The notes under the pieces: model-generated
Told to the model about the DNA's origin: nothing
The model's database searches: none
The model's input: only the letters and a program-made list of their open reading frames with translations
Translations under genes and position numbers: made by a program
Assembly: GCA_964057225.1 (NCBI GenBank)
Contig: OZ059895.1
Span: 18,104,001 to 18,168,000 of the forward strand
DNA: 64,000 bases
Origin: Auanema rhodensis
Lineage: Eukaryota > Animalia > Nematoda
Direction of reading: 5' to 3'
Shown: positions 1 to 64,000 of the stretch, one piece after another
Layout of the letters: every line of letters starts with the position of its first letter
Numbering within the stretch: position 1 is the first letter of the stretch

Positions 1-275
1 ATTATTAAAAATATTTTTTTCGCCTACATTATCTCCAATCGGATCATATTTATGAAATTTGAATTAAATACTATATATAGAAAAATATTAGTTAGTTAAA
101 TCACCATGTAATATAACCTATATGGGATATGAGAAATGACGTTTAGGTAGATGAGACGTTAAAACATTCTCCGTTTTCGTCTTCATTCCCCTGTATATCT
201 CCATACAAACATTTAAAAGATATTCAGTATAAGTAGCATATATATAAATATATATGTATAGAAAGAGATATATAT

Positions 276-276
<1 letters not shown>

Positions 277-343
<67 letters not shown>

Positions 344-357
344 AGAAGAAGAAGAAG
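277..357 (+). repeat. (GA)n followed by (GAA)n microsatellite
   Basis: Read directly from the sequence. Confidence 0.95.
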
Positions 358-3239
358 GGCGATTCAAGAAAGTCAACGAAGGCAATATTCAATGAAAAGT
401 CACATGGAATAAAGGACGAAAGGAATATGAGCTATTCAATAGTCTCAACAACCACAGCCACTACCCTTCAACCACCAAAATACTCGTAAATGGATGTTGG
501 GTTAAAGAATCAAATGAAAAGAAAGCATAGCGTATGCTTCTCTCGATCGCGCTCAAGACAATGTAAGCAACTGGATCAGCTGGAATCCATCATCATCGCC
601 CAACCTTGGCCAGGTGTGGGAAAAAAACATGAACACACTAAGTAAGGCCAAATGTAATTCATTATGGGAACAATGGCTTAAAAATTGGTAGCTATGCCAT
701 GCTGCTATTCAGGTTGTATTCAAGTTCGAAGAAGACGTGGGCAAATTGCGATGGTGAGAGTAAGAAGCGTATCAATACGAATGACATATGCAAAGTATTG
801 AAAAATTACTAGTGGTAAGGAAAAAAACAGAAGCAGAGCTTCATTCTGACTATCAGGTTTAGGGGTATGAAATTCAAAAAGTCTGAACAATAGTAAGTGA
901 GACAGAAAAAAATACGAAAAACATTTAGAAACTTGATGAGCATAACCAATCGGTGAACAGAGTAGAATTGTTGAGACGCGTAATGTGTGTCTGACAGCTA
1001 TTTTCGAATACTTCAATACTATGAGTTTGAGAATTGTTGAGTTTAATCAGCAGCATGATGAACAGCTTAGTTACATCTGTTGCAACGTATGCTCAGCATA
1101 GTTGACATGTCGTCATAGTTGACGTTCTCTTTATCGGCGGTATGCAATTGGACGTGACGATGAATACAAAAATCGAGAAAAACAAAACATTTCATCCGTT
1201 TATGGTGCGAAACGCGCAGAAAGAACAGCAAGTGAAAAGAAGAGTATGTGAAATCGACATTCAGTAGCAGATTGTGTCCAAGTGCAATGATTGTTCATCG
1301 ACTGACTGTTGTGGCCTCAGCCTGTTAGATGCGGTGTGATTGTGTAAAGTTCATCTGGAGCTAGCTGATGCTCGGAAGTACGGGGTGGAGAAGAGATAAA
1401 TTTTGCGAGAGTGAAATGATGAGAATAGAAAAGAATGAGAGAAATAGACACAATTGAAGATATGTATATTGGACAATAGACGAGTAATACTACGTTACAA
1501 GACGTTCAAGTTGTATAAGAAAGATGTAAGAAGTCGGAAGCTGTGGTGTGGATAATCTACAGAGCTAGATGATGGAGATGAAGCAGCAGTTGCAACACAA
1601 CAACTCTAAAGGTGCTTAGTATGTGTGTAATATCACAGAAGAAAGAATAATACTCAATATAGATTAAAAAGATTTACATGAATCAACGTGTCGATTGACA
1701 CGTTTGTTAAGCTGTTGAAATAAAGTGTTTAAGTCAGAAATATAGATGCTACATGTACAAAAAAAATAAAAGAGAAAGAGAAAGAGAGAAAAAGAGAAGG
1801 TAAAGGGAATATTTGATGGTAAAGAATGCGACACGGATTTTGATACGGCTATATTCCGAGATTGAGCTGTTCTGTTAATAGAAGTCTGTGATGCTTGAAC
1901 AAGTTCCTGGCTGTTTGTTTCTTGTGCCACTTGTAAATCTTTTACTCAATTGTGCACAAGGCAAGGCAGGAAGCTTTTCCATCTATTTTCAACATCTCAA
2001 TGTCCCAGCCTTTCAATCTTTCGAATATTGCTTATGCCCCTTCGTGGCATTTTTTATTGTCAAAACTCTAGAGATAGATGAGCATTTGAAATTGAGCAGA
2101 ACGTTAGACTAAGCTGTAAGGACGTTGCTGTCAGGTAATCAGGTATAAGATGCGATAAAGTTGTTAAATCTTCATTTTCACTCATTGAATAGAATAATGA
2201 TTGTAATTGATTTATATCCGACCTGAAGCTGTAATCGCACCTGCAGTTGTTTATTCTTTCACAAGAATCAGTCTTCTTATTTCAGAAACTTGTTGACCTC
2301 CCAGTAATCTTTCTTTTTTTGGCTCTCTTTCTCTCTCTCTCACAGACTCTTTTTCTCTCTCTCTCTCTGTATCTGTTTTCTATACCTTATGAAAAGCTTG
2401 AAAAAAATAAAAAAAACTCAAAGAAGCTGATGATTGAGATCTTACAAGTTTTCAAAGCGGAACTGAAACTTGGAGCATACCAAAATATCTTTCAAAAAAT
2501 CAGGAAACATTTGAATACGAGTGGATGATATTGGATATGAAGATTAATATTTATTGTCAACAACAATAATGACTTCGGTTTTATTCAAAAAAACTTATTT
2601 ATTGTTGACTGATCACAAGGGTTGAACAAAAAAAATTTTAATAGAAGCCACTAATGTAGTTGAACATTGAGTTCTTTATAGAAAGCTGGAAAAAAGAAGT
2701 AATCATACTTATTATAGTTATATAAATAAAATATATTTAACAACTAAGTATAATATATTCAATAAATATTTAGAATTGAAAGATATCATTTGATTTTTGA
2801 GAAATGTTATGTGAGACAATATCATGTTGAATGTATTTATCAACAAAAAAATCAATAAATAATAGAAATAATAAACAAAAACAAATTTTTACTATCCAAT
2901 ATTATTTGAAATAAAATGAAAAAAATTTTTTCTGATATTAATTACATTAATTATGTTGATTAATTATTTTAATTTTATTTTAAAGTAATTAAATAAAAAA
3001 GAAATAAAAATTGATAAAATATTCAGAAATACTTGTCCATTTACACATAACAGTTTAGTTTTATTTTTGATCTGATACAATATTTATTATTATAATATAT
3101 TATAATATAAAAAGATAAATTAAATTTTTTTTGTAAAATAATCTGATGCATTTCAAAAGATCTTTGTTATAGACGTCGTCGTGTTGATTAATTTAATTAT
3201 TATCAAAGAAAAAAAATATAATTAAGAATTGGAACTAAC

Positions 3240-3298
3240 CGTTTACAACTAACACCATTTGGTGAGGTTGGTGGTGATGGAAGAATTTCAGTCATTTC
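3240..3298 (-). CDS. Orphan coding exon (E)MTEILPSPPTSPNGVSCK(R) of an unidentified gene that continues toward or beyond the left edge
   Basis: GC-richer island in very AT-rich DNA. Acceptor TTTCAAG before 3298 (alternative TTTTAG before 3376), ATG at 3295, donor GTTAGT after 3240 (phase 2). No family recognised. Confidence 0.5.
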
Positions 3299-4428
3299 CT
3301 TGAAATATGATTTTCTTTGTATAATATAGCTATTCTTTGGAAGATGAACTAGAGTTTGAATTTAATAAATGAATACCTAAAATACGAGAGATTTCAAAAT
3401 AAATTTGTCGAAATTAAAAAAAGAAAAGAAGAAAGAAAAAGGTGAAAATAATTTTAAAAATTTACATGTTGATAATCAATAACTTAAATTTTAAAATAAC
3501 AAACAAACAAAATGATAATTAATAAATGTAAAAACTAACAATATAAAAAAAAGCTGTGATAGGATAAATAAAAGCAACTTGGAAGCAAGCTGAGAATATT
3601 TAGAAAAACGTGGTGATACCGATTACGAGATGAAGAGAAGATGAGTCTGCTAAGCCATCTCTGAGTCTAAAGTTGCCCTTTCTTTGTGTTGAGGTAGATA
3701 GAGAAAATAAAGAAAAAGAGAATAACGATGAACATGATGCTGATGAGAGGAAACATTAATCAAGATGCAAGTCGAGTGATTTCAGCGGACAGCATGCCCT
3801 CCCGCAATTTGTTCCTGTTTTCCGGAAAGCAGCTATGTAGTCTGACTTTTGAATGTAACGGAAACTGAGGAAGATGAGCAGGTAACAAGAAGGAAATTAA
3901 AAGGGAAATGCTAGAAAGGACAGAGAGAAAGAAAAAGGGTGGGAGAGAGGGGAGAGACGAAGAGAGGGAATGGCAATGATGGAGATGGCAATTGTCTATT
4001 GACGTAGATTCAAACACGTCTATCAATATGAAATCAAAGAAAAACAAATCTCACAGTTTTCTATAGGAATGACACTCTCTGCTCATAGTTAACTGACATC
4101 CATGAAGAATAATATATCGTGGCTTGAAGCATCTATTAGACAATCTGTAAGGCTTGGTGGAAGCGATAGGATTGGAGCAATACAGCTGATAAGCATTGCC
4201 TATATAGGAGCAAAAGCGGAATCGATTTGTAATCCTCCCATTAGCTGCATATGCTGGAGACGAAAAAGAGGAAAAAGGAATACGAGAATTTGTGAAAGAG
4301 AGATGAAGAGGAATTGTGATACGAAGTGAATGAGAAATTTGAAAGAAAGATATAGATAGAGAAGTATAAAGAGAATGTGAAAGAGAGGGGGGCGTATGTA
4401 GGTGGAAAAGCGCAATATTTTGCAACAT

Positions 4429-4431
<3 letters not shown>

Positions 4432-4486
<55 letters not shown>
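4432..4486 (+). repeat. (GA)n microsatellite
   Basis: Read directly from the sequence. Confidence 0.95.
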
Positions 4487-7400
4487 AAAAAATAACGATT
4501 GAGTAAAGTAAAGATAGAACACATAGTGGATGTGGAACCGTTCTTGACTTTGAAAATTGAAATTTAAAAGCACATCTACGGATTCCTCTTTCTACTTAAT
4601 TCAATATTTTGAGAAAGAAAGTGTTGTCGTTCGTGATTGTGGCTTGCAACTTGCCCACACACATAGAAATTTCAAATAAAACCTTAACAACCGTGTGAAA
4701 ACGAGAAAAGAACTGATATGAAGTGAAATTAATATACTTAAATATTTTATGCTTGTAAGAATGCTCTTTTCTAATAAGAATAGATAAACAATAATGGAAT
4801 AGTTTGGAGGTTTACAGCATAAAATGTGACGAAAAGTGAAATGCTGAGCAGTTTTTCCTTCTGATTTCGGAGGGTGTGTGAGAGAAATTGATAACGATAT
4901 AGGCATTGCACATAATGACAAACGACTACATGCTATCAGTTCTGAAACAAAAAGCTAAAATGTTGTTTTTCTTTGATAATTTCCAAATAATATACTGCAT
5001 AATGGCCTAGTTCATATAGGTAGACACAAAGTAGAAATAGGGAGGAATGAGAAAGGTTTTGCAACAAAGGGCGCTGTATGTGATGATGATGACACGTTAT
5101 ACGTTTATGGCCTTCATTTGCATTCATGTTAATCTAAGAATTTTGAGATTGATCTCAGATTTTACCACACTGGAATGAGGGGCAGAGACTAAGAAAGAGA
5201 AAGACAGATGAAGAGAAATAGAGAGAAAATGAAAGAGTGAACAAGAAAATGTGCATATAGTGAGATAAATAGATTAACTGACTTAACGGGCCTAATTAGG
5301 CGGAAAATAATAAATATTATTATAAGTAATATATTTAAAAATATTGGAAACTTTGAAAAAAAAATTTCACATATATTAGAAAGATATGTAAGATATTAAA
5401 CTGAATAATTGGATAATAATGATGTTGATGATGATGATGCTGCTGATGGTGTTTAGGTTATGCGGAATATTGAGCACTGACTGCAAAAAAAAAGAGAGAA
5501 AGCGAGAAAGAGAGACAGGGAATGAGGGAGAAAATAAATGGTTTGTGTATACGAGATTGAACATTCGGTTCGTCGACGTCCAGCTGGTATGAAGACGACC
5601 AAGCCCTTTTTCTTCAGAAGGAGAATAAACATGACCTCAAAACAGTGTATTTAAGGTAAACTCACTAAATCATCAATGTAATAACGATGTGAAGGTGAAG
5701 TAATTTCCGCCATCAAAAGTAATTTTGAATTAGACGAGTGAAAGAGAGAGAGAAAGAGAGTGACGACGGGGGCAGGATTCAAGAGTATTGAGATTTGATG
5801 GTAATTATGCAATAATTATAAAACAATATGAAATAAACTTATTCAAAAACAAAAAAAAATTCTTTTTTTCTCATTTAATGTTTTAAATAAGTTTATGAAA
5901 GCTTAACCATGTATATAATAATCGGACAAAAATTGTATAAAAAAAACAGAATTTTTAGGAAATGAAATAATATCCAGCCATATAACAAAAGTCAAAAATA
6001 TATACATATATGTTATATCAACTAAATAGGCTTTTGCTATAGCCTCTCAGCGTTTCTATGGCACTCGTTGAGCAGATAATTAGTTGCTGGTGGTGAAGGC
6101 TTGGCTGACCATAGAAAGAAGGCTTGTTTCTTCAACATATCTCAGACCTTCATACTTATGTTCATCCATAAATGAGAAAAGTTACGAATATACTGTGTTA
6201 TTCTGAAGATTCAGTTCTTTCTCTCTCTCTCGCTCTCTCTCTTTCTCTCTTCTTCTATCTTTCTCTTTCTACCTATCACTCCACTATCATCCATATATAT
6301 CTCACTCCTGCTCTCTCTTTCTCAATCTTCTGAAGTAAATATTCTCCTTTTTATGTGTTCTAATTTCAACAGATGTTGCGTCAGTAATCTGATCAGCAAA
6401 TCGGTGTTCAAAGCAAATGATAACTGCCGATTACAACATTTGATTGCATGGGTGCCTGCAAGATGGTAGGCAGGTTCAGATCAGTTGCATTGAGTGCAAC
6501 GTTCAGATGATTCTTGAATACAAGAAAACAATGTTATCTTCATCTTTTAGAAAAAATATAGGAAAGAAAATTTGTTTTTTGATCAAAAATAATGGATGGT
6601 GTACTCAAACCAACAAAAAATATATAAGTATATAATGATTCGATGGTATTATAATCCGCTTAAATCGAATTACAATACTTCTATAACCTAGATATTGACT
6701 GAGAGGATATGAGTATGACAGAGCCACTTTTAGGTATTTAACAAGAAAATACAGAACATAAATAGTATGAATAAGAAATAATTTTATGGAATGCTAAAGA
6801 AGAGTTCCAATCAAATCAGTATATAAAACTTCCAAAACGGCTGATAAAACATTTTTTTAATGATAATTATAGACTAATGATATGGCTATAAACGATACTA
6901 GTTATTCATTCAAAGAAAATGGAATTTGGTTACGTTCATTGAAACATATTGAAGAGGAGAGAAGAACTGATAGAAGAGGATAAATAAAGATGTATAGTAT
7001 GACACAGGTCACAAGAAAAGTACAAAAACTGAAAAATATAAAATTTTAACAAGAAAAAAGTTGAAAACCTTGTGCATGAGGCAAATGATGAGGTTGCTTT
7101 TGGATCAAAATGATTCAGATGGAAATCGGATAATTGGATGACCGGCTAGGCCGAATGAGCAGAACCCAGATGAATGAAATGTCGATGAAAGACGAGAAAA
7201 TAACAGATTTGTTCTGAAGACTTCACATGTGTGTTGAAAAGGACCGGGTAATTCAGGAGATCTGAGAGGAAGAACGATTTGATGAACATACTCTACAGAA
7301 GAGAGAGAGAGAACAACATATGATGAGAGAGTAGGGGGTATTCGTTAGTTATGTGTTAGTTATGTATATGACAGTTGTTGGAAAATCTATATATAGATGG

Positions 7401-10400
7401 TGAAAATTGGGACGAATAAAATAAAAATATCCGCCGTCGAATGGCCTATGAGAGTACTGGATATATGCAAATCTTTCTGTTAGCTGAATCGTTAGAAGAT
7501 ATTCGCAGAGTTTATATCGTTGTTGACTGATTATGAACCATCTCAGGTAATTCAGCGGATCGTTATATTCTTGAAAATTGATGTATGTGTGTGATATACA
7601 TGGATATCGGGAAAGGAAGATAGGAACGATTGCGAGGGCAACTAACATGAAGATTTTCAAATTTCTTCTCTCTCTTTCTCTTCGAAGTTTATCTCGCGCT
7701 GTCTACGAACTCGTCGCTGAGCGTACTCGACTATTCGAAAATAACGACGACGGCGTTGTCACAGCTGTCGAACAACTTCCGAAATGGGAACATCATGTTG
7801 TTGTGGATGGTTTGATCCAGATGACCCACAGGCCGTTTAAACAACAACGATTTGGCAACAGCAAGATGAAGAGTAAAAGAGAAAGAAGATTGAGAGCGAG
7901 CACGACGGTGTTGTCTGTATCTTACCATTGAAGATGATGAAGTTTGTACAAACACAGATGAATATATTTCGATTTATTTCGAAAGAATAACCCAAAAAAA
8001 CAGCAAAAATATGAAATCGAAAAATTGCAGGAATTCCAAGCTTGAGACGATAATGATGATGATGATGATGATGATAAGAGATGCAGATTTTAATATTTCA
8101 AGAGCTCGTTAAACAAATCTAATAACAGCAAATTCAAGATTAATTCCAGAGAAGCTAGTTCAAGCTGTTCAACTGATAGAGAAGCATGAAAAACAGGCTA
8201 GACTTGATGCTCGAAATAACAAATTTGAGACTTTTAGCAAAAACGGTAGATTCCTAATATAAGACGGAGGAGCAGTATGGATGGACGGCGGTTAGATGAC
8301 AACAACGATGATGATAACAACTGAATAGATGATAGAAGTGCAGAATGAGAAAAAAAAATGATTAAGGATAGTTATTACATATGATATACTGTGCTTGAGA
8401 AGTGCTCAAAAAGAAAAAAATTAAAGTTTTAGCTCATGACGATGACAGTTTCAAATGTTGTTTACACATACTTAAATCATAAAAGTTACAAATATGGATT
8501 CAAGGTCGAATTCGATATAAAATGAAAAATGAAAGTTTTTTGACAAATAAATCAGTAGATATATAGTATAGATAATATAATAGACTCTCTATCAAATTAT
8601 ATATTTCGCAAATAGGTAAAAGGAAAAACATGTCGGAATGCGGTCGGTGTTACTGCTAAAGCAACTAACGTATATTCTTCCTGTACAATGTCTAAAAGAT
8701 GAAATAAAACATCGAATGCACAATAATTCAGAATATTAAAAAGTTGTAGGTAAGGTTTGTAGCATGAATGCTTGAGGCAACGTCATGAGTAATTCCGACT
8801 ATACATGTATGCTGTCTCAAATCACATCATTCAAATAGCTGAGTCAGGTTCAATCGAAATATACACATACACACAATTAATCTCTTGCATTATATAAAAG
8901 AGGAAATACGATTGAGGAAGAGTAGACGAGAGACTTTTTGAAACAACATTTGAATAGAAACGACAACGAAAAGGGAAGATGACAAAGGAAACACAACCGA
9001 GCTGCTGGCATGAAAACGACTTAAATGATAATTTTACGACAAAAAGAAAGAAAACACATCATTTTCACGTTTTTCACGTGAATCTAACGAACAAATAATG
9101 TCAAATCGGATTGTTTCAAAGATGAAGAATTGATTCGATTTATTGATTCGATTTTTCCATAGAACAGTAGAAATTTCGAACATGACGAACTGAAAAAACA
9201 AACAATATGTAATATACAATAAACTATAAGTGAATTGCTTATTTTAGAACATTGTTATTGGTATTTTCTGTGTTGAATGAGCTTCAAGATATATATAAAT
9301 ATAATATATATGTAATATAGAATTATTCTGATGTTTAAGAAAAGTTCAAACGAGGTATTCGAGAAAAATATAGAAAAACAGAAAAATGAACAGAGAGAGA
9401 GAGAGAGAGAAGAGTGTACGAATAAGGAATACAGAGAAGCACTGCTTTTATTGAATAAGTATGACAAGATAAGCCTGTGTGATCAGCCAAAAGAGTCGAA
9501 AAGTCGATTGAATACAAGGAGAGGTCATGAAAAGTTTTATGAAAAGGAAGGGCATGCTAAGCTAAAGAAAACTATAAAAAGACATTGGAAATTAATTGGT
9601 TTTCTTATGTTATGATACAAAACGAAATGCAAAAAATGCTGTGAATTGTTGGACAAAGTGCTGAAGAACTTGTCTCTTGGATGATGATGATACACAAGAA
9701 AAGGCGAGAAAGAAGAAATAATTCTGTTTTCTCTCTTTCTCACTCTCTTGCGCATTTTCTTTTTGATTTTTCATCAATAAATTGGTAATATTTTCACAGA
9801 AAAGCTGAGATTAGAGAGGATATCAATGCAATGTCTTTGAATTAGTTTTGGGGAAAAAATCTGATTTTTGTGAACGATAACCCGGACTTGAATGTCTATT
9901 ACAATTTATTTCAATGATGATGGAGAATGATTTGAATTGAAGAAGAATTAGTTGGAGATTGCGGTAAATCGGAAATAAATTTTTTTTTCAAGTGTGAACG
10001 ACGAACGGTTGAAATATTTGGCAGAAAGGATAATATTCTGAGTAAAAGTAAGTGAATGATGTTGTGTGAGCATATACAGTTAGTAGATCTCTCTCTCTCT
10101 CATTCCCTCTATATCTCTCTCATCATCTCTTTCTCTCTTTCTCTGTATCTCTATTTTCAACCTATATTCTAGTAAATGTTTCGTTAGAGATTATTCGTTT
10201 ATCCTATGTATTTTCTGGATAGTCATGATCATGCAGATTGCCAAAAACTGACAATATGTTGTCCGAAAACGATGATGATTGAAAGGATGTGGTGGATAAA
10301 GAAGAAAAAGAGAGACAAGTGGCACAGGTACTAGCTGGATGAGCGGAAACATGGCATAAAAGGAAACAACTTGAATGAAAATGCTGGATAATAAGTGGAT

Positions 10401-11181
10401 GAAGAGAAAAAATTGGAAGAGGGCAAACGAGAGAAACAGGGTGATGTAAAGAGATGAATAGTAAGTTATAAGAAGAGAGTCAGATAGTAAGATGAGAATG
10501 AGGGAAATAAAGGTTATTTAGGGTGTGATGAAAGGATACAGAGAACTGACATACTTAGCTAGCACGTCATCAGAGGTGAGTATGCAGTATGAGAATCAGG
10601 CAAGAAGAGGTTGAATGAGTGAAACTAGTTTATACTTCTGATATGTTTCATGAAGAAGTAGTAGTTAGTTGGATAGTAGCCTCAGTTATGCTACTGGGCA
10701 TTTATATTTTAAATGATTTAGGATGTATGAATATATAAATGAAAATTTTGATTTATGACAACTGGCTAGTAGAGATCATGCTTATAGACATACTAGGCAA
10801 ATTTACTTTTGAAAATATAACTATTCAAGTCGATAGAGAATGAATTTTGTAGATTTTGTGAAATTGGTGAAATAATATGGGCATACAGGAATAGAGAGTA
10901 TGAGGTAAATGAGAAAGAAAAATTGCAAGAGAGATAAAAGAAAAAGGGAGAGAGAGAAAAGAGAGAGAAAAGAGAGAGAAAGAGAAAGGGAGAAAGAGAG
11001 AGAAAGAGACAGAAAGAGAAAGAGAGAGAGTGCGAAAGGACATGGACGAAAGCAATTTGCGCGGCCTTTTGAGGTGATACATGTGTGGTTGTGTGCTGGA
11101 GCCGATACCGATGCACAAAACCAGCAGATTGAGCTGTCAGCCATGTCACAGTCATAGAAGTTGTCTCTTATTGAGTCGACA

Positions 11182-11227
<46 letters not shown>

Positions 11228-14200
11228 TCTCTCTCTCTCTTTCTTTCTCTGTCTAACTAGAACTCTTCATTTTCTGAAATATAAATCACTAATAGTCATA
11301 AGAGAATCTATTGACATTCAAATTGACCAAAGAGAGAAGTAGGTTGAGCAAGAAGGCACAATATTCAATAGTAACATGTCCAGAAGATCAAACTGTCCGA
11401 CTATGTGATGTCGTTGAGTTAGATATAGTGGGTCGAAGGTGAATCTGAATGAAGAGATGAAAATATGCACAAGAGCTTCAGAATAAGCATGCATAGTTGC
11501 ATGATTGAATGAGTGAAGATGTAAAACAAGATAACGACGAAAGACGCGCAAATTGAAACAAGCAGAAGTGCATCATCATGTTGATTAAGCAACAACTTCA
11601 AGTGATTTCAAAATATTTTCCAATCTTTTCAACTGTGTTTTGAGTGTAAGTTCATGACATATACTTCTTGTACTAAAGAGAATTACGATAATCGGAAGAA
11701 CTTGGTAAAGACATGAATAAAAGAATGAAAATGGGTTTCAGATTAAGAATGCAATCTGCATGTTGCGTTAAAGCTCAGAAGAGAAAGAGAGGGGTATTAG
11801 GAGGCCGTCGCCGTAGTCTAAGCAACTGAGAGGAAAGGATAGGAGAAGCGTGTGCCAGCTTGAAGAAAGGTAAAACATTTTTTTCATGTTCAAGCTCAAA
11901 AATCATAAAACTAGATCAAGGAAAAAGCGATTCAATGCTGCATGTAGATGATGAGCATCCTTCGAGTCATACAAGTCGTCGAACGCTTGGCATATATTTA
12001 AGTTCGACCTCATACACACTCCTAGAATGACATGTACATAGAATGTAAAGAAGGCATTTTTAAGCAAAATCTGATTGCTTTACTCGCCTATTTGCATGTT
12101 TCATTTAATTTTAAATTCAAGTACAGCATTGAAATTATCTATTTTCATATTCAGAAGCTAGTTCTACTTTATAATCTGAATGTATGTTGTTTCGTAACAA
12201 AAACATAAATATCAAAATGTTTTGATTTTGAAAAGAAAAAAATTTTGTTTTCAAAATTAAACGATTTCCTGATTATCATCTACTGTCGACCATATGCATC
12301 AGCGCGAGAACACTCATGTATTACGTGTAATTTCATTGAAGGTATTGCAAAAAAATTCTTCAAAACAAATTGTAATATAAAGAATTTTGACTACTTGTGG
12401 TTTTAAATAATGAATGAAATGAAAAAAAAAAGTCATTTGAAAAATTCTGAATGAAATTCTCTTGCTGTGAGTATCTATATCCATCCAATAGTCTCTCTCT
12501 CCCTATCTCTCTCTCTCTCTCTCTTTCAATTTCTTTTCTTAATTTTCTGATCATGATCAACATAGATGTCACCTACATCCGCATTAGACTATTAATTTGA
12601 TTTCATTTAGCATGTTATAGCTCTAACTCATTTTTCCATTGACTACCATCATTAACAATAGACTGTTGAATCTGATTCAAGGATGAAATGAATGATAGAA
12701 TTGTCTAACATCTGTGTGAGATCATCGAGTTTAAGACTAAAGGAAGATAGGTCAGAATTTAAGGCTGAAGGATAAAAGACATAGATTGCGAATGATGAAG
12801 AAAGCGTTTCTGTGTGTGGGTTGAACCTCATTCATCATGGTTTTGACGACTTGTTGAGCTTTATTCTGCTACAAGGTCAGAACAGCGGTAATTTACTTGT
12901 TGGAAGCAAAACGTCTATATTTCTGCATATGGATCGAACAAAAAGAGAAGAAGAAGAAACCGATATAGAATAGGAATATCAAGATTCAGAAGAGAAGAAA
13001 AATAAATTTCTCAATGAAATGCATCATAGCTATTGGTTTTATATAAAAATTTTAAGCATAAGAAATGGAAATTTAAATAAATAAATTGTTTTTTTCCTTT
13101 GTTAACTAATTAGTCATATACAATATGAATATGAATATAATGCTACGAATATTGCATAACTGGTTAATATAGATAACGAGGCCAAAGTATGGAAAATGCA
13201 GGCATGCTCTAGCTGGAATCAGCAGCAGAAGCAGCGCCACCACTACGGCGACCAATTCCCTCTGGTCGCATATGGGCCAAGTTGTCCAGAGGGAGTAGGC
13301 AGATTCAGTCATCGTTCAACAAAGGACGACGATGAAACTGGTAAAGAAGGAGAAAAAGAGAATGAAAGAAAGATCTAGCTGAAAAGGCCAAATATGAAGA
13401 TATTTATCAAGCCGTGTGAAAGAACAAAAAATATAAAAAAATAAAATGCTATAAACCTTACTTGGAAGTTAAAAAAAGATACAAGACAATTGAGCGTTTT
13501 GATGTATTAAATGACAAAAAAAACAAAAAGTAATGTGTACGTGATTGAATGACAAAAAAAAACAACCGTCTTCCTGTCTTTTCGGGATTAAAATACAAAA
13601 ACAGAAACATCCGGCTGAGCACAAAATGAACATATAATATACTTGCATACATATACATTTCTCGTATTTGAACTAATGAATAAAGGTTGAAGTTTGTATG
13701 AGAGGGACTGAGAGAGACAGAGAGAGGGGAGAGAGAGAACGAGAGAGAACGAGAGAAAGGAAATGAGGGGATTTAGAGATAAGAGTATAAAAATAGACTA
13801 AATAAAAGACTAATGAATTGAGAAAATAAGAATTTCATGTTCTGAAATAGGAACTTCAATGCTTGCAAGCATGTCGTCAAAGAATATTCTATATATCTAC
13901 TTGTTTACAATTTTCAACAACATCAACAATAACAAAAGAATAAAAAGATATAGTAACTCTTTCATCAAGAAAAACATAAGATTAGATTGAAAAAAAACAC
14001 AAAATATATACACAACTTGAGTATTTTAACTGATAAATAGTAAAAAGAAGGATTTCAGAATTCCCTAATGTCTGCTGAACCTTTGGTGATGTTCAAGATG
14101 TTCGATGAGCAACTTTGACATAAGGCGGGCAATATGAGGGCGGTAAACATACTCTATGTACGGTCATATCACTGGTGATATATGTATAAGCTTTAACTAA

Positions 14201-15788
14201 GTTCGTTTGTGAAAAAAAGTCAAAAAGACATAACAAACATCTGTTTTCAAGAAGCTTAATTTCATTAAAATTAAATGGAAAAATTTGGGATATTTTAAGA
14301 AACAAATCAACTATGCTCTTTGTACATCTGTTGTTGCAATCATTAAGAATTCCGGAAAATGCTTGAAATAGATCATTCTATTTATTCAAATGTTATTGTT
14401 ATTAAGATGTTGATGAGATTTGAAAATTGTTGAAGATGCTCATTTTAACAGGAAAAGCATTGAACAACTTTTTTCTTTTTCTTGAAAGAACATGTAATGA
14501 TGTCAAAATCTTTTACTACTAACAAACTAACATTGTTCTTCATTAGTCACTTATCAGCTATGTGTTCAGAGCTTTCTTAGATATGTTCTCCAAATACATA
14601 TATAACAAGTAGATTGTCATATGAAAGCAAATAATAATACAAGAAAATAAAATAAAACAAGGAATAATTAAGACATTATAAACTTTAAATAACAAGATAC
14701 TTTTAAAAGAATATAATTCAAATTAACAATGTACTAGACATGAAGTTTCTTTTTCTCTCGTTCTCTCTCTTTCTCGCTATTTCCTTCTCTCTCCCTCTAT
14801 CTCTTACTCTTCAAGTAAAATCATCCTTTTATCTCCTTCTTTCTCAACCATCTACTCTTCCACATAAACACACATACACATATACATAGACACACATACA
14901 CACACATAGAGACAACACATGAAGCACATAACTAAGGCAAGCCTTTTAAGCTTTCTCATCATTTTCATTCGATTTTGGGTTTTTTTTTCGTTTTTTCACC
15001 CTGAAAAATGTTTGTAGAAGACAGATATCTCAAGCTTTAGATGAGCAAAGATTGTGGGGTTACAAAATCTAAGTTTGAATCTTTTGATTGTTGTTTTCGG
15101 ATATCTGAAAACTGGCAAGTTGAGTTCTCTTTGTTGGTGAAAAATTCTACAAAATATAATCTCAACAAAAAAAAATTTAATTATTAGAAAAGAGAGAATT
15201 GAGGAATTAGGAAATGGTCTTAAAACTGGCTAAAGACTATCACAGTGAATGAAAAAAACAAATATTTGCGTTTTTGCTGATGCACGTCAGATAGAGTGCA
15301 ATGAAAACTTTTTTGTTGGGCTGAAACTTCTGAAAATCAGGATATATAACAATGCTATAATCAACAAAATAAAGAAAGGATAGAATGGATAACTTTTCAA
15401 GTTCAAAGCAATGCATATTCAACTCTGACGAAGAAGTGCGTTCACAAAATGAATCTTTTGAACGACGTTTTGTAAAATAACTTTGCAAGTAACGACTTTA
15501 GCAAAAAAACTAAAAGAATACGAGTGACCGATGGATGACCAGTACTAACTTGGGGACAAGCTACTTTCGTCAATAAACTTTGAAAAGTAGCAACAACACA
15601 AAGACGACTAAGCGATAACGCTGGAAGTGGAGGCTATATTGGCTATGTGCTAGAGAGGGAGAAGAATGTGAGGAGCGCCTTCAAAGATTCATCTGCGCTT
15701 TTGCTATTTGTAAAATTCTTCCGGAAGACAGAGATGCAAAGTCGAAGTATCTTTCTATAGACCAGTTGAGAAGGCGGCAAGCTGGGAC

Positions 15789-15849
<61 letters not shown>

Positions 15850-15858
15850 AGAGAGAGA
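15789..15858 (+). repeat. (GA)n microsatellite
   Basis: Read directly from the sequence. Confidence 0.95.
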
Positions 15859-18525
15859 TTAAGAAAGAGGGAGAAAGAGTGAGAGAGAGAAAGAAAGAGA
15901 GAGAAAATCTAACCATATTCGGCATAACCCTTGACCAATCCTACCAGATTGTTAAACAATGTGTAAATATATTGCTTCAAGGTATAATAATAAAATAATA
16001 TAATTATTATTATTATTATTTTATTTTCAGAACTTAGATCATAACAATATTTATATGGAAATAAAACAAAATTTCATAAAATAAATCAGAATATTTATAT
16101 TTGTTTTCCTCACCCCCCCCCCCCTTTCTACAAACACTATTCTACTATCTATACATATAGTTAGTTATATATAATTTATTCATATATGTTTCTATGTGGA
16201 TGTTGAACTGTTTTAATTGAAAATTGAATGTGAATGCCAAAGATCAATCTCAAATCTGTTTAATGTCTCAATAATCCTTCTAAACTAGCATCATATTACC
16301 ATCTTTCTATCATGAATTACTGATTTTAATTCAGAATAAAAAAACACACCCATAACGTCTTCTGCACACATTTATACAGAAGAAGCATGAGAAACAAAAT
16401 TTTTTTGACTTTTTCAAGAGATATATCTGAGCGAATTCTATTCAAATTTTGAAAGACAATACATTTCAGTTGAAAATGAGCAAGGGAAGGAGGAGAAAAG
16501 AAACTTCTGAACTCAGAGTATACTAAGCAAAAAAATAATAATTTCAGTTGAATTTAAAAAAAACATTGTAAAATAGATACATCAATCTCAATAGGCCAAC
16601 AATCACTTGATAATATATAGTTTATTTTGTATTGTTTCAGTAAAAATAGGCTTGTCAAAGTGGCTCAAACATCAAGTTTCTAAAAGTTCATCCTTAAGTG
16701 TAGTTAGTAATGTTTCCGTTTTCAACTAATTCTCAAAGCCTAAATCTTAAAAATGGCTCTTTTTCTTTGAGCTCAAATGTTTTCCAATTCAGATATGACT
16801 AGAGAGTGAAGGGTTGACGAACTGATAACAAAAATTTGTTCCTAAAATAGCGCAACAATATAAAAATTCAAAATACTATGAGAATAGTTAGTTATAGAAT
16901 TGTTAGCAAAGCTAGTAATGTATGTAATATAATCTACTTTAGCAACATGTTCAGCATAATGAGCAGACGACTCAAACAAAAGTAAATTTTGGAAAGAAAT
17001 ACAAGCTGGTAGCAAGTAGAGAGAGAAAGAGAGAGAGAAGGCGTAAAGCAGATAAAGGAGATGAACAGCCTGCAGTGCATGAAAACAGAAAATGAATTGA
17101 ATTATTTAGTTTAATTTTATATAGTTTCAGGAGAAAAAAGGTTACATACACATGATAATCTGTGATCGACCACCATGAAGCTAAACATATCAATAGCATG
17201 GTTGAATTAACTATAAAGGGCAAAAAGCATCCATTCGAAGCAGACCAAGAAGCTTGAATGACCAAATTGATTTTCTTTGGCATCGTTGCCAGAAATAGAG
17301 AGACGGAAGACTAATTAATCAAATGAGCATTTCACTGTCATCACGAGAAGCCGATAAAGCTAAAGAGGGTGCAGGGAGGGCTATAATGAGAGTATAAGAG
17401 GAAGGCAAAAAAAACTGAAATTGAAAAAAAAAGAAATAAATAGAAAACAAAGACAAAAAAAAAGATTCAAAATACTAGAATGACTACAATAATTTTGATA
17501 AAATAGTTGAAAATAGGCACTCCCCCTATTTCATCTTGTTTTGAACTGTGAAAGCTTTTTCAATGAAAAAATCCAAATTTATTCCATTAGTAGCAACAAT
17601 TCATTTCATGAAATAGCTCGATGTTCTACTCAAACATCAGAAGCTAATTCAAAAAATACTGTGAAAAGTATAAACTAAGTTCTCAGTTGATGACCAGAAT
17701 CTGGAAATTTGATTAAATCTCTGAGAGGCTTCGATTATTTTTATGAGCACAATGCTTATTGTGTTCCAATTCATTGAGTACCAGAAAAAAATTACATTTT
17801 CAACACAGCTTTTAAGTTCTCTTCAAGTTTACAAGCAGATCGCCTAACTATTATACATTGTTAAACTTTATCCGTTTACAAGCTCGATATGTCCTTCATC
17901 TAGTATTGAACAATCAGTTGTAACTGCATCATGAATCTGTATAACATACTGCCAATCAGACAATCCCAACAATTCAGGAACTCGATTTGACAGACGGAAT
18001 TAGTGACTGGAGTAGGGGTCATGGTTGCCGGAATTAGAATAATCCTTTCGTCCACAAAGCTATAAGAGGAATACCCAGAGGACGGCCTAAGGACACATGC
18101 ATCTGTATTGCCACAGAGTATCAAAATCTTAATGTTCCACATAAGCATAAGACCTATCCCGAAACAGTTAACGAAGAGGAGAAAGAGAGATAATGAAAGC
18201 AGAGAAAATACTGAGAGAAAGATGGAGGGCAGAAAGAAGAGAGAAGAGTAGAATAGATAAAAGAGATGGTAAGCTAGCTAGAGTGCGAGAGAGTAGAATT
18301 ATAGATTGAGTATGTAATCTGCAAAAGCAACATGTTGTCCGGATGGATTGAAGCGGATAAAGATGCTTCTGATCGAAAGCAATGCTATAATTAGGGAAAA
18401 GACTTTGATCTATCAAAGGGTCTTCACTACAATTACAATGAAAACAACAATAGGAAAAACGTAATCACGCACATTCATGACAAAATCATTTTTTTTTCAT
18501 TATCCAGCTTATACTTCACTACTTA

Positions 18526-18528
<3 letters not shown>

Positions 18529-18573
<45 letters not shown>
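18529..18573. repeat. (TA)n microsatellite
   Basis: Read directly from the sequence. Confidence 0.95.
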
Positions 18574-18579
<6 letters not shown>

Positions 18580-19865
18580 TCTCCACTTCTTTTCTCTATC
18601 TCTTTATCTCTTTATGTCCTTTCTATATAAGTCTATTGTCTAGTATTAAATCTATTTTTGTATCACAAAGGTAGAAATCTTGGCATGAAAATATTGACTT
18701 AGAGATGGTTATAGATTTACTATATATATATACATTTTGAATGCATATATACTATTAGAAAATGTTGAAAAATTGTTAGAAAAACAATTTTGATCAGGAA
18801 TACAAATATGAAGTGGATATTGTACATGGCACAGATGTAAGAAAGATAGAGCTCATCGACAGTTTTCAGTAGATTTGATTATGTTCTTATAAAATATATA
18901 GCATGTTGTTTATTTTTTTTAAAATTAGTTATGGTCTAAACTATTGCAAAGAAATACTTTAGTTTATCTTTCTCTATAAAGCTTGAGAGAAAATACCAAG
19001 TTGATAATCATTTGAAATTACTCGTATTATAATCAAAGTTTCAAAGACAAGTAAGCTGCTTAAATATATTATTGTACTTCTGATAGTAAGCTAAAAGAAA
19101 AGAGATCTCAAATCTTTCAACATATGATAAAGAACATCAAAGATAGAAGTTTTATTTATAGTTATGATCAGTGTCGTTTAACATTTAACTAGCTTCTTCT
19201 ATTGTTGTATGTATAATCATCAGAGTTCTAAACAAAGTTTTCCAAAAAGCCAAGAAATAGATTACATCAATACTTTTCATTTTGTCCTTTTAATTATTCT
19301 TGCAAAGTTTTCTAATCAGAAGGTGACAAGTAGCACTTGAAACGAATGATTTCATATTGTGATATAGTAAATTTTTGGTCGCCTTATGTATTTCAGATCA
19401 TAAGACGGGCATTCCTCTTATCTTATTTATATTCTTCCACGTAATGTTCATTATTTGATTATACGTATATATATTTATATATTATATAATTTTAAAATAT
19501 TGTTTTCTTTTTTTTTTCATCTTACCGTCTCTTTTTCAACAAAAAAACTCATTTTGTCTTATTTAAACAAACAGTTTTCTAATACTATTTGCAGCTTGCC
19601 CGACTTTCGTAGTTTCATTTGTAAAACGTTTTTATCAACTTATACAACTATCATCTTCCGTATAGTTAAGCATATCAAGCCCAACAGCTAATTCGACTTT
19701 TGGAACTATTTATGACTTTTATGCCAAAGAATAGTCTTTTATCATTAATTTATATCATCAAGTAGTCTATTGCAATCTTTTTTCTCTGAATATCTTAGTT
19801 TATGGCGAAAATAAGCTATTGAGATCTATTTCTTCTTTATTCAACTCTTTCTTTTCCAGGCGAAA

Positions 19866-21383
19866 ATGAAATTTTGTGTTGAGGGAGTAGAGGAAGTACT
19901 TGACAGCAGTCTTTCCCAGGTAGGCTCTTATCATCTTGCAGAATATCCCTTACCTTTCCCTTTATTTTTCTTTATTTATCTCCCGTTCTCCTTCTTTATA
20001 AGATCATAAATTATTTTATACTTTTTTAGTATTCTGATGCTTTCGATATTTGCGGCAAGTCGATGCAAGAAGCTCTTGACCTCATACGATCCGATGGTAT
20101 GTACACATAAGAAGAGATCAACTTTTCCCATACCATCTACATACATATACTTACATCTGCAGGTTATGAAGATCGAAAAGGCTGGAATATTGACTGCAAA
20201 AAAGATGACATCACCGTGTATTACAAAGATATAAATCGGTTACGCTTTTATTCAGCTAGAGTATGTTAACATAATGGTATACTTTATGTTTGACACCCCT
20301 TGAAATTCTTTTTTTTTTTGATTTCAATCATGTTTCATACCCTGATAAATTCAAGCAGTATTATTTTATCTGAACAATCAAACAATAATTTCTATCAATT
20401 CTAGGCCAGCCTTCCAATTAGTCCAGCCGAGGGACATGAGATTAACTGGAAGAGTTGTGAGAAGATGTCTGATTGGAATAGCAACATCAAATACAGTGAA
20501 CGAATTGTAGATTTAACCAAAAATACTGATATTATTCATGTAATTTCTCAATGCATACTAGTCTTCTTCATATTTTTTTATTTCAAGTACGGCAGCAACA
20601 GTGTTATGATGGTGAAAGGACGTCAATTTCTTTGTGGACGTATGCAACATGTGTTCTCTGGTAATCACGTCATTTCGGCCAAGTCCTGTACTCTAGATTC
20701 CGTACCAGATGCTAAGGATGCTGTCAGGTAATTTTCAAGAATACTCAGAAAGACCAAAAAGAATTGCTGCTACTGAGACTTTCACTTTTCTCTGGTCACT
20801 GTTAGTTTCGTGGCTAGTAGAATTTGTTTTCTTTATTGTCTATCTTCGGACACGATAAATAGAATAAATAGCTCTTGTCAAATCAGACAATTTAACCGAA
20901 CGACTACGAACGCAAAAAACTAAGCGGATCTAGGTTTGCCTGTTGATGGCTTTACCCATAATGGCCATAACCTCAAATATCATTAATCTGCAGATTGACT
21001 ATATGAACGTGAACTAAAAAATGCATCATAAATCGAATTACATTAGTGTCCTGATGTAATAACAACAATTTTAGAGCGCACCTTCACCTCGCGTTCGGCC
21101 GATTTCAAAACGATCCCAACAACCCATCAGGTTCCATCTATGACTATACATTATGTATGGATTTAAAAGGAATGATGCCTCAAACTTTACTAAATCAGGT
21201 TGGAATTATCGTTCAGTATTCGAAAACAACCAGTTGCACTAATTGGAATAATATTCTGCTAAAAGGATTTTATTAGATTTCACAAAACAATCAACATTAC
21301 AGATAATGGGTAAACTCTTGTTGTCAGACATGGATAATACGAAAAACCATTTTATTCAATATGCGAGGACAAAGAATAACTAA
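19866..21383 (+). CDS. Stand-alone START (StAR-related lipid transfer) domain protein, about 232 aa, 7 exons
   Basis: Exons 19866-19919, 20030-20096, 20163-20260, 20405-20539, 20588-20727, 21075-21198 and 21303-21383 join in frame (699 nt) with GT..AG ends. Motifs GWNID, MSDWNSNI, GRQF and CMDLKGMMPQTLLNQ match the StAR pattern (W..N, RDF, DLKGWLP..IINQ). TTTTCCAG lies 6 nt before the ATG, a probable trans-splice site. Confidence 0.88.
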
Positions 21384-21426
21384 GGTAAATAATTGAGTAG
21401 TAGACATAGAAGCATTTCACTATATA

Positions 21427-21432
21427 AATAAA
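21427..21432 (+). terminator. Poly(A) signal of the START gene
   Basis: AATAAA 44 nt after the TAA stop. Confidence 0.6.
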
Positions 21433-21818
21433 GCTTTCCAATTGACTTACTACATGTCTTTTACCTTGTTCATAAAAAGAGAAATGATTTTCTATCCTAA
21501 ATATAAAAGATAAAACTACAGCATTCCTAATAAAATCAATTGTGCACAAAACGTGAAATAATATACTTCATTTATATATAACGAACAACTTGTTTTCAAC
21601 TAGAAATGCTCGTAATTTTGAGGTAAAATGCTAATTTAATGCATGAGCGTATTCTATTCATAACTAAAGCAACAAGCAAATCATAAATTGGTCTCGTTGC
21701 ATCTTACAGTACGAAATTTGAAAAAGTGTGGATGATTTGCATATGCAGCTTTATTTTTTAATTAGCACGTGGAGAGAGCGGTTGAATTTCGTTCGAATGT
21801 GTTTCAATTCCTAAAACT

Positions 21819-24800
21819 ATGCTGAATTTACAACTTGGTCTAGGCTATCTGTTGGGGAATTTACCGAGGTACGTGATACTTCTTCATCATTCAGTCTTCC
21901 GTCTAGTTCACCTTCCATTTATTTATTTTATTACGGCGTTAGTTCCACATTTTTACCGACTTTGTAATCTAATCCTCGTTATGAGGTGGTGTGGCGGACG
22001 AATTTCTCAATCAAAGGATATATTGGGGGCCTCAAACCTCCTCGCCACACCTCCTTTGTTTGTGTTGGCAGCCAAGACCGCAATTCTGCCACCTGCGTCT
22101 GACAGTTTTGAACTTTTTTTCAACAAAAACTCTACTTAATTGCTTAACAAAGCTAGATATCTAAACTGATTTTTTTATTGGACTCCTCCATTTTACGATA
22201 ATCCTCATGTAATTATTCTTTCATATCTTTTATTGGATATTTATATCTATGTATTTTTATACGTGTTATATATAACAATGTTTCATTTATGTATATAATT
22301 ATGACTTTATCAGAACTTTCTCATCTGATCTGATCGAAGATCTTTATATTTTCTAACCGAACGAACGGCCGTCCTTTTTTTATTTACCGTACAGATTGGC
22401 TTTGGTTGACTGCATACGTTGGCCTTCTTGTCAAATGAACTTACTTTCCTATCTGATCTCACATTGTTTTTCACCAATATTATAGAAGCTATTCATTCTT
22501 GATAGTTCTATATTAAGGTATTATTTCTAAATTTACAATATCTGCATAAGAAGGTAGTGATTATAGCTTAGTATTATCTTATTGCAGCTTATTTTACGTT
22601 TATACTCGAGGCTTCATGCAAGATTTGTGTCGCCTTTGTGTGTATCTTCCGTATTCCAAATCCGGTCTAGATTCATTATCATAATTATAATAGAACCCAA
22701 TTATTATTCTGAGCTTGATCTTCGCTTTTTGCCATCTTATCCTCTTCTTCCCTGTATACATTAACTGGTGTTAAAGCTTTAGCTTCACAATTTCGCATAT
22801 AATTCCATTCTATACTAACCATTGTGACAAATATTACGATGAAAAGTATTATTTTTCATCCGCATAACCAAGACATTTTTTCTTTAATCCATAGCAATTT
22901 TCAATTATGCTTTGTGTGACTAACAGTACCCATGGATTGCTTTCATTTGCCTGTATCTAAGTTTTTTAGCCCAGATATTTGCGTTAGCTACTCTGTGTAT
23001 CGTGTTTCTGCTTATAGAAAATATATAATGGCAGTCTCTCTGAGTCGTGAACCTAAGAGATCCTCCCTTGTTTGCTGCCGAAAGGTCAAGATCATCCTAT
23101 CTCGCAATCCGCCTCATTTCTTTATTAACTTTCATCCTCTCCGATAGGAAAATTTCTATTTTCTTTGATTAATCGATATCTTTTGTGATCCCTTGAAATA
23201 TCCAGTCCGCTGACTTCTCGGGGAATTCTCACGACGACCATAGTTTTGAAGAGCCTTTGTTTAGACCTCATACTGGCTGTTTATCTTTCCGTTGTCGATA
23301 TAAAATTATGTCCATTATGCTCTGAAATTATTGCGACCATTATTATGGCTCCAATATGAGTTTTACTGCACATCATGATGGTACACCAGAACATTTGATT
23401 TAATTGCGTAGGCAAGTGTGACAGCTTCCATTTCTTGTTGCTCTATTCAGTATCTATTTGCCGAACTCAGATCGTCTAGTATGAGGTTTTGAGTGTCAAC
23501 CATGCGCCAGTCTCTATTTTCTTGTCTCGATACGCCTAGGATCCAAAGTATGAAGACCGGATTGGGAGGAGAAGAGAAAAGGCTGTAGCCTTAGCGGCAG
23601 CAAGTCAGAACTCACTTTTCATAAAACTTGAATTCATTTCTGAAGAATTATTGGCTGCCATATTTTCTATTTTTCATAGAATATTCCTTTTGACGTTTTT
23701 GATACTTGATTGTCATGTTTGGCTAAGATCAATCGATCGATCGCAGAACAATGAGAGGATTATATGAACATGTATAACTAAAATTTGCATGTGAGGGAAG
23801 GGTGTTGGTTCTGCGCTATATTTTCCGATTGATTCTCTGATGTTCTAGTAGGAGCAGACCTACCTGATTGTGATTGGTCGTCCTTGGCATTACGCTCACT
23901 TGAATGGTTTAGTGCTGTGTCTACCACAATCCGTTCTTACAAATCGTCCTGTCCTGCTAACTTCATCGAAATACTGCGACATCGACTTTCTCGCAACGTC
24001 GACTAGTTTGCCTTCCTGTCTTTTCTCCTTACATGTTAGCTTTTTTTGCACCTTTCACCGCACTCTGAACATATGGCTTACTAGCAACATCGCCCAGTGT
24101 TGATATAAAACTTGTAATTCCTTCATAGGTTCATCGATTTTCTTTCTTCATTGTGTATAAAGACATCTCGCATTTACAACGTCTTCATAGGAATAGCTTT
24201 GATATAGCCTTGATTTAAACATTGAATGTCTTTGTTTTTCTTGTACGCATCCCTTGACATCTGTGAATGGACCATATAACGAGTCGCTGTCTTTCGCCAA
24301 TCTTACTACTATACGGCTTTCAAATGTTGGCATGCTGAAGCTTCATCCTTCCGTTCTGCTGCTTGATGTTTCACAGCTTGTGCTATCTTTCTCTTTGCTT
24401 CATAACATTTTTAAGGTGACCCTATAAGTCGCGTCTGCAATGTAATTTAATTTAATCTGTCCGAATTATTTATAGCCATTAGGTGATATTCCAGCTGTAC
24501 CGTTGAAGCCGAGTTATCGCTCATTTTTTCTGCTTGATACTCGTTCTTCATATGTACTCCAAACTGGTTTATCCTGACAGATTAGGATAGGTTTTGCGAT
24601 GATCACCGCATGTCTGCGACAGACATCCGTTCGGGGACTCTGTGTTCTAATTATTCTGTCATCTGAGCACTCTGCTCTACTCTTCACCGTGGTTGTTTTT
24701 GTATCGCAAATTGGTTTCTTTCGCATCTTAATGATTAATGGCATCTCATTCCGGTTCTCACTCATTTAGTGCGCATTGTCCTTATTTCCTGCTCTTATTT

Positions 24801-27800
24801 TCGGGTCAATTTTTCAACAAAAAAAAAGCATTTTTGTATGGTCTGTCACTAATTTTATTTCTTTGACACTGTTGCGGCATTTATTGTCCCTTATTGCTGT
24901 CTACGAGCGGTTCTCTCAATATCGATCTGGATGTTGCGGGATTCATAAATTGTTTCCACCAGACAAAACACAGAACTTGCCAAGCTTCAGATTCCATTAA
25001 CCAGAGACGTTGCAAATGGTTTCTTGTTAATGTCTTGTGATGTTTCCGCTGGCTTGTTCGACTCCACTACGCCCGCCATCTGAAAGCGTTTCCGTATTTC
25101 CGTTTATAGTCCGTATAACATATATTAACATATCGCATAAACTACTCTCCATCATCTCTTTCTATGGAGCATCCGTGCATCATGTCTTTCGATACTTTTA
25201 AAAAATATATTTCTTATAATAATCTGCTATGTTTTGATTATTACTATGATTTCTAATCTGGCCTGCCGGAAGAATCTGGCATCCTGCTCCATTGCTGCAT
25301 TTATGGTGTGACATTGGTTGTATCTCTCATCATTCTTCCCATTTCCACTGTTCAAGACGGATATTGCCTTTTCTGTTCTCAATTCTCTCAAATATTGCGC
25401 GTTTACTTACGTCTAAGATGACACTTGGTGCTTGCAATTAGTTTTCTTTCTATCACATCACTTCTCTTTTCTACGAATTATCCCAAGAGCTTCTCTCACA
25501 TCTGGGATGTATATGTGCTTTTTTATTCTTCGGAATTTATTCCAGTTCATTTCAGACCGAAGATACAACGTTCGTTCACATTACCAATGGTGATGTTCGA
25601 CCAAGTTACGGTCGCCAATACTGAAAACAAGTGGGATCATGATGAAGTAGTAAGTCTTTTTTATTTTCTTTTAAAGTTCACAAAGTGATTCGTGATTGTC
25701 CGATATCTCAATGTTTTTTTCATTTTGAATTCCTTAACTTTTGTTAGTTTAATAGAACATGTTTCTCTTCTGCGACCACTTGTTAACAAGTCTTTGCTTA
25801 AGTCTCCTCAAGAGGTTTTCTTCGTCGGATTCATACTTTTATACATTGCCGATGTTAAGATTTTGAATAAGCATCATTATAGTAGAATATTGTTAAATGT
25901 AACCCTTAGTAACTTTATCGCAAGGATATCTGAGTACAAAAGAAGCTTATACGGGGGTTCATGTTTCGACGTTTGCGCTAACAGAAATTATGTGGTTTCT
26001 GCTGGTCAGCGTCATCAGTGCCTGAATTTTCCAGTTCCCGACAGGTTTTCGTAACGAGATCTTAAGCAATTGTCTTTCAAACCATATTTTGTAGATAAAT
26101 ACTTGTGTTAGAAAAGTGTGCATGTTATGATAACAGTATTACAGCACATAATTATTCTACTAATATGTTACAAAGTTAATCTATGCAACATTAGCATTGA
26201 TAATTTATATTTTTTTCAATAATTGTGATATTAACACCAACTTACTTCTTTGGTTATGTTCATTAATGTTTAATAGAGTTGCTTTTGTCTTCCTCTTCTT
26301 TTCACTCTCTTTCATATTTGCCAAATGATCCGGAATAATTTTAAAAATACCACTTCTATTAGCCGTAGGATTCTTCCAATTCCTCCTGTGCTCTTTATTC
26401 ATTTTTATGTTTTATTGCATAACATCATCCTTATTGAACACAAAGAAAACTGTATTTCTATTCCCAAGAGATCTCGCTTTTTAGATCCATTTATACAAAA
26501 ATATGATGATTGCAACAACATGATTTTAAGATTTTCCGTAACGCTTCTTGATTTCTATCATAAATCTTTCTTAACCTGCGTGTCTCTCAACAATCGCATT
26601 TGTTTCGCGTTTTGCAACTTATTCAAAGCCATCGGGTCTATATCAACCCGTTTGTTGTATCGAATAGTATATGCTACTTTGGTTTACAATTTTATTTACG
26701 TATAAGATGAAGTATCCAAGTATAGCCAGCTTAGCGGATTTGAAACCATTATATGGATACATATGAGCTGATTGCCTATAGATATTTATTTCTGGGTTGG
26801 CTTGAAGAAATATCTTTCGTATTTTCGTTCTACAGCCCACGTTCCTTTCTTGGACATTTATTTCTATCTGTCTCACAGCAGCACTTTAGCTTGAGGGTGG
26901 TGCGGCGAGCAGTTGCTTAAGCAGTGCTGGGTCAACAAGACGACTCTTGTATACCAGCTATGTAAAACATTGTGAGACGCACCGGTGAGTCTCTCACTTT
27001 TCTTACTGATGCTTCTCCGTTGTCGTCTTCTTCTTCTTCTTCTCCTTCTTCATCATCTTATTTCGAAACGGAGACCTGGCTGTTCTAGAATAGCAAACCA
27101 TACTCATTTGTTTATACTCAGTGATTTGACTAGGCGAAACTCGTCTCCTCTTACATGTATAGCTTATTGTAGTTGTGTCCCGCACTTTTAATTTCACATT
27201 AACTTGTAGGTTAATATGCGCGGTTCACTTTTATGATATATAATTTAATCATACTCAATTTTTCGATTTGTCCTCTATGCATTGATGTTCTTAATGTACG
27301 ATGTACTGCCATCATTCCTTCTGATTTCTCTGGTATTGACTAAAGTAGATCTAACATATACTGGAATGAATCTTCGCCAAGGTCTCTAAGTCAGCCAACG
27401 CGATTCTTATCATCATACTACCTCGAATTCTCTATGCGAACATCGTATGTAATTTCTATGAAAGTCCGTCACGAACTCTCTTGTCTTTGAATATTCCTTT
27501 TCTTTCTTTTTTCGCTCTTTTTGCTAGTGCTTTTGGCTTCTGAGTTCACACAGCTGGTCCAGCTGCAAGTGTCAACATGTCTCATTTTAAACACATTTTC
27601 GATGCTCTTGTAGGTGAAATTCTCTTCCTTTATTACACATTAACTTAAGGCTTTTACACCGATTTTCATAATAGATATATGAGAATTCTTTTTAAAACTC
27701 ATTCATATCTGCTTAGTATGAGTTAACTAATAGTACCCTCCTATGATTGGGGTGAAGGCCGCGTAGATTACATCGGTGCAGCCACGTATTTCATGACATC

Positions 27801-29104
27801 GTGCATTTTCTTGCTTCTTATCCTCACTCCGATCTCTTCTTCTTATTCTTCACAGTCATTACACATTTTTGCTAGAGCATCCCGAGATCTACAAAGTCTT
27901 GTCGACACAGATTCGTCAATTGCCAGATTTCCTTTAATGGTAACGATCGCAACAACAAGCAGTTTCCACATATTTTCTTTTATAATTATGATCGACTGTT
28001 AATGCTTCATACATCTACTATTTATCTCTGTCAAAGACTTGTATTTAGCAAACATCCATGTTAAAGAATAGGATAACGTCGTTTCTAAATAGCCTTCACT
28101 GTTCTGCATCCGCCAGAACGTTGCGTTTATCTATATCCCACGATTATCTTCTGTCAGTTCATTTAGCTCTTCTTCTGTATGATCTCTTCGGTCGTGCGCT
28201 ATCTGTTCCAAAGTAGTCGCACTGTGTGTGTTGTCTCGTTCTGCGCATCTTCTGACTGAAGCGGAGCGAAGACGACTACCCGATTGCCGACTAACCATCC
28301 AAATATTCTGTTTGTCTGCCTTCATCTTCAATGCAACAGTCAGTAATCCGTTTGCACTGGCTTTTCTACCGAATCACATTTTTTCTCATGCGCTTCTCTT
28401 GTCGCTACTAGCACGACTCTTCCACACGTAAATTGTTCTTCCTCAAAATCTTATTGATTGATTACTTGTAAGTAGTGGTAATGGTTCTATGCCCTGCTGT
28501 GTCTTGTTTTCGCCGACTCTGAAATGTCTTGAAATTTGTCCACCTTTGTTTTCTCCTAATATCAGTTTTCTGTTGTTTCCATCTAAGTCACATCATTGGC
28601 ATCTATTCAATTAGAAAATGACCGATCTGGTTGTAATGATTGACCTTTCTTCTATCATTAGCTATCTCGCATTTTTCCAATCTTGACGCTACCAATATTT
28701 AACGAAGTGTCATTTTATTGCAAACTTCATAAGCTTTTTATCTACCGGCAAAGCTATGAGATAATCAGTTTTCTTCTTAGCTAGACAAAGAATTCATTAA
28801 GGCAATTATCCCTTTCTAGTTCTCATCCCAGCCAGATTAACTAATAGCTTGTAGAAGATAAGTTTAACCTCTTTCCTGGCTACTTCGATTAGCTCGCATC
28901 ATTCACTATTAAATGTCGTTCTTGTTGTCAAAGTTGTTTTTATTTCAATTCATAACTTGTGTGTGCTTGTGCTAACCGGGCGTTTTCAGAAGACAGTGAG
29001 CGGAAGCTGTCGTGCGTCGCTGACACCGCCCACTACTAACGAGGGACTCGTCATGACGGCATCTGGCACTGATCACGTAGCTGCTGCAATTCACAACACT
29101 AACG
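21819..29104 (+). CDS. asd-2: Distal N-terminal exons A, B and C of a long asd-2 isoform
   Basis: A 21819-21868 (MLNLQLGLGYLLGNLP, phase 2, GTACGT), B 25556-25649 (TTTCAG, RPKIQRSFTLP..WDHDEV, GTAAGT, phase 0) and C 28990-29104 (TTTTCAG, KTVSGS..IHNTN, GTACCG, phase 1). Phases chain 2-0-1 into the common exon at 30403 with no stop. Confidence 0.65.
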
Positions 29105-30111
29105 GTACCGATACCTACTACTACTATTTTTTTCTTTTTTTTTGCTTCTTATACTCACGATTGAACTCACAAAAATTCAAAACCTGATAGATACTAATAA
29201 GAAAAAGTACGGGAAGAAATTGAAACTATGAAGATGATTATGGTCAAATGAAATAGTTGAAGTTCGGGAGTGCGAAAGGAAGCTGTATTCTTTCTCTTGT
29301 ATGATGTAGATAATTGTAGGGGTAGTAATTTTCCTTATGGAAGATAAATCACCTCTCTTGTTTTCTCCTTAGTGAACTGGTCACCTTGTTTTAACTGATT
29401 GTCGTCTTCGTCCTTGGTTGCCTGTTGTCTCAAATCTAGCCGCTCAGAATTGATACTGTCGCTGCGATTATATCAAGGTTCGCATAAAATGAAAGTATTC
29501 ATCATGTAAAGATTAGCGGGATATTTCCATGTTATCATTAAAACTTGAGAATTTTACGCTAAACGAGACGGGGGGACAACTGATATCAGTTATTAACATG
29601 AAAAGGTCAAGTGTAAAAGTAACAAAAACCGGGAAGGGAAAGTGCATCATTTTTCAATTACGAAGCTTCTGTTCAAAATGGCCTGAGAGAAAATTCATCG
29701 AAGATATGAATGCAATGAGATGAAGTAAAAAGATTTTCTTCTAAAACAACGAACAACTGCTCAGACACCTTTGAATAGCAATATCTTCTTTCTATCTATG
29801 TGTATGTGTGTGCGGCAGTATGTTCAGTCATTCTGGCAACAGCGGCATCAACAGGAGACATAGCAGAAGAAGGGGAGAAATTACATAGAGATGAAGGATG
29901 AGAGAGAAAAAGAAAGAAATGAAGTAGACTGTTGTCTTCCGAGCACGTTGTAATGCAGGGCAGAGCATCTCTATAGACCCATAGGTTCTTCTGTTCTGCC
30001 TGTCGGATAGGTCAATTTGGTGGAAGGGTGCATCAACGCATCACTTCAGTCGATATTTTTTCTGACGGAGTTTGCCTGCTTTTACCTCCGACTCGACAGT
30101 TCAAGAGTCTA

Positions 30112-31791
30112 ATGGCGGAAGATAGCTCCTCTGCTCCAACTACGCTCGCAAGCAATCCTCAAGCCTTCTGTGCTGGTACCTCCTCGTCATGCAGCACTCC
30201 TGTCGTTTCTTCTGTTATATCAGAAAGTATTATTCGGCCTGGTATGCGTCAGTTTATTTGGTTTTTCTTCAAATGTTTTAGTGAAAGTCAAAAAATTCTT
30301 CCGGGTTTTATATTCTTTTTACAATTTAGGGATATGTTCTAGCTTCTTTATTATTTTAAATTTGAATTTCTGTCAATGCGTTTACTAAGAAAGACATTTC
30401 AGTTCTAGTTGCCAATGCAGCCAATCCACAGCAGTATACAGTTGAATACTTATCACAATTGCTCAAGGATAAAAAGCAACTGGCTGCTTTCCCCAATGTT
30501 TTCCATCACTTGGAAAGACTAGCAGATGAAGGTATGATACTTAATCACCCGAAAATAATTTATTTCTGACTTTGTTTCAGAAATTAGCAAAGTTAGAGTA
30601 GCTCTATTCCAATTCGAATTCACAAAAGAGCAAATGATGCTGCCTGATCCTGATGGCGATGTTCAAGTAATCACTGAAAAAGTTTTTGTCCCAGCTAAAG
30701 AGCACCCAGATGTGAGTACTCCTTCATATTAATGCTATAATTTTCCAATATTCTAGTATAATTTTGTTGGAAGGATATTAGGGCCACGTGGTATGACAGC
30801 AAAGCAGTTGGAACAGGAGACGGGTTGTAAAATTATGGTCCGTGGTCGTGGATCGATGAGAGATAAAAAAAAGGTATTGATGAAGCATTTCCCTATAAAT
30901 CTTTATTTTTTTTTTGCAGGAGGAATTGAATCGTGGAAAACCTAACTGGGAACATCTTTCTGAGGAATTGCATGTCCTTATCCAATGCGAAGATACACCA
31001 AATAGAGCTCGTGTAAAGCTGGCTCGTGCAGTTGATGAAGTCAAGAAGTTACTTGTTCCAGCTGTTGGTTTTACTGACAATTTCTATTTCATATTTTTAT
31101 ATTTTCAGCCTGAGGGTGAAGATGAATTAAAAAGAAAACAATTAATGGAATTAGCTATTATTAATGGCACCTACAGGTCGGCTAATGAACAGGCTGCTGC
31201 GGCTGCAGCTCAGTTGGCCGCTAAACAACCAAATACATTGGCTGCCGCTTTACGTAAGCAATTTATTTAACGATATATCGTCAATTCATAATTTTGTAGA
31301 AGCTGCTGCTTTAGCCCAAGCTAGGGGTGTTACAATGCTGAGTGGATCTCCATCTTTAGCTCGTTCCCCTACTCTGTCGGTTGCCGGAGCTCCCATTGTC
31401 ATGAGCCCCGGAAGGGGTCAACCCTCAAATACAAATGCAACTCAACAGATGATTCAACTTCAATCTCAATTAGGAGCTGCTGCAGTTGCTCAAAGCAGTG
31501 CCGCAGTAGCAGCGCAACAGGCTGCTCTTCTTCAGCAACAACAAGCAGCTGAATATCAGCAACTATTGTTGAGGTCTGCTTTTCCCAAAATCAAAAGTTG
31601 AATGAAAGTTTTCAAATTTCAGTCAGGGAATTTCTTTTGATGCATTAACTGGAACGGCTGTTCAGTACCAGCCCCAAACAGCTGCATATAATGCTGCATT
31701 ATTAAACCAACAGTATGCAGAATATGCTGGAGTGGATTTAACTTCTGCTCAAGCTACTTCTGGTGGGTATCGCCTAAGAAAATGGGCTTGA
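30112..31791 (+). CDS. asd-2: STAR/Quaking-family RNA-binding protein ASD-2 (QUA1-KH-QUA2), proximal-start isoform ending GGYRLRKWA
   Basis: Exons 30112-30241, 30403-30531, 30581-30711, 30757-30873, 30920-31063, 31109-31253, 31300-31573 and 31623-31791. QUA1 [31 protein letters not shown]; [35 protein letters not shown]; QUA2 [23 protein letters not shown]. The Ala/Gln tail with YAGVDLTS matches ASD-2 rather than GLD-1. Confidence 0.93.
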
Positions 31792-32338
31792 TTATTTTAA
31801 ATATTTTTAAATTTGTTTCTATAGGAGAAGAGAAAGCGAGAGAAGTAGTCTCTCTCTTTCCCACTTAATTTATTTTTAATTTATCCACATTTTAATTTAT
31901 TGCGAATTCTCTTTATTGAATGATCTACATTCCTAATTTTTTACGGTGGTTCACTTTATTCGTTCAAACATTCCTTAAACTTTCACATAGATCTCATACC
32001 TTTGTATGTCTTTTCGTGACTGATTCTGGAACGTATTACCATTTTTTCAGCACTTCCAGAATCGTCTTAACATTTTAATTCAAATTTTTAAATTTATTTA
32101 TTCATTTTACAACAAAAAACGCAGTTAATTCATCACTTACTGAACCGCATGATAATGGCAATCCGCTATATTGCTTTTTATTAACTAGCACTTTCGATTA
32201 TTTTCGCGTTTTTTTTCTCGAAAAATAGTTGCCAAAAATCTAATATTGGTATTAATATTTTGATATTTATAACGAATCCTTATTATATTTTGGGGAATCG
32301 TAACAACATTACATGTTCCTAACATAGCTAACGTTCAG

Positions 32339-32400
32339 GTGCCATGATTAACCAACGTCGTGTATTGGGAACGTCGAGAGACCATCCTTACAAGCCATAG
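32339..32400 (+). CDS. asd-2: Alternative last coding exon of asd-2 (GAMINQRRVLGTSRDHPYKP*)
   Basis: Internal donor G|GTGGGT at 31762/31763 and acceptor GTTCAG ending 32338 are phase matched. The encoded RR..RDHPY resembles the QKI-5 and HOW(L) nuclear tails. Confidence 0.8.
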
Positions 32401-33320
32401 GGTGTTCACCGTCCTTGCTGCTCAGCTGGATGGATTGATGCCCTTCCGCTCGCAACACTCCAATCAATCTAGTTCGACCTCGGTTCGTTTTATTACATCA
32501 GCTGTGATTATGATTATCGCCTGAGTCGTCATTCTGAAAACTGGAAAGTTTTCTGGAATAATTACAATTACGCAAATGAAAGCCAAAAGAATTTCATTCC
32601 TTTCATAGTTGTTTCTCAGTGCATACTGGCGATAATCATTATATCATCATCAGATTAGTACTTGTCCTGTGTTTTTACTTCATTTGCTACTCAGTACTGA
32701 CTTACCAAGGGGCCTTCTTACAAGGTGCCTTCGTCAAGTGTCCTCAGATTATCAATTGTGCCTTACGTTGCTACAGTGTCTTTTACTTATATATTCTTCT
32801 TTTTTTCTGATGACATGTTGCTAAGCATGTTGTCCACCTTTTATAACTTTTTCTCTAATAATGCAGGTGTTTTGTGAACATCATCATCATCATTTCTGGT
32901 GCATAGAAATAAGAGATTTTTATCTATCATAATTATATGTCATAATATCTATAATATAATATATGCTCACCTTGTTGCATGAAATCACACCAAATTTTTT
33001 TTCTTTATATAGTCGTCGTTTTTTTGTTTTTTTTTCAATAATTGAATTTAACTAAAGATTAGTTTTTTATTTTACTATTGCCATATTGTCACTTCTTTGA
33101 TCGATGCTGTAAGTATGTTATTACCATATAAAGAGATTTGTATTTCCCGATCTTTGTGCTATAATACGAGTTAAAATTACGTAGAAATGCTTATTCACAG
33201 ATTTCATAACAAAATAACGAATTATAATAGGAAATGTTCGTTTTTGTCACAGTATTGTAAGGATGCTCATTGTTGAACATCTCATATAATTTCCAAACAC
33301 TGAATCGTTATGTTTGGTTC

Positions 33321-33326
33321 AATAAA
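33321..33326 (+). terminator. Probable distal poly(A) signal of asd-2
   Basis: First AATAAA I found after the 32400 stop, at the end of a U-rich 3' UTR-like stretch. Confidence 0.55.
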
Positions 33327-34029
33327 GTTAACAGCATGCTTTTCCGTTTAAAATACAATAACTAACACTACTATATAATAATTAAAAATTTATCTAAACC
33401 TCTAATCATTTGTAAAAAAAAACAAAAACGGTAAGAACCATCATATATCCGTAGTCTTTTTTCTAAAAAACTGAGTTCATGTGAACTACTTATAACACAA
33501 GAACCAGTAAAACAGTAATATGGAGATTTGACAGATAAAATCGGTCAATAATCATAAGGGGGAAATGTAAGCGAAAAGCAGGCACTATGCTCTAGCCGAG
33601 TTAATTACCGTTAAGCGTTAGTTATGTACTGAAGTAAGCTGTGCTTAAATACAAGGCAAAAGTACAAGTTAATACGAAGTTAAAAGCTTATATACATTTG
33701 GCAACCGGGTATGGACTTCGTGTGAACGGATTGGGAGATAAGAAAGCTAGCGAAAAGAAATCTTTTAAAAGATATTAGAAGAAAAGCAAATTAGAAATTA
33801 ATTATATGTATAAATATCCAGTAATTAGAACCGCAAAATGCGAGAGGGATAAGTGACACGTGAAAACAAGAAAACTAGATTGGCAAATATCTATCACAGT
33901 ACATTGGTTAAAATGTTTTTTTTTTTGAGATAAATTGAGAAAATATAGAAGTGCGATCATGAGATTGGTATTGAAAGATGCAACAATAAACAAGGAAAAT
34001 TAAAAATAGAAGCAAGTGGTCATAAAAAA

Positions 34030-37000
34030 TCATTTTTTCCTCCGTTTTTCCGACTTACTTAACAAATTGTTGGAAAGTTTTAAAGCAATAGTATTGACAC
34101 GCTGTTCAGCCTGAATTTGCATACATTAATTAAGTAACTAAGAATGACACAATTGTACCTGTTTCTTCAAAAACTGTTCTGCTTTCGAGGAATCTGTCCT
34201 CGAAATGCGTCCATTAGCGCTACTGCTACCACGTTCATTTATTATAAAAGGCTAAAAATTGCATGGATTAAGAGATAAAAAATGAGAGCAAACCGTGAAA
34301 TCGCGAATCACTTGTTTGTGTTCAGGATATTCATTAAATGCGTAACTTTGAGTGTTTATGGGGAATCTATTGCGCGGTGGAATTTTTTCAAAAGATCTCT
34401 GTTGACGATCTATTTGGTACTCGCAGACAAATATATCTTCCTCCTGAAAGGGAAATTAGGCAAGCAAACTTTGAAAAAGTCTCACTCTAAAGGTGGGGTA
34501 TTTGGGACGTCCTTTACACCAAATATCCGCATCAAGCACAAGGCAACGTCCAACAACAGCATCCAAGGGTAGAGTGTCATAAAAACGAGTAGCAAACACC
34601 TGCAGTATATTTCTGGTATTCGAAGTCGACAATATAAATCTATCAAACCTCATTTTTGTTAAAAATTCTATTAGGATCACAAATTGTTTCATGAGGTCTA
34701 GCATAATAGAATCCGAAGACAAAACGGTGACCCGTTGGAGCTACAAATATTCTTTCCACTCGGAATGCTCGTAAATCCTGCAAAAGATTCAATTTAATTT
34801 TGACTGATTATCAGCTTAATTACCTTTCTGTCAAACAACTTAGGCGGAAGAGACTCAGTACTTGGAGGAGCAATAGATTTATATTCTTCACTTAACCCAT
34901 CCTTTTTTCTATTGCTCTTTCCACCATTTTCCACCAACAACTTCAGAAGTTTCTTATGTTCGTCTCCAGCAGCTCTTTCTACATACACAGTTTCATTCAG
35001 TCGAACTTGTATTTTCCTATTGTTGTTTAAAGCCTATAAAAATAATATGAATGAACGATACTACAGAAAATAATACTTTGTAATATTCACATCCTGCTAG
35101 TCTAATTTCTGGCTGTTTGGCCAGAATTACATCGCATGAAGGGATGTCTTTTCGTATAGCACCAGAACAGAATTTGCAAGTGAAATCCTAAAATTAAATG
35201 ATAACAATCCATACAAATGTAAACAACATACTCCATTCTGATCAATTCCATCTAAGCATTCCGAATGTAGCCAATAATGACATTCATCACATTGCATCAT
35301 ATGTCCATCCTCTTCAAGAGATCCGCATTCACAACGAACTGCATCATCACCTTCCTTCGCGGTATCTTGTGGCCAAGAGATATCAGGATCATAACTTCCA
35401 ACCTGAAAGCAGGTAAATAAACGAATAATAAGCAAAATTTTAACTTACCGGGTCCCCTACATCCAAATATGACAAATTAACTTCACGATTCCTAGTCCTA
35501 GCAACCGTTTTCTTTTCTGTTTTTGAATCGGAATTGGTAGCAGATGGAAGATAATGTTGATGTAGAGCTCTAAAAACCAAAAGTTGAAATGAATAATAAG
35601 GCAATTCAAAAAGAATAAGAAGATATGATTGAAACTTACTGAAAGACTCGATCAAAGTCATCGTCATTCAAGCGCTCAAGCCAACGGTCAATCAAGTAAC
35701 TGAATGTATCCGAGACATCATCTTTTTCCTTTCCACTTTCAACGTCTTTCACGAATTGTTTGAGAAGGCCATATTCCTTAAGGGCTTTGAACGGCAATGA
35801 TCCGTCAATACGTCGAATTCTTAAATATATTCAACTTTATGTAATAATTTTTTTTATGGCATACCTCAAAGCTAATCCATCCACTACTCTTTTTAATTTG
35901 CCATCAAGTGTTGGAGGTACAATAGGAGCGGTAGCAACAACTGAATAAGTAATAATTTCGTGATATGAGGGGTGATTCTTACATCGTCGTTTTGCTAATT
36001 CAATAGTTTTCGTACGATTACGTATAAGAAAAACGTTGCCTGCTCTTATCTGCTGCTCGTCAAGGAAAGAAACATCGTCACTTGCAGCTAACACCTAAAA
36101 ATACAAAGCATTACGATAATATTGATTACCAAAAACATACGGAATTCCTAGATCTCATAACAACGCCAGAACAACTAGGAACTGGACAATTAATGCACGG
36201 AATCTCGACAGGTAATAAACGATTCATGTCAACAGTAATTTCAGATCCAGAAGCTATATCGAATAAGGAAAAGAGGCCAGCTCTTCGTTTTCCATTAATT
36301 GACCTTCAAAATAAGAAGTAAACAATGTATTTAATAAAAAAATAATCTTACCAAACTTCTATTCTGCTGTTTGGGCGACAAGAATGTCTAACATAGCGAG
36401 TGATATTTCCTTTTTTAGTTGCATCAATGTAAAGTATAGATGATATAGCCAAAATACACGGTTGACAATTTTCATCTTTGTATGTTTCAACTCGTTTAAT
36501 AGCCTCTTCGAAAGTGATTACTTCACCCGCATATTCACCCTGAACACATTTTTAATATAAAGCCATGTGGTGTTAATAAACTAACCATAAATTCTCCAGC
36601 TCGCTTTGACTGACGAGTTTTTAAGATACGTTTTCCGCGATTTCCCGTAGATATAAGATGTCTTACAACATCTTCCCTCCAGAATTTCTTAAAAAAAACA
36701 ATATCAAAAAATGCATTAATATTTAAATAAATAACAATAAAATTCAATATAACGTATGGGAAAAATAATAATCAACACCGAAGTTAACAAGTTTCACATG
36801 ATGTAATTGCATGAGGATAGTTTTGTGAATTTAAGATAATTGACAGAATAACAAACTAACCTTATTAACACATAACGATGTATGACAATTCTGAGGACAT
36901 TGAACGCAAAGCGCTCTGTTCACGCATTCTGCATCCGATGTGCAAGCTCCTCGTGAGCAACCACAATGAACAATAGGAGAACTCCAACATAAGTTAGAAT

Positions 37001-39170
37001 AACAGAAACCTAAGAGAAAACATTTAATGTATTTTTAAAAAAATTTGTTTTACTTCTTTTTACATCCTCTCCGTCAGATTCCTTTTTCTTATCAAAGGCA
37101 TGATCTTCGAAGAAGGAAGGGACATCTTCACTTCTTCGTTTAGAAGCTGTTCTGGTGGGCAATTTGCTAAATTTAACAAAATATCAAAAAAACTCGATCA
37201 AAATAGTAAGTACCTGGTTTTGTTTTCTTTGGAAGGAGGAGAAAGTTCACTGTTTGATGAAATCGTTTTTCTTCTTTTTTCTTTTACAAAAGATTCAGAA
37301 TCCTTCTTTTGTCTGCCTGAGGCACTACTGGGCCGTTTCCGGTCAGTTTTCTTTTTCTTTTCGTCTTCTTTCTTCTGACGCTTCCGAACAGACTCCCAAT
37401 CTACGAAAAAGATTTTGGATTCTTTATGACCCCTCCTATCATGTCTTTCACGTTCTCCGATTCGGAGATCTTCCACAGCTGATCTAGCTTTCTCCAATAA
37501 AGCATAAAGCTAAAAAAATCTATGATTGTAGCTCAAATTATTACCTTTACCTGATCGTTTAATCGTTTCTTAACAGCTTCACGATATCGTTTCTTTAAAT
37601 CTTCAGGGGAAAATTTGGTATAAATTGTTTCATCAATTGGCTCTGAAGATAGAGACCTTTTCCTGGAAGATTTTGAAGTATCTCTTTTAGGTTCATCTTC
37701 CATCTTTTTCATGTCGTCACTGGCAGCGCTTTGTGGACGACTTCGTCTGGGAGTAGCAGACTCCTTAAATAAAATATTGAAATAATGAGTACAAAACTAA
37801 AATAAAATACCCGTCCTCCATCGGAAGATTTTCTCTTCTGCTCTTGCGTTTTCAACCTAATTAATCGAGCAATAGCATTGGCTTTCTTTGGGTCTAATTG
37901 CAAGAGTTGCTCAACAATTTCTGTTGAATCCATTGTAGGAGTGATGGATATAGCGGGAGGAATAGAAGAATCACATTCAGGATCATTTGTTAACAAACAA
38001 TCATCCCTAAGACCACTGAATCAAACAATTACAGATATAAAAAAGAAAACGATTTACCTTGGTCCAGGAGCACACTCCTCATCTTCATCAGCAGGAACAA
38101 GATGAGGCATGTCAGCGTAATCCTCTTCATCTGCAAGTTCCTCACAGAGAGAAGTACATGCCTCTATCTGAAAATACAGCATAAAGAATATAGGTTTGCA
38201 AATATTTCTTACATTAGGCGGGGAAAGAGTTTGTGCTCCCGGTGGAGAATTAGGAATAGATTGTATTCCAGAGTCGGGAGTTGTCGAAGAATCACTAACA
38301 TTGGAACCCGGCCACTGTCGAGATAATCGACCATTGGCTCTAGCTTCCGACTGAAAAAAAAAATAGCTCAATATTTTTAAGAAAAAATAAATACCTGATT
38401 TTTGAATTGGCCAGTCGTACTCGACATAGAACACAAAGTTGGTGCAGGAGACATAGGGGAAGACGATTCAGCTATAGGTGAAGATGAGCACACAGATGTG
38501 CTTCGATTCTAAAAAATATTGATAAGTATGCTTAATAGTTTTTACTGCTGCTCACCTGTGCTGATATTGGACTCGATACGCTTGGACCACCACTTGAAGA
38601 TGGAACTACACGAATATTCGGCGACCCTGACCACGAAGCTACAAAAAATAATTTTGTTTAGAAAACTGTTTAATAGTTTACCAATGGTCATAGGACCAGA
38701 TGATAAAGTGGGTTCTCCACTTGATGAGGATACTCGTACTTGCACGTTCGCCGGAACCAATAGCTAAAGTTTCAAAGGTTAGCATTATTCATTTTAAAAA
38801 TAATAAAGTTGAAGACATTGAAAAAAGCTTGAAGAAATTGAATAAAGCTTGAAGAAATTGAATAAAGCTTGAATAAATTGAATAAAAAGTTAAGATCAAC
38901 CTTGGGAGCGTGCTCACCACTCACGGTGATCGGAGCCCCAGATTTATATACTCCCTGCACCCGTAAAGGTTGAGGAGGAGGATTCCCGTTGCTCTGTAAA
39001 ATAATAACTAAATGAAAACAATATCAACAGCTATTAATATCTTAATGAAACTTATTAAAATTGTTACATACTTGAGTTCCGGGAGCCGGTCGTATCAGTA
39101 ACCCTAAGTACTCGGTTTCTTCCGGTCCCTGGACAGACCGAAACATACAGGGAACTGCTTCAAAACTCAT
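34030..39170 (-). CDS. lin-59: ASH1-like chromatin protein LIN-59 (AWS-SET-postSET, PHD, BAH), multi-exon
   Basis: First exons 39170-39072 (MSFEAVPCMF..), 38993-38901, 38763-38682 and 38638-38556. TTPDSGIQS and DYADMPHL motifs; AWS CGCSRGACTSDAECVNRALCVQCPQNC (about 37009-36861); SET GEYAGEV..IDATKKGNITRYVRHSCRPN..EITVDM (36687-36141); PHD VRCECGSLEEDGHMMQCDECHYWLHSEC; BAH at about 35030-34290; TGA at 34032-34030 after KRRKK. Confidence 0.88.
38824..38886. repeat. Three-copy 20-bp tandem repeat in lin-59 intron 2
   Basis: AAAGCTTGAAGAAATTGAAT twice, plus AAAGCTTGAATAAATTGAAT. Confidence 0.9.
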
Positions 39171-39628
39171 TCTTCACGACATCTCGTTTTTATAAATTTC
39201 TGTAACAGAAATGAAGATAATTCAAAATGAAGTTCAATAAAATCATGAGACATATAACGATGCGTTCGGCAGACTAGGACAAATAAAAAAACGACAACAG
39301 TAATCGAACGGTACTCAGCGAAAGATAATAGAAAGGTAAATATGACAAGCATGACTATGAAATAGCTTTAGCAGATATCATCCATACCGGGGAACTGATA
39401 ACACTAATAATAGCTAATTAAGGTAAAAGATAATCCAGCTGCTTCTCATGTGGTACAGCAATTAAAATTAATTAATGGAAATAAAACTATATTAGTAATT
39501 AAAAAATCAAAAATTTCGAAAAATTCAGTTATCAGAGTGCCTGAGGCTACAAAATTAAAAAAACATATTGACACAATGCTTGAGCATTAGCAATCAGATT
39601 GAGAAAGATGGGTATATAATAACGATTA

Positions 39629-39680
39629 GCGCTCACGCGGAGACAACGCGTCGCGGTCGCGTCGCGTTTCAGCAGCCCCG
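39629..39680 (-). promoter_or_regulatory. CpG/CGCG-dense patch, probable lin-59 promoter
   Basis: GCGCTCACGCGGAGACAACGCGTCGCGGTCGCGTCGCG about 430 nt upstream of the TTACAG acceptor at 39200, in otherwise CpG-poor DNA. Confidence 0.45.
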
Positions 39681-42600
39681 ACAGGTTGACTGCGATTCAC
39701 ACACACATACACATACACAGAGAGCGACGAAGCCTCCCCAGCATACACATACAGATGTGGCGGATGGAGAGAGAGATAGTCAGAGAACATGATAGGCTGG
39801 CGAGATGGAATGAGAAAAACAGAAAAAAAGAAAGAAAGAGAAAAGGAAGGGTAAGAAACGATGGAATGAAGAGAGCGATAGTGAAGAGACGGACAAACAC
39901 ATACACACGCACAGGCAGAACAGACAAACTGACGTACAACATGAGCCTATGTGTATGTAATGTTAGCATCGTTGTCGTTAGTCGGTTGTCGTTGTTGCCA
40001 TCGTCATGATGAACATGATCGTGTGCCATTTCGTCATTGCCCGAACTACTCAAGACAACGTCTTGTGGTTGACTGCGATTGTAAAAGGTGTGAAAGACTG
40101 ATGTAAAAAGTTTGAAAATAAGGTAAATGAAGAATGTTATGAAATATACATTTAGTTGTGTGGTTATGCTATCATAATGTCAAAAATGAAGAGTCAGAAA
40201 GCTTAATAAGACATCGATGTGGCACATCTCTTTTGTGCGTTCTCTTCCTTTTCTCTCTACCTCTCCATTTCTCGCTCTCTTTCTCTCTCCGATATCACTC
40301 CTTTATTCTTTCTTTTCATTTTTTTCACTTTTCATCCTTTGCAGTAACAAATCATGCAAAAGGGCAATGCCGATCCAGATATGACGGTCGGAGTATGTGC
40401 GTCCTTGTGTGAGAAATTGAGGAAGATGTGAGAATAGTCCCGTGAACAGCATCAGTACATCTGAGGTTACGAAATAGGTCGTGTGTCTGGCTGGTGAGAC
40501 TGACGCTCGTTCACTCCATGTGCCGATCCGTCGCAGAGCCTACAGAACAATAAAATTGATTTGAAATATCATGTACTGTTCGCAGACATTGTGCAGGAAG
40601 AACGTTAAATAGAGGGATGTTTTCTGAAGTTGTGAAGCATCGGTGCATCTATTGGATCTGATATATGTAGTTCAAGACAAGAAAATCATCGTCGTGATGG
40701 AACATCGGGGATCGAGCGCGACAAAACGAGAGATAGACAGAAAGAGGTAGACAGCGAGTAGGAGAGCCATCTAACGACCTCGTTGATTTTCGTCGTCGTT
40801 TGTACGCCTTGTTCTTCATGTATCTGGTAGTTTCGCTGTGTAACCCTTTTTGTCCGGCCCAGTTCGTTACTCACATAAACGGCCCATATAAGGAAGACTA
40901 GACACGAAGGAGATGAAACAACAGCAAGTTACCACAACTAATAGGATTGTTTGTTTATATGGAAAATAGAATATGGAAGCAGGTTATAGATGACAAGGTA
41001 GGCTCATGAGCTTGAATCTGATAGCTGCTGTCGTCACCTGAATGTCATCCTTAGTACCATCATCTGTTATTCATGTCTGCAGAATGTGAGTGTAGATTAG
41101 TAAACTATCATCAATTAATCTTTTGTTCCTTTTTTTTGTTCTTTCTGAGTTTGGTTAAGTATTTGCGACGACAAGAGGAAGAACTGTTCGGGAAAACACG
41201 AGCAAGGTGTGACTACGCTTCATTAAAACAAATATTTGAATCTGATAGGAATAAGTGTGCAGGTCAAAAAGAAGCATCATTTATCAATTTCAGCACCTTA
41301 GTTCTTTATGATGTGTTCTCTTCTTCTTGTACGTCAGATAGTGTTACAGCCATAAAGGATACTCTCCAGCTTTTAGCATCTTTCATGCCTCTCAACCTTT
41401 ATCTCTTTTACAATATCGGCTTAACTTCCAAACTATCACCGGATCAAGCAATGCAAGGCTTAATGCGATAGAAACAACGAAAACAGATATAGTTGGCAAT
41501 ATATGATCAAGAGGAAAGGGAAGTCAAAATGGAAATATCTCGATCGTTTAAATGCGAAATATTTTAATCAAGAAAGCTTGTTAAAACCATGTGATTGAAT
41601 CATACGACAGCATACTAGATAAACAGATGATAAATCTGAATGAGCTAATATGGCGTCATGGTCAACTTATGAGGTTGTTCATTTGGATAAACGAAGACAG
41701 TTTTCCATCTAATATCCGCCTTTTCCGTTGATATTCTTCATCCCTCATTTTGATTGTTTCACATTATTATTCGTCTCTGACGTCATCACTTACTCGAACG
41801 ATGAAAAGGATTAAAGCAACTTGTTTTAATTATAAATTTCCGACATTTAGACAGACTATTTTTATAAATAGAGGTAATAGGGAAAAAATGCGGTAAAGTG
41901 GAGATATCGGATGGGACATTCAGCTTCAAAGCTTATAGCTTTATCTTTTTCTCTCTTTCTCACCAATTTTCATTCATAACTATTTTTCTTTCTCTTTTCT
42001 TTTATTATTTCTCTCTTCCTCTTTCTTTTTCACTATTTTGTTCTGTCTCTGTGTAGTTCTGCATCCGCTTCATTCCTCTATCTCATTCTCTTGCTCTTTC
42101 GCCTTCTCCTTTAACTTTCTCTCGCTTTCCCATTTTTATCCTCTCGTTTACCACCCTCTCCGTCTCTCTTTTTGCTTTCTTTCTCACATTTTTTTCATAT
42201 AAAAAAGCTGAACTACTAGTATTGCTATTGCCTGTTCAGAGGAAAATGAAGCTGCTTTTGGGGTAAGCTTTTTAGGGTTCAAAGGCATAATGTTGAATGT
42301 TAAGCATACACACATGCATATAGCCTAATATAGTCGAATGAAATGGAAAGATGAGCAAGCTAGCTGAGTTAAGAGATCAGACTGAATTGAAATGAAATAA
42401 TGAATTGAAAAAAAGAGAGAAATATCGGAACTGAAGAATAAGAAGTGAAACATCTAAGAAGTAAGTAGCTGAACAGCAAAAAAATCAACTAGGGTTTCAA
42501 TCTCTCTCTTTCTCGTATTCCAGTACTTGCACACATACCCAACTAATTACTTCTTTTCTTTCTTGTATTGTGTCTATTTTTACTGTTTTTTTTCAATTCA

Positions 42601-43625
42601 AAAGATGTTGTAACAACCTTTTCTAACTTTGCATGTCATATGATGTTCAGAGACTTCTAACCGTTCCTGTCCTCGACCAACTATAAGCTGGAGGCCATTT
42701 CTTGATTCCGAAACAGCACTTTCTCTCACGAGATACAGAAAAAAGGAAAATCAAAATCAGCCTAATTAATGGCTCATTTTGATTTAATTAAGTGATGTTA
42801 CACATGTTGAAATTAAAAATTTTCAAGTTATGAAGTGGAATAATGATAACAAAGTAAAAGAAATGAAAAAAATAATATTAATTAGTTCATGAATATGTTA
42901 AAATAACTGAGATATGAAAATAAAAATGTCTAATTAATCCTCTTGTATCTCAAATTACTTCTTACTAAATAACCTAATTATGGATCAAATGACCAATTCT
43001 TCAACTCTTTTCGAGATCATAGACTGCGGATTCTACCTATAAAGCCTATAGCAAACTTCCAAGTCTCACCCGATGTTTCTCCCGATGCTCCTATTCCTCT
43101 CCATTTTCCCTTTTCTCGTTAACCTCTTTCTGCTTGTGCTTCTGTCTTCTCTTATTCCTTCTAATTTGCCGATTCTCCATGACTCTCTGCATATATAAAC
43201 TTTTTTTTCTAACTATTTCAGATATATTTCTAGGCAGTTGTTTAACACTCATGTTTTTTTGTCTCCAGTTTTTTGGGTTTGACATGCCATATTGAAAAGT
43301 CCAACTAATAGCTTGCTCAATAAAGCCAAATCTTGAATCTTATTATTGTGCTACATCGATGCTGCCGTTCATCTCATTCATACTGACAGCTTCCAAGCTT
43401 TGCACGAAAAAAGACGAACAAAATTATACTGAAGTAAGAAAAAAGAAAAAAAAGAAAAGGAAGAAAATGTCGACGACGACAACGACAAAAAGATGTAATC
43501 TAATAAGCTTTCAAAAATGAGAAATAGATAGGAAAAACAATAAAAAAACGCATTTGATAAATCAATAGATAAGATATGATGAAGAATGCCAAATTTCCTA
43601 TAGATGATAAAGAGTAAACCTATTC

Positions 43626-43634
43626 TTTCTCTCT

Positions 43635-43688
<54 letters not shown>
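43626..43688 (+). repeat. Compound (TC)n(TA)n microsatellite
   Basis: Read directly from the sequence. Confidence 0.9.
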
Positions 43689-43689
<1 letters not shown>

Positions 43690-45432
43690 ATTATTATTAT
43701 AATTATATATTTAATAAGAGAGGAAGGAACACAAATATATACATATATGTATATAAAAAAAGAATTGGAGATGTTGACATGGCGAACAGCCGCATCGCAC
43801 ACGCTCACTTCGCTCACGAACCTTCGATACTATTAAGACTGATTTTCGACCATTTAGCTTCAAGCTCTGTTAATATATGGGAATATAAGTAGTCGAATGG
43901 AAACGAAAAAAGAAATGATTATAAACACGAGCAACTGTTTAGTATATTGAGCTTATTCGTAAGTAAGTACATGCGAGTCAGAATAATTTTGATCTGAATA
44001 AAAGCGTTGAGTATAGATTTAGCACAGCTAATAATTAATAATTATATTATAGAATATGAAATGAGTAAAGAGACACAGATTCAAAAAAAAAACACAAAAA
44101 TAATCGTAAAGATATATGATGAAGAAAAGTCATAAATATGCTTCATATTTTTCACTGAAAAATATAAAAGATTGAAATTGATAAATCAAACAAAACATGT
44201 CCAGTATCTGATAAGGAATAGTTCCATCAAAAGCTGGACACATTTTACATCAGCACAATTAGAAAAGGAAAAAAAGGATTTTTCTTTTCTAATACGATGG
44301 ATTAGACAAAAATAGGAATGAGTGCCATAGAATTAACAATCAAGCAATATCATGAACTTGTAGAATCTTGCTACCTCTCTCTCTCTCTCTCTTTCTCTAT
44401 CTTTCTCTATCTCTCTTCATGTTCAAATTAACAAAAATATGTAGTTATGAAAACAGACCGTTTCATGCGCATACAAAACAATAAATGATTTTGAGATCAT
44501 GTTCACCGATTTTATTAAAATCAAAATAAAAATGAATCTTTAAGTATGTGTTTCATAAAATAAAATAAAATATATAATTACTAAAAATTAAAAAAAAATT
44601 ATATAATTTAAAATTCATTTAGAGAATAAAAAAGAAACAGGATCAAGCAACTCAAAATTCTATAAATAGTAAGATTTAGTTAGAATTATTCAATAGAGTA
44701 TATCATAAAGTATATATAAATGTCGAATATTTAATAAAATATCTTTGCAAGACTTATGATTATTATTAAAAAAGAAATTAAATATAATTTAAATGAAGGT
44801 TAGAGAGAATAAAGTTTAAACTAATTATGCTAAAATCAAACGAAACGGATAAATTTGGATAGGTAGGTAAAGCGTTACATAGCAACTCATTTTACATTAT
44901 AATTATTTTTTTATGAAATGCTTTTGAAATTTGAAAATAAAGATGATAAAATAAACTTTAGATTGTATTGTCTATTCTCTTTATGCTAAGTGTATCATAG
45001 ATTTAGTTAGATTGAGGTAACAATTTATGGTTAAAAGAACTGACTGAAGCAGTTTGAATAGTTAGCGGAAGTAGAGCGAAAAGAGAGAATAGAGAACATA
45101 GCACAGACAAATATGGAGAATGAACAAGACGAAATATCGAGAGATGATGAGAGAAGTAGTTGGATATGCAGAGATACATAAGTATATATATATACATATA
45201 TTTATATATATTTGAGAGAGATACAGAGAAATAAAAATGAGGAAGACGATAGATAGTATGTGAGAGAATAAAGGAAATAAAAGAAATATAAGTTTGAAAT
45301 ATGATGTTATGGCTAATCGCATTCTGCATAGTTAAGACAAATTATATAATAAACATGTTGCAACAAGTTACTCTGTGACACGGAGCATATTATCTTCTAT
45401 GGGAGGGTACGAACAAAATAGAAGGACAAAAG

Positions 45433-45553
<121 letters not shown>

Positions 45554-47716
45554 AAAGAAGAGTTAGGTAACTTAGATGAAAGATCTTAAAAGAAAGATGA
45601 AACTACAAGAGAAAAATGAGAAAGAATGGATGAAAAGGGCAAGAGTTTCTGCTGATTACATGAGAAAATTGTAGTTATTATAGTCATTGAGATACACATG
45701 AAGTATTTATATATCTATATGCGTATATGACTCTGCTATTCATATAACTCGTTTGCCATATAATTTGACATTTCAATTAGATTTCTTCATATAGATTATT
45801 CGACAAAAAAAAAGATTTTTCGGATGAAAGAATTGGAAAATAGCTAAAAAGTGAGTTAAAATACAAATAAATGGAAGATAAATACACATTTCTGCAAGTG
45901 TTTCATTTTGATTCTCTCTTTTTTACTCATTGATTATTGTTATTATCAAGTTCGATTACCCTGCCTTATCTATCCTCTCTCTGTATAGCATTACTCTCTT
46001 CTCTCATAGTGATAGTTCTGGACATCCTATCATGGTTTTAGTGAAGCTTTTGCAATTATAATTGTAAAATGCTCATGGGAAAATATAAAACTCTAATTTA
46101 AATAATAAATCATGTTTTCTCATACAAATAAGTTGTAATCATGATATGATTAAGCTGTTAATTACCACACATCTACTTAACCAAAGTACAAATTTTTAAT
46201 AATTGTCTGAAAACGAAAAGAAATAGTAAAAGAAGAGGACATCAGACAACATCTTTGTCAAAAAAAAGAGTTTGTTTTGAAAAAATTATCTGAACATTGA
46301 CATTTATTCACAATTTTATTACAATTGAAAATCAAAAACATTTTTTTCCAAAAGTAATTGCATCGATGAATTTAGAACAAATTTTCAATTCACTTAGGAG
46401 AGAGAGAGAGAAGAGAAAGGAAGGCTTTATCTATTTGGGCAAAAAATCAAAAAGAAGCAGAAGCAAATGGAGGAGATGAAGAAAGAAAAAAGAAAAATTG
46501 GAATGATGGACATTCATTGAATCACAATTTAAATGTACTAAACTGCTACCATATTTGTGTGAAAACAATAAACAATTAAAACATCTGAGAGTAGAAAAAT
46601 GAAGAAACAAAAGCTTTTTCTTTACATATATTGACGTCATACTTTAATCTTTTTATGAGTTTTCATTTTTAATTTTGAAAAATTTGTAGATAATTTCCAA
46701 ATTTAAAAAAAATTGAAATGTAATATGATGAAATGCATAATTGAATGCAAAATATTTTTTTATAGCTTCCGGAACTACCTAATATAATAATGTCAAGCTA
46801 TTTTTAGACAAAAATAATTTATAATTAATATTAGAACTCAACAAAAATGATGATAACCTTAGTTTCATCTTTGTTTTACAAGTTCTTTCACAACATGCTA
46901 CCTGAAGTTCTTTTGGTCCAGTTACTCTCTCTTCTTTAAGTTCTAATTTATGTACACTATATTAGTAAATCTTAATTAGTAAATTTTTTTCAAAGATTTC
47001 TAATTTAGGAAAATGATCCAAAATACCTCTGCAATCATCTCAGGGAGAGGGTGAGAGAGAGGGATAGATGAAAGCAGAGGTGGGAAGAGTTCGAAATGGT
47101 GTCTTTGAAGTAGCAAGTACATCGGCTGGATGAAGCTCTTAATAGAAATGATTCCGGATGGAGAAAGAGAATATGGCGAAGAAGCAAACCCAGTTTGGAG
47201 CACGTCAACAATGTATAATGAATGCTTTTGGTGAAATCAATAAGCAACAAGGGTCTGAAATAGCTGGGAGGCTAGGAGAAGGAGGGTGGTTTTGAGGCAA
47301 TGCTGACTGGGCTGCTGCTTACTTGCTCTCCGTTGGAAAGTCTTTCAGCAATGCTTTTCGCGACGTCCACCATCATCACTACCACTACCACCAACAGAGA
47401 CACGTCAGCTTTTCGTCTTCTCTTCCATCCCATATCCTCTTCCCTCTACTCTTCAGCACGAGACTCCGGGTCTACCCTCAGCTTCTTGCCTTGTCGTCCT
47501 ATGTCTCTATCTGAACTCATTTTCGTTTTCTTTCTTTTTCATAGATTCAAGCATCTCCTTCCATTCCTTCTTATTCTCTTCATCTCTACTCTTATCTCGC
47601 GTTCTTTTCTTTTTTCATCCTTTTTTTAAAGGCTTTACCAGTTCCTCCAAACTGAGATATACCAACCGCTTTCTCCATGTTTAGCCATCTCCTCATCAAA
47701 CAGCGAAGCCTTCATA

Positions 47717-47756
<40 letters not shown>

Positions 47757-48239
47757 CGTATGTATCTCTCTTACACTCTTTCATTCTCCTTTCTTCGTTC
47801 TCTCAAGCTCTAATACCTCATGTGATGTGTACATCCAAAATCATCGTCCTCCACTATTTTTGTGCTTCGATTTGAAGATATAATGAGAAGCTTTTGCTTT
47901 AGCGGCGTTATGGTCATGGAGGGTTATTCAAACAATTTTAATGCGACACAGAAAAATAGATAATAAATGTGAAAAATAAAAGGTTAAAATCAACTTAACC
48001 AATTAAGTAAAAAACGAAATTGAATAAGCTGGAACCGGGGAAAAGAATATTAAGATATAAGGACTTGCAAGGGATCAACTAACTACTAATATGAGATGAT
48101 CCAAATGCAATCATTTGTTAAAAGAAAAAAGAAATAAAGAGATTGATGAAGAAAACAGTGAGAAATTGAAAACAAGAGAAAGAGAGAGAGAACACAAGAT
48201 AAAGAAAGAGAGAGCGAGAGATAGAGAGATAGAGTTAAA

Positions 48240-48276
48240 GAGAGAGAGAGTGAAAAAGAGAGAGAGAGAGAGAGAG

Positions 48277-48335
<59 letters not shown>
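48240..48335 (+). repeat. (GA)n microsatellite
   Basis: Read directly from the sequence. Confidence 0.95.
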
Positions 48336-48338
<3 letters not shown>

Positions 48339-50271
48339 GAATGCTGAAAATCAAATATAATTCGTTTTTTAGGCATATAATTATGATTTTCATATAATGA
48401 TTGTATGTAAATGTACTATGTAATTATTATGAAAAAAGATGAGAAAAGAGAATTTCATCTTCAGTCGTTTTAATTTGAATGTTTGCTAGAAATGCAAAGG
48501 AATACTAACAATAAATGGTCTGCAACTAAAAAAATGATGGTTTTACAAGCAAGTAGAATACAAGTATGATGAGTCACACCTTTGAACCAGAGGTTTTTTT
48601 AACTCAGCACATGATTCATAATGACGTGCTTGATATCAAAAAGAAGGATGATGAAGTCAATCTGACTGAGATTGTTCCAGAAATTGAGAATAGATCGACG
48701 AATAGAGCTTGCACGTTTATCACACATTCAAGCATAGACATATACACATTCACATACTCTATACATGTCACAATTTCGCGGAAACAAAGAGAAATTGTGA
48801 ATTTTTGGCTGTAATATATGTATTTCATTAAAAAGTTCATTTTAAGTGCATCAATGTTTGGTTGTGCACACAAAAAAAACTTTAAAGATAGATGCTGCTA
48901 TGCTGCTAGTAAATAGCATAACCTAGTTTAGAATAGTAATAGTACTAGGATGAAGTTCAAATTGTGCCGAAATGAATGCTCATGTCATCAATAAAAGTTC
49001 AAAAATATTTTTTTTATTTGAATTAGAATAATTGGCTAGCTATAAAAAGTAATTTTTGTGTTTAAAAAATATGGAAAAATGATATAACTTTAAAATATTT
49101 TAATATGTAAGAGTTTTCTTTTCTCATTAGTATTCATATCTCTTTTATTGCTTTAAAAAGATAGAGAGAGAGAGAGAGAAAGAGAGACAAAGAGAGAAAG
49201 AAAGAAAGAGAGAAAATGATGAAATTTGTCGAAACGTTGTGTATAACATTTTTTTTGTTGGTAGTGAGCACCGATTGAGCTAAGAGATAATGCAAAATAG
49301 TGGAGAATAAGAAGAAAAAAATGCTTTACATATTAAAATTATATAAAATATTCTTGGATTCATACATAGACATATATATGTATATATATATGTGTGTATA
49401 TAGTTTGAAGTAAAAACTTGTTTCAAACTTCATTTAGCTGTTTCAAGAACATTGAACTGAGAATTGAGATTTAGATTAAACGGTAACAGCAGAAACAACA
49501 ACTAGCAAAATGTGAATAGACATGAGAAATAAAAGATTAAACGATTGATTAAGTTAATTAACGTATAAATTAGTTTAATATATATAGTTTTATATTTAAT
49601 AGATATGTAGAAATAGTTAATATAGCTAGTTTAGAAGATATCCATGCAATATCGTTTCATAGAATTATTTAAAAGATCAGTGCAAGTAGAGAAAAATAGA
49701 GCTGAAGACAGGAAGCCAGAAAGAATAGGAAAGCGTGAACAGCAGGAGCATCAAAAGAGTGGCTATTCGAGAATAGTGAGAATAAGAAATTTTTTCTTCA
49801 GCTTTATGCTCATGAAGTGGAATAAGTAGACGTATGTTTATCTGTTAAAATATAAATATATAAAGGAGCATTTTGATAGATTAGCTGAGTTTTTGAGGAT
49901 GAACATGGGTGAACCCATTGATGAATAAATGATTTTCGTATGTCTCAAGTCAGAGAAGATGAAACATACATTTATACAGATAAAGAGAGAGAGATCGAGA
50001 GAGAGGAAGAGATTGCGATAGAGAGTGAAGACGACGCTTTCCAATCATATGATTGCGACATGACACATTCACTTAAATGGATCATGTGAAACTGAAGGTG
50101 AACAAAGAAAAAAAACAAAAAAAAACAAAGAAGAATGTTGAAATACTGAGACTTCAGAGAGAGAGAGAGAGAGAAATAAATTAAAGAAAGATTATGTGTG
50201 GTACAGAGGGAGGTAGGAGGGAGGTAGGGAGGGGGAGAGAAATAGAGAGGGAAAGAGAGAGGAGGGAAAAA

Positions 50272-50274
<3 letters not shown>

Positions 50275-50339
<65 letters not shown>

Positions 50340-50350
50340 AAGAGAGAGAA
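50275..50350 (+). repeat. (GA)n microsatellite
   Basis: Read directly from the sequence. Confidence 0.95.
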
Positions 50351-51732
50351 AGAGATTAGTTAGGTACTCTGAGAAAGTTTATATAAGACATGAATGAGAG
50401 AGATGCACACATTAAAAACTAAAATGAAGGTATAGAACAATTGAAGAGTGAATAAGCTGGAAACAAGCTATGAAATAAGTAAAAAGAAACTTAACTTCAA
50501 TGAATGATGAAATGATTCAGTAGTTCAGAGAGCTATACAGAGAACGGGTGAAAGAGAAAATGAGAAGAGGGATGTGAAAAGGAAGAAGTTAAAGAAGAGT
50601 TGGATATCTCGGTGACAGAATCAGGAAGTAATGATAAAGTATGCTGTGAAGCCAAATAATATACTCAGCATAATACTAAGTATGTGTGAGAATTTAGATG
50701 AACATGCATGGGCTATGAATGGAACTCATTAAGATCGTCGTTGTCGTCAATCCAATTACAATTATGCAAAATGTGGTTTTGGATTGTTTAGCATGATAAA
50801 AGAGGAATATCAATTGCATAATTTTTGTTAAATTTCATTGTATTTGCTTGAAAATAAGATATAATAAGTTGCAAGATATAATAGCAATAGGATGAGAACA
50901 AGCTTTTATGCTTTACACTCAGCTTTTATGTTGTTAATTGAGCCATTTTCTGTTCATTTAAACGAAGTGGACATAGAAAAAAATGCCTGCTAGCCCTGAA
51001 TGTGGCCGATGATGAAGAAAATGATGAATTTTAAGACCGAAAAATGGCTTGTTGAGGCTAAGAAAAAAGAAAAATTGATTAAGTATTCATTCAAGTAACA
51101 GGAATAGTTCTGTCAAACCCTTTTCCTATCTTCGTCTTCGTCTTCTATTCCAAACCTTGATACCATCTGTATCCTACGGGTAAAAACATATATAATGTTC
51201 TCGAATAGAAGGTGTACAGTCATCTTCAGGACCAGACATACCCACATGCCTACATATACACACCCTTACTTAAAGAATCTGAATTTATGATACAATGACA
51301 TGTCTGACGTTCACGTGAGAATTTGGAAGAACATTCATGATATACTTCTTTTACTTCTTTTCACTCGAACACTCCCTGTTCTTTCTCTATATGTACCTTG
51401 ACGAATTCAACGAAATAAGTTTAACTCATGTGCTTTCCAAGTCACTTCTAATTTTAAAACCATATATACATATAGCATATTATATATAAATATAGATATG
51501 CAAGTGAATCAAAGCTATAAATATATTTTTCCATTTCTCGTACTCATTTACTTCATCAAAGATTTGTGGCCTGACAATCTATTGAATTGGTGGGCCGAAG
51601 TATTGTTATTGCATATTCTTGCTCTTCCGTTTTGCATTCTCCTTCCAGCAAGACATTGTCTTTGCTTTCGTTTTTTCTGACGTATTCCCTCTTCCTTTTC
51701 TATTATCTTAATAGTTCAAACACTCATCTCGG

Positions 51733-51816
<84 letters not shown>

Positions 51817-51831
51817 TTCTCTCTTCTCTCT
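51733..51831 (+). repeat. (TC)n microsatellite
   Basis: Read directly from the sequence. Confidence 0.95.
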
Positions 51832-54800
51832 TAATTTCTTTCCATTACTTAGAGTCTGGAATAACTGATGAATACATAATAAAGGCGAAAAATGACTATC
51901 TGAGTTGGAAGGAGGGGAGATGTCAAAAAAATTTCAATGTGATTCTTTTTTACAAAAAAAAAACACAAAGTACGTTTGATGGCAATTTCAACTATACGCC
52001 AAAACGAATGGCTATTTCAAATGGTTAGCTGAATTTCTTATTTCATTCGTTATAACTATATTTGTATTATTATCATTTAATATAATCAGTCAAAGATCAT
52101 CTATCTTTGAAATTAATGATTGAAATGAAAATTAATGAAATAAATAGAAAAAAAAAAGAAGAAGAAAAAAAATTAGAAAAATGTGTAGAATTTAGAAATG
52201 TGAGTCAAATAAAAATATTTTAATTTATTCTGCCTCATATTTGAAATATGAATGACAAGGTGTTAATTATCCTTCAACAATCTTTTTTTTTTCATTTTAT
52301 GAATTTTTAATTACTGTTCCCTTCTCTATGCCTTTTCTCTATCCGTTTTTTCTATCCTAAAAATTTTAATAAAGCTAAAAGAATATGATATTTTATGGTA
52401 ATATGATCATTTATGATCACTTTCACTCGTTTAGATGGATATACATATGTAAGTGTATATACTATACAGATTATAAAAGTATATTTGAGTATATTATATT
52501 ATTCATATGTATGAATGTTTTTATATCTACATAAATATTTAGAGATATTGATGATTATATTTTTGTTAATTTCTAAGAAAATATGAGAAGAGAGAAAGAT
52601 ATAGAGCAGCAATAGAATGAATTGTCATCGAAATAGAAAACACATGGACATATTACTTGGTTAATGCAGGACAGCATTTATGCTAGGACACCACCACACA
52701 GAAACATAAAAACGGGAGGAAGGGGGGATACACGAAGAAATACTATTGAATGTATGTGTGTAGGTGAAAAAACATGTTGTTAGTAGACAGAGAGAGAGAG
52801 AGAAAGAAAGAAAGAAAGAGAGAGAAAGAGAGAGAGAAAGAGAGAGAAAGAGAGAGAGGACAAGGATAGGAAGGGAGGAAAGAGAGAGAGAGAAAGAAAG
52901 AACGAAAGAAAGCATAAATGGATTGAAATGAAATGAAGTAAAAAAAAGGAAGAAAAGCCGAATACTTAATGAAAAAAGTGAAAAAAGGGCAGAAAGGTTG
53001 TGGTTAAATGCTTTGAGACAGCATTAACTAATGAAATATATGAAAAAGATTAAAAAGCATAATATCATTGAAGTAAAAATGAATTGAATATTAGATTATT
53101 ATAAAGACACTAGTTCGCACATTTGTTAATTAATTTAATTTTTATATTAAAAATCAAAAAATAACAGACAGAAAACAAAATTTAGATGTGAGCTCAGAGG
53201 GCAGTATGATGTCGGTATTGCCCTTAGGATAGTGCTGTTTTTTGAAAAAAAAGGAGGGTAAGAGTTCAGTTTTACGCAAACACATCCAGCCAAGCTTCAT
53301 CACAATATTGTCGTCGTGCAATTATGTGTTGAAATCATTCGTCTTCATATTTCCCATCTTTTGAACATAAACCATTAGAATGACCAGAGGAACGTGTGGC
53401 AAGTAAGGGGAGCAAAAGAAAGCGAAAAGAAAGTGAGTAAGAGACATAAATATATTGAGAGAGGAGAAAGAGAGAAAGAGAGAAAGAGAGACAAATTAAT
53501 TAGGTGGAGAGAGAGAGAGAGAGAGATAGAGAGAGAGAAAGAGGAGAGTTGAAGAATGACGTGGGAGCAGAAAAAAAGAGATTGGCGTTCCTATTTCTCT
53601 TGAAAACACAGACAGATGCAATATGGGATATAGCATCAGAAATCTGAAGACTGAAGCGGAATATATGTACGTCTTTGAAACAAAAACATTATGGTTACTT
53701 TGATCTCCTCGCTCTCTCTATTTTATTCTCTCTTTCTATGTATCTCTCTCACTCCTTATCTTCGGCTCTCACTGTCTCATTCGTTTTCTTGAGCATGATT
53801 GCATTTTTTCGTCTTTGTTTCCTTTGTAGAAAAATATAGCAGAAACTGTTTTTCTAGATAGTTCATGAATATTTCTGATAATTTTCATAATTTCCACATT
53901 TTTTCAAATAATGTAGACGACTATCATTGTTTCGGCTATTTACTCCCCCCCGGGTGGGATATAGAGAGAGTGTAGTTGGTGCTAAAAATATGAAATATGG
54001 AGAGATGTATATAGAGAGAAACAAAAAATATATATATATAGAGAGAGAGAAGATTTTGAACATGTTGTTCTTGTAAATGAATGAGAAAAACAGATTTTTG
54101 AACTTTTCTCTTGAAAAAATTTTTTTATTCAAACAAAGGATTCGATAGGTCAACGTCGTCAATGATGTTCTCACGCCAGTTGACAAGACTGAAGTGAATA
54201 GCTTTGATCGAATATGAAAAGCAATAAGCGACTGCATCCACCGAATCCTCTGATTTATGTTCACGTCATCATGAAATAACATCTGTTTTCTAATGGGAAT
54301 AGACTGAAGAGAATTTGTAGACTCAAACGAAGGAGATAGTAGATGAGGTGAAGAAAGAATGAAGGCTGAAAAAAAATGGAATCCTTGAACTAAAAGAATA
54401 AATTATCAAAAGACGTGCTGTAGATAGGTTCGGATATAAATTTATTATTTCAAATTAGACAGCTATGGAAGAAAAACGGAAAAAGAGCCTGAGGCATACG
54501 AGGTGCATTACGTTATACACATATCTCTCAAATCGTCGAAGTGAGAAATTATTATTTTTTTTTCAAAAAATATGGTTTTGAAGGAGCATGAAATGAATCA
54601 TAAAACGTTTGCTGTCGGAAAACTCGAAGAGGAGCAAAAGAAGAAAATGAAGAAGGAATGAAAGATGGGTAGGAAGAAGAGAAGTAGTAGATGGATGAAT
54701 TGTGAGCATAGTAATGTTATTTAATCGTCTACCAGTATCAGAAATGCACATAGTCAGCTAAGTCTAGTGATTGTTCTTCTCACCAAAAAAAAAGTGAAAG

Positions 54801-55238
54801 AACGATAGAAGAGAAGAAGAGATTTTCATGGTGAAGACAGACGATAAAATTAAAGAGGTATGAAAGCGCGTTGTCGATCAGAGATAGAATAAAAATAAAT
54901 CCTACAGATGCTCATGACTGTCAGAGATTTAGATTTATAAATGATGAGTGATATCTAGATAAAATTTAGATAGAGATAGAGAGAAGGAGAGAATCAGAAA
55001 GAATTGGCAGAAGAAGCGAAATGTTTTTATAGAGCAGTTGAATGGAAAACAAAACGAATAACAGGCCAGGATGCTGAAGAAAATGACACAGAGACAGGCA
55101 AGCCTATGGCAGGGCCAGCTAGGCAAGCAGACAAACGAACACAAGAAGAAAGCGAAAGACGGCCGTTTAGAACGACGAAGTCTATGACGACAACGAGAAA
55201 GAACGAATAAAATAACCGATATGTGCTCGAGGAAACAG

Positions 55239-55270
<32 letters not shown>

Positions 55271-56617
55271 AAGAGTTAGAACATACGAGATAGCACGAGA
55301 AAAAAGATAAGAGGTAAGAAAGTTGAAAAGAATTTGAAAAAAAAAACAAAACGAAGAGTCTGATGTGAATACGGCAGTACATCGTTCCAACTTCACTCAT
55401 TTTTAGCATCCTCTCCTCTTTGCCTTAAGTTGATTTTCGTTCACAGAGAGCACGATGTAACATGCTAGAAAGCTACCACCACCATCGCCACCAGCAACAG
55501 CAAGCTGCCCTCGACGGAGTGAGCCAGGCTCGACAACGTTGTATGGCAAAGAAAATAGGAGAGGATGAGCATCAAAACATGAGAAATATGGACACAAATG
55601 TCACTAAAGACTTGAAGAAATACATATAGCAAAATATTGAAAGATGAGGAGAGAGTAACTAAGAGGGGGGGGGGGAGCTGAAAGCAAGGACTAGTGAAGA
55701 TGGGTTAAAGAACAGCCGAACAAGCTCCAGATCCGAAAAGGAAAGAATAAAAAACAGATAAAGCCGTAAAAGCTTTAAGTTTATAGAAATGTGAATTTCA
55801 AGCATGAACGACAAAAAATATGAACAAAATTTTGGCCAACAGAAACTATGTGAATCAATTGAACTATTGCATACACGATTGTGTTCTTATATTTATTTAA
55901 ACAATTCTACTTGAGTTGTAAATAATCAAGCATTAAGCTACTACTTCATGCAAATACTTAGCAACAAATTGAAACAAATCCCTTACTAATCAGTCCGCAT
56001 TTATTTAGAAGGCCAATGATGTTTGATGAATTGCTGAGATCAGTTCCACCCACCGTCCTTTCTAACATATTTTTCTCCGACTCTCTTCGTTTCTCTGTCT
56101 CTCTCTAACCTCTGATTCTTATACTATATCTTACTAAGTTGCTCATTGGGTAACACTGTTTTCAAACATTTTGATAGTTGATAAGAAAAATAGTCTATCG
56201 ATGTGAAAAGAAATTGAGAAACAAAAAACTATCATTTCAACAAATTTTTACATTTCTGTTGCTTTGTTTAAAATCAAACTGAGAGATATGAGGTTGAAGC
56301 AAAAGAAAAAAATTTGTAAGCTAACTGTAGAGTTACAGTAATGCCTATTGATGTGAATATAAACAGATCAATATATCATTATTACAATATTTCGAATACA
56401 AAGTAGGATAATAACTTTTTTTTTCAAAAATGAATTAAATGGAAACATGAGTTTCGCTTTCGTTTAACAGGCAAATTGATGACGAATTGTTGTCTTGTGT
56501 TTCACGTTGTGTGTGCCTCTCTCTATTTCGCGTCTCTGTGCTTCACTGCCATGTATGAACATTATAATTCAGCTATGATGATGCATGCGAGAGGAAAAGA
56601 GAGGGAGTGAGAGAGAA

Positions 56618-56665
<48 letters not shown>

Positions 56666-57019
56666 GAACAGAGAGGATAGATATAGAGAGCGAAAGAGAA
56701 AGAAGGAAAGGAAGACTGAAAGAGTTATATAAAGTCCATCAATACAATGGACCGTTGACATTTTTATTTCTTCATCTCATGAGAAAGCATGAAGTAACAC
56801 TGTGAAATTATTGTTCGTCCAAACTCTTCACAAAGTTCATAATTTCTAGCATTTTCCAGCTGTAAAAATAAAGGGGTAAGAGCTCACAGAGCTTCAGAAT
56901 TTTGTCCTCTTTTCCTTATTTTCGATCTCCCTTTTCAATTCTAGATTTTGCCCTTCCCTACACACTACCTTTCACATATTTTTCAGTTCTATTATTGAAA
57001 TTTTGTTAAGAAAACTAAC

Positions 57020-57070
57020 CTGTTCAATGCTGTCAAGCAGGCGAGCAAAGTCGTCGCCGTCGTCCCCCAT
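57020..57070 (-). CDS. Orphan first coding exon MGDDGDDFARLLDSIEQ
   Basis: GC-rich, codon-like island. Acceptor TTTTTTGATGCCTCAG 4 nt before the ATG (57070); exactly 17 codons; donor CAG|GTTAGT, phase 0. Confidence 0.6.
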
Positions 57071-57224
57071 GAGCCTGAGGCATCAAAAAATATGTCGGAT
57101 GACGACAACTATATTGAGTACAATAGTTTCAATTGTATTTCCTTTTTGTTACTTACAAATACATAAGAGAAAAACACCCTTGTATGCTTCACAATATAAA
57201 TGTTTTTGAATAAAAAATAATAAT

Positions 57225-57230
57225 TTTATT
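57225..57230 (-). terminator. Poly(A) signal of pck-2
   Basis: AATAAA on the minus strand about 205 nt after the TAA. Confidence 0.6.
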
Positions 57231-57434
57231 ACATTTAATACAAAAAGAATGAACGATATCACTTGATATAGACCCCTTTGAAGAACATATTATATAAATA
57301 AAGAAATCTAAAGAATCATCTAGAAGATGAAAAAAATTATTAGAATGTTTAAGATTCCTATACGGGAAAATGATAATGGCTTTGATGTTGCTGCTTTTGA
57401 TATTAATCTTGATGATAATACATACGAGAACCAC

Positions 57435-60400
57435 TTAGAGGGCGTTAATTCGTGCTTCTTGAGCATCCATCTCAGCACGAATGGGAGCTGGGAGATCTGG
57501 TCCAACCTAGAATATGTTACGTTAAAAGTTTGCAATTCGTTTTCCCTGGTTGAGCTAATTCAGCCATAATATCAATGAAACAATCACCCTCACGAAGAAG
57601 GGTATTGTTTACTTCATACACTACATATACTCACCTGAGTTTCCAAGAAGTGTCTAACTTCAATAGCATCTTCCTTCCAGTAGTCACCGGAGACAGACAT
57701 AAGCTCATCCCAGTTGACTTCTCCGAGATTCTCTGTGTTGATAGATCCCTTCTTAGGGACAATACCGACGGCAGTTGGCTCTCCGATGTTTTCTTCGCCA
57801 TCCAAACGACGGATAATCCAGTCAATAACACGAATGTTATCTCCGTATCCGGGCCAGAGGAACTGAAATAGATATAACACTTATATACAGATCTGATAAA
57901 ATAGTTATGCGTACCTTGTTGTTGGCATCACGACGGAACCAATTGACGTGGTAGATCTTAGGCAACTGCAAAGGAGCAAGTTTACTTTCATATTCTCCCG
58001 AGTCTTACCTTTCTATTGTCTTTCTTGAGATCAAGCCAATGTTGAAGGTAGTGTCCAAAGTTGTATCCCATGAATGGACGCATAGCCATAGGATCGTGCA
58101 TAACCTGCTTTCCTAAAAAATATGATTTTAGAGAGCACTGTACTTATACAAGTCTCACCTTGATGTTCAGCAGCAGCAGTGGCTTCAGACTTGAGACATG
58201 CTCCAGCGAAAACTCCGTGTTCCCAGGAGTGAGTTTCAAAAATGAGAGGTACTCCCTTTGGACGACGTCCTCCGAAGATGATAGCCTTAATAGACGTTAT
58301 TGATAACTCGAATTTTGACCTATGTGCTGTACCTCAATAGGAACTCCCTTAGGGCTTTCCCAGTCAGGATGAATAATTGGGCATTGGCTGGCTGGAGCAG
58401 CGAATCTAGAGTTAGGATGAGCAGCGACACCATTATCTCCAATCTTCCATTTCTCTCCAAGCCAGTTGATCATATCGACGTTCTGTAAACAATATTCTGA
58501 ATGAAAATATCTATCAAACTAAAAACCTTGTCCTTGATTTCATCCTCTAATCCTTCCCAGAAATACTCTCCATCAACAGTCTCAGCAACATTAGTGAAGA
58601 TAGAGTTCTTCTGGAAGGTGGCAACAGCCATAGGGTTGGTCTTATTGGAAGTTCCAGGAGCAACACCGAAGAATCCAGCTTCGGGATTGATAGCGTACAA
58701 ACGACCGTCTTCTCCAAACTTCATCCAGGCAATGTCATCTCCTGCAAATGATAATCACAATTAGAATACTTAACTCAGCAGTAAACATACCGACACAGCG
58801 GACTTTGTATCCGGGGAGAGTTGGTTGAAGCATAGCAAGATTGGTCTTACCGCAAGCAGATGGGAAAGCAGCAGCAATGAAATGTTCCTGAAATTTGATA
58901 ATTGTATGTATATATTCATCATGTTTAAGTCATCAATAAAAACTGTAGAAGTTTAATACCAACCTTTCCGCATGGTCTGGTGACTCCCATGATAAGCATG
59001 TGCTCAGCCATCCATCCCTCATCCTTAGCGATGTTGGAAGCAATACGAAGAGCGAAACATTTCTTTCCTGAATTTTATTAAATAGTATAAAATTCAAAGT
59101 ATAATTCAAATTTACCGAGGAGAGAATTTCCTCCGTATCCGGATCCGAAAGACCAAATCTCACGTTCAGCTGGACGATGAGCAATTAGGACACGCTCAGG
59201 GTTGCAAGGCCAGTGATTAACAACACGTTCTGAAGCATTTACAGTTATAATTTTTTTTTAAGACTTTACTAACGTTTTACTGGACGTGGAAGACCAACAG
59301 AGTGAATACAACGGACGAAGTCGTTGTTTCCGATGGCATCCCAAACATCGTGACTGACACGAGTCATAATACGCATAGAAAGAACGACGTAGTTAGAATC
59401 AGTAAGCTGAACTCCAATCTTGGATAATGATCCACCAATAGGTCCCATAGAGAATGGAATAACATACATGATACGTCCTGAAAATAAGCTAATGCATATT
59501 CATGGTAATAAGTTTCCAAGCTTTTCAAGCTCCACCATTTCAAATGACCGAGTAGTTAGATTAACTATATTGTCATAAATGTCTTTTCTCAGCATAATAT
59601 TCTGCTAATTTCAAAAATCAAAAAATAATTTAAAACTAATTTCATTCGGAAATTGGAAAAAAAGTTAACCGATGATATACTACTCCTTCTTATTAAAATC
59701 ATTAATCCTCTCTTCTCAATCTCTCTGCTCACATTTTAATTTCTTCGTTGTTTTCTCTTAGTATCTTCTCATCTCTCAATAATCCATTCCTTTTTCTAAT
59801 GAAAATTAGAAACAATAGAGGAAATCGAAAAGAGAGAGAAGAGAAAACTACATTGTAAAAGACCACGTGGAAAAAAAAGAAGATATGATCAGAAGTTAAG
59901 ATCATTCGAACGAAAAGTTAAATAACTCGATCACACCACCAATGTCAATTCAAAATTTTTCCAAAAAAAACCAGTAACATTACTTAGTTTTTCTAAATTT
60001 ATCATTACTCTATTTACAGATATTATCTGCAGCACCATTTTTTTGATCATGAAAAACGTACCAGCCATGCAACCGGGGAAACGAGAATCAAGCTCGTTGC
60101 TCAAATCTTCGGGCCCCATCCAGTGTCCCATGATTGGATCAACTCCTTCTGGTGTACGGGTAACGGTCTGGTACTTGTCAGGAGTAACCATCCAGGTCTT
60201 AGACTCAACGCGAGCAACATCCTGAAAAATAAAATTTGAATCCAATACAATATTTCTTCAATTAGTTTTTTCCAAAGCTATGCCTCCTTTTATCACTTAT
60301 TCAGAAGGTTAATTATGCGAATAGTTAGCATACTTATCAATCACATATTACAGATGTCATAAACCAACAGTTTTGATAACAAACAATCTTATCAACTCAT

Positions 60401-62484
60401 TATGACCGATATCTATATCGTTATCATCTGGTTTAGAAAAAAAGCCTGTCTATGACAACATTAGGTTGTACATTAATATGTTCCGAAAAATCAAACATTA
60501 AACAGCAGTTAATTACTAAAAAGTTTTGTATATGTTTTAACACTAAAATTTTAAAACTTTTTTTTTGATTCTACAAAGCTAAGTTGCAAAGTTAGTGCTG
60601 TAAAGGGGGGAAAGTGGGGCATCAAAAAAATCCAAAACATGCAAACTTAAGCTCATTTTTTTAAAATAAATATTATTAGTTGCAACCTTGGGTAGATATC
60701 AATTAATAGTCCACCCATTGTTAAAACTTTTGAAAAATTGCAATAATCATTAAATTATATTTACAAAAAGGTCAATAGATTCTGTCCTTACCTTAGGATC
60801 GGTACGGCAAATATAGTTGTTTTCATAAGCCTTCAAGGGAGACAGCATACCACGCTCGACAAGTTTGTCAATAATCTCATCAGCTTCATGTTGAGTTCCG
60901 TCGCAGATATAGATTCCTGAAGAAGAAAAACATACAATTTCTGAACTATCTGTATACAACTTACCACGTGGTCTCATCAACTCAGCCTTTTCGGCAACAA
61001 ATCGTTGAACCTTCAAGGGAAGCAAGTGAAAATCTCCCTGAAAACAATTCGATTATTAAGAATTTCATCAAATGTTCTGAACACAACCGCACATTCAGCT
61101 CTTAATCATAATAATACTTTCAACTACGTGGACTTCACGTGAAACATGAATTCTTTCAAACTTTATATTCGACAAAACGGAATATACATAGTATTTTACT
61201 CATTCTCCCCTTTTTTCATTACTTTTTTTAAAAATACTTATTTATATATTTCTTATCAAATTAAAAATATATTTTATGTATCATTACAATTACCCTTTTT
61301 GTTTTGTTTTCATTTTCTTATCAACTATCGTAAATAATTAAAAATGCTCGAACATATGAAACAAGCTCTTTTTAAAACTTTTTAAAGAGCTTTTCTTTCA
61401 CACTTCTTTTAAAACTTTTCTTTTTAGTTTTATCAGTCAGGCCATTTAGTTCCCGAAAGGTTTGCAGCTTTAAAGTCAGCATATCAACATAATTCGATAT
61501 CTGTTCCTACTAAACGTTTCATCGTTCAGTTTTTCAAATTTATATTTTCTCACGTGGCCTCTCACTCACTTGTTACAACGACTATGTCTGGTAACAAGCA
61601 TTAAAACACAGATGGATGAAAACTCAAAAGCCCATAGAATGGCAGATATATACATGAACTTCAACGATTTAATTTGAATGATTAATAACAAATTCTCCAA
61701 CATGTTTTCAGATATCAACACAAGAATTATTAACTATCCCTTGATAAATAATTAATTTTTGACAAATAAAGCCATACAACAATCATTTTTCTTCAAAACT
61801 GTCATCAAATGTTTCATAATCTCCTGATCACTCACTGATCAAATGAGTAGCACAGTTACCATTAGATAGTAAAATGAGCAGCAACAGCACAAAAATAGAA
61901 CCAAATATGTTATCAATACGTTCTACAAGCAATTTTTTTCCTTCCCCCCTATTCGAACACACCCAACAGAACTGTCTATCGACAGCATAATCGAAACAGC
62001 AAAAATTAGCCGCCGTCAGCACAAATTAAGCAAAAAAGGACCTTTTTCTACTTTCATTCCCTGTTAAATTTCAACAAAGTAATCTCGCATCACTAGACCC
62101 ATTAATTCAATGTTTAGTTGATGGAAAAATACGGCATTTACGTTGCCCTTATCAATGAACACTACGTCTTGACGCTTCAATTGTCAGACACGGCAATCTT
62201 GTAGCTGTAGATGAACTAATGGAAGAGAGGAAAGGTTACGAAGTGCATCCTTGTGAAGCAAACAAACACACAAGTAGAATGTTTGAAAATGCTTTTTTCA
62301 CTTTATGAGAGTATAGAACCATAGAGCAAATCAATCCCTATTTCTCATAATGGCTAGAAACTATAAGTATTGGAATCAGAATACAGAATAAGAAGACAAT
62401 TGAATACTCAATCCAGAGTCGTTAAACAATCTCAGCTCTCTCTCTCTCCATCTCTCTTAATTCTTCAGATATCTTTTTATTCTG

Positions 62485-62543
<59 letters not shown>

Positions 62544-63361
62544 TAAATTATGTAGTAGTTAACTACACAACTAACTGGTATTACAAACAATATCATGGCA
62601 TCATCTGCAACATACAGTCAACACACCATCTCCTTCGCTCACCCCACAACACTTTCATTTCAATCCCCCCTACTATCAGAACATGATGAACTTATTGATT
62701 ATGAAACAATCGTCTATTTTGCTAATCAAAATCTATCCAAACGAACATATGACTGGAATCTTTAGCCCTCAGGGGTCACAAAGCCAACTGATGGGATATG
62801 AGACACTGCTGGTGATAAAGAGAATCAGAGAGAAAGAGCACAAACGGAAAATACGTTGCTAAAACACCTCATACACTCACTATCATACAGCAGCACCATA
62901 GCATACTCGTTCATCGATCTCAACGGTTAAGCAGTGCCAACGTTTATAAACCATCCTGTGGGGTGACAGAAAAAATTTTTTGCTCTCACTTCTTCATACA
63001 GCTACGAAAATTGAAACTTACTTTGTGAATTGGGACATGTCCAAGACGCTTGGTAACAACCTCATTGACTACGTAGAAGGCATCTTCCGAGATTTGTCTC
63101 AGAGACGACTGTCCAGTGTTCTAAAATCAAAAGAATTACTTATTCAAACAACAAGAGATTATTTTCGAAGCGCATTAGCATCGATCAGTTCTAACTTCTC
63201 AACGTAGAAGCTATAGAGGTTAGAAAGAGGTTACAGTTTTACACTCACTAATACTACATACTAGTTAGACATAAGCTATATGTAATATATATTCATATAG
63301 TATAATAGAATAAGAGTAAAACTACCTTGAAAGGAGTGAGAAGATTTGGATCAACAGACAT
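57435..63361 (-). CDS. pck-2: GTP-dependent phosphoenolpyruvate carboxykinase, complete, about 16 exons
   Basis: Exon 1 63361-63326 [12 protein letters not shown]; exon 2 63120-63022 [33 protein letters not shown]; then GDFHLLP from 61038, [10 protein letters not shown]-loop [24 protein letters not shown]. Last exon 57506-57435 [23 protein letters not shown]. The N-terminus matches C. elegans PCK-2 as I recall it. Probable trans-splice site TTGCAG before 63388. Confidence 0.95.
60290..60426. promoter_or_regulatory. Cluster of five TGATAA GATA sites in a pck-2 intron (candidate enhancer)
   Basis: TTATCA/TGATAA at 60290, 60334, 60374, 60389 and 60421. Confidence 0.5.
62488..62538. repeat. (TA)n microsatellite in pck-2 intron 2
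   Basis: Read directly from the sequence. Confidence 0.95.
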
Positions 63362-64000
63362 TGCGTTATCCTCGAGAAGGAATTGAAGCTGCAATGATTG
63401 TTATTGTCTGATGAAGATAGAACGAGTGAACGACGGGCGGCAAACAAGTCCCGCCTACTGTTAACCCATCCCCCCTCCCTAAACTTCTCCACCTCTCTCT
63501 ATCTCTCTATCTTTGTTTCTCTTACTATATCATGTATCTCGCCATTTTTTTCTATCACCCTCTTTCTTATGTGTTCCTTTTTCTCTCTTTAATCTCTTCT
63601 TTTACTTTATTTCTCTCTCTTTGTATCAAGTTCAAAGAACAACCGACACATTAAACCACAGTCCTTTTCTAGATCAATAATTTTAAAAATATTTCTTTTT
63701 TGTTTTTTTTTTATTTTGTTTTCTTTTCCAATTTTTTTGAAATGTTATTTCATCCAAATCAGATATATCTTGTATCTTGTACATAGATTCTCATCATCTC
63801 TAGAGTTCATTCACAAAATCGAAATCTGAACCCCTTGTCTCAAATTGCAGATCGTTGTATCATTGTCTATTTGTGTTGAAATAAACAGTAAATATTACAA
63901 AAAAGTGGTTAATTATATAAATTATATGAAACATAGCTATACATATAAATAAGTTTCTTGTTCTATCTAATGGTAAAGCTTAATAAGCTTTTTTCAAACA

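Follow-up and report, generated by a model that had tools for sequence, protein, structure and literature searches.

The window, that is the whole 64-kb stretch of DNA analysed, was found to contain an orthologue of asd-2 (QKI/HOW). Both phmmer and profile searches led to Caenorhabditis ASD-2 and to the Auanema protein P0159, and the gene product has a QUA1-KH-QUA2 STAR domain with the precomputed Pfam domains STAR_dimer and KH. The identification as asd-2, made beforehand in a sequence-only reading of the region, was thereby upheld. The exons and sequence elements in the 5' part of the gene are listed in Table 1.

Exon A was placed by means of an X4 contig, which has a loose end of 133 nt 5' of exon B; the final 30 letters of this end match uniquely at 21837-21866. 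Exon B encodes an N-terminus homologous to P0159 of Auanema sp. JU1783, a close relative of the window genome, and to the C. elegans isoform of 486 aa. By homology, exon C appears to be common to the distal-promoter isoform and to an ASD-2b-type isoform, in which it would be the first coding exon. The Met-Thr of exon C was kept in all orthologues seen, and this is exactly where two C. elegans isoforms, a (P0265) and b (P0267), start. ASD-2b is the major muscle isoform of C. elegans. Exon C had been described as an exon of the distal promoter, and it is indeed joined to exon B, but it also carries the conserved ASD-2b-type start Met. This start codon and the first exon at ATG 30112 (exon 1b) had both escaped the sequence-only reading. 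Exon 1b sits in the intron between exons C and D, and a homologue was found in JU1783; it is fast-evolving.

Table 1. Exons and sequence elements around exon C of the asd-2 orthologue (window positions).
Feature	Position	Strand	Remarks
Exon A, non-coding, first exon of distal promoter	21734..21868	+	5' end approximate; donor GAG/GTACGT
Exon B	25556..25649	+	ATG 25587; phase 0 at 25649; joint 25649^28990 in four runs
SUP-12-type GUGUG(C) element, UGUGUGUGC	28958..28966	+	24-32 nt upstream of acceptor; identical in JU1783
Intronic CUAAC	28972..28976	+	-18 to -14 of acceptor
Exon C, coding, 115 nt, phase 0 to phase 1	28990..29104	+	both joints and unitig
Exonic UACUAAC	29034..29040	+	perfect STAR-2/QKI hexamer UACUAA
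In-frame ATG in exon C (Met of VMTAS)	29053..29055	+	presumed ASD-2b-type isoform start
CACUAAC, deeply conserved element	29097..29103	+	-8 to -2 of donor; CACUAA fits STAR-2 hexamer
Weak donor GUACCG (G/GTACCG, 29104/29105)	29105..29110	+	used: joint 29104^30403
Downstream intronic STAR-type sites	UACUCAC 29152-29158, ACUCAC 29165-29170, UACUAAU 29192-29198	+	
In-frame TGA after exon C donor read-through into intron	29185..29187	+	ends ORF 28957..29187, frame of exon C
Alternative first exon 1b, coding part	30112..30241	+	ATG 30112; donor G/GUAUGC; spliced to exon D
Exon D, first common exon (QUA1)	30403..30531	+	begins TTC TAG in phase 0; joints and translation

The RNA data consisted of contigs from four wild-type-like runs of one study, and such contigs drop rare variants. 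The joint 25649^28990 was found in all four runs at a depth of 37-47 and the joint 29104^30403 at a depth of 56-96, both with GT..AG ends, while a unitig of 115 nt with a depth of 85-97 spans exactly 28990-29104. Because the contigs carry both joints, the boundaries of exon C are real, and the exon is spliced into asd-2 mRNA as had been proposed. Exon 1b is joined to exon D (30241^30403) at a depth of 21-28 in the four runs. A search for three junctions had been suggested; two of them are those bordering exon C, while the third, the skipping joint 25649^30403, was absent from the contigs of the four runs, in which rare variants are lost and from which nonsense-mediated decay (NMD) would hide such a product.

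Joining B, C and D gave a clean translation into the QUA1 region, while joining B directly to D gave a product ending in DHDEVF followed by a premature stop, TTC TAG at 30403-30408. The view that exon C is frame-critical is thus borne out. Its donor, which had been called weak, matches the consensus CAG/GTAAGT in four of nine positions, the joint lowest number in the gene, and was nevertheless efficiently used in bulk RNA. A unitig covering 29075-30240 continues exon C into the intron, and cannot be told from pre-mRNA plus exon 1b. In runs without coverage further upstream, coverage starts at about 28170-28280 and enters exon C at a depth of about 6. As a side observation, the depth of exon C (about 85-97) compared with that of the B^C joint (37-47) plus the intron (6) hints at some further input with a depth of about 40, for instance a spliced leader or an A^C joint, though by arithmetic too coarse to build on.

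STAR-2 (ASD-2) prefers in vitro the hexamer NA(C>A)UAA with U as the favoured first base, UACUAA being optimal (PMC2905418). All motif positions named in the sequence-only reading were recovered by direct reading of the sequence, including TGTGTGTG at 28958-28965. The intronic CUAAC lies upstream of an acceptor reading ttttcag/A (28989/28990) and is placed like a branch point; it may serve as one or, instead, as a STAR site, although its context UGCUAA (28971) departs from the in-vitro hexamer NA(C/A)UAA. Downstream of the exon, UACUAA at 29192 fits the STAR-2 hexamer, while UACUCA at 29152 is a weaker GLD-1-type variant. No CUAAC was found near the acceptors of the ordinary introns of the window gene. 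A UACUAAG at the exon D acceptor (30388-30394) was considered as part of the arrangement and rejected as it is not conserved; it served as a negative control. There is a second regulated site in the tail exon, where the nuclear-tail acceptor near 32340 has tandem CUAAC that is kept in JU1783 and Trichostrongylus.

The surroundings of exon C are the only place on the + strand of the 64 kb with three CTAAC within 150 nt (expected clusters per strand about 0.3), and no other place on either strand has five STAR-type sites within 261 nt. In first-order Markov simulations of a 64-kb strand, 13 of 200 (6.5%) reached five sites somewhere, and the chance falls to about 1% only if the test is limited beforehand to the 12-kb asd-2 transcript. 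Window-wide, motif density alone is therefore marginal and not significant, and we rejected it as sufficient proof. RNA structure as the source of the synonymous constraint described below was also rejected, with 28940-29200 folding no better than shuffles (z +0.64); likewise, the conserved intronic block 29330-29490 gave no fold better than shuffles (z +1.0). A hidden small RNA was rejected too: an Rfam search of 28000-30500 gave no notable match, only two snoRNA models far under threshold on the minus strand, and no family that accounts for the constraint.

Between the two Auanema genomes exon C was found to be the best-conserved exon, with 95.7% identity and a pS of 0.067 compared to 0.28-0.85 for the STAR-domain exons D-G (Fisher p 6e-7). 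The flanking intron sequence was 96/88/84% identical, while the identity was 44-50% beside exons D-G and 53% in the intron background. Synonymous sites are constrained throughout the exon, and the constraint stops some 60 nt inside the following intron, in step with the splice sites. The UACUAAC inside the exon was retained in JU1783 despite an adjacent change from Thr to Ala, and the downstream sites at 29152-29198 form identical islands with diverged sequence between them. For JU1783, B+D yields TAA as first codon.

We compared exon C among nine rhabditid species of five genera. C. elegans and C. briggsae were represented by their longest isoforms (P0266 and P0273); Necator P0162 was not included, and Pristionchus (L009), whose N-terminal region is built differently, was left out. 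The exon has a length of 1 mod 3 and a weak donor without +5G in all nine species, and its 3' end reads CUAA(C/U)G/GUA in eight, the exception being C. auriculariae (CCAACG). The codon before the Asn at the donor is ACU, CCU or GCU (T, P or A) and varies only in its first base. Six of seven lineages have U at the synonymous position of the donor-adjacent motif (p about 0.009, binomial). The Asn codon is kept at the protein level, so the motif is only partly free to vary. The site reads UACUAA in Diploscapter and Mesorhabditis, CCUAAC in Caenorhabditis and GCUAAU in Trichostrongylus. The same letters also hold a YAACGG-like DNA motif (TAACGG or CAACGG) in eight of the nine species.

Upstream of the exon C acceptor, GUGUG or UGUGU was found within 70 nt in 7 of 9 species; at the acceptor of exon D, a constitutive one, the count was 1 of 10. 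The acceptor CUAAC was present in the two Auanema genomes and in Trichostrongylus (uugugCUAAC) and absent in Caenorhabditis, Diploscapter and Mesorhabditis, while the internal UACUAAC was absent outside Auanema among the genera compared. In C. elegans, C. briggsae, C. angaria and Trichostrongylus a CUAAC or CUAAU lies 45-115 nt downstream, and 6 of the 9 species have CUAAC, CUAAU or UACUCA in the downstream intron. Synonymous change between C. elegans and C. briggsae was 0.42 in exon C (0.33 in its last 20 codons) versus 0.62; between genera the exon C peptide evolves fast. Of the motifs described around the exon, the donor CUAAC and the acceptor GUGUG are conserved, while the internal TACTAAC and the intronic CTAAC are not widely so. 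A conserved choice of ACT AAC codons had also been suggested as a check; it failed for the Auanema-only internal site, while at the donor site the xCU was kept.

Among the closest known arrangements is intron 1A of C. elegans unc-60, where ASD-2b acts on CUAAC repeats in cooperation with SUP-12 on UGUGUG just upstream of the 3' splice site (PMC3469465). Like unc-60, exon C has CUAAC and a UGUGUG stretch side by side at most about 35 nt from the acceptor and in part conserved between species, with a putative branch A in the same small region, and its non-productive product would be expected to be an NMD substrate. Unlike unc-60, the exon C acceptor has a single, lineage-restricted CUAAC without repeats, the best-conserved CUAAC is exonic and at the donor, and the proposed target is the gene of the regulator itself. 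In intron 10 of let-2, ASD-2 reportedly binds CUAAC repeats and controls mutually exclusive collagen exons. There, as here, intronic CUAAC lies downstream of the regulated exon, whereas the let-2 case reportedly involves no feedback. Exon 11 of PTBP1 is reportedly used for autoregulation by frame-shifting skipping plus NMD, both of which are reported as demonstrated. Exon C resembles it in a length that is not a multiple of three, flanking motifs of its own protein and a premature stop upon skipping, but only its inclusion joints were seen in the four runs.

QKI, the mammalian orthologue, regulates its own transcripts (PMC5695090; PMC5548867). The likeness to this autogenous and cross-isoform regulation lies in an orthologous STAR protein, its own ACUAA-type motif and an isoform choice in its own gene, the regulation being putative in asd-2; the asd-2 nuclear-tail exon also has CUAAC at its acceptor. 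The QKI loops described there, however, concern the choice of 3'-terminal exons, how much RNA accumulates, the 3' UTR and translation, and not a frame-critical 5' exon; no change in the Qk5 NMD isoform was detected. According to a further report (bioRxiv 10.1101/2025.09.04.674271), QKI acts through U6 to activate exons whose 5' splice sites are weak. Exon C is similar in its conserved weak donor with poor +4 to +6 pairing, in the ACUAAY-type motifs nearby and in belonging to a muscle-expressed gene, which is a resemblance only; the QKI sites are intronic, whereas the invariant site of exon C is exonic at -6 to -2.

Since the arrangement at exon C is conserved in other genera, it goes beyond chance, and an RNA-level regulatory module is very likely judging from the comparison of genomes. 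Self-binding by ASD-2 is the best candidate for how this module is read, and asd-2 probably controls its own splicing; to an autoregulatory splice module at exon C read by ASD-2 as a STAR protein we give a probability of about 0.5. The presence of CUAAC and GUGUG at the splice sites is in keeping with an exon regulated by a STAR protein and a SUP-12-like partner. What stays invariant is the CUAAC next to the weak donor, while the internal and acceptor CUAAC are not widely conserved. This points to the donor being controlled no less than to skipping driven from the acceptor. We infer the binding by ASD-2, its sign, the role of SUP-12 and the decay of failed products; our search of the literature found no report of ASD-2 autoregulation or NMD targeting.

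In the proposed mechanism ASD-2, a known nuclear CUAAC-binding splicing factor, would bind the exon C module of its own pre-mRNA and thereby set the share of exon-C-containing pre-mRNA that is productively spliced, and a GU-binding partner such as SUP-12 may assist at the acceptor. A protein on donor positions -6 to -2 would fall within the footprint of U1 snRNP at a site that is weak to begin with, which favours negative feedback. If the donor failed, distal-promoter transcripts would skip the exon and run into the stop at the start of exon D, and any transcript with exon C, including the ASD-2b type, could read through into the intron as far as the TGA at 29185-29187.

The same binder could also act with the opposite sign, and within the autoregulatory reading we lean only slightly towards negative over positive feedback. 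ASD-2 at the donor and at the downstream UACUCA/ACUCAC/UACUAAU would then activate the donor in a positive feedback or lock-in, and the exon-C isoforms, including the ASD-2b type of muscle, would depend on ASD-2. We consider such activation rather unlikely, and count it within the probability given above for self-regulation. It would agree with a donor that is weak in all nine species and yet well used in bulk RNA, with STAR-type sites 45-115 nt downstream in most species, with the reported activation by QKI of exons whose weak 5' splice sites are poorly complementary to U6, and with exon C being, in C. elegans, the first exon of an isoform produced in muscle, a tissue with abundant ASD-2. However, the invariant site is not intronic but overlaps the U1 footprint, and an upstream CUAAC plus UGUGUG is the repressive arrangement in unc-60. 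RNA-binding proteins acting on their own pre-mRNA mostly do so negatively, which also counts against activation. The model first proposed from the sequence is a special case of the autoregulatory reading: ASD-2 and SUP-12 in muscle would block the exon C acceptor, giving a B-to-D product that ends at TTC TAG and is removed by NMD. The element UGUGUGUGC and CUAAC lie 14-32 nt upstream of the acceptor as an unc-60 module requires, seven of nine species keep the GUGUG, and B+D stops at once in the window and gives TAA as first codon in JU1783. The single CUAAC without repeats, which is missing at the acceptor in three of the genera, and the absence of the skipping joint from the contigs nevertheless speak against it, as do a most conserved element at the donor, which the model does not need, and an acceptor that may also serve ASD-2b-type transcripts of muscle, which would suffer if they use it; we regard this exact model as distinctly unlikely.

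Other explanations do without ASD-2. The module may be real and its reader another factor, with the intronic CUAAC serving as an SF1/U2 branch point, the GU element binding SUP-12 or CELF alone, and the donor CUAAC serving another factor or tuning the pairing of U1/U5/U6. The A of CUAAC precedes the acceptor by 15 nt, a typical branch distance, the same core is recognised by SF1, a KH-QUA2 protein, and ASD-2 is not needed for the conservation of GUGUG. A strict STAR reading is further opposed by CCUAAC of Caenorhabditis, GCUAAU of Trichostrongylus and UGCUAA of the window intron, none of which fits NA(C/A)UAA. Against another reader, the ordinary introns of the gene are without CUAAC near their acceptors, and a branch point explains neither the exonic CUAAC at the donor nor the downstream UACUCA/UACUAAU islands; we see it as a minor possibility. 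The constraint might instead have nothing to do with splicing and reflect a 5' UTR, start-codon context or promoter-proximal or enhancer DNA (YAACGG-type) together with protein constraint at the x-Asn-Gly/Val junction. This would accord with the conserved Met and ASD-2b start inside the exon, with the low coverage from about 28170-28280, which suggests a promoter just upstream, and with an invariant Asn and TAACGG or CAACGG in eight species. It is made improbable by a constraint on synonymous sites of the whole exon that tracks the splice sites, by a codon before Asn that switches amino acid yet keeps CU, and by the conservation of the weak donor itself. Finally, an A/T-rich genome yields CTAAC-like words often, and the densest spot may have been picked, as the simulated strands and the expected number of clusters would allow; this is very improbable, and largely refuted, given the conservation at fixed positions across genera and the freezing of synonymous sites (p 6e-7).

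An elaboration of the autoregulatory reading would couple it to the promoters, so that asd-2 proofreads its own transcripts. ASD-2 and SUP-12 in muscle would close the exon C acceptor, and distal-promoter transcripts spliced from B to D would be destroyed, while transcripts starting in exon C (ASD-2b type) would escape and be throttled separately by ASD-2 on the donor CUAAC. We offer this as a speculation with a low probability. If true, one STAR protein would use two self-sites on one exon to choose among the products of its own promoters and to set its own level, and rhabditid nematodes would have kept this arrangement for several hundred million years.

Quaking and Held-out-wings, to which ASD-2 corresponds in nematodes, are master regulators of splicing in muscle and glia, and we found no description in the literature of how the level and isoform mix of ASD-2 are controlled. 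The comparison of species supplies a precise target that can be tested in C. elegans. Should ASD-2 not act at exon C, the nearly frozen synonymous sites and the conserved weak donor still need explaining. Should it act there, self-regulation in the Quaking family would reach beyond vertebrates to nematodes, and would shift from the choice of 3'-end isoforms to a frame-critical exon at the 5' end.

A search with a STAR-domain exon as query and a second with the best full-length match both yielded nematode ASD-2 proteins. The nearest of these, P0159 from Auanema sp. JU1783 (hereafter JU1783), was found to have an N-terminus almost residue-for-residue equal to exons B, C, and D, the last being the first common exon. 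The gene is therefore an asd-2 orthologue, as the sequence-only reading had it, and the window belongs to an Auanema-like rhabditid rather than to C. elegans. Downstream of asd-2 in JU1783 is an opposite-strand gene with SET/PHD/BAH domains (locus L001, 20386-25192). PHD-like ORF fragments were found at the equivalent position here (34100-36100, minus strand), so the local gene order is common to both. On the upstream side, asd-2 in JU1783 is preceded by a gene with a START domain.

Direct reading of the sequence bore out all motif and exon coordinates proposed earlier, and one further site, ACTCAC, was added. Exons B, C, and D translate without a stop into the QUA1 helix of the STAR protein. 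Skipping of exon C had been predicted to create a premature stop, and B joined to D indeed reads ...EVF-stop, with TTC TAG at 30403-30408. In JU1783, exon D read in phase 0 opens directly with TAA (L001 ~17476), and no immediate stop was found in Diploscapter or Caenorhabditis. The exon C donor matches the consensus CAG^GTAAGT (^ marks the splice joint) at 4 of 9 positions, the joint lowest among the 8 donors of the gene. A perfect STAR hexamer, UACUAAG, is located 9-15 nt upstream of the exon D acceptor (30388-30394); it is not kept in JU1783 or most other species examined.

Features of the asd-2 locus, in window positions
Feature	Position	Strand	Basis
Exon B	ATG 25587, phase 0 end 25649	+	sequence reading
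TGTGTGTG stretch	28958-28965	+	sequence reading
CTAAC before exon C acceptor	28972-28976	+	sequence reading
Exon C acceptor ttttcag	ends 28989	+	sequence reading
Exon C, 115 nt	28990-29104	+	sequence reading; RNA contig joints
TACTAAC inside exon C	29034-29040	+	sequence reading
CACTAAC, directly abutting exon C donor G^GTACCG	29097-29103	+	sequence reading
TACTCA, intron after exon C	29152	+	sequence reading
ACTCAC, intron after exon C	29165	+	sequence reading
TACTAAT, intron after exon C	29192	+	sequence reading
Two CUAAC in tandem, -22 and -13 relative to tail-exon acceptor (GAMINQRRVLGTSRDHPYKP)	32319-32341	+	sequence reading

Transcript contigs covering the locus, from four runs of one study, contain the GT..AG joints 25649^28990 (depth 37-47), 29104^30403 (depth 56-96), and 30241^30403 (depth 21-28). 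GT..AG joints for the STAR-domain introns further downstream are present as well. One 115-nt unitig coincides exactly with 28990-29104. Exon C is thus spliced into asd-2 as proposed. Both inclusion joints named in the sequence-only reading were present, but the skipping joint 25649^30403 was not found among the contigs of the four runs; since contigs lose rare variants and NMD would destroy the product, this is absence of evidence only. Another unitig begins in the final 30 nt of exon C and continues without a gap across the intron to 30240. It may represent pre-mRNA plus exon 1b, an alternative first exon between C and D, or transcripts with the weak donor unused, and the flat contig depths fit either.

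Exon 1b has its own ATG (30112) and donor (30241) and is joined to D in the same phase. Its coding part spans 30112-30241, its 5' extent lies somewhere within 29105-30111, and its joint to D was seen in four runs. The C. elegans 445-aa isoform (P0153) has a distinct first exon between C and D, and exon 1b occupies the same position. Between the window and JU1783 exon 1b evolves very fast (66% identity, synonymous sites saturated). A 133-nt loose contig end preceding exon B maps by its last 30 nt to 21837-21866, indicating a non-coding exon A that ends at 21868. In three runs coverage begins at ~28170-28280 and continues unspliced into exon C at a depth of ~6, with none further upstream, so that a promoter probably lies shortly before exon C. 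By rough arithmetic, the depth of the exon C unitig (85-97) is ~40 above the input from B^C and ~28170-28989, a faint hint of a second promoter or outron, perhaps with trans-splicing or with a further 5' exon spliced to 28990.

In the C. elegans 486-aa isoform (P0266), the homologues of exons B and C are both internal, and isoforms a and b (P0265, P0267) begin with a conserved Met within the exon C homologue. The Met-Thr in exon C was kept in all orthologues. Exon C had been described as a distal-promoter exon, but it is not solely so: by homology, the coding sequence of the main muscle isoform also starts in it. The three-promoter layout of C. elegans asd-2 is also present in the window.

On the plus strand of the 64 kb CTAAC occurs 47 times, and exon C is the only spot there with 3 CTAAC in 150 nt. 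The 5 STAR-type sites in 261 nt at exon C (counting CTAAC, ACTAAT, TACTCA, and TACTAA) are the densest spot on either strand; 13 of 200 simulated strands also attained 5 in 261 nt somewhere, so the density by itself is suggestive but no proof. The only other dense cluster in the window has 4 CTAAC in 150 nt (minus strand, ~7344-7500).

We added asd-2 loci from JU1783, Diploscapter pachys, Mesorhabditis belari, Trichostrongylus colubriformis, C. elegans, C. briggsae, C. angaria, and C. auriculariae, and located an exon C orthologue in each of the nine species, the window included. The P. pacificus locus, with a differently built N-terminal region, was left out of the counts. The orthologues are 115-196 nt long, and in 9/9 the length is 1 mod 3 and the donor is weak and without +5G. 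The exon 3' end is CUAA(C/U)G^GUA in eight, the exception being C. auriculariae (CCAACG). The residue preceding the invariant Asn varies (Thr, Pro, Ala) and its codon is xCU in every case, so substitutions are confined to the base outside the CUAAC core; the synonymous position is U in 6/7 lineages (binomial p ~0.009). GUGUG or UGUGU was found <=70 nt upstream of the exon C acceptor in 7/9 species, compared to 1/10 for the constitutive exon D acceptor (p 0.005), and the element is GUGUGC in Auanema, C. elegans, and C. angaria. CUAAC or CUAAU lies 45-115 nt into the following intron in 6/9. Of the proposed motif set, the donor-adjacent CUAA(C/U), with its codon choice, and the GU element are conserved in most of the nine species; the internal UACUAAC is found only in Auanema.

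Between the window and JU1783, nucleotide identity is 95.7% for exon C and 79-94% for exons D-G. The synonymous difference, pS, is 0.067 in exon C (2 of ~30 sites) compared to 0.28-0.85 in exons D-G (62 of ~111 sites; Fisher p 6e-7), and dN/dS is ~0.5 compared to <=0.07 elsewhere. The introns flanking exon C are 96% and 88% identical upstream and 84% downstream; identity is 44-50% beside other exons, with an intron background of 53%. Further downstream the alignment decays, save for islands at UACUCAC, ACUCAC, and UACUAAU. C. elegans and C. briggsae show the same trend more weakly (pS 0.42 in exon C, 0.33 in its last 20 codons, 0.62 in the STAR domain), with a conserved 22-nt block containing GUGUGC or GCGUGC upstream of the exon C acceptor. 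Two intronic blocks, 29350-29470 and 28550-28650, are 82-94% identical to JU1783 (background ~50%) and may act as promoters or enhancers for the starts at exon 1b and exon C; the former has no Rfam match and folds no better than shuffles. Neither folding nor an Rfam search of the region revealed a stable RNA fold or a family explaining the exon C constraint. When synonymous sites barely change and the neighbouring introns are conserved although the encoded peptide is not well kept, the exon is usually a regulated one. We put the probability that exon C is part of a conserved regulatory module at about 0.9.

The module would comprise the conserved CUAAC at -6 to -2 of the conserved weak donor, the acceptor GU element, and the downstream STAR-type sites, and its simplest reader would be ASD-2 itself. 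In C. elegans unc-60 intron 1A, ASD-2b on CUAAC repeats and SUP-12 on UGUGUG jointly repress the 3' splice site (PMC3469465). ASD-2 as reader is supported by a second candidate site, the acceptor near 32340 of the terminal exon encoding a QKI-5-like nuclear tail, where the tandem CUAAC recurs in JU1783 and Trichostrongylus with its spacing unchanged. Diploscapter and the four Caenorhabditis species have one CUAAC or CUAAU within 80 nt, and Mesorhabditis has none. STAR-2 (ASD-2) prefers UA(A>C)U(A>>C)A, with the first position alone free to vary (PMC2905418). Against ASD-2, several orthologous sites (CCUAAC, GCUAAU) do not fit the strict in vitro hexamer, and the Asn codon within the donor-adjacent motif is under protein constraint. 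Judged from sequence, ASD-2 is a plausible reader, with roughly even odds.

Negative feedback is favoured, in which ASD-2 would occlude the weak donor, with acceptor involvement optional. A block of donor or acceptor would lead to a premature stop via skipping (TTC TAG) or read-through (TGA 29185-29187). The opposite sign, in which ASD-2 would activate this donor, has to be taken seriously as well; QKI, the mammalian orthologue, reportedly activates weak 5' splice sites (bioRxiv 10.1101/2025.09.04.674271). The intronic CUAAC before the exon C acceptor could be a plain branch point; at -18 it is common only to Auanema and Trichostrongylus (uugugCUAAC). The constraint may also act at the DNA level or on the translation start of the exon-C-initiated isoform. 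The sequence-only reading is partly supported: a conserved regulatory module is very likely, but the specific loop, in which ASD-2 and SUP-12 in muscle would silence the distal-promoter isoform through exon C skipping and NMD, is improbable.

No report of ASD-2 autoregulation or of asd-2 as an NMD target was found in the literature searched, of which coverage was incomplete. That splicing factors control themselves through unproductive splicing is already well known, and so is the self-regulation of QKI, which acts on its own transcripts (PMC5695090; PMC5548867). A self-motif joined to a weak donor and kept across at least five rhabditid genera would, if true, be unusual.

Follow-up and report, generated by a model that had tools for sequence, protein, structure and literature searches.

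How does one nematode gene decide between two C-terminal tails, and does the protein that it encodes take part in the decision? We asked this of a gene within a 64,000-nucleotide stretch of the Auanema rhodensis genome (the window). Quaking and HOW regulate RNA programs in muscle, glia, and the germline, and their nematode counterpart is ASD-2. Domain searches and comparison with homologs identified the gene in the window as an ortholog of asd-2/QKI/HOW: exons A/B matched STAR_dimer (PF16544, 67 bits), exons C/D matched KH-I_KHDC4-BBP (PF22675) and PF00013, and exon E encodes a QUA2-type segment, so that the order QUA1, KH, QUA2 is that of the QKI/HOW/ASD-2 subfamily of STAR proteins. The exons were 95.8% identical to a protein of Auanema sp. 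JU1783 (P0287). In a search seeded with a C. tropicalis protein (P0122), P0287 grouped with proteins of C. elegans, T. colubriformis, and others named "RNA-binding protein asd-2," all of which have the C terminus encoded by exon G and both tails in common. Nematodes carry several STAR paralogs, including proteins named gld-1; sequence comparison assigned the window gene to C. elegans asd-2 and not to gld-1 or other STAR genes. The short STAR gene at a Meloidogyne enterolobii locus (L008) lacks both exon G and a tail, and was left out of the comparison. GLD-1, which has a single isoform, is still taken as the worm equivalent in the fly literature (PMC12868882); it is ASD-2, not GLD-1, that retains the whole ancestral two-tail design, which corrects this misconception.

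The first-pass annotation of this DNA had placed a donor at 31762/31763 and an acceptor at 32338/32339, proposed one reading frame running through the donor and another across the splice, and pointed to two copies of CTAAC just before the acceptor. All of these were confirmed on the sequence, with the CTAAC copies at -20 and -11 from the exon start. The resulting map, with the evidence for each feature, is as follows.

31623..31762, + strand: exon G, the last common coding exon (RNA junctions 31573^31623 and 31762^32339; frames; tblastn to orthologs).
31762..31791, + strand: read-through extension GGYRLRKWA plus TGA (31789-31791), the short tail (sequence; conserved in clade V).
31763..31768, + strand: donor GTGGGT, nonconsensus, which doubles as the short-tail codons G/GT GGG (sequence and RNA).
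31763..32338, + strand: alternatively retained last intron, 576 nt (unspliced RNA unitig 31736-32367 in four runs).
32313..32364, + strand: conserved block over the 3' splice site, ATGTTnCTAACnnnGCTAACGTTYAG and, beyond the junction, GTGCCATGATTAACCAACGTCGTGT (four-species alignment).
32319..32323, + strand: distal CTAAC (CUAAC in RNA), at -20, whose branch-type A at 32322 lies at -17 from the exon (sequence; position shared).
32328..32332, + strand: proximal CTAAC (GCUAAC), at -11 from the exon (sequence; position shared).
32333..32338, + strand: acceptor GTTCAG, without the U-run of the nematode UUUUCAG consensus (sequence and RNA).
32339..32400, + strand: coding part of the tail exon, (G)AMINQRRVLGTSRDHPYKP, with stop TAG at 32398-32400 (sequence, frames, RNA).
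32347..32352, + strand: exonic ATTAAC (AUUAAC), containing a UAAC STAR half-site (synonymous positions unchanged across four species).
32401..33230, + strand: 3' untranslated region common to both forms (RNA contig ends at 33139-33230).

Exon G ends in ACT TCT G at 31762, the final G being the first base of a glycine codon. Reading through the donor yields GGT GGG TAT CGC CTA AGA AAA TGG GCT TGA (GGYRLRKWA and stop); splicing yields G/GT GCC ATG and onward, a 20-residue tail, GAMINQRRVLGTSRDHPYKP, with the HPY codons at 32383-32391. The same GTGGGT donor was present in Auanema JU1783, Dictyocaulus, A. duodenale, and C. elegans, and P. mayeri has the codons GGT GGG at that place. The acceptor reads aacgttcAG, with its AG at 32337-32338 and the exon beginning at 32339; the counterpart in Auanema JU1783 is GTTTAG. 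No Rfam family was found in the intron (31763..32338). A scan for poly(A) signals located TATAAA at 33127 and AATAAA at 33321.

Both forms of the message were present in RNA. The junction 31762^32339, which the first-pass annotation had named as a check, was recovered in all four runs, skipping 576 nt bounded by GT and AG; with unitig depths of 145/75/153/80, the spliced message was the major form. A single 632-nt unitig (31736-32367) crossed the whole intron unspliced at depths of 18/22.5/22.3/29.8, corresponding to last-intron retention of 11, 23, 13, and 27% across the runs. Retained depth was zero for the six 45- to 49-nt introns of the gene, and a 1.3-kb upstream intron reached only about 4 to 6% of exon depth in run X2. 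Retention of the last intron exceeded that of the other introns by so much that neither contaminating DNA nor pre-mRNA in general accounts for the retained form. We also asked whether the short form comes from polyadenylation inside the intron. No AAUAAA-type signal occurred there (none of nine variants scanned), and the contig that keeps the intron continues into the tail exon; the short form therefore arises by intron retention and not from an alternative 3' end.

It could still be argued that the intron signal is unprocessed message or noise, that the tail exon is a constitutive last exon, and that the read-through tail is meaningless. Late splicing is common for last and longer introns, and our RNA data took the form of contigs assembled from four runs of a single study, which record neither strand nor molecule ends. 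The retention levels above count against this argument, as does the conservation of the read-through peptide itself. The pattern GG(Y/F)x(L/V)R(K/R)WA and its stop were conserved in six clade V genomes, from Pristionchus to strongylids (two Auanema species, Dictyocaulus, Ancylostoma, C. elegans, and Pristionchus), and conservation collapsed directly past the stop. Within the tail, synonymous positions turned over freely: all four alanine codons (GCT, GCG, GCA, and GCC) and three arginine codons (AGA, CGA, and CGG) were used. Since the peptide was kept across this range with synonymous codon turnover, we conclude that it is translated; both tails, the retained reading frame included, are under selection at the protein level. 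Just past the short-tail stop, a hairpin at 31817-31879 was considered and rejected, having only weak, subthreshold matches to microRNA families, a z score of -1.0, and no counterpart even in Auanema JU1783.

Existing gene models point the same way. Both tails were already present in models of C. elegans, C. briggsae, C. nigoni, and A. ceylanicum; short-tail proteins are annotated on transcript evidence in these four species and in P. pacificus. In C. elegans, asd-2 (T21G5.5) is the direct ortholog and has the same GTGGGT donor. Its RefSeq short-tail products NP_001021626.1 (isoform b, 403 aa) and NP_001021627.1 (445 aa) both end in SAHGGYYVRRWA, and its long-tail product NP_001250340.1 (486 aa) ends in GAMLNNRRLLGASREHPYKQ; isoform b has the sequence of ABU96119.1, with the terminal short tail GGYYVRRWA. 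Both tails read from the C. elegans locus (Logan contig L002) matched these proteins exactly. The noise reading is thus already largely refuted, and we regard it as exceedingly improbable, while a two-tail intron-retention switch, taken alone, is very probable. With both tails already annotated in C. elegans, C. briggsae, and Ancylostoma, the switch itself is therefore not new. The suggestion that the long/short choice is ancestral also held up: both tails recurred across Nematoda, and short tails beginning with GG occur in insects.

The first-pass annotation had likened the tail exon to the nuclear tails of QKI-5 and HOW(L), and our alignment (A3) bears this out as true correspondence. Across nematodes, the nematomorph Gordionus, a tick, other invertebrates, and QKI-5, the residues G, A, R, H, P, and Y were invariant and R, R nearly so, so that the pattern G-A..RR..R-x-HPY extends from nematodes to vertebrates. 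In the window, the R-x-H-P-Y core follows a basic RR and lies on a separate last exon joined behind the common body by the RNA-confirmed junction; the Dictyocaulus tail exon was identical to it at 18 of 18 residues. The STAR nuclear localization motif is RxHPYQ/GR; the nematode tails have KP or KQ after HPY, not QR. A difference from QKI is that Pfam Quaking_NLS (PF16551) does not score the nematode tail: neither the 20-residue tail nor full-length nematode long forms gave a match, vertebrate QKI-5 scored 73 bits, and the tick protein scored 16 bits, under the cut-off of 22.9. That model has only 30 positions, and alignment A3 was used in its place as the test of membership.

What the tails do is less simply divided than had been assumed. 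In C. elegans, an ASD-2b cDNA rescues a nuclear splicing phenotype and an anti-ASD-2b antibody stains muscle nuclei (PMC3469465). Because short-tailed ASD-2b is thus active in the nucleus, the first-pass premise that the short isoform is nonnuclear is weakened, and with it a strict nuclear/cytoplasmic reading of the two tails. Literature searches on asd-2 C-terminal isoforms or autoregulation turned up nothing specific to either, and no study of tail function.

We then turned to the 3' splice site. In the four-species alignment, 13, 19, and 17 of 20 columns were invariant in the block at 32313-32364, compared with 0 to 6 of 20 in the intron body and 10 to 12 of 20 in exon G. The CTAAC pair stood at exactly -20/-11, with a 4-nt spacer, in two Auanema species, Dictyocaulus, and Ancylostoma; across these four genomes, only the spacer and the base preceding the pentamer varied within the pair, and the remainder of the intron was unalignable. 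Conservation at synonymous sites reached 26 nt into the tail exon, AUUAAC included, with six synonymous sites invariant within its first eight codons. Selection on the pair is evident in both Auanema and Strongylida. Outside these lineages, a single CTAAC was found at -24 in P. mayeri and at -29 in a Diploscapter-like genome. The tandem pair was absent at this place in C. elegans and the filaria A. viteae, and the tail exon persists in both: A. viteae has copies at -97 and -69, and C. elegans has the acceptor GUCUUCAG in place of the CTAAC/GTTCAG block, its nearest and only CTAAC lying at -77. The tandem pair is consequently not needed for the switch itself, as C. elegans retains both tails without it. 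In scans of metagenomes, we found neither an exact copy of the 3'-splice-site block nor any relative of the last 71 residues of the protein.

Within the window, CTAAC is not a general pre-acceptor motif. It was not enriched over the 64 kb (92 found, 97 expected), and 9 of 342 TTYAG sites had a copy 5 to 35 nt upstream (1.85% expected). The tail acceptor was the only TTYAG site with two copies, and the seven constitutive asd-2 acceptors all lacked one. Another regulated exon of the gene (28990-29103) has CTAAC at -18 and two more copies inside. Tandem CUAAC is the ASD-2 element of unc-60 and let-2, and two closely spaced copies, as in that element, are present at the tail acceptor, with a third related site, AUUAAC, in the exon. 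The cores of the pair are CCUAAC/GCUAAC in Auanema, UCUAAC/GCUAAC in Dictyocaulus, and GCUAAC/GCUAAC in Ancylostoma, all with UAAC half-sites. The base before either pentamer was never A, so the strict QKI core ACUAAY, which is defined together with a UAAY half-site within 20 nt, and the SF1 optimum UACUAAC are both imperfectly matched. The proximal copy satisfies the HOW motif (A/G/U)CUAAC (PMC12868882). RNA structure over the acceptor was also considered as a conserved feature and rejected: RNAalifold gave -6.8 kcal/mol with no compensatory pairs, and the single-sequence fold (z = -1.6) used paired bases that are not conserved in strongylids.

The first-pass annotation had itself cautioned that CTAAC resembles a branch-point sequence. 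The distal A at -17 occupies the usual nematode branch location, a putative branch A at -19 having been described as typical (PMC3469465), and an acceptor without the UUUUCAG consensus (GUUCAG or GUUUAG) accompanies the pair wherever it occurs. The single copies of P. mayeri and the Diploscapter-like genome resemble ordinary branch sites, and SF1 and QKI-type proteins recognize nearly the same sequence (PMC3983035). With the distal copy exactly at the expected branch site, a constitutive splicing role alone explains much of the conservation of the pair. The tandem CUAAC might then be nothing but a strong, duplicated SF1/U2 branch signal offsetting a poor acceptor, with passive retention and no input from ASD-2. 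Nematode introns, however, generally lack a branch consensus (PMC3469465), and the seven constitutive asd-2 introns do without CTAAC, which is not enriched before acceptors in the window. Moreover, the -11 copy is too near the exon for branch use, yet it is as invariant as the distal one; conservation continues at synonymous sites into the exon through AUUAAC; and CTAAC recurs at another regulated exon of the same gene. On balance, we consider a branch function alone rather unlikely.

Recognition of the block by some other protein was weighed as well. A GLD-1-like STAR paralog, or another RNA-binding protein reading ATGTT, AACGTT, or the exon, could set the ratio in a tissue- or sex-specific manner. 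The conserved block exceeds the two pentamers, nematodes have several STAR paralogs, and retention differed about 2-fold between two pairs of samples (11/13% versus 23/27%). Against this stand the experimental definition of CUAAC repeats as the ASD-2 element (PMC3469465) and the absence of other known motifs, no UGUGUG (SUP-12) or GCAUG (FOX-1/ASD-1) site being found next to the pair. We judge control by such a factor distinctly improbable.

The reading that we favor, with a probability of roughly 0.55 for the whole statement, is that the last asd-2 intron is a retention switch controlled through the conserved block by a KH-QUA2 regulator. Splicing yields the 20-residue QKI-5-type tail, in which a basic stretch is joined by R-D-H-P-Y, a nuclear import motif of the PY type; when the intron is retained, nine of its codons are read and the protein ends in GGYRLRKWA, and one downstream poly(A) region serves both mRNAs. 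The GTGGGT donor and the GUUCAG acceptor without a U-run suggest splicing that is inefficient by design. The choice would be controlled via the 50-nt block, with CUAAC at -20 and -11 and the exonic AUUAAC as candidate sites for KH-QUA2 proteins. The distal CUAAC is most likely the SF1/U2 branch site, and the tandem arrangement fits an element that dimeric ASD-2 may bind. Competition between ASD-2 and SF1 at this site could then tune the long/short ratio of ASD-2 itself. The protein that binds, the direction of its effect, and the work done by each tail are what we infer here. That the regulator is ASD-2 itself is a tentative proposal, for which we would give somewhat short of even odds. Across the four runs, lower asd-2 depth went with higher retention, which is the opposite of simple self-repression, although these are four unnormalized values.

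What is new at this locus, on comparison of the genomes, is that the deciding splice site holds two copies of the factor's own binding motif, in the same arrangement in free-living Auanema and in parasitic strongylids. A further conjecture, no firmer than that of ASD-2 as regulator, is that in the Auanema/strongylid lineage ASD-2 gained a compact self-binding site (tandem CUAAC plus AUUAAC), through which nuclear ASD-2 would displace SF1 and shift its output from the long, import-competent form toward the short one, independently of the vertebrate QKI-5 loop and converging on it. If true, a single intron would act as the homeostat that sets how much of a master splicing regulator is present in the nucleus. 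The block is a precisely delimited stretch, open to mutation, at which to ask how a STAR protein controls the ratio of its own isoforms, and Auanema is genetically tractable. The block is unchanged in hookworm and lungworm, and control of asd-2 isoforms could matter for parasite development. Should the pair prove to be only a branch site, it would still be a clean case of a consensus branch sequence being required in a nematode intron, a modest finding.

The closest parallels to this arrangement come from STAR genes and from targets of STAR proteins. In vertebrate Quaking, of the same family, alternative C-terminal tails (QKI-5 versus QKI-6/7) are attached to a shared body whose last residue is G, and the nuclear localization tail of QKI-5 aligns residue by residue with the nematode long tail (G-A..RR..R-x-HPY). 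The QKI pre-mRNA contains many QKI response elements, and QKI-5 controls the alternative splicing of its 3' end (PMC5548867, PMC5695090). However, QKI uses alternative 3' exons with separate untranslated regions and many dispersed response elements, whereas the Auanema short form consists of one retained intron with nine read-through codons, and the candidate element is a compact tandem CUAAC on the acceptor.

In Drosophila, HOW(S) is reported to be cytoplasmic, in contrast to short-tailed C. elegans ASD-2b with its part in nuclear splicing. HOW(L) is nuclear and carries a C-terminal localization signal that the conserved HOW(S) lacks (PMC12868882). In the databases, insect short tails end in GGLFAR and start with GG at the same junction as the nematode short tails.

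Autoregulation of asd-2 would resemble the action of QKI-5 at NUMB exon 12 and on its own gene and that of ASD-2/SUP-12 at unc-60 intron 1A. In the unc-60 intron, ASD-2b directly binds CUAAC repeats near the 3' splice site and, with SUP-12, represses splicing so that the intron is retained, probably by hindering use of the branch site (PMC3469465). For the unc-60 element to work, SUP-12 must bind a UGUGUG beside it, a stretch that the Auanema site does not have, and the target in that case is another gene, not asd-2 itself. At NUMB exon 12, QKI-5 represses by displacing SF1 at a branch-site AUUAAC and through a second, exonic site (PMC3983035). With CUAAC twice ahead of its acceptor and an unvarying AUUAAC in the exon, the Auanema locus is a candidate for binding of a similar kind; the NUMB target is a mammalian cassette exon, whereas here the target would be a terminal intron whose retention changes the tail of the protein.

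A STAR-family gene occupies the plus strand from about 28990 to 33200 of the window. Exons A to D of its lettered coding exons (A to G) matched the STAR_dimer and KH-I_KHDC4-BBP domains in a domain search. The closest protein, from Auanema sp. JU1783, is 95.8% identical across exons; exon ends of the two loci can be aligned, but the intron interior has diverged, which makes the source of the window a congener of JU1783. The gene groups by similarity with nematode "RNA-binding protein asd-2," the QKI/HOW orthologue, in searches run exon by exon and then with database proteins as seeds. Downstream of exon G, two reading frames are available, and the donor, acceptor, and both CTAAC copies lie where the first-pass annotation had placed them:

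Features at the 3' end of asd-2
31623-31762, plus strand: exon G, the last common coding exon; 3' end ...ACT TCT G, then GTGGGT
stop TGA at 31789-31791, plus strand: short tail GGYRLRKWA, the frame continued past the end of exon G
32319-32323, plus strand: CTAAC, distal copy
32328-32332, plus strand: CTAAC, proximal copy
upstream of 32339, plus strand: acceptor, genomic sequence ...CTAACatagCTAACgttcAG
stop TAG at 32398-32400, plus strand: long tail GAMINQRRVLGTSRDHPYKP, the frame after splicing to 32339

Expression of both forms was assessed in assembled contigs from four public runs of one study (X1 to X4), which give presence and rough proportion rather than strand, molecule ends, or tissue. 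Since the locus was found as spliced contigs in all four, the runs are RNA, and the gene model's seven downstream junctions were all seen. The junction 31762^32339 (GT..AG, 576 nt skipped), which the first-pass annotation had named as a check, was present in every run, with unitig depths of 145, 75, 153, and 80. Every run also contained a 632-nt unitig (31736-32367) that joins exon G to the tail exon with the entire intron kept (depths, 18, 22.5, 22.3, and 29.8; 11, 23, 13, and 27% of transcripts). DNA contamination and general pre-mRNA are excluded as sources of this signal by the depths of other asd-2 introns: six introns of 45 to 49 nt had a retained depth of zero by bin arithmetic on the RNA contigs, and a 1.3-kb upstream intron in X2 reached only ∼4 to 6% of exon depth. 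An alternative 3' end was likewise ruled out as the origin of the short form, because a poly(A) signal scan detected no AAUAAA-type signal inside the last intron and the downstream 3' UTR is common to both forms (contig ends, 33139-33230); the short form therefore arises by intron retention. Runs X2 and X4 (23 and 27%) showed about twice the retention of runs X1 and X3 (11 and 13%). Exons D and E are separated by a 45-nt intron (31064-31108) that is divisible by three and free of in-frame stops, so that the genomic ORF 30920-31252 reads through it; no retained RNA form of it was seen in the four runs. A separate contig of ∼4.3 kb (depth, 34 to 44), beginning ∼200 nt beyond the asd-2 3' end (33399-33800 onward), is a neighboring transcribed gene.

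The isoform switch itself is of the QKI/HOW kind and is known from public annotation of relatives. C. elegans RefSeq lists short-tail products NP_001021626.1 (isoform b, 403 aa) and NP_001021627.1 (445 aa) and the long-tail product NP_001250340.1 (486 aa), and the models of C. briggsae, C. nigoni, and A. ceylanicum contain both tails, joined with alternative N termini. Short tails could be compared across genomes:

Short tails, each ending in a stop and read through from the same donor
GGYRLRKWA: window, Auanema JU1783
GGFLVRKWA: Dictyocaulus, A. duodenale
GGYYVRRWA: C. elegans
GGGYSVRRWA: P. mayeri

The Ala residue is encoded by GCT, GCG, GCA, or GCC and the Arg residue by AGA, CGA, or CGG, and conservation ends at the stop codon, which together are the signature of a translated short tail. 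Other nematode clades have a second type (AGQLLVRQ in Ascaris, GGQLLIRH in Panagrellus, AGQLIRHHC in Plectus), and insect HOW-like proteins end in GGLFAR. A Diploscapter-like genome (GMSITCI, then stop) and A. viteae (GQ, then stop) have lost a recognizable short tail. At the other C terminus, G-A, R(R), and R-x-H-P-Y were invariant in an alignment of the window, Auanema JU1783, Ancylostoma, C. elegans, Pristionchus, a filaria, Plectus, the nematomorph Gordionus, a tick, other invertebrates, and vertebrate QKI-5. By this alignment, the tail exon corresponds to the QKI-5 nuclear localization tail, as the first-pass annotation had proposed. Pfam Quaking_NLS (30 positions) scored the vertebrate protein at 73 bits and the tick weakly; others tested were unscored. 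Both tails are old and coding.

The window shows no excess of CTAAC (92 occurrences versus 97 expected). Nor is the motif typical of acceptors there: on the two strands together, 9 of 342 TTYAG sites have a copy 5 to 35 nt upstream (expected, 1.85%). Only the tail-exon acceptor has two. The acceptor was compared across eight genomes:

CTAAC at the tail-exon acceptor
Auanema (window): -20 and -11; spacer atag; c before distal copy; acceptor GTTCAG
Auanema sp. JU1783: -20 and -11; spacer atag; c before distal copy; acceptor GTTTAG
Dictyocaulus viviparus: -20 and -11; spacer cgag; t before distal copy; acceptor GTTCAG
Ancylostoma duodenale: -20 and -11; spacer catg; g before distal copy; acceptor GTTCAG
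C. elegans: -77 only; CTAAT at -38
Diploscapter-like genome: -29; CTAAA at -15
P. mayeri: -24, one copy
A. viteae: -97 and -69; none beside the acceptor

Among the two Auanema genomes, Dictyocaulus, and Ancylostoma, variation is confined to the 4-nt spacer and the base preceding the distal copy (acceptor, GTTYAG). In their alignment, 13, 19, and 17 of every 20 columns are invariant across 32313-32364, compared with 0 to 6 in the intron body and 10 to 12 in coding exon G. ATTAAC lies within codons 1 to 8 of the tail exon, where all six synonymous sites are invariant; the following seven codons vary freely. This conservation of position, columns, and synonymous sites indicates that the pair and its surroundings are under strong RNA-level selection in the lineage of Auanema plus Strongylida, and that the pair is a lineage-specific addition to an older switch. 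No conserved RNA structure, Rfam match, or conserved hairpin after the short-tail stop was found, and metagenome scans yielded no extra relatives. Including the tail pair, the window holds seven same-strand CTAAC pairs within 20 nt (300 block shuffles gave a mean of 2.9 and a maximum of 10). The other six (plus strand, 3235/3249 and 14519/14527; minus strand, 7344/7355, 7479/7491, 16887/16902, and 39962/39977) could be STAR-protein target sites in neighboring genes or chance.

The genuinely new detail is the conserved block with its tandem CUAAC, which gives rise to an autoregulation hypothesis. ASD-2b binds CUAAC repeats directly and, with SUP-12, represses a 3' splice site close by, leading to intron retention (PMC3469465). 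At NUMB exon 12, QKI-5 competes with SF1 for a branch-site AUUAAC and has a further site within the exon (PMC3983035). QKI-5 also controls how the 3' end of its own pre-mRNA is spliced (PMC5548867; PMC5695090). Here, the distal CUAAC, with A at -17, would serve as branch site, needed as such because the acceptor has no U-run. The tandem layout and exonic AUUAAC could accommodate a STAR dimer (ASD-2 itself in the simplest case), whose binding would hinder splicing and yield more short form. The main rival, that the pair is a strong branch signal and nothing more, is the less likely reading: the copy at -11, a position from which it could not act as a branch site, is as invariant as the distal one, conservation runs on into the tail exon, and none of the seven constitutive asd-2 introns has CTAAC at its acceptor. 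The motif also recurs at the other regulated place in the gene, at 28972 (18 nt upstream of the acceptor of exon 28990-29103) and within that exon at 29036 and 29099, the latter directly at the donor. We put a regulatory role of the block through some KH-QUA2 protein at roughly 0.55 to 0.6. Direct control by ASD-2 is a more tentative proposal, at somewhat under even odds. Against autoregulation, the pair has no SUP-12 or FOX partner site, and no copy has the upstream A preferred by strict QKI and SF1 optima. Lower asd-2 depth accompanied higher retention, which also counts against it, but four unnormalized values say little.

Two alternative upstream coding exons, each joined to 30403, resemble the asd-2a/asd-2b alternative first exons of C. 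elegans:

28990-29103, plus strand: exon with ATG at 29054; junction 29103^30403 in all four runs
ending at 30241, plus strand: exon with ATG at 30112; junction 30241^30403 in X1, X3, and X4, absent from X2 (one of the higher-retention runs)

A 1.17-kb contig (29075-30240) is unspliced across the 29103 donor. Elsewhere, a Meloidogyne enterolobii locus (CAVMJV010000093.1, 6925-8189 and 10461-10841) encodes a short STAR gene of 255 aa, without exon G or HPY tail, that adjoins a partial duplicate of its own KH exons; it is separate from Meloidogyne asd-2-like proteins, which end in ..RDAAFPYGK.

A literature search for the function of asd-2 tails found no paper. The "ASD-2b" cDNA corresponds to C. 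elegans isoform b, which carries the short tail; GenBank ABU96119.1 is identical to that isoform and is presumably the cDNA used in PMC3469465. In that study, the ASD-2b cDNA rescued the muscle splicing phenotype and an anti-ASD-2b antibody stained muscle nuclei, so the HPY tail is dispensable for nuclear activity in C. elegans. The ancestral long/short switch proposed in the first-pass annotation stands insofar as both tails occur across species, but a strict nuclear/nonnuclear split is weakened, as short-tailed ASD-2b is active in nuclei. A strict long-nuclear, short-cytoplasmic scheme belongs to QKI-5/6 and HOW(L)/(S) and should not be assumed for asd-2. In a 2026 study of HOW, the C. elegans orthologue of HOW/QKI is given as GLD-1, whose only isoform is cytoplasmic (PMC12868882); the tail comparisons show the ancestral long/short design to be kept in ASD-2, not GLD-1.
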